From: Eledone cirrhosa
Lineage: Eukaryota
Length of the DNA stretch: 64,000 nt
Direction of reading: 5' to 3'
NCBI GenBank assembly: GCA_964016885.1
Contig: OZ024743.1
Coordinates: 28,024,001-28,088,000 of the forward strand
Made by a program: the position numbers and the translations under genes
In this document: piece after piece, positions 1-64,000 of the stretch
Position numbering within the stretch: position 1 is the stretch's first letter
How the letters are laid out: each line of letters opens with the position of its first letter
Notes under the pieces: generated by a model
The model's input: only the letters and a program-made list of their open reading frames with translations
What the model was told of the DNA's origin: nothing
The model's database searches: none

Positions 1-40
<40 letters not shown>
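1..40. repeat. (TAA)n microsatellite at the 3' end of the Tx1-like LINE
   Basis: Perfect TAA array directly abutting the LINE 3' end; AATAAA lies on the minus strand at ~47-52. Confidence 0.95.
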
Positions 41-41
<1 letters not shown>

Positions 42-285
42 TTTTCTTTATTAACCAAAAGGGTTTACATAAAGTAGATATTAAGGACAGTACAGGACAA
101 TACAGGATGGTACAAATGGGCATTTCTGCGTGTAAAAAAAAACAGAGGATGTAATAAAATAACAAAGAAAAATTCCCCAGTAGGGGGGAGACTTCCGAGG
201 GACATTTGTGGAGAAAGCCCATTAAAAGACCACAGTGGCCCTGACCACCAGGGCAAGTGCCCTCTCCCAGTTTTCCACCTTTAAT

Positions 286-3200
286 TTACAGACACATACT
301 CAGAGAAGGCCCATTCATTCGGGCCATACTTGTTTCTCTCACCCATCTTTCAACAAAATGCTGGGAAGAGAGCACTTCCCTCTCTACCCTGATTTTCCTT
401 TTCAGATGAAATTTGAAAAAGTTAATCAGGGCATCACCGAAGAGGTAAGTGCTCGTCTTCAGCCCTTTCAAACGTGTCCACCATACTATCTCTTTCGCCA
501 TGGCCACCAGACAGATAAAAACTGCCTGCCCTTCCCGGCTAAAGGAAGAGGGCGGGGCAATCCTCACGATGGACTCAGCTGATAGCTGGATCCGTCCTAC
601 ACGTGACAGCAGGTGTTCGACATAAACCCACAAGTCAGCAATGCTCGGACACTGGACGAGTGCGTGCAGGTCGGTTTCGTCGCCCTGCGCGCATCTCGGA
701 CATGCCCGGCTGACGGCACCTCCATGCCTGTAAAGTTTATCCCGAACTGGCAAATCACCCCGGTAGCACTGCCAGGCCAGGAATTTCTGGAAGTTGTCCA
801 TAGGCCCCGGCCCGAAAGTCCTTCCGAAGAGATTGGCTAGTTGATTTTCGTCGACGCCTAGAGTTTCTCCAAGTACGTCGTCGCTCTTCCCCTCCACTAA
901 TCCCCTATAGAACACCAAGGTGGAGTTTCCACCGATCACATTGCCCGATTGGTCGAGGGCTGTGAGCGCCTGAAAACATTCCAGTCTCCAAGCGCTCCCT
1001 CTCGGTCTTCGCTTGACCCAGGACTGCAGCTCCGTCAAGGAGACGAGCTGGGGAAAAACGTGTCTAGCAAACGGCGACCACACCTGATCACCGTCGAGGA
1101 AGAGGTGGAGATGTCGTAGCCTGAGCGCGTGTCTGCGCATCATCAGCCACGGCATGCCCAGCCCTCCACGTAGCGGGTGTTGACAGCAGATGGACCGCCT
1201 GACCATCGGAGCGCGTCCCTTCCACAAAAAGCGAAAGAGCAAACGTTCCAGCGCAGTCAGGTGGGGCTTAGGACAAGGTACGACGGTCAGGCGGTAGTAG
1301 ATGACGGACGCGATGTACGCGTTAGCCACCTCCGCTCGACCTTTCAGGGATAGCTTCCTCTCGGCCCATTTCTGGGTGAGAGAAGCCACCCTGCTCGTCA
1401 CCTCGTCCCAGTTTTTGTCCGTCTGGAGGTCCGGACCGAACCAGACCCCTAGCAATTTAACCGGTCCGTCCGTCCAGCGCCCGACGACGCTGTTGGACGG
1501 CATGGACCTGCCTCTCCAGGTGCCGAGCTGCAGGCCCACTGACTTTTCCTGGTTGATCATTGCTCCTGTCACCGCTTCGTATTGTCTTAGTGTAGTGCCG
1601 ATCGCCTCGATGTGTTTGGCGTTCAACACCACTACGGTGACATCGTCCGCATATGCTGACACGGATCTTCCGCATCCTAGTTCGCGCAGGACCCCCCTCA
1701 ACGTCTCCAGTTTGTGCAGTAATGGCTCGAGAATCAATACGTGCAAGAGGGAAGATAGGGGACATCCTTGGCGGACCGAGCGCATGATGTTGCACGGTTC
1801 CGAAAGGTGACCGTTCACTCTCACCACAGAGCAGATGTCGCTGTGCATGGCAGCGATCCAGCCTCTGAAGACGGGCCCAAAGCCAGCCGCCCTCAGGACT
1901 GCCGCTAGGTAACGATGGTCGACCCTATCGAAGGCTTTCGACTGATCTTAATTTATCAAAGATCCACCTGTGCCAGGTTCCCTAGCTACCCTCTCTACGA
2001 TGTATCGCATGAGGTGGAGGTTGTCGTGGATGGATCTGTCGGGAATGGCGCATGTCTGCGCCTCTCCCACCAGACCACCAACGACAAGCGCCAACCTCTT
2101 TGCTAGCACCTTGGCCAAAAATCTTGAACTCTGTGTTTAGCAGGGTTATGGGCCTAAAATTATCTATGTTATCCCACTTGTTCGGATCCTTTCTCAGCAG
2201 CGCCACCGCTCCTCGGCTCACAGAGCTGAGAATTCTCCCGTTCTGTTGCCAGTTGCAGTAGACGTCCGCAAAGAGGCCTCCGAACAAGTCTGGAATTTGT
2301 ACGTAAAGTTCATAGGGCAGACCATCCAAACCAGGCGATTTACCCCTTGTGCAGCCAGTCATTCCCTCCCGTACTTCAGCGGCTGTTATCGGCTTTTCGC
2401 AACACTCCGCCTCAGTGGCCGAGAGCCGCGGCAGTCCGTCGAGGTAGACACTAAAGTCCATCCCTCGATTAGGCCCGCCACTGCCCCCGAACAGTTGAGC
2501 GAAGTGTCGCTGAAAAGCTTCACACATTTGCCCGGGATCGAGTAGCATGCGTCCGTCGTGGTCCACCAAAGACCGGATCGTGGCTTTGTTGCCACGACGC
2601 GCCTCCGCCACTCGGGCCCATTGAACGGCTTTCGTCCTCTCGTGTCTGAGAGCACGCACCCTAGCTCTCACAACGCAGCCTTCGTGCTTTGCATTGAAGA
2701 ATTGGTGAAGGGCCAATTTCGCCGCAAGTACGTCGGTCGCGATGCCTTTGCAATGCAACTCGTCTAATTTTCTAACTAATTCTCCCTCTGCTCTATTTTT
2801 CTCTATTGCTAAAGCCTTACTAAACCTAATGGACTCTATTCTAATTGCTCTTTTCAGAGCAAACCACCACTTGTTGTTGACGATGGCCCCCGTCAACGCC
2901 CGCTTAACTAGTTCGCTAATCCGGTCTCTGTAGGCCTTGCGCGCTGGTAAGGACGCGTTTAGCTTCCAGTAGCCGGGTCCTCGTCTATGAAGCCTATCTA
3001 AGTCAAGCACACAGATCACGAATTTGTGGTCCGTGTCGCTGACTATCTTGAATTGTGGACAGCCTATGCTAGATCTATCTATTTCTCTACAAAATACTCT
3101 ATCTAGATATGATCTGGATGACCCTATGCGATTTGTCCAAGTCCACATAGGTACATTCGGGAAATCAAATCGGTACCTGTCAGACAGTTCAAAACGCCTG

Positions 3201-3644
3201 AGCAGGTTGGTGACACTCTTGCACCCTCCTCCCTTATTCACTAATCCCACACAATCCCAGCGTGCATCCAAGATCCCGTTCCAGTCGCCCACTAACACTA
3301 AAGAGCGGGACGTTCCAAGAAAGATCTCCAGACGCCGGAAGAAATCAGGCCGCCCTGCTCCTGTCGGGGCATAGACGGCCACTAACCTGAAAGCTTGCCC
3401 GTCTCCGCTGGTCACGTCCAACACCACCAACTTACCTTCTGGGTCCAGGAAGATGGCCCGTATGGCAAGATCCAAACCTCTCCGAAAAAGCACAGCAACT
3501 CCTCCCCCTGATCCCGGAGATTCTGGTCTCACTGATGGCCACTACATCTATGTTTAGTGACCTGAGGTCGTTGAGCAGGTGGCCCTGCTTCCATGACGAC
3601 CCCAAGCCACGCGCATTTATGCTGCCTATTCTGAGTGAGGTCAT
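286..3644 (-). pseudogene. Tx1/L1 ORF2: APE endonuclease + reverse transcriptase + C-terminal Cys/His domain, split by frameshifts
   Basis: MTSLRIGSINARGL..ISET, VAVYAP, LVGDWN, SYLDR, SDTDH (APE); KSPGLDGLP, FRPITLLN, VRQGCPLS, YADD, LLGV (RT); CPRC..ETDLHALVQC. Spread over ORFs 3432-3644, 1982-3532 and 286-1848. Confidence 0.92.
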
Positions 3645-3678
3645 GTTGAAAAGGAGTGGAAAAGATGGGAAAGACCAC

Positions 3679-5636
3679 TTACCTTACTTCTCGTAGAGGA
3701 AAGACGGTTTTTCCATCCTTTTCACTGCTTGTGGCCTCCTCAGGAAGGATGTCCTTATAAATCCTCCTGCAGAGTGCTTGTCGGAAGTCTCCGATGTCTT
3801 TGGGGAATTATTGTTTTAGTGTCATGTACGTTTTCTGTGTGATGCGAGTGATTTATATGTGTGGAGGTGGTGTGAATTTTGGGGTTGTTGTGTAGTCTTT
3901 TTCTGTGATGCTGGTGTTGTGTTGGATGTAGTGTAATAATTGATTGTTGTTCAAATTTAATGCTGTGTAGTGTGTATCGTTTTGGTTGTTTTGTTTTGTT
4001 TGCGTTTGTTGTGGGTTTGTTTCTGTTTCGCATTTTGGTGACTTTTGTGGTGTAGGTGATGGTGGTGTCGGGGTTAATGATGGTGATGGTGTTGGTGTTT
4101 GGGGTGATGGGGTTGGTGATGCTGGTGTGGATGGTGGCATATCTGTCCTAACTTTTTCGTTTGTTAATTTATTTGTTTCCCTCTGTATTTTGTTTTTGGA
4201 GGGGGAAGGAAGAGAATTTTTTCTTTTTTGGTTTCTTTTTTTTTTTACTGATACCGTTTCCCATTCCTCGTCGGCACAATCTGTCTCCAGTTGTGATAGG
4301 CCGGGGAGTGGAAAATCCTCCACAGGCGTTAGTTTTGGTTGTGGCGTGGTGGATGGTGTAGGCGCTGGTTATAATTCTGAAGCGTTGTGTGGTGGTGGTG
4401 TTGGTTTTGCTACTGTTGCTGTTATAGTTGCTTCTGTTGTTGCTGCTACAGTTGTTGCTGCCATCTCTGCTACTGGTGGTGTTGATGGTTGAGTCACTGG
4501 GGTGGGTAGGAGAGGTGGCCTCAACCTTTTAGCCTGAGGGCAGAAAGCCCTTAGGTGGGTTCCTTCACCACAAACGACACACCTAGGCCTTCTGCCCTCG
4601 ACAATTACGGTGAGGTGGCTGCCGTCAGTGAGGTATATTACCTCTGGGATCTCCTCAATGCTTTTTTGGTCCGCTTGGATCAGGAGCTCCATCCCAGATC
4701 CGGACCAGTTCTCCTGCTTTTCTTTTGCTATTGCTATTATCTTTGTGTTGGCTTCGATGCCGGCGAGGACGGCCGCTATTAGCCAGGGAATTTCGATGGC
4801 CGGTGGAACGTGGGTCACCCTGATCTTTACGAGTCTCTGACCACAATAGCTTGGGACGAGTGTGAAGTCGTCACTTCTTAATGGGGCCATGGAGTGTTCT
4901 CTAGCCTCCTCTGGTGTTTCAAAGAACACGTCCACGGTTCCATACTTCTGCCCACGTCTGATGTGGGTTTTTCTTGCCCGCACATGACCCAAAGCTTTTT
5001 GCATTTGGGACTCGGATGCCCGTTCCACTCGGCGTGATTTTACATTAATTGTTCGATACGACACGGTGCATAGGCGCCGATGCTCCATTTTATTAGGTGG
5101 GGGGTGAGGCTGACCCTGTACCCATCTTTCTTTACCATATTTTTGGCATTTTCTAATTCCTCCTGAGTTACCGTAAATGCTTCGCACTGTTTTGCTACTC
5201 TGGCAAAACTCAGGGTGGTTTTTTTAATGTCATTGTTGCTGTTGTTGTTATCGTTATTTTTGTTATTATTAATTTTAGTTTCAGTTGTGGTGGTGGTGAC
5301 GTCAGTGGTGTTCGGTGTGGAAGTGGAAGAGTCCATTATGGTTGAAATTATTTCGACATCACGAGTTGATTTATTTTTTCCTTTTGTTTCTGTTGTCGCG
5401 GTGGTGGTGGGGGTGGTGGTTGTCGCGGTGGTGGTGGTGGTGGAAGCTTTAACACCTGCAGTCATGGGTAATGGCGGGAAATTAATGTCTGCCTGAGACA
5501 AATTTAAAATATTGCTACTGCTTATATTTTTTTTAGTGTTGGCAAACGTAGTAACATTTACAATGGTGGTGTCGGTGTGAGGTGTTAATTTGTGAGGAAG
5601 GCTTTCAGCTGCTTGGTGCAGAGCTGAATTAGCCAT
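3679..5636 (-). pseudogene. Tx1/L1 ORF1 (gag-like nucleic acid binding protein), frameshifted
   Basis: Starts MANSALHQ; Thr/Asn-rich linker and SFARVA motif; CVVCGEGTHLRAFC zinc knuckle; Pro/Thr-rich tail. My translation ends ...KTVFPLREVR* at 3679, about 35 nt before the ORF2 ATG. Confidence 0.8.
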
Positions 5637-5863
5637 TTTTTTTCAAAGAAATCTTTTGATAATCATAAAAGTTTAAATTTTGGGCACAAGGCCCCAATCT
5701 TTTTGGGTGTCCTTTTCGGAAAACAATATATGTGCGCTTATATATAGTTAACAATAAAAATTTTCCATAAATGACAATTTTTAACAAACCGAAATAATAA
5801 ACCTTTGCGGAGCTCACGATGATACGATTTACTACGTAGGTCACCAATAATAATAATAATAAT

Positions 5864-7495
5864 AGAGAGGTATCTTCCAGGGAGATAGTCTGTCCCCTCT
5901 GTTGTTTGTCCTTGCCCTGATGCCCCCGACCATTATACTGCGAAAAGTGAGAGCAGGATACAAGTTGGGAAAGGGAGAGCTTACCGTCAGTCACCTCCTC
6001 TTCATGGACGATCTTAAGCTCTTCGGGAAGAGTGAGAAGGAGTTGGATGTACTTGTTGACACTGTCCGTATTTTCAGCAATGATATATGTATGGAATTTG
6101 GTATTAGTAAGTGTGGAGTCCTTCTGATGAAGAGGGGTAAATTGAGCAGAAGCAACGGAATGAAGGTACCAACAGGTGAGATGATAAAGGAAATTGACAC
6201 TGAAGAAGGATACAAGTATTTGGGTGTTCTGGAGGCTGATGACATCAAGAACAAAAAAATGAAGGAATTGATAAGAACTGAATACATTCGGAGAGTAAGG
6301 AGCGTATTAAAGTCACATCTGAACAGTAGAAATGCCATAAGTGCAGTAAATTCCCGAGCTGTGTCTATTATTAGGTACAGTGCGGGAACTCTGAGATGGA
6401 ATGTTGCTGAACAAAAAGAAATGGATAGGAAGACTAGGAAGCTATTGACTATCTACAACATGTTCCACAAGAGGAGTGATGTCGATAGATTCTACTTAAG
6501 GATATCTGAAGGTGGAAGAGGTCTTATAAGCATAGAGGACTGTGTTCAGATGGAGAAAAACAACCTACACAAATACGTGACTGATAATAAGGAGCCAATG
6601 CTCAGAACTGTACTGAAGGAGAGGACAATAGACCAGGGGATGTCCAAGGAGGAAATAACAACAAGGAGAAAGAGCAGCCTTCAGGAAAAATCCCTTCATA
6701 GTACCTTCTTTGAGAAAACTGAATTCAGAGATCCACAGACATGGAACTGGTTGAAAAGAGGAGACCTTAAAAAGGCTACAGAAGGAATGTTAATGGCTGC
6801 GCAAAGCAGGCCCTCAAAACGAAGTGGTTGAAACACCATATTTACAAGGAGGAGGCTAGCCCACTGTGCAGGATCTGTGGAGAGAGAGAGGAGACTGTGG
6901 ATCACATTGTATCCGAATGTAAACACCTAGCCCAGAGTCACTATAAGGGCTGGAGACATGATATGATGGGCAGGGTGATCCACTGGCACCTATGCAAAGT
7001 AAACAATTTACCACATTCTGAGAAGTGGTATGAGCATAAGCCAGAGTCGGTGATAGAAAACGATCAAGTGAAAATGCTGTGTGATTTTAGGATACCGACG
7101 GACAAGAAACTGGTGGTTTTGGACAAAGAAAAAAGATCGTGCCTGATTGTGGATGTGGCCTGCCCATTCGACACGAGAGTGCAAGAGATGGAGATGGAGA
7201 AAATTAACCGATACCAGGAATTAAAGTGGGAGGTAAAAAGGGTTTGGAACTGCCATGAAGTCAAAGTGATCCCGATTGTCATAGGCGCACTAGGGACTAT
7301 CTGAAAAGGTTTCCAGGGATGGTTAAAGAAAATTGGCCCCTTCACGCTTTTTGGAACGCTTCAAAAGGCATGCTTGCTGGGAACAGCAAGAACCCTCCGA
7401 TACGTCTTGAATATCTGAGGCTGCAGGTATTGGCTTGATATTCATTTCAACAAACTTTCCAGTTAACTAACATCAATGACTGAGACTCAAAGAAC
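5864..7495 (+). mobile_element. 5'-truncated R4/Dong-like RLE non-LTR retrotransposon
   Basis: RGIFQGDSLSPLLF, SHLLFMDDLKLF, YKYLG (RT); CRICGEREETVDHIVSEC knuckle; IVDVACPFD..IPIVIGALG..LQKACLLGTAR (RLE), ending TGA at ~7418. Flanked by (TAA)n at 5846-5863 and 7496-7516. Confidence 0.9.
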
Positions 7496-7617
7496 AATAA
7501 TAATAATAGTAATAATGTATATATAGATAGATAGATAAATAGATAGGATAGATACGTATCTACATACAAACATACAAATACATATATATATATATAAATA
7601 TACATGTATGTCTAATG

Positions 7618-7676
7618 TATTACTCTTTTACCTGTTTCAGCCATCCGGCTGAGGCCATGCTGGGGCACCGCCCTTG
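7618..7676 (-). mobile_element. Short fragment resembling an octopus SINE-type repeat
   Basis: TACCTGTTTCAGCCATCCGGCTGAGGCCATGCTGGGGCACCGCC resembles an abundant octopus interspersed repeat (recalled, not searched). Confidence 0.5.
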
Positions 7677-7697
7677 GGGTATATATATATATTTATA

Positions 7698-7735
<38 letters not shown>

Positions 7736-7861
7736 TATACATATATACATATATATACACACACATATATATATACGTATATATATATATATGTGTGTGT
7801 GTATATATATATGTATATATGTATATATATGTATATATATATAAATGTATATATATATATA

Positions 7862-7982
7862 TAGGAACGAGTAGGACCCCGACGGCTGAGCTCAAGCCGT
7901 TCCTATTACCCACTCTACTACCCCAAGCATTGAGTACTTTGGTGCGTTATGGTCCACCTGGTTCCTTACCACATTTCCTCCG

Positions 7983-7984
<2 letters not shown>
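7862..7984. mobile_element. PLE pseudo-LTR (pLTR) mini-insertion, family C, in (TA)n
   Basis: The same ends recur at 22577-23112, 33356-33392, 34446-34572, 44904-45055 and 49950-50003, always abutting TA tracts. Confidence 0.7.
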
Positions 7985-8043
<59 letters not shown>

Positions 8044-8454
8044 CATATATATATACACACACACATATATATATATACGTATATACATACATATATACAT
8101 ATATATACATACATATATATATGTATATATATATGTATATACGTGTGTGTGTGTATGTATATATATGAATATACACGCATACATATATATATACATGCAT
8201 ACATACACACACAGACACACATATATATATTGCCTTTGCCACTATAAGCTTGTCTTTATTGACTTATATCGAGACAGACAAATTGTATTCACTTTAATTA
8301 GTTTATTTCATTAATAGCTAACTTTTTCTGTTACAATGCAAACACGTTTTGTGTTTATCATATATTTTAATGTATCTAACTGCTCGGAAATGCCCCCTTT
8401 CTTGGAGCCGGATTATTGTAAACGACTGAGAGTTTATTCTCAAAATATAATATA

Positions 8455-8501
<47 letters not shown>

Positions 8502-8502
<1 letters not shown>

Positions 8503-11500
8503 TAGCTAAATTACTTGTCCTTTGGACGGTTCAAGTAGCTTTCGATGTAGCTCATTAAACTAAACGAAGTAAATTTGAATACATAGAAGAAAAACGTACT
8601 TTATGCAAACATGAAAACCTTTGGCACTATTCTAGCGAAATAATTAATATGTGAGCTCGGTGTCATCCGTTATACACCAGAAAAACCAGTCTAGGTATAC
8701 ATTTTTTTGACAACAGTAAAAGCGCATCATGAAATAGAGAAATGAATAATAGACACTATTATGTACATAGGTTGGAATAACAATACAGATTGGACATAAC
8801 AGAGGGGAACTGATGGATGAGCACATCGTTATAAAAAGAGGTGGGTATTGGGTGGGAGCACTCATTGTCTTTTGGATTATTGAAGAGCAGATTTATACAC
8901 AACATTTTCGGGTTTCCCGTCAGGAGCATAAATAAATTGGTTGTCAGGATTACCTACTCGAGAACAGCCAACGTAAAACTGACCATGTGAAAAGCAATGG
9001 CTTCGAAGATCCAGAGCAATAACTTTAAGAGATTGGCCTTGAGATTTGTTTATGGTCATTGCAAAACTAAGCTTGAGTTGGAATTGCAACCTTTTCATGG
9101 GAAATGGACAATCAGAAGGGTTAAAAGGAATTTTGGGAATAAAAACAGATTCATTTCGCCCGGGTCCTGTGATTATTTCTACCTCAATTACAAGGTTCAT
9201 CAGTTGCTTTACCACCAGTCTTGTTCCATTACAAAGAAAGGGGGGTAAATTACGTAGCAGGATAGCAGGAGCTCTAACTTTTAGATACAACTCGTGAAGA
9301 GGTAGTCCTGGAGGATCCTGAGAGTTAAGAAACTCTGTTGGGAAGTTGGGCACTTGATCAAAGTCTGTAACAGTGTCAACTGACTTGTAACAGCGTTGAA
9401 TAGCGTGCAACTGACCAACTATTTCGTGATTGATCATCTTAACAGCAGCATTTGTGGGTGCAAGAATAGCCCTCACACAAAGCCAATCAGGATTCATGAA
9501 TTCAGTTGAAAAATTTGGATAAACTGAAGAACATAAGTCATCGGGCGTTGAGACTGAGTGGCCAATGCTAGAAGTGTCAATGTATCCATTGTCGTCGGAC
9601 TCAAGTTGACCATCACCGATTTGGAGGAATTGAGTGGAAAATGGCGTAGACGGACGACCAGTTTGTAATAGCGATTGCATATTAATTGTTAGTTTTTGTA
9701 CCTCAACAAACTGCCAAAAAAGAGGACTTTTTAAGCAGGCGTCCACTTCATCAGCAGGTGATCCCTTTGGCACCACGGGAAGTGTCTGTCTGAAGTCACC
9801 TGCGAGACGAAGAATGGCTCCTCCAAATATATTGTCATTAGATCTAAGATCTTTCATTGTGGCACCTAGTGCCTGAAGAGAGCCTTTATGGGACATGTTT
9901 GCCTCATCCCACACAATTAGTTTACAGCATTTCCACAGAGCAGCTTCGTCAGAACTATGTGAGATATTGCAGATGGGATTCTCTTCAGTGGCAGCTTGAA
10001 GGTCGAGTGTGCTGTGCGCCCACCTTCTGAAAGAGTCGCAGCTATACCGGAAGAGGCAACAGCAAGTGCAATGTCGCCATTCTGCCTTACCTTAGCAAGA
10101 GTAAGATTAAGCAGAAATGTTTTACCGGTCCCTCCAGGTGCATCTATGAAGATAATCCCGCCAGTAGTGCTGTATACCTTGCTTAGAACGGATTTGTATG
10201 CAGATTCTTGATCTGGATTAAGGAGAGGCTACGTATTGTCGAAGCTTGGTTTTGTCGGAGCTGGTTTCTCTAAGGAGGAGTCGATTAAAAGTTTGCTCTT
10301 GGTTTCTATCAGGAGAATGGAGGCAGTATGCCTCCAAACATTGGCCTCCAATTGCCACAACTAAGTCCTCCAAGATAATTAGACCAGCATTATACATAGA
10401 GGGGGTAAAAGCAGTGGTGGAATTTTCGGTAGCTTGATAGGTTTGAAGCCATATATCGTGGCACATGTGGTCCCTGTATTTATTCCACAACAAAGGCGAG
10501 TTAACACAGTTGCAGAAAACCAGCATAATGGAAAATAGATGCCGAAGCTTTGACGGAGATCGACGGAGAGACGCTTCCTCAAGTGTACTCTCATAATGGT
10601 TTTCCGTATCGATGAGTCTCCGTTTAAAGCAGGCATCCTTGAATGCCTTGCATAATTGACCGTCCACTGTGCGAAGGGTTGCAAAGGATGTTGGTCCACG
10701 TACCACGTGAAGCAGCAGTCGAAGATGGAAGCATTGGAAGTTCAAAGGATGAACAGTATAGACGCGTCCTATTGTGTCACTTTAAAAAATGGCAGGATCT
10801 GAATCAATATGTCGGCCCTGTTTTCTTCTTTGCCATAAATAAGTTGAGTGGTTCCAAGAATAATAATGAGGAACATCAACACACAGAAGAGTTTTTGCGT
10901 ATGAGTCAACCGTACAGAGTTCGAAAAATGCAGTCAAAGTTGTCCTACGTTGGGCAAGAACCTGTTGACGTAAGTTTTCTTCAGTGAAGTAAACTCTCTG
11001 CTTGTCCTCTAAGTGAACACCGAGATGTTGAGCAGGGGGGAATCGCTCGTGTATAGGGAAACCAAACGTTCTCCAAACGGCCTCATTGGTTCAGATATAA
11101 CGCCCTATTAGAAACAGTTCTACCTCATCTGTTTGTGCAGCTGCTGTTCCTGTTTGTGTCACTTGAAAGACGGCTCTATCGGATCCCTTATTGACGTATT
11201 CGCAAACGTAATGTATAGATTTAACTTAGTTACAATATTCAACGTTAATATGCTCATTAAATGTCTTGCAGAGCATCTTGTTATGTGGAACAACCCATTG
11301 ATTGTCAATTGTAAATTCTCGGTTAGATACATGTTTGATTGTTGCTGTGAAACCGCCATGTCCAGTAGCTCTTCTGCGATATAATGGGTAACCGTCGTTA
11401 CCTGTGATCGTCTCAGCCAAAAGCTTTAGTGGATATTTATTAGTGCATTTTCCGTTTGCCATGCATGAAGACGTAGAAATAAAGTGCCGACATGGCCCAT

Positions 11501-12872
11501 GAACCATATTTTTTCGAATGATTTCGTACAACTGGGGGTCTTCATTGGGATTTAGAAATTCTGCACTTATGACTGTGTCCACGTCAGAAGGTCGAAGTTT
11601 GCTTTGTAGCCAGAGTAAGATGTGGGCGTGAGGTAGACCACGTATTTGCCATTCAACAGTATACATAAAACATTTGATCGGCCCGAAAATTTCACCACAT
11701 TTAAACAAATCAATCATTTTACGAATTTTAAGATGAAAAACGCGAGCAGTGATGTTTCAGAAGCTATCGCAGTAGTCCGATAAGCACAATCGGAAGCCTG
11801 GCGACGTATGCGTTGTTCAGGTGTCTCCGCAGCTCCTGAGGCAGCAGTCGCGGCAGCATTGCGTTTTTCTTCGAGTTGCACGCTGTTCAGGTGTCTCCGC
11901 AGCTCTTGAGGCAGCAGTCGCGGCAGCATTCAGCGCTAACCGAATAGTACGTTCCTCTGTAGACTTATTTGATCGTGAAGCAGCAGTGGTTTGTGCAGTT
12001 TTTGCCATACGGGCCGCAAGTTTTTCTACTGAGTATCGATGCGATGAATGCGAAGTATTGAGTCTTGCGTTGTAGGCAGCTAATGTCGATAACCTAGTTG
12101 TCCTCTGCTCCTCAGTTTCAATAGCTCGACGTTGCTTTTCCTTAACCACACCAGTCGACAATCTGCTGAGGCAACTTCTTTTTTTTCCACGAGGCATCGA
12201 AACAAAATGTGTAAAGTAGACACGATATAACACCATCGAATGTAAAAATAAAGATTAATTGTAAAATGTATTTGAAGTACATGTAGCGGTAGAACGTTCG
12301 AAATGTACAGGGTATGTAAGTTAATAACTAAATTATGTGTCAGAAACGTAGTCTAATCAATACGAAAAAATAGAATAATTCTAAGTCTTTGATGTATAAA
12401 CCATCCTTTAGATAAATTTAAGCATAATATTGTAAAAGTTATGACATCACTTAATGTATGAACATCAAGCTTGAAACGATAAATTATACAATGTCAAATC
12501 TATAACTTAACTTAGTAATCTGTTAGAAATTGCTGGTTGTGAAATATACAAAATGATATTGTTAGTCTCTTTGTTTCAAGTACAAAGAGTAAGTTAAAAT
12601 CCGAATGAGCCGAATTACGAAAGATAACTCTTGTCTTACTTAATCACTAAAATTCACACAAATAACCGAAAGTTTTTTAATGTCTCCAAAGGCCCCAATA
12701 TCGATTTTTGAAAGCCTTTGTAGATCATGTACAGGTTTTGTGCAAGGAGAAGCTCTATAAAAAATTTCAAAGAAATCGCATGAATGGTTTAGAATATATG
12801 AGCCCTCATTAAAAATTGTCCACACACACATACACATACATACAGAAAACTACAGATTTATATATATACAGA
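8502..12872 (-). mobile_element. Helitron, internally deleted, inserted in (TA)n
   Basis: 5' TC start (TCTGTATATATATAAA) at ~12872; 3' degenerate hairpin (CCGTCCAAAGGACAAG) followed by CTAG at 8502-8505; A|T target; RepHel coding remnants inside. Confidence 0.9.
8877..12197 (-). pseudogene. Helitron Rep/Pif1-type helicase (RepHel), disrupted
   Basis: N-terminal ETPEQR repeats; YTVEWQIRGLPHAHILLWL (HUH) and YPLYRRR; APGGTGKT at ~10120-10145; WDEA, GDFRQTLPV, CNGTRL, FAMTINKSQGQS, FSHGQFYVGCSRV. Confidence 0.92.
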
Positions 12873-13578
12873 TACAGATATATATATATCTACAAGCACA
12901 CTTTGCATATTATCATGGTTGAAAATGAGGTCAGTCTCCGATCTGGTACATAATATCAGTAAGGTGGGCAACGCCTTTCCATATATTTATAATTGAGTAT
13001 CGAACAAGCTTTAAATCAGCTTTAGGGATTCAATTAATATACCAATACCCTACCACCCGATCTAATTACATCCCACAATTTCCAATGATTGCTAACATAA
13101 CATCAACAAGGTGATGCAGTTAGCTTACAAAAGATATTTTATTGCCGCATTCTGTTTTATCCCGTTACTTTGATAGAATTCAAAATCTGCTATGTTAACG
13201 TTGATTCAGCTGATTTTCTATAAAGTAATTATTAACAATAGATGAGATTTTATTCAAACAATTTTGCATTTATTCTAAAGAAACTTTGTTTCTATTTAAG
13301 ATATGGCTTTAGGACGTTAAATAAAATTCCTTTATTTCAAACAACATTCAGCCTAATGTAACAAAATTGCTCAAAGCATGAGCTGTTAATGAGAATGTCA
13401 CTAAGATGGTCTGACCAAGTAATAAACAATGTGACATATAATAGTTTCTTTTATACACACACACACATATATATATACTCCCACACACACATTCAGGCAA
13501 ACACACACACACACATATATGTATAAGCGATGTAATACCAATGGAAGTTGGAAGATCACTGATGAAGGACTAATTTTA

Positions 13579-13726
<148 letters not shown>

Positions 13727-13731
13727 CATAT

Positions 13732-13784
<53 letters not shown>

Positions 13785-13789
13785 CATAT

Positions 13790-13823
<34 letters not shown>

Positions 13824-16800
13824 ATACAATAATATTAAGAAACTATGGACTTTGCTTCAAGAAACGAGAACGAAATGGGATATGAGATTGACATTCTTTC
13901 AAAAAGATATAATTGATGATGTTGGTAGATTCTAGAATGATCAGGCATTTATATGTGAGTGATAACAGCTAAGGGCGATATGTTTAGGAAGATCACTTGG
14001 AAATCATTAATCTCCATCTGATACAATCCTAAATCTTGTCAAAACAATGATGCACCGATTGGTGTAATAGATATACAATCTTGGATTCATAATTATCCAG
14101 CTCTATCCAGAGAGCATTACACAACCCACGCCCCCCACACACATACACATACACACACAGACATAGACATACACACACACATACACGCACACGCACACAA
14201 ACCATACATCTCTATAAACATATATGCAACTTTATACGATCCAATTATAATATATTTAAATGTCATTTTATAGGAATAGTATGGAAAATAGATGGATTTG
14301 ATATCGTTTCATAGTTTGAAGATGTGTCGTTAGAGGTGGAAGTAGTTATGAGCTTATTGTTCTGTAATATTACGAATTTGCATGACCTTACCAACAACAC
14401 ATGACAAACACCTAGCTAGCGCTTTGGTCAAAATTTGGAAATTATCCAGAATCTCTGATGAAAAAGTCATCCACAAAGACCATTCCGTAATAGTCATGGA
14501 CACTATATTCTCTATGAACAACCTATAGAATCTGATGCTTTTGTATGATGATCCATCACAGAAATTTCAATTATATCAATTGGAATCGAATTCTGTCTGT
14601 ACTCTCATCCATGCATTTAACAAAGTTATTTTCCCTGTATCCCTCAATCCACCCCCTTCTTTGATCTCTTGTGCACTCACGTATCACACATCTTCGAATT
14701 TTCTCAGTCTGCTTCCAGTAAATATCAAATAAGACAAACACATCTAAGATGACTAACCCCTTCCTGGAGAGGGGGGGGGGGGGTCACCTCTCAGTGTTTA
14801 TCGTATCTCAGATGATGTATGATCCTTTAACACCACTCAATCTCTTCTACAGAAAGGATGTAGTAAATCACAGAGGAACGTTTTTAAGTGCACCGTCTCA
14901 TCAGGCACTATTCTATACACGGCTACATCAAAAATATTTCAGCTAATTTCTATTGAAAAACTACACAAAATGTAGACACCACACGCTCATTCCATTCCGG
15001 GGCTATTTATTCACTTCATGCCTGCGCCACGGCGACCCCTCAATATCTTTCGTATATTCGTATCTAAGATTAAACGCCAAGTCTATATAGGTACATTTAG
15101 AAAATTCCTTTTATAACTCTCAGACAGTTGGAAATGTAAAATCAAGTTTCATGTATTTTTATAGTTAAGTTTTATATTGCTAACTGCAAAACAATTTTAG
15201 CAAAAGTCCAAGATTCAAATGCAATATTTTTCATTAATATTAATGATTTTATAACCTTTATCTCGAGATTCGAGAATTTACGAAACAGCATTGACATCCC
15301 ACTCGAACCGCGTAGCCGGAAACTGCTTGCCGAAGACTAACCTCCATAATCTGTATCTACCAGTCATTCTAGACTTAATTCTGCTTCCATAATCTCCCAA
15401 GCTAAACACATATGCACAGCCATCTCTCAATAAAATGAAGCTGGATCGGAGAGGAAGAAGAAAATAAATGATTTAGTGAAAATCTAGTTCATAAAGATAT
15501 TGAATACGCCTTTAAGCAAATGAGATCGTGACGTAGCAAAAATATTCTCATATCTGCTGATGAAAGATTGTTTATCAATATTGTTAAGTATAATAAAACG
15601 TTAATTAACTATTCCGACAAATATCTTTTAACACGGGTTCAATATCAAGAAATCAAATGAAGAAGTTTACGAGAATGTTGGATAACCGTGTGAGTATAAC
15701 ATTGATTTACTTGTGATATGTTATTGCTCTTTACCTCATATAATACATATATTACACATATCTATACTGGTTAACGTTCGACCATCATGTATAACAAAAA
15801 CTGTCGACGCATTAGTCATATAAAGAAAAGACCAATTCAGTTCTCCCAAACCAAATACAGATAACATTGTTATATTGCATAAATATTTTACTACTCACAC
15901 TCTCTACCTCCTAACAAAAATACTACGACAGTATTGCCGTATAGAATTTGGAGAGTAAACAACCACAATCCCAGTAAACTATCTAATTTAAAAAGATACA
16001 TTCTCTAAACTGGGAATATCAAACACAGAAAAAAAAAAGCAAAATGAAACTACCTAACGAAAATTTATTTAACATGCCAAAACAAAATACCAAGTGTGAA
16101 AAGTACAAATAGGAAATAAATAAACGATTCCTTAGTTGTTAACGAAACCAATATCGAAAATATACAACTATAAAAAATATAACATAACATACAAAGAAGT
16201 AGCTGAAATAACAAACAAATCTGAAACAGGTTATAACTAAATCACAAGAATCCATCTTTATGAAAAGCATCAAAGGGTTCTGCCCCGGCTAAATCAATGC
16301 TGTCAAGAACTAGGTAAAATACAGTTGAAATCAATAAAGCAGCAAGGGCGAAGTAACCAAGATAGAAGGAATATTGAGAAAGAATAGAACTAATAAAGGA
16401 ATCACCACAGAAGAAAATATTCAATTTAATTATCTACTCCCAGGTTGAGGACGCATGACTTACAAAAACTGGCTTATCCATGGAAGTGGAAACTATTAAA
16501 ATTACATGTATAACATGCATCACATCTTGACTCATTAATAACGGTTTTTGATTTAGGCACATGGCCAACCATTTTTTTACGGGAATTGAAAGTCGATTAA
16601 ATCGACACCAGTGCATTACTGGTACTCTATTTTATCGACCGTGTAAGGATGAAATGCAAAGCTACCCTCGGCGGGATTTGAACTCATGAAAGTTAGATGA
16701 ACATGTGTATGATTCGTTAATTGGTTAGAACAGTTGATAAGATAGGATGTATTTGAAATCAGTTGATTGGTCCGAAAAATTGCTTACGTAGACCGCTGAT

Positions 16801-18068
16801 ATTTTTTGATGTTAATATGGAAGCTGCTGCTGCTTTTAACGAAGTAGGCGCACTTGTGATTGGTCCAGAATATGGAATAGTATAGAATATGTGCAAGATC
16901 GTCTGAGTAAAAATCAGCTGTTGAGAAAATCGGACGATTTACGTTGGCGTCACAGTCCCGCCTTGAATATAATATTCATTACATTGCTGTCGGTTACATA
17001 CTAGATGTGTGCCTTACCTTAGCTGCCTCAGAATATATAAGAAAACATGACATTGGAATAAACACAAGGAAATGTAAGGTCAGAAACAAAATGTTTATGA
17101 CTGCATAAAAATGAACTAGTGAGAGTCGCTGGGAAAGCAGGGTGATATGAGAAAACTGAACAGATATAAAAGACGAATATACAAGTTTTGTACATTAATT
17201 GATGTTATCTGTTCGAATGGCAATAATAACTCAGTAAATAATGTTGGAGCATCCTCTGAAGTTTGAAATAGGGAGATTATGAAATATAGATTTAAGAGTA
17301 GACATCCTTTATAACAAAGGCGCCCATATTCTGTGCAAAATGCAATCCATAAAGCAAAGATTATTAACAAATATATTCTATTTTAGAATTACAGAAAGGT
17401 TCCCGTAGAGCAGAGTACGTATACTCCTAACAGGCTAACTAATAATGGTATATAATATTGTAATTTTCTGCCAAAATATTCTCATTATTATTTCTTTAAT
17501 AATATTCTATTTACCAAGATTGTTTCAGGCAGTTATGTATTTGCACAAACAAACTATCAACGTCGCTGTCGTTAACACACATCTGTATATTTGTATGGCA
17601 AACATTACAATATCGAGAGAAAGAGCAAGAATACAACCAAAGATTAAGAAAATACAAAGGTAAAGAATAAAAGAAAAATACATACAAAATATATTATATA
17701 TGACTAAGAGGACAAAAAGTTTGTGTGAAGAAAGGGAAACATTCCGATTGCTTTTCTAACTGTACATAACGTGAAGAGGCCAGGAAATTTCTCTTTCATA
17801 CTTATTGCTGTCTGTAAAGTAGATAAAATATTGTTTAATCTGTCACAATGACATTTGATATCAATATAAGACAAATTCGATATAATGTTTACACTAGTAT
17901 ATGTACATAGAGTGGTTTAAGATAAAGAATATACAGGAACATACGCATATGTAAAATCGTATGCACACACTATTACGAACACATACAAAAAAGACATACG
18001 CGTGTATACTCACACATGCACGCTAAAAATCAACGATGCGTATGAGTCTAAGGAAACCTTAGAAAAAA

Positions 18069-18107
<39 letters not shown>

Positions 18108-18142
18108 AAAAAAATGTAGAGGTGTGACACACGAATTGTGAT

Positions 18143-18458
18143 ATATTAGTAAAAAGGAAAAGAAAATGCTGACAACTTTTTCCCAGTGAAAAATAGTTTA
18201 TTTAGGAATAAGTATAAATTAGTAATAAGTATTAGTTAGTATTCAGTTTTAGTTTTAAGTTTTTACCGGTTGCGCATTTCTTATTAAATCACGAGCACTC
18301 TACCTTAAAATTATTTTTGAAAAGCATAAGAAATGCGCAACCGGTAAAATCTTAAAACTAAATACTAACTAATACTTATTACTAATTTATACTTATTCCT
18401 AATTAAACTAGTTTTCACTGGGAAAAATTTGTCAGCATTTTCTTTTCCTTTTTAATAT
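18143..18458. mobile_element. Fold-back pLTR element (~140-bp inverted arms) with HHR-like motif
   Basis: 18143-18285 is the reverse complement of ~18327-18458; HHR-like motif at 18313-18350. Confidence 0.8.
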
Positions 18459-18460
18459 TT

Positions 18461-18643
18461 GTTTCTACTTTTAGGCACAAGGCCAGCAATTACCCAGTGC
18501 ATTACTGGTACTTTATTTTATCGACCCCGTAAAGATGAAAGGCAAAGTTAACCTCGGCGGGATTTGAACTCTGATCGTAAAGGGACGTAACTATGCTGGA
18601 AAGAATGGCGTCCGACCCTCTACCGATACTGCCAATCCACCGC
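18461..18643 (-). mobile_element. tRNA-derived SINE with ~19-bp TSD
   Basis: A box TGGCAGTATCGG and B box GAGTTCAAATCC; central CCGAGGTTAACTTTGCCTTTCATC domain; CTTTTCCTTTTTAATATTT duplicated on both sides. Confidence 0.85.
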
Positions 18644-20169
18644 TCTTTTCCTTTTTAATATTTATATATATATATGCATGCATTCACGATATTTACACAT
18701 ATGTACATATAACTACCTACATATCTACACACACAGACACACACACACACACAAGCATATATATATTAATATATCCATGTATATATTTATATACCACATG
18801 TATACATGCACATATACGTAGGCAAGCATGTGATATATATATATATATATTGATTGTAGCTCAGAGTTTAAATTTTCCGGATCATTGCCAATATTTTGTA
18901 GCTACGAAGATATCTGATATATGTTAATGTCTTATTGGTCGAGCAGTCATATAGTCAACGACCTTCTATGCAAGACCATCCCATCTTTGTTCTTCGTTTA
19001 TATATACGTCGAATTTCATTATCCAATGTGTTCTATTTCAAAAGATAGTAGTGTCCGGTTTATCTTGTAGGGGTTCTTTCTTTAGTTCTAAGTTTACATA
19101 TTGAGTGCTTCCGTGTTATTTTTAATTCTTATACATTCGAGCCTCTTGCATACTGACTTCAAATCCCGCCGCGGTTCACTTTGCTTTTCATGCTTCTGTG
19201 ATCGATGAATAAAGTCTTGGCCAGTGGAGTGTCGGTATTTGTTTCGTCTCTCTTCTTTCTGAGTTAGCCAATTTATGTGGAAGACTTAATCTGTCACCTG
19301 TTTTAAGACAACCACCTGACACCTGGGAGCCTTCAGCGAAGTCTATTTCGTAGCACGTATTCTGACCAGGGTGGCGTTTAGAGAATGTTTTCTTCCTTTC
19401 TTGCCTGGAATTCTTGGTGGTCCCTGAAAAGTGCTACGGCTCTTTTTCCTGAAAAAGCAATACAAATATATACTAATTAAGTATCGGCCAACGTACCAAC
19501 GAGGTATTCTCCTCCGTGGCTGACACGTTTGAAAATAACAACCAAATCTCCTCTAACTAAACAAAGTTACACAGCAAAATATGATCGCTGGGATTATTGT
19601 GACGACAACTAGAACGACTTTGATTATAGTCCCATCGATCACGAGTGACCTGCGGTTAAAGAACAACAATATTAGCGACAACAGTGAGGCCCAGGATCGA
19701 CTTTATTAAAAAGAAAATGTCAAAATGTTTTAAAGAAAACTTTCAATGAAAACAAAACAAAACAAAAATGTAATGTGATTGAAAACAATACAGCTTGTCA
19801 TCAACTCTTAACATTTTATCACGATTTAGGAGAAAATATCTAAAAATTAGTTTGTCAATTCAAATGTTTATAGAACCTTATTTGTTGGATATATTCTTAT
19901 GGCAATCTGCAGTGAAATAAGTAGACTAATTTTTGATGTGATGCAGTTATAGTGTTTTTTTAATACTTTTCAGGTATGTCTTGTTAACTTAGTTTCATGT
20001 GGTACAGAACGTTAAGCGTTAATTAGACTGGAAGAAGGTGATTGTCAGCAACTTCCCTCTATTGTTTCCCTTATGAGACATGCACAAGTGAACGCAGTAT
20101 GGATGAATGGTTACGAAGATTCCGAATTTAATTTAGGGCAATTTTTATTTACTGTAGCCACGCGTCGAC

Positions 20170-20415
20170 CCAAGCCTTATAATTGAAATCGTGTAGACAG
20201 AAACCTTTTGTAAGCTTGTCGGATGGACTGTACTTGTAATTCAGCGTGACGAAGAGTCTAGTCACACACTGTGACACCCAGAATGTCCCAGATAATAACA
20301 TTAAAGAGACACGTGTCTGAGGAATGCTCAACAAATTTGCCCATTAATTACCCTAGTAGGTTGTTCCGTAGATCGAACAACTGGACTACTCATTGTTGAA
20401 ACCGTCGGAGGTCCA
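20170..20415 (+). mobile_element. Degenerate 3' part of a SINE
   Basis: GACACGTGTCTG..GGTTGTTCCGTAGATCGAACAACTGGA resembles the tail of an octopus SINE (recalled, not searched). Confidence 0.45.
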
Positions 20416-21003
20416 TTCCATTTTACACGTGTATTTGTAGGCAATCACATTTATCATAAGGATTATATCTATTAAATTACTGTTATCCATATTATTGACT
20501 CCCATCTAATACCCATAAACATATAAGATGAAAAGCTGAATAGGATTCGTTTTTTTAGAACTTAGAACCGCGAGGGAGCTAACTAGAAAATCTTCTAGTT
20601 TTCAATTTGATGTTCACATGTTTAAACCTAAGTGAACCGAATAAAAAGTTTTAACCACAAACCTGGAGATTACTAAGACAAAGGTAATTGTATAGTGTTC
20701 ATTGATTTCATATATGACTATATATGTAAAAGTCTATTATTGTAGAGCGTGACCTTTATACCTTTCTCTTGAGAATTATTGATATTTCTGACCGAGCATT
20801 GAAATCGGCTCACAAAGTCAAATGTCTTAATATTCATAAAAAGGTTTGTATACCACGTAAAACAAGTGACCCTTCCTTCCTTATAGTATATGTTGACTAT
20901 CGCAGATACAATCTGCCCACTGTGAGTAACTAATTATCATGTGCCTTTTCTACAAATTATATATTCCTTTATTTAATAGTTTATTATGGCTAATAAATAG
21001 CAG

Positions 21004-21199
21004 CAGACCTGCCAACCTCTAAAAACCCAAACGGGGAGTACCAGGAAAAGAAAGTGCCCCAAAACGGGGAGAAATGAAGCAAAATTGGAAGGTTTTACAT
21101 AATGAAAGCTATACTCACTTTCACAAAAGAAGACATCTCTCATCCACCCCAAAGTGGGTGGGAGATCTCCCCTTCCGACGCGGAGAGTTGACAAGTCTA
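21004..21199. mobile_element. MITE copy 1 (~196 bp, hAT-like TIRs)
   Basis: CAGACCTGCCAAC...GTTGACAAGTCT ends; second copy at 35836-36031. Confidence 0.8.
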
Positions 21200-22159
21200 T
21201 AATAGTGACACCGAAATTCTAAATTAAGGCAGGATACCCTAAACACATTTCAACCGGTAAAAATGCAAAAGTTCAACACTTTATATTTACTTTTAAAAAC
21301 AAAACATTATAATTACACTATTGCAAATCCCGCACAGGAAAATAATTCCACTTTTCTGTGTTCACTTTTCTGCTTGCTCTAAGCACGTATTTCTTTTGTT
21401 TAATGGTTAATCCTGTTCTATAAGCGATGAATCCTATGAGTGACCTTTATGGAATGCTGAGCTGCAAAATAATTAAATCAGAAATTCTCATAATATTACG
21501 TCCATTTACAAAACTTATATTTACAGTAGTAGCTATTTGTTTGAAATTACCAATATTTTCACAACATTATACTTCTCAGAAATATCTCTGAATGTCCCCG
21601 TCACTACAACGTAACATCCACGTTTTAATTGAACCAATCTTTGTATGTTTTGTCCCCCATTTCCTACAGTGTTACTATGAAAGATTACTCAGCCTTTGTT
21701 CAGATTTAATGCTAGATGATATACTGTTATTACAGGCTTCTCCATGCATTCGCCTTCTTATTGTTTTCAGTTTTACATATCGTATACAATTTATCAGTTT
21801 AATATTACAGCTTTGTAGATTGTATACATTACAAAATCTTCTTAATCCTAACATTTCCGTCAATATTTTCGTTGTCAAGATATATTTAGATATATTTATA
21901 GTCCATCTTTTCTCTGAGTTGTCTACTATATTCGGCATATTGATATAGCTAAAGAAAGAAAGTCTGCACACTCGGTCGTCTTGCTAGAAATACCAATCAA
22001 ATCTATTTTGAATCGTACACAACTGTTTTAATAGTGAACGAACGCATTGCATAATGTAGTTCTAGATATACCCTACATACACAAGAATAGCGTGCTCAAA
22101 GCTAGAAACATTTTGATAGTAGGTCTGTTTGATACGTTCCAAAAATAATAACACACAAG

Positions 22160-22199
<40 letters not shown>

Positions 22200-22201
<2 letters not shown>

Positions 22202-22530
22202 CGGCGATGAATTTGTTTTGCAAGGTTTTTTACATGAAATAATGTGTAGAAACAAATATTGTTATACTTGGGAGGGTCATATTGTTGTAATAATATTACC
22301 AGAAATAATTGTTTCTACTTTTGGCAAAAGGCCAGCAATTATCCAGTGCATTACTGGTACTTTATTTTATCGACCCCGTAAGGATGAAAGGCAAAGTTAA
22401 CCTCGGCGCGATTTGAACTCAGAATGGCAAGGGCCGTACTCTATGCGTCAAAGCATGGCGTCCGACCCTCTATCGATACTGCCAATCCATCTGGCAATAT
22501 TATTGCAAGAATAGGACCCTCCCCAAGTAT
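22200..22530. mobile_element. Fold-back pLTR element (family A-like) with a SINE at its centre
   Basis: Arms ATTGTTATACTTGGGAGGGTC.. and ..GACCCTCCCCAAGTATAACAAT; SINE at ~22305-22489. Confidence 0.75.
22305..22489 (-). mobile_element. tRNA-derived SINE (same family as 18461)
   Basis: Near-identical A box, B box, central domain and GTAGAAACAATT tail. Confidence 0.85.
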
Positions 22531-22576
<46 letters not shown>

Positions 22577-22578
<2 letters not shown>

Positions 22579-23108
22579 CGAAGGAAATGTGGTAAGGAAC
22601 CAGATGGACCATAACGCACCAAAGTACTCAATACTTAGGGTAGTAGAGTGGGTAATAGGAACGTTCCTATTACCCACTATATTACCCTAAGTATTGAGTA
22701 TTTTGGTGCGTTATCTTCGTAATCTAGCTCCTATTCCAGTAGTAGAGCACTTTCCGACCCTACCACGCCGTATCCAGACTTTTCCGCTAAGCTCAAGTTC
22801 TTTCACCCGCACCATGCGAAAACACAACATCGACTTCTCCACCAAGAACATCCCAGTTCCACCGAGAAAACGTTACCTTCGGATGCTCACGAAAAAAATC
22901 GACCTCTTTGCGAAAAGACTTAGATGGAGAACTTTTTTCTTCGACAGATATTGCGACAATCAGGACTTCGATACCAGGGAGAGATTCGGATTTAATACCT
23001 ACAAATCTCCCCCTCCGAACCCTATGCTCTCACCCTTCGAGAATGACCTTTTCCAACTGGTCAAGAGCATTAAATTCAAACCCAGACATTCTTGGGGTCC
23101 TACTCGTT

Positions 23109-23112
<4 letters not shown>
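22577..23112 (+). mobile_element. PLE fragment: inverted pLTR + ORF N-terminus + pLTR end (family C)
   Basis: Hairpin at 22614-22713. MRKHNIDFSTKNIPVP..KRLRWRTFFF..FGFN..PP..FENDL at 22814-23085 resembles the N-terminus of Neptune-type PLE ORFs. Confidence 0.75.
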
Positions 23113-23175
<63 letters not shown>

Positions 23176-23539
23176 TTAAGGATACTATTTATGGTTATGC
23201 ATATACAAAAACCTTTTGTAGTTATATATATTTTTACAAACCCTAAATAGTGATAGGTAGTAATATATTACTACCTTATTACCACGTAATGCTTGCCACA
23301 CGTGTAACTATTGCACACACTAACTGCTTCTGATTATCCTATCGCATTAATTTCATGTTGTATTTTAACTTTAATTTTAATTTTTATCCTCTTTTGATAT
23401 GAATGTAATCTTTAAATGTATACTGCCACGCTAAATGTTATAATGGATGTCGACCCACCAAGCAACAATATTTGCATATGTATCTGTATGTCTCTTGGGT
23501 TGAAAAGGAGGTTATATATGTGATCATTCATTAATAAAT

Positions 23540-23586
23540 TGCTCCGAAGAATCCAAACCTCAGTTTGGAGGAAACAATTGTAAGCA
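23540..23586 (+). ncRNA. Minimal type I hammerhead ribozyme (U4C variant)
   Basis: TGCT-CCGAAGA-A-TCCAAAC/GTTTGGA-G-GAA-ACAATTGT (palindrome)-A-AGCA; GUA site. Confidence 0.7.
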
Positions 23587-23634
23587 TATAAATGATTTGA
23601 ACAGAACTTTGATTCTTATAACTTATATATATAT

Positions 23635-24623
23635 ATTAGAAAGTGAGGTTTTTTTTACAAAATGAAAAATAACCGCGGTGTCCTACACAAGTGAAAGTAT
23701 AAAGAAAAAAAGATGAAATCGAAAATGCAACTGGAGTCTTATTTAAAAAAAAAATATATATTTTTATTTGGTTCCTTTACCGGTTTCGCAGTTCTTCTGC
23801 TTTTCAAAAGTAGAGTTGAGATGGAGGGTCTGTGGTTTTTCTCACATCTGGTTGGTCTCTGAATGTTACTTGTTTTATATGGAAAAAGTGGCTCGAAATG
23901 CCAGGTTTTTCGAGAAGTAATTTGATTGGTTTGTCAATAATTATAATAAATTTCGCGCCAGTTCGCGTTACAAAGTTCTTCAAACAAGGGGGGGGGGTGT
24001 CACAGGTTGTTTTTTCATATATGAGTGTTTGAATTTCTTTTTACTTAAAAAAAAGGGGGGGGGGGCTCACGAAGAGTTTTTTTTAATAAACGTAAGTTGA
24101 TAGGTTATAAATGAAATTATGGCTGTCACGTGAACAAGTTTTCATTAAATTTTCGCGCCCTTATTTGGAAATCTATTCTGTAGCCTTTTTAGAGAATTTT
24201 ATGACAAGCAAAAGATAATGGTCAAGAGAAATGGGATGGGAGAATTGTTCTGGTTCAGTGAATATAGTTAGTTCGCCGGGTTGTCAGAGTTCAGATTTTC
24301 TATTGAATAAAGAAAGTAAAGATATGTATGTTTATTTGTGTACTTGTGTGTGTGTGTGTATTGGAAGATGATTCTATTAATAGAAATGGGGGAGGGAGTT
24401 GTGTGTGTGTGTATATGGGTGTTATGTGTGTGGGGGTATGTTAAGATGGAGAGAATATATATTTTGTGTGTTTGTATATATGTGTGTAGGAAAGTGATTC
24501 TATTAGTAGAAATGAGGGAGGGAGTTGTGTGTGATTGGGTGTGGGGGTTGTTATGTGTGTGTATGGGTTTTATGTGTGTGGGAGTATGGTTAGCAGGTTA
24601 AGATGAAGAGAATATATATATAT

Positions 24624-24684
<61 letters not shown>

Positions 24685-26650
24685 GAAAATGATTCCTTTA
24701 GTAGGAATATTTTTGAATGAACATATTTTCCTTACTTATTCGTATTTGTTCTGTTGTATTGTCAGTGCAAACGTATGTTAAGGTTTATTTAGTTCGGGTT
24801 TTTATTTTCTAAAGTAGAAGGTGTTATGTGTGTGTGTGTATGTGTCTGTTTGGATGGTTAGCATGTTATGGTGTTGACATAATGTATATTAAACCATATT
24901 TAATGCTGGTCTATATTTTTGAATAAACATATTTTCCTTATTTATTCGTATTTGTTCTGTTGTATTGTTAGCGCAAAGGTAAAATGGAATTTGGGTGTCT
25001 TATTACTTGCGCATATGTCTAGATGTGCGCTTAGTGGTATCTGTCTCGTGGTTGGATCTCGTAATTGTTGGCGATGAACTGTCATTCTGTTTCTGAGTGT
25101 GAGTTTAGTTTGTCCTATATAATTTTCATTGCATCCTTCACATTTAATGGCATAAATTAGATTTTTTGATGAGCAAGTGAAGTGATTTTTTACAGTAAAA
25201 TGTTGTCCTGATTTAAATGTATACGTGTTGCCTTCAATGAGGTGAGTGCAGGTTCCACAATTAGAACGACCACATTTTTTGACACTTGGTTGTGGGTTTG
25301 TGGTAGGTAATTTGGCATTGGTGAGTAATGTTTTCAGTAATTTCGGTTGTCTTTTGCTTTTGATTCTTGGGTTTTGTTTTAGTAGTGGGATGTTCTTGTG
25401 AATAGTGTTGTAAGCTTCCGCATTTCTTGGGTTGTGTGTTGAGATATATGATAGAATATTGAACGTACCTTGAATTTGTTTCTGTTTTCGTAATTCATCA
25501 ATGCCTATTGCTTTAGCCCTTTCTATTCCATTATTTATTAGTAATAGTGGGTACTCTCTTTCGAGTAGAATTTCCTTTAATTCTTGAAGTCTTTTATTTC
25601 GCGTTTCATAATTGGAGACAATTGTGCAAATTCTTCTTGCTAGGTTAAAAGGAATGTTCGTCTTCGAGTGCTTTGGATTGTTGGAGGTGAATAGCAAGTA
25701 TTGTTTGGAATCTGTTGGTTTGTAGTGTATGTCAATTTCAATATTTGTGTCTTTTTTAAAGATTAAGATGTCCAGAAATGGGAGTTGATCTTGGCTGTAT
25801 TCCATTGTGAATTGGATGTGGTTATTGATGCCGTTTATTAAGTTTTTGAAATCCTTCAGTTGGTCGAGTGTGTGGGACCAAAGAATGAGACAATCATCCA
25901 AGTAGCGTTTCCAATTCTCTGATAAATATTTGTGGAAGTTCAATCCGTATTTTGATTTGGACTGTTCATATATCTGGACTTCTAAGTATGCCATGACTAA
26001 GTTGGCATAAGTTGGAGCGGCTTTTGTACCCATCGCAGTCCCCGATATTTGCTTGTAAGTACTGCCATCGAAATCAAAAAGTTGTTCTGTAAGATGAATT
26101 TTAATCCCTCCGTGATGAAGCTTTTTTCTATTCTGTCAGATATCTCTATTGGGATATTTCTCTAGCCATAATCCTATTGCTTCTAGTCCGTATTGGTGTG
26201 CGATCGTTGTGTAGAGATTCACTACATCGAAAGACACAATAATAGTGTCGTTGTTGACATGTTTGGGGAGGTGGTTTAAGGGGTCCAGATCGTCTCTTAC
26301 AAGGCTTGGTATGTGTTTGAGAATTGGTTTTAGTAGTATGTCTATAAAGTTGCTCAGTCTGTGTGTTTCACATTGTGGGCCCGCTACAATTGGTCTTAAT
26401 TTAAGGTCTGTGGGGTATTGTGTGTTTACGCAGGCTGAGGTGGATTGTTCACAGGCATCGTTAATTATTTTACACTTGTGGATCTTCGGAAGTCCGTAAA
26501 GGTTGCTGGTTTTGTATTCAAAATGTGTTAAATAATCGCGTTCCTTTTTAGTTAGGTCTTCCTGGTATCGATAATTCAGTGTCATAATATCGATAGTATC
26601 GATAATTCAGTATCGATAATTCTGGTCATTGTTTTTGATTGCTGGTAGTT
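23635..26650 (-). mobile_element. Penelope-like element (RT + GIY-YIG), 5'-truncated, with 3' pLTR
   Basis: LYGLPKIHK, LRPIV, VSFDVVNLYT, MGTKAAPTYANL, RYLDDC, LPFLDI, NLIYAIKC..YIGQT in ORFs 26136-26585 and 24942-26033; HHR motif at 23775-23810. Confidence 0.9.
23775..23810 (-). ncRNA. Minimal type I hammerhead ribozyme, U3-A8 core variant
   Basis: CTT-TTGAAAA-GCAG/CTGC-GAA-ACCGGT-A-AAG. Confidence 0.7.
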
Positions 26651-26696
26651 TTTTACTCTTTCATAGTAATTAGTATTTTGTAAGAGAGAGAAAATA

Positions 26697-26732
<36 letters not shown>

Positions 26733-26734
<2 letters not shown>

Positions 26735-27050
26735 AGGAAGTTATAGTTCACTTGAAGCATTGTGTAATGAGGTATACACGTTTGTATATGTATAATAAAG
26801 CCAAAACAATGGAGGTATGGACGTAGAATAAAGAATGCAAATGCAAAAGATATTGTTGACAATTAGTCTTTTACCTTAGATTTATTTAAATGTCCTTAAT
26901 TTTCGAGATAATATCTCTTCTTCAGAGAGAAGTAAAGTGGTTAAACCAGTGTTCTAAATAGCTTGCCAAGTCATGCTGACTTATTCTTTATTCTATGTCC
27001 ATACCTGCATTGTTTTGGCTTTATTATACATATACAAACGTTTATACACC
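26733..27050. mobile_element. Fold-back pLTR element with HHR-like motif
   Basis: Inverted arms ~26777-26836 and ~26983-27046; minus-strand CTGAAGA-A-GAGAT/ATCTC-GAAAATTA at ~26892-26930. Confidence 0.7.
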
Positions 27051-27092
27051 ATATATATATATATATTTTTTTTTTCTTTATGTCGTTTGGAA

Positions 27093-27167
<75 letters not shown>

Positions 27168-27172
<5 letters not shown>

Positions 27173-27329
27173 GATATTAATAAATGGAAACTATATTTAT
27201 AAAACCATATTTATAAATATAGTTTCCATTTATTAATATCGTATATCTACTCCAAAAATTTGTCGAGTGCTTTATATCAGTTATAAAAATATTTACTTGT
27301 TGTATCCCAAAAATTTTAAATAGAACTTT

Positions 27330-27332
<3 letters not shown>
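27168..27332. mobile_element. Collapsed fold-back pLTR element, family B
   Basis: Palindrome 27168-27245 plus ~86-nt tail; same sequence as 34717-35153 and 63322-63485. Confidence 0.8.
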
Positions 27333-27396
<64 letters not shown>

Positions 27397-27400
<4 letters not shown>

Positions 27401-27911
27401 CGTTTCTGAATTTGTTTAGCAAGATTCTTTATCTGAAAACGTGTGTTGAAACCGATATTGTTATACTTTGGGAGGGTCATGTTGCCAATAAGAAACACAC
27501 GCACCAGTTGCTTTCACTTCAATGTATTATAATAAATTTATAAATTTAGGAATTTATAAATTTCCGGTTGGTTGGTTGGGTCCACAACCAGATGGTTGTT
27601 TATATATTGCCAAAGTTCTTTCGTCACACATTCTGTGACCTCTTCAGTGACACAAAAACAAGATGGCGTAGGACAGAACAAAGGAGAGTCACAAAAAACA
27701 AAGAAAAGAATCACCAGTCACTGAAGAGGTCACAGAATGTGTGACGAAAGAACTTTGACAATATATAAACAACCATCTGGTTGTGGAATCAACCAACCAA
27801 CCAGAAATTTATAAATTCCTAAATTTATAAATTTATTATAATAAATTGAAGTGAAAGCAACTGGTGCGTGTGTTTCTTATTGGCAACATGACCCACCCAA
27901 AGTATAACAAT
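27397..27911. mobile_element. Fold-back pLTR element, family A, with two divergent hammerheads
   Basis: ~195-bp inverted arms (27457-27651 and 27717-27911) plus a 60-nt one-sided tail; flanked by (TA)n. Confidence 0.85.
27717..27759 (+). ncRNA. Minimal type I hammerhead ribozyme (mirror copy at 27609-27651, minus strand)
   Basis: GTCA-CTGAAGA-G-GTCACA/TGTGAC-GAA-AGAACT-T-TGAC. Confidence 0.7.
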
Positions 27912-27977
27912 ATATATATATATATATATATATAAATATATATATACATATACATATATATATACATACATTCATAC

Positions 27978-28055
<78 letters not shown>

Positions 28056-28122
28056 AAGGTTTAGCAAATAATGAAAAAGTTTCAAAATAAATTTTAAAAA
28101 ATTAACTTTACCTACTGTAGTT

Positions 28123-28205
28123 ACCTTTACCGATCGGTTTCGAATCCCAAAAATAAACGGGGGCCTTACGGCCTTCGTTGCAAAGAGAGATTCTCGTCAG
28201 AAGGT
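28123..28205 (-). ncRNA. Type I hammerhead ribozyme with extended stem II
   Basis: ACCTT-CTGACGA-GAATCTC..(GGCC GTAA GGCC)..GGGATTC-GAA-ACCGATCGGT (palindrome)-A-AAGGT; fully canonical core and GUA site. Confidence 0.85.
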
Positions 28206-28877
28206 TCTTTTCGTTCGAAGAATATAAAATTCTTGAATTTAAATTACGAACTAGCGCTATTCAAAACTGTTCCGGAGATGAGGGTGAAATGAGGTGGAAT
28301 CAATTTTTTCAAGGGCCGAAGTAAAGATAGAGGCAGAAGGAGGTAGGTCAAACTAGCAGCGGCTATCACTAGCAGCAGTCAGGACGACCAAGTTTGCACT
28401 CAACAAGAGAGGAGTTTAGTAATAATAGGATATGTATTCCTTCACGCACAGACGCAAAGAGACACATGTATTGTCCAACCAAATGCCAATATATATATAT
28501 ATATACATCTATATATATAAATATATACATATATATACATATATATGGTGGCTGCCAACTCGTTTTCGAGTACGGCCACTGCTTTATATCCATGTAAGAG
28601 AACTCCTACCGATGCGCTGAACGAGTGTGACTTTTTAGTCCAGCCAGTGATTTGAAAACTCTGGTACAAACACTACACTTGTGACAATTATTGACACATA
28701 GTGCTGGGCCCATGGTACCATGTGATGACAAGTGCAGAGAGATCTCCAGATATAAAGCAATGCCTGTGCCGTGAAGCTTTTATAGTGTGCAAAGGCACTG
28801 CACAAAGCTAGTCCCACTCTCTTAACCAAGATGATATTTACCAAAAAGAAGAACAAGTCAACATCATTGGATACCAC

Positions 28878-29152
28878 CAGGGTTGCAGGTGTTATATCAG
28901 AGTTTTCCTTCTCCTAGAATTCTGCCTTGACAAAGGCTAAGGGGTCATCTCTCCCGGTGATTTTGGATGGCCATTGACTCTTAAGAGCTCCTTTGCCCTT
29001 TGACAGGTTTTGTTTTTAGTCCTGCAGGATGTCCAACGTCACCCTCCTCACCAAGAAACCTTGGTGGGGTTGCCAGTTTAGTCGCCAACAACCCGATCAT
29101 GGGAGAGGTTGTACTGGGATACATGTTACCAGTAGCACCAACTGGTGACCTG
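28878..29152 (-). mobile_element. Interspersed repeat, probably the 5' end of an RTE-type LINE
   Basis: GACTAAACTGGCAACCCCACC segment; a diverged copy lies at ~36768-36872. Confidence 0.5.
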
Positions 29153-29227
29153 ACATACACATATATACATACATAGATACATACACATACATACATACAT
29201 ACATACATACATACATACATACATACA

Positions 29228-29304
<77 letters not shown>

Positions 29305-29358
29305 GTGGTTACACAACAGTTAGTTCACCATACCGAGAACGATTGTTTCACCTTAGCG

Positions 29359-32300
29359 CAGTGGACGCCAACCTTTCTAAAACCGAGGAACCCTCTAAAT
29401 ATTTTGAATTCTTCACGGAACCTATACAATACGAAACTTTTCAAAAAAAAATAATAAAGTATTTATTTATTTTAGTTTTTCATGCGTGTGTATGTAATCG
29501 AACACAATTAACTAGTGGCTTTTCTGCTGCTGCGCCTCATCAGTGAGTTTAGAAAATCGAGGTTCAACACTAGTTAATGCCAGTATCATACACTCGTCAA
29601 TTGCTAACAGTTTATTCCTCTTCTTTGTGCGAAAACCCTTTTTCGCACAAATAGCTAGATGGGAATAAAGTCAAATATTTCAATGCAAGTTGGCTGATTT
29701 TATTAAACTCCCCAATCAAGAATAATTTGATCCATAGTTCTTTCTTTCTGCTTTCGAATATCACTTTCAGGTCTTCGTTTGAATTCAAATCCATCAACTG
29801 ATGTAAGCATTGTGCAGGTAGTAAATTTTTACAATTTCCAGCGTCACTTTCTGACACTAACTGCTCGATCTCGGTGAACGGGTTTTTTATCCATAAATTT
29901 CCGCTAACAATATCTTTTTCCATCAATGCCAAAATAATCTGAAAAAATTGTGGAGAGCACATTTAAATGAGAAAGAATAATCTTCTTTAGATTGCTGGAG
30001 TCAAAATCTTCTCTCTTTTTAAGCTCTATTTCAAGGTTTGAAGGTAATGAGTAATTGTCCGATTCAATTCTTTTCATAAAGATGTTTAATTTTGATTGAA
30101 AATATGTAATAAAATTGATTGAAGTAAAAATATCTGCATTGTTACTCTGAAGACACTTATTTAGTTTGTTCAGTTCACCAAATATGTCTACTAAATAAGC
30201 GAGTTGCACATTCCATTCATTGGTTTCTAATACACTTGCTCTTTCATCATTCTGTTTTTTTAGAAAAACTATTATTTCTTCTCTCAGTTCAAAAACTCTC
30301 TTCATAGCATCCCCAAAAGACAGCCAACGCACATCATTGTTCAATAACAATCTATTATAATTACTTCCAGAAGATTCACAAATAGATTCAAACATTCTAG
30401 AATTTTTTGCTCTTGCATGGATCAAATTGATAATTTTGACAATGTCTTTCAGCTGGTCATTTAATATTTGAGCATCTCTGTCTTTGAATTTTTCTTAACA
30501 CAAAACCTCTCGATGAATCATACAATGATTTGAAATACAATTTGGGGTCTATTCTTTAATTTTTGCAATCAAACCAGAATTTTTACCAGTCATTGCAGCT
30601 GCTCCATCTGTTGTTATTGAAGTCAACTTGTTCCAAGAGACACCATTTTTTAAAAAATACTCTTCAATTTTATTGAATATATCTTGACCTTTAGTTGTGA
30701 TGTCTAATACCAGACAAAACAAATACTCTTCTACTAATTCTTTTTTATCAAGGTCTACAAACCGTACATAGCAAATTAATTGAGCCTTGTTATTAATATC
30801 CGTAGTTTCGTCCACTTGCAGACCAAAACATGTGCTTTTCTTTAGTGCAGTTAGTATCTGATTTTCTATATCAGAAGAAATATCAATTATCCTTCTTTTT
30901 ACGGTATTTGCTGACAATGGTAACTGGCTTAATTTTCCTTTGCCCTTAATACTGCATCTTTCAAAAAGATTCTCTATAGCAATTTTTATACTTGGCAGAA
31001 TTAACTGTTCTCCTAATGTAAATGGTTTCTTGTTTTTACCAATCAAATGTGAAATCTAAAAAGATGTTCTTGTTAAAGCTTTATTTCTATCTGACTTTTT
31101 ACGAAACAAGTCATACATATTAGCTTGTGATTTTTTAATGTTGTTTTTCAGCGAAGTAAAGTGACTTGTTTTTATCATTGACTTGTTTTTATCATTGGTG
31201 TGGTTAGTATCAAGGTGTCTTTTAAGTTTTGCAGGATTTAAACAGCTATTTGATAGAACTTTTGAACATAGCAAACACATAGGCTGATCTGGTGTATCTT
31301 TTTTAGTGTCAGCTTTTTGAAATCCATATCTAACATAATCATCACACCACTGTCTAACCTTACTGCTGGTATCTAACTTCAGCTTCTTTGCAGTAGACAT
31401 CATATCAATGTTATTTATCTACAGTTAAACTTTTTAATATGACATTAATAAACAAGAGAAATTAACAGTTTTTTTAATTACAAAAAGTACTTAAATTAAC
31501 TTTAATTTTAGATATTTGGAAAAACTTAACTAGTTAAAAAGAAATTTAATTTTTAAAAATTGAAATTTCTCCATTTTAGGATGGCAAACATATTATTTAA
31601 ATATTAAATATTAGAATATTAAAATATTAGGGGTTACTGAAAAAGGTGCAAATTTATAAACAACTAGAAGAAATCTTTTTCAGAGTCCAGCACTTCCTGC
31701 ATATACTACTTTAGGGTCGTATTAAATATTATTGGTAATGTAAATATATTTAAATATCCGCCATACTAAAAAGTGCAAAAAATGCAAATCAGCTGATCGT
31801 GTAGAAGATGTGACGATGGTATTGGAAATTAATTCAGATATCTTCTATCTATTTTGACTCAAAGTTAGATATAATATAAGAAGGCTTTAGGCTGCGTTAA
31901 ACATATATTAGATTGGAACAAATAAAGTTTAGTCAAATGCTTGTGGACATATATATTTATTGTATGAAGTAATTTCTCAATTGTGAATGCAGATGTCATC
32001 AAATGAATACATAATTGTGTGGCAAAGTTTATAGTGTATGCATGGAATGCAACATTACCTTTGTTAGTAGTCGAAACTTTACAGACGTTATATTTTCTGT
32101 ACAAAGTACAACAGAATGTAACGTGTTCTTATTTAGAATTGTCTGTGGAACTGGATGCATGTTGAAAACGACTAGTAAGCGAGTTCACTATGTGAGGAAA
32201 CTTTAGGCGACTTTAAAGCTTTTGTGAGGACAGCAGATTAAAACGTGTTCTCTATTGAAAACATTCTACTGAACTTACGTTGTGAGAACAGCGAACTGAC

Positions 32301-32755
32301 CCTGTCTCTCGGCTGAGAGACCTCGCTGAACTGAAGTTTTCAGTTTAAAGTTATGCTGTCATCGACCAATATTTACTTGTTCGTGATTGGTCAATTTCTA
32401 AGTTCAATTAGTGTATTATCAGTAGTAGTCAAATCCTCGGAATTCAGAAAACTATGTCTTTCCAAGAATTGATGTAAAATTGAAAGTATTCAATTTCCAC
32501 GAATCTCAGAACAGTGTTTTTCTGCTAATTCAAGTGAGAAACTAAAAGTAGTGTTTTCCACAAATTGGAGTGGAGAACCTGTGTACACTACAATAGTACT
32601 CGTTCATTTATACATTGCACCTTTGGCATTTTCTTTGCACCTTTTTCAGAAAACCCAAAATATTAATGGTAATGTAAATATTTATTTTTTTAAGGAACCC
32701 GGAGTTTGTTGTACGGAACCCCAAGGTTCCGCGGAACCCATGTTGGCGACCACTG
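29359..32755 (-). mobile_element. hAT DNA transposon, Charlie/Buster type
   Basis: TIRs CAGTGGACGCCAAC / GTTGGCGACCACTG; perfect 8-bp TSD CCTTAGCG at 29351-29358 and 32756-32763. Confidence 0.95.
29612..31403 (-). pseudogene. hAT (Buster/Charlie) transposase, frameshifted
   Basis: BED finger (PMCLLCSK..KLKRHLDTNH), KPFTLGE, LQVDETTD, ITTDGAAAM, HCMIHR, VRWLS, LAYLVDIF, SYLCEKGFS, spread over four ORFs. Confidence 0.92.
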
Positions 32756-32894
32756 CCTTAGCGAATCCGCTAAGGTGAAACAATCGTCCTCGGTATGGTG
32801 AACTAACTGTTGTGTAACCACTTCTACCTAACTCGTCCCTTGGACTGAGTGCTCTACCACTACGGATATTACCTTCCAGTGTTCCACCACTATA

Positions 32895-32930
<36 letters not shown>

Positions 32931-32933
<3 letters not shown>

Positions 32934-33213
32934 TTAGGGCATCAACATACGTTAAACTTGGTCTTCCACTTCTAGTGTGTTCATGTAGGGGCTCACAAAG
33001 GAGCACTGAGTGCATGTCCAGCTAACCTCAATCTCCTCTGTGTCACATTTGAGCTGACTTTTGGGATGCTCCCATACAGCTCTGAGTTTTTCATCCTAAG
33101 GACAGACACTGGTCTGTTGGAGACGCAGGACATGGCAGCGATAATGAGGGGCAGAGACCGCTGGAGAGTACTCGTCCATGGATCTCGGGAATTTTACCCG
33201 CCTTAGATTAGAT
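32931..33213 (+). mobile_element. RTE-type LINE 3' fragment with 5' inversion
   Basis: Minus-strand 32931-33095 encodes ELYG..RRLRLAGH..GRPSLTYVDALR; plus-strand 33095-33207 continues LRTDTGL..RDRWR; tail TAGATTAGATT. Confidence 0.75.
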
Positions 33214-33293
33214 TATATATATATATACATGTATATATAATATATATATATTTATATATGTATATATACGTATATATAATATATATATATTTA

Positions 33294-33357
<64 letters not shown>

Positions 33358-33400
33358 AAAAGATTCAGGACTCCGACGTCTGAGCTCCGGCCGTATCAAT

Positions 33401-33442
<42 letters not shown>

Positions 33443-33445
<3 letters not shown>

Positions 33446-33770
33446 ATATAAGATCAAAAGATGGTTAAAGGAGTTCCATGTATTTTATTATGCGCATTTC
33501 AAAAACAAACATCATCATGCAATAATATTTGTGTTTTCATCAGATAAAACAGGAGAACATGATATGATGTTCTCCTGTTTTATCTGATGAAAACACAAAT
33601 ATTATTGCATGATGATGTTTGTTTTTGAAATGCGCATAATAAAATACATGGAACTCCTTTAACCATCTTTTGATCTTATATTATGCATACTCCAGTCCTA
33701 CAAACTGTAGAGTGCTTCTTATCCGATATCTGCATTGCTTTATTGTACTACAATAAAACTCACCTCCTAC
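33443..33770. mobile_element. Near-perfect 242-bp palindrome (118-bp arms, 6-nt spacer) plus ~85-nt tail; pLTR-type
   Basis: Arms 33443-33560 and 33567-33684; TA-flanked. Confidence 0.9.
33577..33645 (+). ncRNA. Minimal type I hammerhead ribozyme (mirror copy in left arm)
   Basis: TTTTAT-CTGATGA-AAACACAAATA/TGTTTGTTTTT-GAA-ATGCGCAT (palindrome)-A-ATAAAA. Confidence 0.75.
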
Positions 33771-33790
33771 ATATATATATATATATATAT

Positions 33791-34368
33791 ATTTCGTTTC
33801 TGAATTTGTTTAGCAAGATTCTCTATCTGGAAACGTGTGTTGAAACCGATATTGTTATACTTGCTTTTATTCCAATTTATTATAAATTAAAAAAAATTTT
33901 AAAATAATTTTTTCAAAAGAATTTATAAATTTCCGGTTGGTTTGTTGGTTCCACAACCGGACGGTTGTTTATATATTGTCAAAGTTCTTTCGTCACACAT
34001 TCTGTGACCTCTTCAGTGACTGTGGATTCTTTTCTTCGTTTTGTGCCTCTCCTTATTCTGTCCTACGCCATCTTGTTTTTGTGTGTTTTGTGTGTGTTGA
34101 CAACACGAACAAAAACTGGATGGCGTAGGACAGAACAAAGGAGAGTCACAAAACAAAGAAAAGAATCCCCAGTCACTGAAGAGATCACAGGATGTGTGAC
34201 GAAAGAACTTTGACAATATATGAACAACCGTCCGGTTGTGGAATCAACCAACCAACCGGAAATTTATAAATTCTTTTGAAAAAAAAAAAGAAATTTAATT
34301 TATAATAAATTGGAGTGAAAGCACTGGTGCGTGTATTTCTTATTGGCAACATGACCCTCCCACAGTAT

Positions 34369-34374
<6 letters not shown>
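33791..34374. mobile_element. Second family A fold-back element with two divergent hammerheads
   Basis: Same tail and arms as 27397-27911 but a different central junction; HHR motifs at 33978-34020 (-) and 34172-34214 (+). Confidence 0.85.
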
Positions 34375-34716
<342 letters not shown>

Positions 34717-35153
34717 GCAAAAGTTCTATTTAAAATTGTTGGGATACAACAAGTAAATATTTTATAACTGATATAAAGCACTCGACAAGTTTTTGGAGTA
34801 GATATACGATATTAATAAATGGAAACTATATTTATAAAACCATATTTATTTCATTATACATATTTCAGGGATACCAAATTAAAATATGGTATGCCTTCAT
34901 CAGACAAAATACAATATATAAACAGTTTTATAAATAAATAATTTTGACGTACCCTATTAAATGCAACCATTATTTCCAAAAATAATGGTTGCATTTAATA
35001 GGGTACGTCAAAATTATTTATTTATAAAACTGTTTATATATTGTATTTTGTCTGATGAAGGCATACCATATTTTAATTTGGTATCCCTGAAATATGTATA
35101 ATGAAATAAATATGGTTTTATAAATATAGTTTCCATTTATTAATATCGTATAT
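34717..35153. mobile_element. Family B fold-back element (~174-bp arms, 4-nt spacer, ~85-nt tail)
   Basis: Arms 34802-34975 and 34980-35153. Confidence 0.9.
35044..35108 (+). ncRNA. Minimal type I hammerhead ribozyme (mirror copy in left arm)
   Basis: TATTTTGT-CTGATGA-AGGCATACCA/TGGTATCCCT-GAA-ATATGTAT-A-ATGAAATA. Confidence 0.7.
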
Positions 35154-35334
35154 ATATATATATGTTTGTGTGTATATGTATATATATATAAATGTATATA
35201 TATATATATATAAATGTATATATATAATAAATATTTGCTCTACGGTTCTTATATATTTGATATATATTTATCCTTATCGAGCTCTCTTTGGATTTTAGTC
35301 TTCAAATTTATTATTATTACTATATATATATATA

Positions 35335-35487
35335 TATTAATAAAAGGAATTCCAACTTTGTCTGATTTACTCGTTTTATTTACAATCCTTTAAAATTTAT
35401 GATGGTATGAGAATGGTATTAAAATGTTAAAGGATTGTAAATAAAACGAGTAAATCAGGCAAGGTTGGAATTCCTTTTATTAATATA
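35335..35487. repeat. Inverted repeat (~60-bp arms), probable collapsed fold-back element
   Basis: TATTAATAAAAGGAATTCCAAC...GTTGGAATTCCTTTTATTAATA, next to (TA)n. Confidence 0.75.
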
Positions 35488-35835
35488 ATCTTCTATACAC
35501 AATCATACACACCCGTGTATATTTATCTCTCTCTCTCTCTTTATATATATATATGTATATATATCTATATATATATATAAATGTATATATATATATATAT
35601 GTATATATCTAAATGTAATACAATTATACAATTTCATCTCTAACGAAAATTTAGCAATAGAATAGTCCCAAAATTCGAAAGTCTTAGGGCATCACAAAAT
35701 CACAACAATCCGCCCTTACTCTTTTCTACAGCAAGGACTACAATACTCTAACAGAATATATATTTTATCTCATACACAGATCACATTCTAGTTACACAAT
35801 CTCTTAAAGACACCCAAACATATCTGTAACATTAT

Positions 35836-36031
35836 CAGACCTGCCAACCTCTAAAACATCCAAACGGGGAGTACCATGGGAAAAAGTGCCCCAAAACTGG
35901 GTGAAATGAGTCAAAATGGGGAGATTTTACATAATGAAAGCTATACCCATTTTCTCAACAGAATATATCTCTCACCCACCCCAAAGTGTGTGGGAGATCT
36001 CCCCGTCGGATGGGGAGAGTTGACAAGTCTG
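35836..36031. mobile_element. MITE copy 2 with apparent 6-bp TSD
   Basis: CAGACCTGCCAAC..GTTGACAAGTCTG flanked by CATTAT on both sides. Confidence 0.8.
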
Positions 36032-36874
36032 CATTATATCAACTACCTCAAAACATTACACAATAAGAAAAAAAGCAGTGCCTACTAAATTCACTATCTA
36101 CCTACTTATGAACAACAAAAAAGAAATCAAGGGCAATCAACCATCACATTTATAATAACACATATTAGGAATTATATACAATGACTTTAAAGGCATATGT
36201 AGAAGACATATTGTTCTTGTTTAGCCCAGGATCATACGTATCCAAGCAGGCCTCTCATCAAAGACATTCCAATCAAGTAAAATCTTAACATAGTTTCAGG
36301 GATAGTGTATCTATGTCTATATTAACCAATATGTCCTTCTTTTTTAAAGATGGTACTGTGTGATTAAAGAAACAATTTTTATACTGTTTTAGCAAATCAA
36401 GCAAACACGGAAAGACAAAAGAGTGTTATTTGGGAGGATCTAGTTGATAGTCAAGCTGCATAAAGACCCATTCATCGTTCTCTTAGTGGCTTTTGTACTT
36501 TTGTTTAAGTCTTTTAATTTTCATGTATATGTGAATGCGTCTTTGCAAGTTTGCTGTTACGTGTGAGTTTCTGTATGTTTGTGGGTCCTGTTAATGTGTT
36601 TGTGTATTGTTTGTTTGGGCATGTGTGCGCGTGTGTGAGTACGCTTTCATTTTTATTTTTTTTCCGTGAGAGCATTCGTTGTTAGATGCGTGATTGTGTA
36701 TGTTTTATATTATTTATGTATGTATGTATGTTTTTCATCTCATCGCTTGTCCAAATTATCACACTTCTCACCAAGCAAGCTTGGTGGGGTTGCTGGTTTA
36801 GTCATCAATGGCCTTAACATGTCATAGGTTGTACTGGACTACATATTACCAGTAGCGCTTAAGAGCGACCTGTT

Positions 36875-37013
36875 GTAGGAAAGATCTTTGCAAGCATGCT
36901 TCTGACCGTTTGCCGCACCATGTTGCACCTAACATTCTGCCTGAAACACAATGTGGTTTTCGACCAAACAGAGAGACAACAGATATGGTGCTTACAGCGC
37001 GACAAGTCCAGGA
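36875..37013 (+). pseudogene. RTE-clade RT fragment
   Basis: GKIFASMLL..ILPETQCGFRPNRETTDMVLTARQVQE. Confidence 0.75.
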
Positions 37014-37796
37014 GTATAGATCAATAACACATTACCTCCACCCTATATCTATTCACGTTGGATGTGTTTCTGGGCCCGCATGTTTCATTGCATTTTCCTT
37101 CTTCTATTAGTGGTAATAAACTACTTTTCTCTATTGATTTGTATTAGAAAATTCACTTTGAAATTTGAGGGTTCTATCACAAGAGATGTTCTGAAGGTTA
37201 TTTGATTTAAAGGAGTTTGTGTTTAGGAGTACATTAGTCGAAGTTCTTTTCCTGAACACGAGATTCTTTTCGCTAAATTCAAGGAATACACAAGCAAAAA
37301 TATGAATACAATAGTACATGAATAGTGTATGTCTGCATTTCAAAGCCCATATAAAAGAGGATAATGTTTTCTAAGTAACATGTTGAATATTTCAATCATT
37401 GCATGTCAGCTCACTTCAATCTATATTCATTGGCAATATATTTGCACAAGGAACAGCAGGCATGTTTCTTTTGTCAAGCTACAGGTTACCGCAGCACATT
37501 TTATGTTAAATAGTTTATGGAACTTATGATCGATTAAGGAAAGGAAATGTTTAGCTACAATGTTGTACGGAAAGTTACATAATATAATTTCCCACAGTCT
37601 TTAGGTATGCTTAAAGCTAGATAATGATAGGGGTTTACCCTATACATTCCTGTTATTGGGTTAGTGAAAGTCCCTTTTTATCATACTCTGAGGTTCTGTG
37701 GAAGGTTGCATCGTTGGATAATGCACATATCTTCATAACCGATAAAGTTTATTCAACACTACCGCCAATCTGGAACCGAATTTATGAGACCGTTAT

Positions 37797-37851
<55 letters not shown>

Positions 37852-37878
37852 TACAATATATATATATATACAATGAAT

Positions 37879-37974
<96 letters not shown>

Positions 37975-38054
37975 TGGCAAACCATTCATAAGACTAATTT
38001 ATTTCGGTGTGCAAGAACATTCCTGCCTACATGCATACACAGACATACACATAT

Positions 38055-38207
<153 letters not shown>

Positions 38208-38208
38208 T

Positions 38209-39478
38209 ATAGTAATAATAATAAATTTGAAGACTAAAATCCAAAGAGGGCTCGATAAGGATAAATATATATCAAATATATAAGAACCGTAGAGCAAATA
38301 TTTATTAAAATAACAGATTAAAGTTTAAGCAAAGAATCGCTGCTTTCACCCTTAACGGGATCTTCTGAAACTAACAAAGTCAATCTGTAAACGCAGAACT
38401 GGATATTTCAAAAAACGTTGCAACCGGAGGCGGACAGGAAGACGATACTTTGGTTCGTGGAAACGTTTGCTGGCGAAGAACGGGAAAAAACGAATAATAC
38501 GTCATTAATAGGAGCGGTGAAAAACAATTACGCGCAAGGACAGAACCACGTTTATGGTATAAAAGAGGTCGTAGACTAATGTTCTCTTAGGTGGTGCATA
38601 GAGACGTTCTCTGGCAATGAACGAAAAAACGAAGATAATACGTCATATGTGGAGCGTTGAGAACAATAGCAAGCAAAGACAAAACCACGTAAATGGTATA
38701 GCAGAAGTCGTAGACTAAAATTCTAACTAGGAGACCAAATGAATCTCCGCTACAGAGTTAAGAACAAAGTAAATAAATACAATACAGAAGTAATAGAAAT
38801 AAATAAATGCATACACGCAAACAAATACGTACATACACAAGCATACGCAAAACCTTACCATAGGTATACAAAACCACTCACATATAAACATGTGTGTGTG
38901 TGTATGCGTGTATACAAATAAAAAATTATATAAACGTATATAAATAAATAAATACGTATATAACAAGCGCACACACATACCTACATATAAATACACGAAT
39001 GTTCGGAGACGTAAGTCAACTAAAACAAGAAGTACACATATACACACACCCACCATACGTACGAACCTACATACTCACACAGACGCACAACTCCCATATA
39101 CACATAGCCAAACCCTATGTACCAGAAAATATAAAATTATATGCCATAACAATCAAATATACGTACGAGAAGTTATACGTACCTTCACAAAACATACGGG
39201 TAATATATACTTACCTATGCAAATAAGTAAAGGAATAAACAAAACATATACTTAGCTCCCACATCAAGACGTAAAATATCCACGTATAGATCGTACTATC
39301 CGTTAGGGTATAACGTGGGGCTGTAATACAGGAGAGTTTTGTGCAATTTATGTTTACAAGCCGAAATTGCCTCAGATTTTTTGTTTAAGATGTGGTCTGT
39401 GGCGTAGATTATTTCCAGGGCCTCAGCGGCGCAGAGGTCACATGGTCTTTTATTACCGTTATACGATCTAGCCCTAGC
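38209..39478 (-). mobile_element. PLE 3' fragment (ORF C-terminus + pLTR), family F
   Basis: CDLCAAEALEII..ILNKKSEAISACKH at 39296-39478; internal ~135-bp tandem duplication; degenerate HHR (CAGAAGA..GAAA) at ~38335-38372; same terminus at 35228-35322 and 44380-44858. Confidence 0.75.
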
Positions 39479-39502
39479 TACGTACATATATATATATATA
39501 TA

Positions 39503-40012
39503 TAAACGGAAAAAATGAAACGAAATTTCATTTCCCACTTTTAGTACGGCTGTTACTTAAATATAAGTATGTACACGTACATACATATATGTATACAGAC
39601 GTACTAAGAGTGGGAAATGAAATTTCGTTTCATTTTTTCCGTTTATCGTTTTCGGTGCACCCGGCCGTTTAACCCACTCGATATGCAAATTGGGCTACTC
39701 AGCCGTTAATATGCTTAAGGTAAGTATAAACGTTAAACAATCTGGCAGGAAGGTATACGTTGCTGACGATAGCTAATAAGCTTGAAACTAGTACAGCGTT
39801 CCTTTGTCAGTGTTGAACAAACGAGCAACGATGGTTGCTAGACACTACGGCTTAATACGGGATGTTTGTTTACAAACACACCGAGCATTACAATAAATGT
39901 TCGGTGAATCCATACGTACATATATATATGTGTGCATGTATGTATATATATATATATATATACATACTACTGTACGTCTGTATACATATATGTATGTACG
40001 TGTACATACTTA
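39503..40012 (+). mobile_element. ORF-less hammerhead-bearing circularly permuted unit (family E) with inverted end
   Basis: Inverted repeat 39503-39547 / 39601-39646; homologous to 42045-42670. Confidence 0.8.
39757..39799 (+). ncRNA. Minimal type I hammerhead ribozyme
   Basis: ACGTTG-CTGACGA-T-AGCT AATA AGCT-T-GAA-ACTAGT (palindrome)-A-CAGCGT. Confidence 0.85.
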
Positions 40013-40476
40013 TATATATATGTATATATATACATGTGTGTGTGTGTATGTGTGTGTGTGTGTATACATCACCGATATATGCATCCACATATACAGAGAA
40101 ACACACGTCAGAAAGTATTTCCTTATCATAGCTTTCATGTCATGCGTTATGCGTTGAAAGCAGTGAAATAATTTCACATCAACAGAGCATCCTTATATAA
40201 ATGTTTATGGGTAACTACATGACGACTACACACAGCTGGATATTTTCTAATTGATTTGATATTAATAAGAAACGGATTAGGGAACAGTTCTTGCTTCCAG
40301 GCACAGTTTTGATTCGTTGCATGCAAGCGACCTCTGGTTGAATAAGACATAAGTTGTTGAATCTGATTTAGGCCACACGTCGCAAATAAACTAGCATAGT
40401 AATTATATGTAAATACACACATAGAAATACGTATAAAGACTCAATTATAAAGAAACCAACAAACACAAACACACAG

Positions 40477-40550
<74 letters not shown>

Positions 40551-40803
40551 AATACATACGAACAGATAGAGTTGTGCATCTTTACGTTCGGTATTAACAT
40601 TTAGACATAATTTGATTCGGTTTATACTTACAATTTTTCTTTCAATCTTTCTCTCTCCAGTTTTTGTAGACTCACAGACACGCACACACACATATAGATA
40701 GATTGATAGAGATTGATAGATAGATAGATAGATAGATAGACAGGCAGACAGACAGACAGACAGACAGATAGATAGATAGACAGATAGATAGATACATAGA
40801 TAG

Positions 40804-40850
<47 letters not shown>

Positions 40851-40854
40851 TGTA

Positions 40855-41190
40855 AAGGTGCATGGCTTAGTGGTTAGAGCATTGGGCTTGCAAACGAAGT
40901 GTTGTGAGTTCGATTCTCGGACCGGGAGATGTGTTGTGTCTTTGAGCAAGGCACTTTATTTCACGTTGCTTCAGTTTACTCAGCTGTAGAAATGAGTTGC
41001 GACGTCACTGGTGTCAAGCTGTATCCGCCATTTCCCTTGCCTTGGAAAACAACTGGGCGTGGAGAGAGGAGACTCGTATGCATGGGCGACTGTTGGTCTT
41101 CCACAAACAATCTTGCTCGGACTTGTGTCTCGGAGGGAAACTTTCTAGGTGCAAATCCATGGTCATTCGGGACCGAAGGGTGTCTTTACC

Positions 41191-41194
<4 letters not shown>
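40855..41194 (+). mobile_element. tRNA-derived SINE with CORE/V-like central domain
   Basis: A box TGGCTTAGTGG and B box GAGTTCGATTC; GTGTCTTTGAGCAAGGCACTT domain. Confidence 0.8.
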
Positions 41195-41242
<48 letters not shown>

Positions 41243-41603
41243 CAGTAGCACAAAAACAGAATTAAGCATAAAAGAGATGTATATGTAAACATATACTGTA
41301 TGACTATATACAATAAATATATGCGTGCCTTGCTATGAAAGAAAAATATTTTTTCGTAATGAAAAAATATTTTTCTCTTTTGCGCTGTGAATATGTCACA
41401 AATATCCTAGTAGCCGCCGCGGATGCCAAACAGCTGACTCAAGCTTCATTTGTCAGTAACATTCACTCAACTGGTATTGAGATGTAAATTGACAAGAGCC
41501 TATATAGACTTTGTGTGATGAACATGTGCTGGAAATGACCATCTATAGTGCGAACTTAGCTGTTTATAATTAACTAGCGGTAGTACCATGATAGCGCTAA
41601 GTA

Positions 41604-41808
41604 GAATGGCCGGCTTTGCCACATTCAAATAAGAGTAAGAATGAAGGGTTCATTCTACTGATATGGCTTTAAAAATGAGGCTTGTTTGCATAATTGCAAA
41701 CGAATCGAATGTTATTATTGATATTCGAAAAACTCAGATTACATTTATTGTATTCAGCCATGTAGAGCGAAAATTTTTTTTTATTTGAATGTGGCAAAGC
41801 CGGCCATT
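41604..41808. repeat. 28-bp perfect inverted repeat pair
   Basis: AATGGCCGGCTTTGCCACATTCAAATAA / TTATTTGAATGTGGCAAAGCCGGCCATT. Confidence 0.75.
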
Positions 41809-41851
41809 TATCGCTCGTATATATCGTTCTTAGAACGAAAAACAAATGTTT

Positions 41852-41889
<38 letters not shown>

Positions 41890-41959
41890 CATACACATAC
41901 ATATGTGTATCTGTGTGATAGTCTTGAACAAATGAGAATCTCAATGCACCCTAAATGTA

Positions 41960-42044
<85 letters not shown>

Positions 42045-42046
<2 letters not shown>

Positions 42047-42668
42047 AATATAAGTATGTATACGTACATACATATATGTGTATAGACGCACAGTAGTATG
42101 TATATATATACATACATGCACACACATATATATATATATGTACGCATGGGTTTACCGAACATTTATTGTAATGTTCGGTTTGTTTGTAAACAAACAGCCC
42201 GATTTACGCCGTACAGTGCTCGGCAACCATCGTCGCCCTTTTGTTCAACACTGACACAGGAACGATGTACTAGTTTCAAGCTTATTAGCTATCGTCAGCA
42301 TCGTATACCTTTCTGTCAGATGATTGAACGCCTGAAAGTATATACTTTCCTTATGCATATTAACGGCTGAGCAGCCTAATTTGCATATCGAATGAGTTAG
42401 TCGGCCGGGCATACCGAAAACGATAAATGGAAAAGAATGAAACGATATTTCATTTCTCACTCTTAGTACGGCTGATGCCTAAATATAAACAAACCGAACA
42501 TTATAATAAATGTTCGGTAAACCCATGCGTACATATATATGTGTGCATGTATGTATATATATACATACTACTGTGCGTCTGTACACATATATGTATGTAC
42601 GTATACATACTTATATTCAGGTATCAGCTGTACTAAGAGTGAGAAATGAAATTTCGTTTCATTCTTTT

Positions 42669-42670
<2 letters not shown>
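42045..42670 (-). mobile_element. Family E unit, copy 2, with inverted end
   Basis: Minus-strand body 42045-42487 and plus-strand partial copy 42488-42670; TA-flanked. Confidence 0.8.
42262..42304 (-). ncRNA. Minimal type I hammerhead ribozyme
   Basis: ACGATG-CTGACGA-T-AGCT AATA AGCT-T-GAA-ACTAGT-A-CATCGT. Confidence 0.85.
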
Positions 42671-42708
<38 letters not shown>

Positions 42709-42712
<4 letters not shown>

Positions 42713-43453
42713 AGATTTGAATGGATACAGTTTAGTTGAAAGGAATTTATTGACACGTGTTTCTATAACAGTTACATAACCTAAAACAGCTATCTACAAA
42801 CTTTTAGTTATGCAGACATTCAATATTTCAATGTGATTGTTTACTGTCATTTCATCAGAATAATATTACTGAGGACCTATTTAGTTTTTATAGAGAATAT
42901 TAGGAGGAAGGGGTGAAGTTGTTAGAAGAATAGTTGAAGGAGTGGTTTTTCGATAGCAGTGAGAATTCTTGGTGGCAGTGATTAATTAGATTCCCATCTG
43001 TTGTTTTGACATTTTTTATAGAATATATTATTGGTTATTTTTCTAAATCTATAGAAGGATTAGAGATAGTAAAGATATGCGTGGTTGGTTTTGTGTTTGC
43101 ACTTAACATTCAGACTTAAATTTTTCTTTCAAGTGTACGTATTCTTTCACCCACGCATTCACACACAAATATATTTGCACACCTCTACAAAATACATATA
43201 CTCACAATTCACATATTCATACTTACATATATATACACATGCATACACATATATATACACACATGTATTCATGTACATACATACGCGCTCATGTGTATAC
43301 ATTTTCATACTCAACTTATCTTTATATATACACACGTATAGACACACACATATATACATACATACTCTAGTCCATGTGTACACACATACACATACATACA
43401 CATCCATATACACATACATACATACACACATATATATACATACATACATATAC

Positions 43454-43500
<47 letters not shown>

Positions 43501-43501
43501 C

Positions 43502-43550
<49 letters not shown>

Positions 43551-44345
43551 AAAGCACTTTAATACATGAATACACTTACATCTAACTATACACATCAAAC
43601 ATATATATATATTTACTTATTTATATACATTTTCACATATATATACATACTTATGGACGTTTTTAGACACATTCATTATCGCATATTTGTACCTATTCTC
43701 ATCAGCATATCTTTTCATTATTAGTATGGTAATTTAAGGTTATTAATATATGTTGAAAAGAGATTGTTTTTATATTTTTCTAACTAGATTAAGGTTTATA
43801 TAGTTGGGGGATGTCCCTCTTTTATGTAATATTCGGCTTGTAGTGGGAAAAAAAGGGTTTTAGTTCTGTGACGGCAGAATAATGTTCGTTCAATTCTGTT
43901 ATTCAGCAGTTTCTTCTTGTGTGTGATTATGTAATAAATCTCAAGATTACACAATTTGCAGAAATTTTGGCTCCTGGAAAAGCTTTGGGTTTTAGCTAAT
44001 TTTTCCCATTTTAGGGTAAACTTTTGATTGCTATCCCTGAGCGTCCAAGCTTTCTCTGCTAAAGTTGTTACATTTCTTTGGCTCTGGTGTTTTATTGAGT
44101 AAGAATGCCTATACAATCGAGATTTAAACGATGTTGCCGTTGATCCCACGTAATACCACTCGTTGCCTCCGGATTTAATGGTACACTTATAAATAATATT
44201 TTTTTCCAGGCAGTTATTGCCGAGGGGGCAGTTGTCAGGATAGGTGCAGTTACAGTTGTGTACGTTGGGTTTTCTCTGGAGTAGTATTGCGGACGAACTT
44301 AGGTGTGGTTTATTTATGTTCTGTAGTGTATTGTCTACTGTTTTT
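42709..44345 (-). mobile_element. PLE 3' fragment (GIY-YIG domain + pLTR), Neptune-like
   Basis: CNC..CPL..CL..NIIYKC..YVGSTATSFKSRL..CKLCNLE..CRHR at ~43796-44260. Confidence 0.85.
42747..42863 (-). ncRNA. Type I hammerhead ribozyme with long stem II insert
   Basis: TTATT-CTGATGA-A-ATGACAG..CTGTTAT-A-GAA-ACACGTGT (palindrome)-C-AATAA; GUC site. Confidence 0.7.
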
Positions 44346-44379
44346 GGGGGTATATATATACATATATGTATATATTTAT

Positions 44380-44854
44380 ATATTTATTAAAATAACAGAT
44401 TAAAAGTTAAGAAAAGAATCGCTGCCTTCACCCTTAACGGGATCTTCTGAAACTAATAAAGTCAATCTGTGAACGCAGAAGTGAATATTTCAAAAAACGT
44501 TGCAACCGGAGGTAGACAGGAAGACGATACTTTGGTTCGTGGAAACGTTCCCACATCAAGACGTAAAATATCCGCGTATAGTTCGTACTATCCGTTAGGG
44601 TATAATGTAGGGCTGTAATATATGAAGGTTTTGTGCAATTTATGTTTACAAGCTGAAATTGCCTCAGATTGCAATGTTTTTTGAAATATTCAAATTTTGT
44701 TAGTTTCAGAAGATCCCGTTAAGGGTGAAAGCAGCGATTCTTTGCTTAAACTTTAATCTGTTATTTTAATAAATATTTGCTTTAGGGTTCTATTTGATAT
44801 ATATTTATCCTTATCGACCCCTCTTTGGATTTTAGTCTTCAAATTTATTATTAT

Positions 44855-44858
<4 letters not shown>
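44380..44858. mobile_element. Family F fold-back deletion derivative
   Basis: Minus-strand part joins sequence seen at ~38470 directly to sequence seen at ~39260; the plus-strand copy 44670-44858 extends further. Confidence 0.8.
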
Positions 44859-44897
<39 letters not shown>

Positions 44898-44903
44898 TAT
44901 ATA

Positions 44904-45055
44904 TAGGAAAATGTATGATCCCGACGGCAGAGCTCAAGCCGTTGAGCTCTGCCGTCGGGGTCATACATTTTCGTATTACCGCCTCTACTACCCTAAGTAT
45001 TGAGTACTCTGGTGCGTTATGGTCCATCTGGTTCCTTACCACAACTCCTTCGTTA
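44904..45055. mobile_element. Family C fold-back mini-element
   Basis: Hairpin AAATGTATGATCCCGACGGCAGAGCTCAA / TTGAGCTCTGCCGTCGGGGTCATACATTT plus ~80-nt tail. Confidence 0.8.
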
Positions 45056-45444
45056 TATATACTAGCAGAAAAACTACCCTCCTGGTGGTTTTCTGCTAGC
45101 ATGTGTAGTGTGTATATTGATATTATACGCAAGTATATATTCCTGTAGATATGATACATCAAATAAAATCTTAATTGACAATATACACAGAAGTTGAACG
45201 AAGACTACATTACACTGTCTTATTTAATCAGTAACGTAATCCATGATACATTAAAATAGACGATATTATATATAAACTGCATTAGGAGAAAATTAGTGAC
45301 AGAAAATTAATGTTTATTTAGGAGATCGCCAACCGGAAGTGTTGACATTTCAGAAATTTTAAAGAAGTGAATCTTTAAATAAACAAAACATATTTAATCA
45401 ACACCCACGAAATTTAGTAGATAAATTATGTAATATTCATTCAT

Positions 45445-45627
45445 TTTGGCAGTATCGGTAGAGAGTCGTACGCCATGCTTTGCAGCATAGTTACGTCCCT
45501 TTACGGTCTGAGTTCAAATCCCGTCGAGGTTAACTTTGCCTTTCATCCTTACGGGGTCGATAAAAATAAGGTACCAGTAATGTACTGGGTAATTGCTGGC
45601 CTTGTGCCTAAAGTAGAAACAATTATT
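45445..45627 (+). mobile_element. tRNA-derived SINE (18461 family)
   Basis: A box, B box, central domain and tail all present. Confidence 0.85.
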
Positions 45628-45714
45628 TATTCAAAGTAATCCAACTTATTTTAGTAATGGGATAAACAATTATGAACCATAATAAAGTCGCGCGCTCCTC
45701 CCTTTATTAAAGTT

Positions 45715-45755
<41 letters not shown>

Positions 45756-46139
45756 GTATGCTTATTAAATTTTATTCATGTCCTCTAGCAAGCTTGTTAT
45801 ATCCCTCTGTTATTACGGCATCGCCAGATGCTAGAATACCCGTTCGAATAAATAGATTTCTTAATATTTATACTTATGTAAAATATCTTCCGCTGCTGAT
45901 AATAGAATATCTGAAAATTATTGATAATACTTGCTAGTAAAATCTACATTAATTTCTAATTATTTATCATTAGCTGCTAATGGGAAATATGGTAATATAT
46001 TCATGTATAAATTTAATACGTTCATTTAGCCTTATTTGATTGAATAGCAATCTGTTACGGTGTGCATAAAAAGGGATTTAGTTACGGAATGACTTTAAAT
46101 TTATAATATCAAACCACACACAACTCATTCTGATCCGTC

Positions 46140-46320
46140 TCGTCTAACGTGGACAACGAGAACTATTTCGAAACGTAGACTCCTTGTATCCTGACTATAT
46201 ATTAGAAATTGTACCAATTTTTTTAGGTGCATTGGGTTACGTAAGAATTAATTTGAATAATAACCTGAAGATACTGGGATTTTCCAAGAAAAAAGGACAC
46301 AGAGTGACTTGCATTCTTCA
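46140..46320 (+). pseudogene. RLE non-LTR retrotransposon C-terminal fragment
   Basis: LLYPDYILEIVPIFLGALGYV..LKILGF resembles the RLE end motif (IVPI.IGALG). Confidence 0.5.
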
Positions 46321-47344
46321 AATGGATTAGTTGTTCAGTCAACATATGAAATACCTTTGAAATACAACAAAGATACCCCATTCAAGTTTCTTTATATCAA
46401 TATATATATATACATAAAATTACATCTGCGCCTTGGTAGAAACAACTGTAATTAGCACCCTAGGATACCTCTACCATTTCTTCCAGTTATGCAACACACC
46501 CTTCCGAATATGATACTTTCAATTTACTGATTGGTAAGTTGACAAACCTAGTTTCTACTATCCTATCTATACTTACGACAAATCATGTGACAAGTCATAA
46601 CCCTATATGACCTTGGATATTTCCACAACATTGTTACACGTGTTTAATTATATGAATTTGTATAAAACTCTTATCCTTTAAGGTTCACTAATGCACCCCT
46701 CTGAGGTCTGTGCCCTGGCTAGAAATTTAAGTTTAAGAAATAAGAAAAAATCAGGAGCTTAATCAGGTCTGTAGGGTGGATTTCTAAAATAAAAAGTTCT
46801 GTTCTTGTTTGTTGTTAATCCGGAAGTTTGTTCAGTTTTATTTTATCACTTAAAATTGTGTGAACTGAACCAACGGAAATATCAAGGGTGTGAGCTACTT
46901 TTTTTTTGCTGTTAATTGTCGGTTTCCATCAATAAATCTCGAAAAACATCAATTTTTTCCTCCCTGGTGTTGATGGCTTGCCGGTCCGTTAATCATTTTA
47001 AAAGTCCATCTTGTCTTTCTATGAAAAAAGTTATCCATTTCTAAATTGCTGATTGGCTTAGGAAAGCATTTCCATAAACAATTCTCAAAGGTCGATTTCA
47101 TTCTCAGACCAATTTCGTTTGTTTTATTACAAAAAGAAAAAAAGAAAAAGCATCTGTAAAGATTTCTACCATTTTTCTAACATAATTTTTTGTTTGTTTT
47201 AGCGAAAGTACATTAATTTAACAACTAACCATGACAAATATATTCAATATTCAATCACTCAAAATATTATGAAAAACGATCGACATTATATAAAGATTAT
47301 TGAGCAGTATCTAATAAAAGCAGAACACATTGTGGGAAGAAAAA

Positions 47345-48385
47345 GAGGAAGAAAACAAGAAAAAAGGATCTGGTAGTGAAAGAAAGGGAGAGGAGCAGAC
47401 AGAATGCCCCAGTCTGAGCGGTGCCTCAGCCGCACCCCGTGGACAAAATAGCTAAGCTATTATCGTGGAGAATGGTTAGAGACACCCACTGCAACAGCCA
47501 CCCCACCGTCTTTTCGACTTTACAAAGAAATCAGCAATGCAGGGTCCAAGATGTCAGAGGGAGACCGGTGGGTAGAGGAAGCGATCGCTATCCTGAAAGA
47601 GAGGAATACTGACTATCTTCCTCCACCTCGCATCGGGGGCAGCGGGCCCCTGGTTTGTGGCCGAAGCAACATGGCTGGAGGCAAGGAACGCACGTCGTGT
47701 TCCAGATTAAGAATTTGTTCCCCATGAAAGAAAATGGTGTTAATCAGTCGGGGCATATGTCATCACCACAGTCGAGGCCAGCGGGCTCCAAGTTTGTCGG
47801 GAAACCGGCTGCTTTGAGACTCCTGATGATGTTTTTCTGAGCGACGTGTTGGGGGAGCCGGCCTGCACTCAGACGGCAAGGTAACGTGTGCAGACCGAAC
47901 TCATCGACCACTGCTCCATCTGTGTGGATTATACACGTGGAAGCCGAGGTGGTGTGCTACATCAATACGGGTGCATTTCTCACCAAGAAGGGTACCGGTT
48001 GATAAGGAAGGCACCGAATTGTGTCAAGCGCCACTGTTTAGTTGCGAGGTGGGGCGTAGGCAGGTGTTGGTCCGAGAAAGACTTGATCCAACTGAAGGTG
48101 GACTTGTAATTGACATAGTCCCAGTTACGTTGGGCATCGGTGCACTTGCATGGCTTCCTTCGGTCCAATCAGCCAGGGCCGACTCCAATTCCCGGGCCAC
48201 ATCAGGTTCTGTCGTCTTTCGGAGGATCTCGATGATGAGTGTGCGGCTGGCCGAGATTACTGAGTTAGGCCGGCGGTGCCAAATCAAAAGTTGATCGGAG
48301 GCCGAGGCCTCCGAATCTCACAGGGAGTTACGCCAGTTGCCAGCGTTGGATAGTGGGATCCAGTTCGATGAGTCGATCAGCTAGA
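47345..48385 (-). mobile_element. CRE-clade non-LTR retrotransposon 3' fragment, degenerate
   Basis: GC-rich island. Across frames it reads NSGA*HNSVPS..CRLSAGRL..NIIRSLKAAGFPTNLEPAGLD..PD..IWNTTC, matching the knuckle + RLE end of CRE elements. Confidence 0.65.
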
Positions 48386-48643
48386 CAATAATGTCCTTTT
48401 CCTCCAACCATGTTTTACCATGAATCTGACGTTGGTTCTTTCTTCAGTTTTCACAGATTATATGTTTCTTTAAAGGTGGTTATATTTAAAATAGAGTAAA
48501 CTTCAATCTATTGCTTCACATTACTTTCGTATCAACATGCTAGAACATATATCTACACATTTAAGTTGCTGTAAGCAAGTACCAAAATATTTGCATAGTT
48601 TAGCTATAAAAAAAACATTTTCCACGAATTTTTATTGTCCCTC

Positions 48644-48671
<28 letters not shown>

Positions 48672-48674
<3 letters not shown>

Positions 48675-49305
48675 TAATTTAATATATCTACTAACATAAG
48701 CGCACAGATGTACGCTAATGCCAGCAAATACACAGGTTATGTCATAGTACCTAGGTGGTTCAATGCAGGAGGATGCAGAACAATAATATAAAAGACGTAA
48801 AATAAGAAAATAAAAAAAAAAAATTTTAAAGAATTAACTTACTTACTTAAATTTTCACTCCAACTAATTAGTTTCTGCAATGGGATAAAGACAGTTACAT
48901 AATGAACTGTTGAGAATTTCATTGCGTCATCAGGGAGGTCTATTCTCAGCCAAGTCTCCAGGCAATGCGCGGACACTGGGGACTCATATAAAAATAATAA
49001 TAATTCGGTAAATGGAACAGCTATCGAGGACTGGATTCCAGGCACTGAAAATTCTCACTGCCACTGGTCAAATGGCCGATTCTAAAGAATCAATCACGTG
49101 ACACAGAGGCTAGTCAGTAGGAATGGGATGGTAAGATGACAGACGCCTACTAACACCCCCAAAAAGAAATTTTTAGTAGTGGTTTTGGCAGGTTTGCTCG
49201 ACAAATCAGTGATTTGGAGATAAATATAGATAATTTAATATATCTACTAACATAAGCGCACAGATGTACGCTAATGCCAGCAAATACACAGGTTATGTCA
49301 TAGTA
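48672..49305. mobile_element. Element bounded by 78-bp identical direct repeats (period ~556 bp)
   Basis: TAGATAATTTAATATATCTAC...GTCATAGTA at 48671-48749 and 49227-49305; TA-flanked. Confidence 0.75.
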
Positions 49306-49417
49306 TATATAAATATAAATTAACGAGAATCGTATTTCGGCTATTGGAAAACAACTTCTGTGATGTGTGGCAAACGCTCCATAGGAGCTAGTGAACTATA
49401 TATATATATATATAGTG

Positions 49418-49498
<81 letters not shown>

Positions 49499-49521
49499 AC
49501 TATATATATATATATATAGTG

Positions 49522-49558
<37 letters not shown>

Positions 49559-49908
49559 CGCCACTGGGATGACGCTGGCACGATGTGTGTAGTTTTAAAT
49601 GTAGCACGTGCGACGGGTCATTCCCAGATTTGCATTGGATGTGTAAACACAGATAGTTAAATCTTCTCCCTTGCTAAAGATCCGAGATTTGACTACTGTG
49701 AGTTTACGGATTAATGGTGAAATATATTTCTTTAATGAAATATATACAAGGAAGATTAATCATTTTTAAAAGGTAATATTTGAAGTTCTAGTTAAACTTT
49801 AATTAGTTACCTACCTAGCTGTGTGTGCTTACACACTTTACAAATTATCCCCTGTGATTGTTTCATGTGTTTATTTTAAATATATATATATGTCAATCAA
49901 TTTCTAGT

Positions 49909-49950
<42 letters not shown>

Positions 49951-50349
49951 CTGTCGAAGCACGGCCGGAGCTCAGCCGTCGGGGTCCTGACTCTTTTCTT
50001 CCTATATATATATAATGTTTTTACTTTGATTAGGCACATAATGCATTATATCATGCCGGGAAGCAGGATATTGTAGTATTTCATATATAGATGAATAGAT
50101 AGATAGACAGAGATGTATCGTCGAAATTAAAACGAATCTAAACCAGTTCATTTTTCATAGTCGTTTGACTTAGTTCTGGCTCTGCAATGTTTCTTTCACT
50201 TATTTGATGTTATTCGAATAATATAACTGAATATTGATGTTGTTTTATCCAAACCGAAATGTGAACTTCATGTACAGATTGGAAGATGAAATTTTATACA
50301 TGCATAGATGTGCACGCAAACACATACATATACACACTCATACACACAT

Positions 50350-50415
<66 letters not shown>

Positions 50416-51869
50416 GTGTTATTTGTGTGAAAGTATATTATTGTTATTGGGAAAACTTAACTATCTTTGTTAGGCAAGAGAGTCATTATGGATTTACGAC
50501 ATTTTCTTTTAGTAAATTTGCATCGTTTCAACCTAACGTTGGCTAAAATTATGCCACTGTATGAAGTACCCATTTATATCACCGCATCTAGTTATTTGTT
50601 AAGGCAACATCTTTCTATTGAACCCATTATAGATATTTACTTTCGTCATATCATTTCTCTCGTAAACGATAAAGAAATAAAACAAGAAATAAAATGAGTA
50701 AACATTAGGTGTTATTTACCAAATACGAGGTTGTAAAGCTTTTGAGGACTTCGTTAGGATCAAAGTCTTTATTTATATCAATGATACGTTTTATTATTCT
50801 TTTAGTTATTCTAATTAGAATTGCCGAGTTGACGGGAAAAGTGATAAAGTAAGCTTAATTCGGGATAAGTCTGTTTACTTTCTTGATTAATACCAACCTA
50901 AGCAGTTAAGTATATTCTCTGGTTGTTGAATGTATCTTTAACTAACAAGACCTGATACTGAGTGCAGTGATTTCTGAACGGCGAATCTGCAATCAAACGT
51001 TATTATCTCTTACGGAAATGAAGTGCACAAACAGACATTGTTGCTAACTTGGCATCTACTTCATCAGCTTCACATCATATCTTACAATTGATTCTTATTT
51101 ATTTCTTAACGGACACATGTCACAAAAATATCGGTCATTAACCGGAGGAAAAACTAGAATCGGTATTTTGCGTTGACAAAAACCAGGTTACGAAAAGGTT
51201 AAAATGGAGAAAAAAATTTGTCTGATGTGAGAAGATAATTTTAAGACTTCAATCAGAAATTTTCATCGCAGAACAAATGGCTTTGTCCTACGTGTTACAA
51301 TTATCTTTGTTTGTGACACAAACATATATTCCATTTTAGAACTATATTTTTACCATATCTATAAATTGAGTTTCCTTAATATTCAGAAGATTACATTTAT
51401 AATCATGTTATTTTATTTTTCAATTGATTTTTTCTTGGTATTAAGACTTTTTCATAAGTGGTTTTACCTGCTATTGTGCAGAAATGCTTAAAATCATCAA
51501 TAACATACTTGAAGGGTTTCTCTCTCGTACACATTTTCTATGACTTTATGCGATATATACTAATATATACTTCATGGTTGCCCATGAAAAAAAGATCAAA
51601 ACAAACAGGAGTATATTATATAATTGTTGTATTATTTCTATTTGAGAGATATTAACTACCAAACAACTAGCCATTTTCCCTATGTTTCAACTCCTCTTAT
51701 TACAGGTTATTCTAATCTCCCTTTTCTTATTAATGATTTTAATTACCGACGTCTAAGAGATATTCTTTTAGCAAAACAGGACAGCTTCGACTTCCGCTTG
51801 AAATATTTTATTTCATCCATAGCTAATACTGTTGATGTATTGTAATGTAAAAACTATTTGAATGGAAGT

Positions 51870-52249
51870 GGAAAGTCAATTAAATCCACCCCAGTACGTT
51901 ACTGGTACTTTATTTTATCGACTGTGTAAAGATGAAAGGCAAATCTAACCGCGGCAGAATCTGAACTCAGAACATAAAGAACCGTGATTGTATGCCGCAA
52001 AACATGTTGTCCGCTGCACTGTGATTACTGCCAACCCACCACCCTTTTGTGGGGGAAAAATAATAATTGTTTCTACTTTTGGTACAAAGCCAGCAATTAC
52101 CCCAGTGCATTACTGGTGCTTTATTTTATCGACCTCATAAGGATGAAAGGTAAAGTTAACCTCGGTGGGATTTGAACTCAGACCGTAAAGGGCCGTAACT
52201 CTGTGCTGCAAAGCATGGTGTCCGACACTCTACTGATACTGCTAATCCA
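51870..52249 (-). mobile_element. Two adjacent SINE copies (older 51870-52040, younger 52065-52249)
   Basis: Same family as 18461; a third degraded copy lies at ~52460-52580. Confidence 0.8.
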
Positions 52250-53103
52250 AATAATAAAGGAAAGAAGTAGGTCGTTAGAACAAACAAAAACATTATATTT
52301 CCATTACTATTGCTGATACTAACTGCTGGTTGCAGCTTCTTGTAGAAGCGTTGCCACCTTTCCAGTGACCGATTGAAATCAACTCACACAAGGCCAGAAC
52401 TCATACCACAAAGTGTCCCGCCTGATGCTTTAAAAATGTCATCATTCACCGCCGTGAACTTATATTTTATTTGCTGACTTCGAAAACATGAAAGTAAAGT
52501 TGACACAGTGGGATTTGAATTCAGAGCACAGACAGCCGAAAAAAATACCGAAGAATTTAATCTGACGACTTTACCAGTTCACTGACATTATAATAAAACA
52601 ACATAACATACTTAAAGATTCTGCTATTTTCAACCTGGGAGGAATCGTTTTCGCTACTAATTCAATTCTTTGGCAACAAGATATAAACAGTAAACATTTT
52701 GTTTCGTAGACTAACACCATGTAATTTCTACTACCTGTTGTTTCTATGTATATTGTCTTAATCTACGTATAAATTGATAACTGACCAGGAATTAAAATCT
52801 ATAATATCGTTTAATTTTGAAAATTTGATATTTTTCGTATATGTAATTATATTTTCATTTGCAAATGGTGAAGGAAATAAAGATTCCAGAAACACACGTA
52901 TGGGTCATGATTAGCAATGTTTAATCCAATCATAGAAGCTGACGAAAACTGTCAGAATATATTTCAAATGATTGTTTATCAGTTATTATTAATGGTGTCT
53001 TCCAGGCTTTACACAAACTTTATTTTTGATTAGTTAATTGTATTCCTTGTACAGATATAGATTTCGTAAATGATACAGACACACACACAGACACACACAC
53101 ATA

Positions 53104-53192
<89 letters not shown>

Positions 53193-53195
<3 letters not shown>

Positions 53196-53415
53196 GGTAT
53201 CCAAAAACATTATTTACACAACAAAATCTTTAAAAGAATGCATTAAAATCAATTGTTTTATATCCATTATTTAAATTATGTAAACATTTTTTAGTCTTTA
53301 CGCACAATTGAATTTTGTCTGTAGATCATTTCATTTTTTGGGAAAGACTGTGCATTCTTATAAATATTGCCCTTACAGGTAATCGAAGTGTGTATACATT
53401 TTTTGGGGACACCTA
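53193..53415. mobile_element. Tc1/mariner-type MITE
   Basis: TA|CAGGGTATCCAAAAA ... TTTTTGGGGACACCTA|TA imperfect TIRs within (TA)n. Confidence 0.7.
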
Positions 53416-53430
53416 TATATATATATATAT

Positions 53431-54236
53431 CCTTAAAGCGATGAAATGCCTGGGACGGTTGGAGGGTCACTGATGAAGGACTTACTTTTTCATATGCACC
53501 ACCATTTGCAACGCGCAGCCATCATTATTATCATATTTACACATAATTTTTCTTCTGCTGCCACTCGTCTGTTTCGTTCTTTGTACCTTTTACCCTTTCT
53601 CGTTCTTTGTACCTTTTACCCTTTCTAGCAGTCTCTCTCTCTGTTAGCCTCCTCCTCAACTTTCACTCACTCATTCTCTGTCACTACCTCTCCTCCTCCT
53701 CTTTCCTCCTCCTCCTTCAAGTTTGACCTGTGTGTAATTCTTTTCTCGCGCGGTCTTGGTCAAGCTGGTATGGAATTTTTTTTCTCTCTCTCTCTTTCGT
53801 CTGCGACTTCACAAAACTTATGTTTACCGAATTCGTAGTCCAGACCCCTTCTTCTTCTTCTTCTTCTTCTTCTTCTTCTTCTTCTTCTTCTTCTTCCCCC
53901 TGTTAGACCTGTGCGAAATTCCTTCCTTGCTCACATTTCAACCAGGTTTGATGGTCTTTTGTCTCTTGTTCACGATTTCACCGAGTTTATATTCATAGAG
54001 ATCTGGGACTTGTCTATTTCTTCTCACTTTCCGTTGCTTAAACCATTTTGTTTGTTACCCTACGTCCCCTTTATTTACGTGTCCCAACGACTTTTTTTAG
54101 CCGTTGTTCGCACCAACCTGAGGCATATGGCCCTTAAAGCGATGAAATGCCTGGGACGGCTGGAGGGTCACTGATGAAGGACTTACTTTTTCATATGCAC
54201 CACCATTTGCAACGCGCAGCCATCATTATTATCATA
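53431..54236. mobile_element. Element bounded by ~105-bp direct repeats (period ~701 bp)
   Basis: 53431-53535 and 54132-54236 differ by about 1 nt; internal (CTT)n; related solo fragment at ~13525-13583. Confidence 0.8.
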
Positions 54237-54270
54237 TATATATATACATGTATATATACATATATTTATA

Positions 54271-54313
<43 letters not shown>

Positions 54314-54749
54314 TTTAGAGATAAAATCTTCTTGTCAGAAGATAGAGAAAATATTTTAGTTTATATGTTTATGTATTACGAGGCGAAAGTGGACAGCGTT
54401 TGGCGTATGTCAGACGCTGTGACCCCAGATAGACCAACAATACCGTTGGTAAGAATTGAAACTGCCAAATTCTATATTCAATGGCCGATGACCATGGAGT
54501 TCTGTGAAAAATAATTTTTTAAGGTTTCCCCTTAAAAAAATGTTTTTCGTTTTATTTTGTTTCCGTTTGTTCGTTCGTTGTCTTGTCCCCTCTTTGTTAA
54601 TTTTCTTAAGCTTATAAAGATATATAGATATATATGTTTGTGTATGTGTGTGTGTTTGTGTTTATCTATATATGTGTGTGTGAGTTTGTGTATATAAATA
54701 TGCATATACATATACATATGTGCGTTTGTGTGTGCCGGTCATCTTCCCC

Positions 54750-54818
<69 letters not shown>

Positions 54819-54864
54819 TATATATATATATTTATATATATATATGTATGTGTATATATATATA

Positions 54865-55877
<1,013 letters not shown>

Positions 55878-55893
55878 TGTATATATATATACA

Positions 55894-55935
<42 letters not shown>

Positions 55936-56951
55936 TAATTGGAGATTGTCTCCGCATGTGTTTCTGTCTGTACCTGTATATCTATGTCTTTGGCATATGA
56001 TGGTATATTTTGACCAGGGAGATAATTTCGAGGGTTACACATAGCACTCTTAAATTTTGTGGTACAAGTTTGAGACGGGGAGAGAGAGAGAGAAAGAGAG
56101 AGATAGAGGAGGGCAGAGAGGTATAGAGAGAGATGGAGTTATTGATAGTTAGTTAAAATGAGAGCGAAAGCGACTCAATGTGATAAAAGATGGGATTATT
56201 TTATGAGTGTTACACTCATGGTTTGAACGGTGGAAGGAAGCGATTGATCTGTGGTTGGCAGTGTCGGAAAAAGTGTCGGAAAAGTCTCATCATCCAATTC
56301 CCAACGATGAGGCATTGTTTCTTTATTAGAAGAATTCAAATCATTTAAAAAAATTACATATATACATATACTTACATATACATATACATACACACTCACA
56401 CATTCAATGATCTTTAATCTTTTACGAACTTGACGTGACATGTTCACTTTTGGTCCATAATTCTTACGAAATGTAGTAATAGATTCCAATCAAGTATTCT
56501 GATTTCTTTCGATTATCTTTGTTTCACAGGAATCCGTTTGATGCAAATTTTTCCTGGTACATCTATGATATAGGAACAGGAAATGTAAATATTTAGATAA
56601 CGACGCGCGATAAGATCCATATAGCCGATTGTTTGTTATCTGTATTGATTTATAGAAAAGATTCAACCAAAATCTACAGACTTATATTGACTTTGTTCGT
56701 CTTAACTCACCGCTGTGTTTGTGTAAATTGATTACCATTTTATCATCTTATCGGATATGCTTAAAAATGGTTATTTCCGTTTCCGGGAAACCTAACTGTG
56801 ATAATATGTATACATAGAGTTATTATGTATTTCGATATTTTTCCTTTTTTATATTATTATTTACACATATAACACATATAGACACATACAACATGTCATA
56901 TATTTATATATGTGCATATGCATATATATAAATATAGGTAATTAATATATG

Positions 56952-57000
<49 letters not shown>

Positions 57001-57041
57001 GGAAAATGACCGGCACACACAAACGCACATATGTATATATG

Positions 57042-57110
<69 letters not shown>

Positions 57111-57116
<6 letters not shown>

Positions 57117-58068
57117 GGAAGCAGAAAATTGCTTATTGTGATCCAGTTCGTGGTTAAGAAAGCCAGTTTCATGGACGGTTTCAAAGTACGGTTAGGGGTA
57201 ACTCCACAAGTTTGTAAGAATTCCGTTCAATCTTGGAGTATGAAGTATAAAAGAGAAAACACAGGTAAACATTAAGAGAAGGATTTTATCCAGGTATTTA
57301 CGACCGTTTCATTGGTAAGTGCAACCTTATATTGCTATACTGCAAATAACAGCCACTCAATTATAATTGTTGTTCATGTCCAAATTTTCAAAATAGTGAG
57401 TGAGTTACTCTTGAAATAGTTCTTAATATATAGAGAAAAACATTTTTTTGGAATTGTATTTACTAGTATAGAGAGAGAAGAAGAGGAATTAGAAGGTGAG
57501 GGGACAAACGGAATAGTATAGAGAGAGAGGAAGGGGGAGAAGAGTTAGGAAGTAGAGTGACAAACTGAGATGGAGGGAGGGGTAGAGGTGGAAGGATTCC
57601 TTGATCAGTTTTGATATGTAAACTTCATGTCGTGGAATGTAGTGAGTTAAAGAGAATTAAATTGATCATAGTGGGAGGGATGGATAGAGAGAGAGAGAGA
57701 GAGAGAGAGGGGGAGATATAAAGAGATAAATATATCTATAAAAAATAAAGATAAAAATAATAATGACAAAAATAAAAGCAAAGAAGGGGGAGAAAGAAGA
57801 AAAGAAAGGATGCCAAAAAGAGGAGAGAAGGAAGGAAAAAGACGAAGAAATAGAAAAGGAATGAAGGAGAAGGGAGGGATATAGGTATTGGTTTTTGTGG
57901 GTAATTAAAAGGGTTTAGATACAATAAGAGGGTATAAAGTCTAAGTATATGCAGTTTATCAGTTGGTAGTAAGAGGTTAAAGGTTCGATTTGCACTTGTA
58001 GTTCGAAAACTTTTCTTTGAGTCTATGGTTACAATAAATTGATCTTTCGATTTTATTGTTGAGTTATG

Positions 58069-58071
<3 letters not shown>
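57111..58071 (-). mobile_element. PLE 3' fragment with U3-A8 HHR-like motif
   Basis: NNKIERSIYCNHRLKK at ~58010-58065 parallels the C-terminus of ORF 43796-44149; TATT-TTGAAAA-TTTGG..CCAAT-GAA-ACGGTCGT-A-AATA at 57295-57395. Confidence 0.6.
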
Positions 58072-58155
<84 letters not shown>

Positions 58156-58424
58156 TTACGTGTGTAATTGTGTGTAATGACACGTATCTAATTTTTTTTC
58201 TATTTTGCCTTCTATTTTTTCTATTTTCCTCCGCCGTTAGGATGACATAATGGTACAATTTCCAATTCCCTTACATAAAAATTGGCAATACAATGTATAA
58301 AAGACAGATGCCCTCACATCTTAGTAATCGATAGATGTAATTCGGAAAATTAAAACATCTCAAGTATTGTTAAATATTGGATGAAGAATTAAAACTAATA
58401 TTAGTGACTCACTAATATTATTTC

Positions 58425-58615
58425 TTCGGTGGATTCTTAGTATCGGTAGAGAGTTAGACAACATGCTTTGCAGCATAGAGTTATGGCCATTTACGTTCAG
58501 AGTTCAAATCCCGCCGAGGTTAATTTTGCTTTTCATCCTTACAGGGTCGATAAAATAAAGTACCAGTAATGTACTGAGATAATTGCTGACATTGTGCCAA
58601 AAGTAGAAACAATTA
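58425..58615 (+). mobile_element. tRNA-derived SINE (18461 family)
   Basis: B box GAGTTCAAATCC, central domain and tail present. Confidence 0.85.
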
Positions 58616-59701
58616 TTTCTTTCCTGTCTTTATCTTAGTACCTTTGATGGCAGATTCGGCAAAACATCGGATAATATAGTGCCCCTCTTTATTTCGTTTT
58701 GCTCTGTTATATCCTTAGTTCGAATCCCATATTATGCAACCTTTGAATATCATCTTTCTACATATTGATAAGATAATTAACAGACAAATAGACGGATCAA
58801 TATAATCGACATTACTCTCTGCCTATATTTCTGTTTTTGTGAACTATCATAAAAGATTATTAATAGCACAAAAAAAAACGACACAACAATAGGAGATTGC
58901 ACTGAAAGTTTACAATTCACGGAGACCCACAATGGAAGAATTAGCTTACATCACATGTCAAAGTATTCCTGATTGATTACAGTCATGCATTTGTACACTC
59001 TGAAACTTAGAGTGAAATCAAAGTTGGTATATTTTACTTGCAAGAATAGCAAGAAGCAAATGGAATTAAGAGATGACTACCAGCTTAATTGATTGATACT
59101 CTCAAAACAAAAATAAAATGTCTAACCAAACCAACTCTCAGCACGTATACTGAAACAGAAAAAAGAAGGCGGGATAGCATATTTATAAGATTGATTAGAG
59201 AAACATTTGATGTTGAAAGGACAGATGAAGAAAATAGGAAGAAAATAGCAATTAATGAGGATAATGTTGGAAGACGAAAATAAAAATATAGAAAACGAAA
59301 GTTAACGCTTATACAATGTGAGAAGTATAGAGTGAATAAGAGAAGCTATAAAAACTGACTTAATGTTTCTGCACATAGGAGTTGGTACAAGTACATCTGC
59401 AACACAAGAAGCATAGTCTGTACATTTGCACTAATAGGATGTTAATATTTTTGGATATATGCAAATGTAGAGAACAGGGAATCTACAAAACACAACTGAA
59501 ATGTTTAATATTTAACGCAATTATTTCAGGATAACATCTATTATCACATAGAATTTTCTTAAAGGCGTTGATTTACTACTGATCTCAACGTTTTAGGTTG
59601 CACGCAGTACCAACCCCACACAGAGGAAACACAAACACGCCCTATATACAGTGTAATGCATACAAACAAGTGTCTCTCTCATTCCGCCCTCTCTCACTCT
59701 A

Positions 59702-59751
<50 letters not shown>

Positions 59752-59836
59752 TCTTTATTAGCCACAGGGGCACAAAAGAAGGGGACAAATACAAAGGGGT
59801 AAGTTTACATACAATAAAAACGTGTAAATATATATA

Positions 59837-62798
<2,962 letters not shown>

Positions 62799-63286
62799 CG
62801 CGCGCGCACATATAGGCCTTTATGTATGTAGACATATATGCATTCATGCATATATATGTATGGATATGTGTGGCGCGTGGGGCGTATGGAAGTGTTACTT
62901 TATAATAATGTCTATGTATATAGGAATGTATATGTAAATTCGTGCATAAATTTGTGTATGTCTAGGTAAATAGATTTTGGTATTTACATGGAGTAAATCA
63001 GAGAGTGTGTTTTGAATATCAATATTACAGCATGGTAATTTCGAAGAGATTGTTGTACGTTTCAGAATGTTTAAAACTTTTGCTATGTATAGCTCAGCAG
63101 TTTTAAGTTCTATATAGGCTGGGGAGAGATTTAGCTCAAAACTATGTTTTTGAGTCACTCTTGTAAATTTTCAGTTAACGTTTAATATATATACTCAGCT
63201 TCATGTATTGAGTTTCTTCAGTTTGTACCATCAAACTTACATATATCTAGATATCTAGATACACACACACACACACACACACACAT

Positions 63287-63321
<35 letters not shown>

Positions 63322-63324
<3 letters not shown>

Positions 63325-64000
63325 GATATTAAACAAATGGAAACTATATTTATAAAACCATATTTATTTCGTTATATATATTTCCGGGATATCACATTAA
63401 AAATATGGTATGCCTTCCTCAGACAAAATACAATATATAAGCCGTTTTATAAATAATTTTGACATACCCTAGAATAATGCAACTTCCATTTAAAAAGTTG
63501 ATTTGGTAGTGAAACTGTTGAGGACAGTTATAGAGAAAGAAAGACGACACCTGGCTTGACCTTGTGGAAGGGAACTGGGAAGGTCATTGAGTGGTTTAAT
63601 GAAATTAAATATAACAATAATAATAAATTTATTCAACTAGATATTGCTAACTACTATTCATCCATTACCCCTAATCTACTAAATAAGGCACTAAATTACG
63701 CATTCAAACATACAGACCTAACTACCAATGAAATGCACATTATATTATCGGCTAGGAAAACATGGATAGAATTTAATAACCAACTATGGACTAGGGCAGA
63801 TAGAGATAATAATTTCGACATTACTATGGGATCATCAGACTCAGCTCAGGTAACGGACCTTATGGGCCTATTTATAATTAATTCGCTGCATAGGAAAATA
63901 CCCGGTGTTACCGGAGGTTTATATAGAGATGACATGCTTTTACTTATTGAAAATAATAACTCTGAACTAAATAGAAAAAGAAAACAAATTATACAATTTT
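63322..64000 (+). mobile_element. PLE: inverted family B pLTR (63322-63485) followed by an RT-coding region running off the window
   Basis: Open frame from ~63502: VIEWFN..FIQLDIANYYSSIT..FDITMGSSDSAQVTDLMGLFI..GLYRDDML (absent from the ORF track because it has no stop in the window). Confidence 0.85.

Follow-up and report, generated by a model that had tools for sequence, protein, structure and literature searches.

A protein-free hammerhead retrozyme family of Eledone cirrhosa, likely pasted by Penelope-type machinery

Analysis of a 64-kb window of the Eledone cirrhosa genome (the whole stretch of DNA under study, 64,000 nt) and of related copies across the assembly indicates that the repeat family E is a protein-free hammerhead retrozyme that is likely pasted by Penelope machinery, probably from a circular monomer RNA. 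We assign this overall reading a probability of about 0.6. At the sequence level, family E fits the definition of a non-LTR retrozyme: as an earlier reading of the window made from its letters (the sequence-only reading) had proposed, it is a tandem, ORF-less, hammerhead-bearing family with a unit of about 425 nt, which agrees with the description of such elements in PMC7229834. The most fitting description of the element is a non-autonomous passenger of Penelope machinery.

Two insertions of a closed, ribozyme-bearing unit

Family E occurs in the window as two independent insertions, 39502-40018 and 42045-42676, which lie in opposite orientations and are 85% identical to each other. The sequence-only reading had treated the region as a single 3.2-kb element; the two insertions instead belong to different subfamilies and are separated by about 2 kb of unrelated repeats. 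Both are built from a noncoding unit of 420 to 430 nt that bears a type I hammerhead, and their features are as follows.

39502..39604, minus strand: short inverted arm of insertion 1, unit positions 372 to 46, 98% identical to the reference unit
39600..40018, plus strand: long arm of insertion 1, about 0.97 unit, subfamily A
39614..39634, plus strand: tail hairpin immediately 5' of fixed end 2, with a T6 run after the hairpin
39682..39693, plus strand: U6-like motif TATGCAAATTGG, a candidate promoter element that host U6 genes carry at -77 to -79
39724..39731, plus strand: TATA-like box, 42 nt past the motif
39742..39810, plus strand: hammerhead of type I whose helix I is extended; core at 39757-39799, cut predicted 3' of A39793 (GUA)
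39881..39904, plus strand: hairpin of 9 bp in which subfamily C has three two-sided changes
39912..40012, plus strand: long TA/TG-rich imperfect hairpin that terminates at fixed end 1
42045..42488, minus strand: long arm of insertion 2, 1.03 units, subfamily B, 95% identical to a subfamily B unit
42262..42304, minus strand: core of the insertion 2 hammerhead, cut predicted 3' of A42268
42338..42387, minus strand: U6-like motif (42376-42387) and TATA-like box (42338-42345) of insertion 2
42484..42676, plus strand: short inverted arm of insertion 2, unit positions 282 to 47

The long arm of insertion 1 stops at fixed end 1 (CATACTTATA) and is followed by (TA)n; its short arm spans the unit join, bears a tail of about 59 nt, and stops at fixed end 2, again followed by (TA)n. 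The two arms are joined through a common CGTAC (39600-39604). Insertion 2 is arranged in the same way, with a long arm that spans the join and stops at fixed end 1 and a short arm that spans the join, bears the tail, and stops at fixed end 2, both running into (TA)n. TA repeats adjoin all four outer ends, and no target-site duplication could be distinguished from the TA runs at the window insertions. Closure of the unit on itself, as previously proposed, was confirmed: the inverted piece 39502-39604 runs from the end of the unit into its start, both arms of insertion 2 cross the join, and genomic tandem arrays, with periods of 410 to 453 nt, do the same. The unit also lacks an ORF as claimed, the longest ATG ORF in a tripled unit being 53 to 54 codons. 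The "circular permutation" described for these copies is present as a pattern and can be explained by copying that begins at two fixed internal sites on a repeating template.

The hammerhead core is intact in both long arms, with a GUA cut site. In insertion 1 it reads ACGTTG / CTGACGA / AGCT-AATA-AGCT / GAAA CTAG TA / CAGCGT, where stem II (AGCT-AATA-AGCT) has a T.T pair at its base; stem I of insertion 2 is ACGATG/CATCGT. The two-sided change in stem I that the sequence-only reading singled out is real (U-G to A-U), but it represents a single evolutionary event between the two window copies; a third subfamily has G-U at the same pair. Covariation nevertheless holds on shuffle controls when more copies are compared. 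Among 19 aligned family members, 98.9% of cells pair, and both sides have changed in 4 of 29 pairs (one in stem I and three in the downstream hairpin); against a sister family, described below, the count is 6 of 15 hammerhead pairs, split evenly between stems I and II. Every change observed in the hammerhead stems of the two families preserves pairing, and their hammerhead covariation score was matched by none of 500 shuffles, controls that ignore relatedness and apply to few events in copies selected by an intact core. Stem III is one pair capped by CUAG, and the resulting palindrome ACUAGU is invariant in all 10 distinct rows of the alignment of the two families. An Rfam scan of the 64 kb returned no match at the gathering score, and at a loose E-value no hammerhead family was among 113 weak matches, which comprised TA-rich miRNA look-alikes and a weak tRNA match.

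Exact matches to a 33-nt pattern of the ribozyme core numbered 10,670 in the 3.0-Gb assembly, a count that excludes the youngest subfamily, which differs in loop 2; the reversed pattern, a control for chance, had no genomic match. Many copies form head-to-tail arrays of up to about 20 units, with periods of 405 to 453 nt in 42 ribozyme-to-ribozyme stretches, some from overlapping loci, and the unit has the low GC content of non-LTR retrozymes. Subfamilies A, B, and C exist together with intermediates. Their differences were reproduced in four sequencing-run contig sets, as was the loose TA end at end 2; these sets are not informative on transcript starts or circles, and low-depth sets from two other organisms were excluded from the evidence. 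A pattern for related ribozymes yielded no coding partner and instead a noncoding sister family, colinear with family E, 466 to 470 nt in length, and about 62% identical to it. The tail hairpin is retained there with a paired change. Sister copies (L275-L278) have two arms, their cut triplets vary among GUA, GUC, and GUU, and one sister-family arm stops exactly at the cut site and is followed by (TA)n.

Insertion ends and their Penelope footprint

Ends were scored for the first 100 core matches on contig 1, taken in positional order, which gave 77 loci and 128 arms after one arm that ran off its locus was dropped. Arm 3' ends fell at end 1 in 55 cases, at end 2 in 48, and elsewhere in 25; the two fixed ends, which lie about 59 nt apart, accordingly account for 103 of 128 arms where 8% were expected, and a TA run directly follows 70 of these 103. 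Two arms stood back to back at 34 junctions in the 77 loci. Both ends were fixed in 22 of them, and 20 of the 22 had one of each fixed end (p = 6e-5); the young loci (n = 13) gave one of each in all 10 two-armed loci with both ends seen, and both window insertions do likewise. In the 77-locus sample the 5' junctions were scattered. Arm polarity follows the ribozyme strand.

Inverted, 5'-truncated arms at AT-rich or microsatellite targets are marks of Penelope insertion, and family E has them. In vitro, the tail of a Penelope-like element (PLE) is the gap between two internal reverse transcriptase (RT) start sites, and insertion proceeds with both target strands cut and extended; the tail is called unique to PLEs (PMC11167929). 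In light of the match between this process and the two fixed ends with back-to-back arms, a Penelope-type enzyme likely copies the unit, and from the insertion anatomy we consider it very probable that Penelope machinery mobilizes it. The sequence-only reading had set retrozymes and Penelope elements apart. In the 77 loci no arm continues into a coding PLE, which would have refuted it, but the insertions themselves carry the Penelope footprint. A coding Penelope-like family in this genome, the family with a 775-aa RT-GIY-YIG frame described below, shows the footprint too: 37 of its 38 alignments, in which seven loci are represented twice, break off in front of (TA)n at one of two points separated by 69 nt.

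Further inverted repeat families with hammerhead-like motifs lie in the window at 27333-28039, 33768-34447, 34649-35177, 63295-63483, and 33543-33630, and they often flank family E copies across a common TA run, which suggests that TA runs are common landing sites. Between the two insertions, 40858-41195 is a probable tRNA-derived SINE with a weak Rfam tRNA match at 40863-40920, where ARAGORN called no tRNA in the candidate SINE, and 41605-41808 is a MITE-like element with perfect 28-bp terminal inverted repeats. ORF fragments at 286-3541, 5866-7304, 8877-12254, and 29904-31418 resemble, as judged by eye, two non-LTR retrotransposons, a Helitron helicase, and a hAT-type transposase.

Promoter, cleavage, and template

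Directly 5' of the ribozyme, the unit carries the U6-like motif and the TATA-like box. Host U6 loci of three kinds have TATGC(A/T)AAT(T/G)AG at -77 to -79, followed by a TATA box at position -31, and the motif was absent upstream of three host U2 loci. The motif plus TATA was found in 0 of 5,000 shuffles and the motif alone in 7, for a pattern that was written after both the unit and U6 had been seen; within the 64-kb window, the pair occurs only in the two family E copies. Spacing between motif and TATA is 42 in the unit versus 46 to 48 in host U6 genes. The youngest subfamily has a base changed inside the motif, and the sister family, at 62% identity, retains the motif. Likeness to U6 promoters over the whole region was rejected as not significant (45, 94, and 226 of 500 shuffles), the similarity being confined to the short motif. 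The first run of four or more T residues comes 300 to 352 nt past the predicted start, beside end 2; scarcity of T4 runs in the predicted transcript, a possible sign of Pol III, was not significant (p 0.14 to 0.44). At L106, L113, L150, and L182, several arms start just upstream of the U6-like motif (unit positions about 76 to 80). Newt satellite 2 has an snRNA-type promoter. Taken together, the position and rarity of the motif lean slightly toward a functional U6-type promoter in the unit, and if Pol III were the polymerase, few long multimers would be expected, a point in favor of a circle.

Folded as a circle, the monomer reaches -146 kcal/mol with 70% of bases paired (z = -8.0 against 40 shuffles; z = -6.0 without the TA hairpin). 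By energy calculation, closing stem III within a monomer costs 5.4 kcal/mol, and pairing ACUAGU with itself yields -4.8. The axolotl ribozyme HHR_Amex1 likewise has a one-pair stem III with a palindromic tetraloop and cleaves better as a dimer (PMC7229834). Stem III is therefore unfavorable in one ribozyme and favorable between two, in agreement with dimer cleavage of the HHR_Amex1 type, and on these energies the predicted ribozyme likely cleaves as a dimer, as the sequence-only reading had supposed. Among Xenopus retrozyme dimers, 8 of 9 failed to cleave in vitro (10.64898/2026.07.22.740005).

Arms longer than one unit made up 63 of the 128. One young arm has about 20.6 units, all of which carry a 2-nt insertion also present on its other arm, and young arrays are mostly clonal and nearly uniform on both arms. 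Array-wide private changes were found in 3 of 13 young loci (L194, L254, and L261); L194 has two that are common to both arms, one of which, in its young background, is limited genome-wide to the 8 units of that locus. Distances within arrays are mostly smaller than those between arrays. On the ribozyme strand, private changes shared across a locus were A>G in 14 cases versus T>C in 3 (p = 0.005), a small count in which three sites come from one locus (merged, 12 versus 3, p = 0.015) and some sites may be lineage markers. They fall mostly in hairpins, above all in the TA/TG-rich hairpin at 39912..40012. Changes in single units were nearly even (A>G 129, T>C 111). The A>G lean of the locus-shared variants fits an edited, probably circular, RNA template. 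In favor of a circle, a pile-up of 5' ends at the cut site was not significant in about 90 of more than 10,000 copies: 13 versus 7 at a control site (p = 0.13), or 18 versus 10 before small indels and internal rearrangements were removed. A 5' end at the cut site was found in 1 of the 128 arms, a sample biased against such arms, and 9 ends fell at the predicted transcript start where 6.4 were expected. A one-base loss at the cut site in 3 copies was not array-wide and was taken as background.

An alternative explanation for these arrays could be that Penelope machinery copies linear multimers that stay uncut after transcription of long tandem source arrays, with a hammerhead that is slow or idle and any circles a by-product. 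In vitro, RNA with a dead ribozyme is inserted as usual, and the main substrate is RNA that has not been cut (PMC11167929). The absence of a pile-up at the cut site, counted above in favor of a circle, is compatible with this explanation as well, and donors could be missing from the haploid assembly. The units at L216, L217, and L265 differ in a nested or patchy manner and are not clonal, the first two speaking for a linear source. A source-like array of mixed units also exists: L213 (G000:C21, about 33.957-33.967 Mb), satellite-like, subtelomeric, and near a contig end, has at least 23 units with recurring mixed variants and is a possible source locus. Such a multimer would, however, require clonal sources of 5 to 20 units that already held the private change, and the assembly contains none for that of L194; the long RNA would have to survive a T6 or T4 run and a ribozyme in every unit; and the stems have been kept by paired changes across families that are 62% alike. 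We consider a linear multimer a possible but doubtful template and, given Penelope machinery, a circular RNA the probable one. Arrays also grow locally, as seen at L213 and by duplication at L143. The ABAB array at L143 (1343-3273) arose when 842 bp were duplicated, the boundary falling within the TA hairpin, and its B units have a stem I mismatch; a dimeric circle was rejected there, since the repeat boundary is at unit positions 343-395 and the cut site is at 193.

The units could also be pLTRs shed from an unseen coding Penelope element, most copies being its 5'-truncated ends. All of the end features are Penelope features, and the genome has thousands of loci, of which the screen covered 77; of 57 Xenopus retrozyme families, 24 are similar to known elements, with PLEs making up 21 of 22 matches (10.64898/2026.07.22.740005). 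Set against this origin, the unit joins seamlessly to itself in ORF-less arrays of up to about 20 units, and no flank abutting an arm in the 77 loci is shared coding sequence. The sequence-only reading had weighed pLTRs of a longer coding PLE against its own proposal, and no arm at these loci enters coding sequence. Flanks common to several loci consist of unit sequence or, past a TA run, of other repeats, the sole PLE protein match sits in an unrelated flank, and an RT plus GIY-YIG ORF between repeats was absent from the window copies and the 77 loci. Family E is not an autonomous PLE, and its derivation from shed pLTRs is highly improbable. Least probable is a satellite or fold-back element spread at the DNA level by recombination or a transposase, with the hammerhead a relic, which local duplication in L143 and L213 and the resemblance of inverted arms to terminal inverted repeats might suggest but which is already largely refuted by the end statistics, the arms stopping at different fixed sites with scattered 5' junctions, and by polarity and A>G-leaning shared changes that follow the ribozyme strand.

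Coding Penelope-like elements are present in the same genome. A damaged copy at 24942-26606 (minus strand) belongs to a very abundant family, which we take to be Neptune-like, with intact relatives at L091-L098; its 4,690-bp unit has an upstream ORF and a 775-aa RT-GIY-YIG frame, of which intact examples exist. The end region of this family shows, by eye, a hammerhead variant with UUGAAAA for CUGANGA and GAAA-CCGG-UA. At 59828-62620 (plus strand), frame-broken RT-like ORFs appear Penelope-like by eye and had no Pfam match; a hammerhead motif at 62374 and a TA run lie 3' of them. The end profile of the family E unit matched neither one active coding family nor the other Penelope fragments of the window, and direct alignment of the unit with the coding Penelope-like family was weak (5 and 55 of 1,000 shuffles). 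The 775-aa family is not demonstrably the partner of the unit.

For a Penelope-pasted retrozyme, these observations suggest the following cycle. A U6-type promoter inside one unit would start RNA just before the ribozyme, and some transcripts would continue into the next unit. The ACUAGU palindromes of two neighboring hammerheads would then pair, and cleavage would free a complete unit that includes the promoter; a host ligase would close this RNA, as in described retrozymes. The footprint at the insertion ends points to a Penelope RT-endonuclease that would nick both strands of a (TA)n target and start one cDNA on each, using two internal sites that are separated by about 59 nt. The products would be the two copies seen in the insertions, variable in length, often longer than one unit, and joined 5' to 5'. 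Older arrays would later be reshuffled by local duplication, as seen in one array.

Family E among known systems

The class to which family E belongs is already known, and its PLE link was argued in a 2026 preprint (10.64898/2026.07.22.740005). Compared with the metazoan non-LTR retrozymes of coral, mussel, and axolotl, the unit is slightly larger than their RNAs of 170 to 400 nt (PMC7229834); the circRNAs of metazoan retrozymes are expressed, whereas family E is known from genomic sequence. Non-LTR retrozymes are described in PMC7761336 as seemingly without promoters and without a motif pointing to a helper element; family E differs from those retrozymes in its U6-like motif and its Penelope two-end footprint. 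Like PLEs, it has a one-end tail, an inverted arm with 5' truncation, partial tandems, targets that are AT-rich or (TA)n, and a hammerhead upstream of two start sites (PMC11167929; 10.1101/2021.04.23.441226). Unlike them, it has no RT-endonuclease ORF, and comparison with one active family and the window fragments gave no clear sequence tie to a coding family. Its tail of about 59 nt compares with 30 to 40 nt in PLEs (PMC11167929; 10.1101/2021.04.23.441226) and 69 nt in the host coding family. Vertebrate retrozymes resemble it in their PLE helper class and in forming monomers, dimers, and multimers (10.64898/2026.07.22.740005). That preprint argues from co-occurrence and pLTR similarity and leaves the mechanism open; the evidence for family E is insertion anatomy, in an invertebrate. 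Schistosome Sm-alpha, transcribed by Pol III, and newt satellite 2, transcribed by Pol II, share with it the order of promoter and then hammerhead in each tandem unit, so that an upstream unit would transcribe the next (PMC6765202); unlike in these two, the motif of family E matches upstream elements of the host's own U6 genes.

In the literature covered, which lay outside subscription papers, supplements, and repeat databases, we found no cephalopod retrozyme and no retrozyme tail footprint, and the main text of an octopus repeat annotation does not use "hammerhead," "ribozyme," or "retrozyme" (PMC13282606). Family E may already stand under a repeat-library name, and cephalopod examples could be present in the supplements of retrozyme papers.

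As presented in PMC7229834, PMC7761336, and 10.64898/2026.07.22.740005, the enzyme that moves animal retrozymes, the priming site, transcription, and the circle as template are open questions. In family E, two priming sites are placed with single-base precision, and a target, a candidate promoter, and a subfamily of very recent origin are also at hand; the genome includes intact Penelope-like ORFs as well, so these steps could be tested by a published in vitro assay (PMC11167929). We tentatively raise a bolder possibility, that family E is a self-sufficient viroid-like RNA replicon, with a captured U6-type promoter, paired cutting, and an A-to-I-edited circle, around which a dimeric Penelope enzyme would roll from both strands of a (TA)n break to lay down up to 20 clonal copies. 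If this were true, the genome would preserve in these arrays a record of reverse transcription by rolling circle and of RNA edits that became fixed in the germ line.
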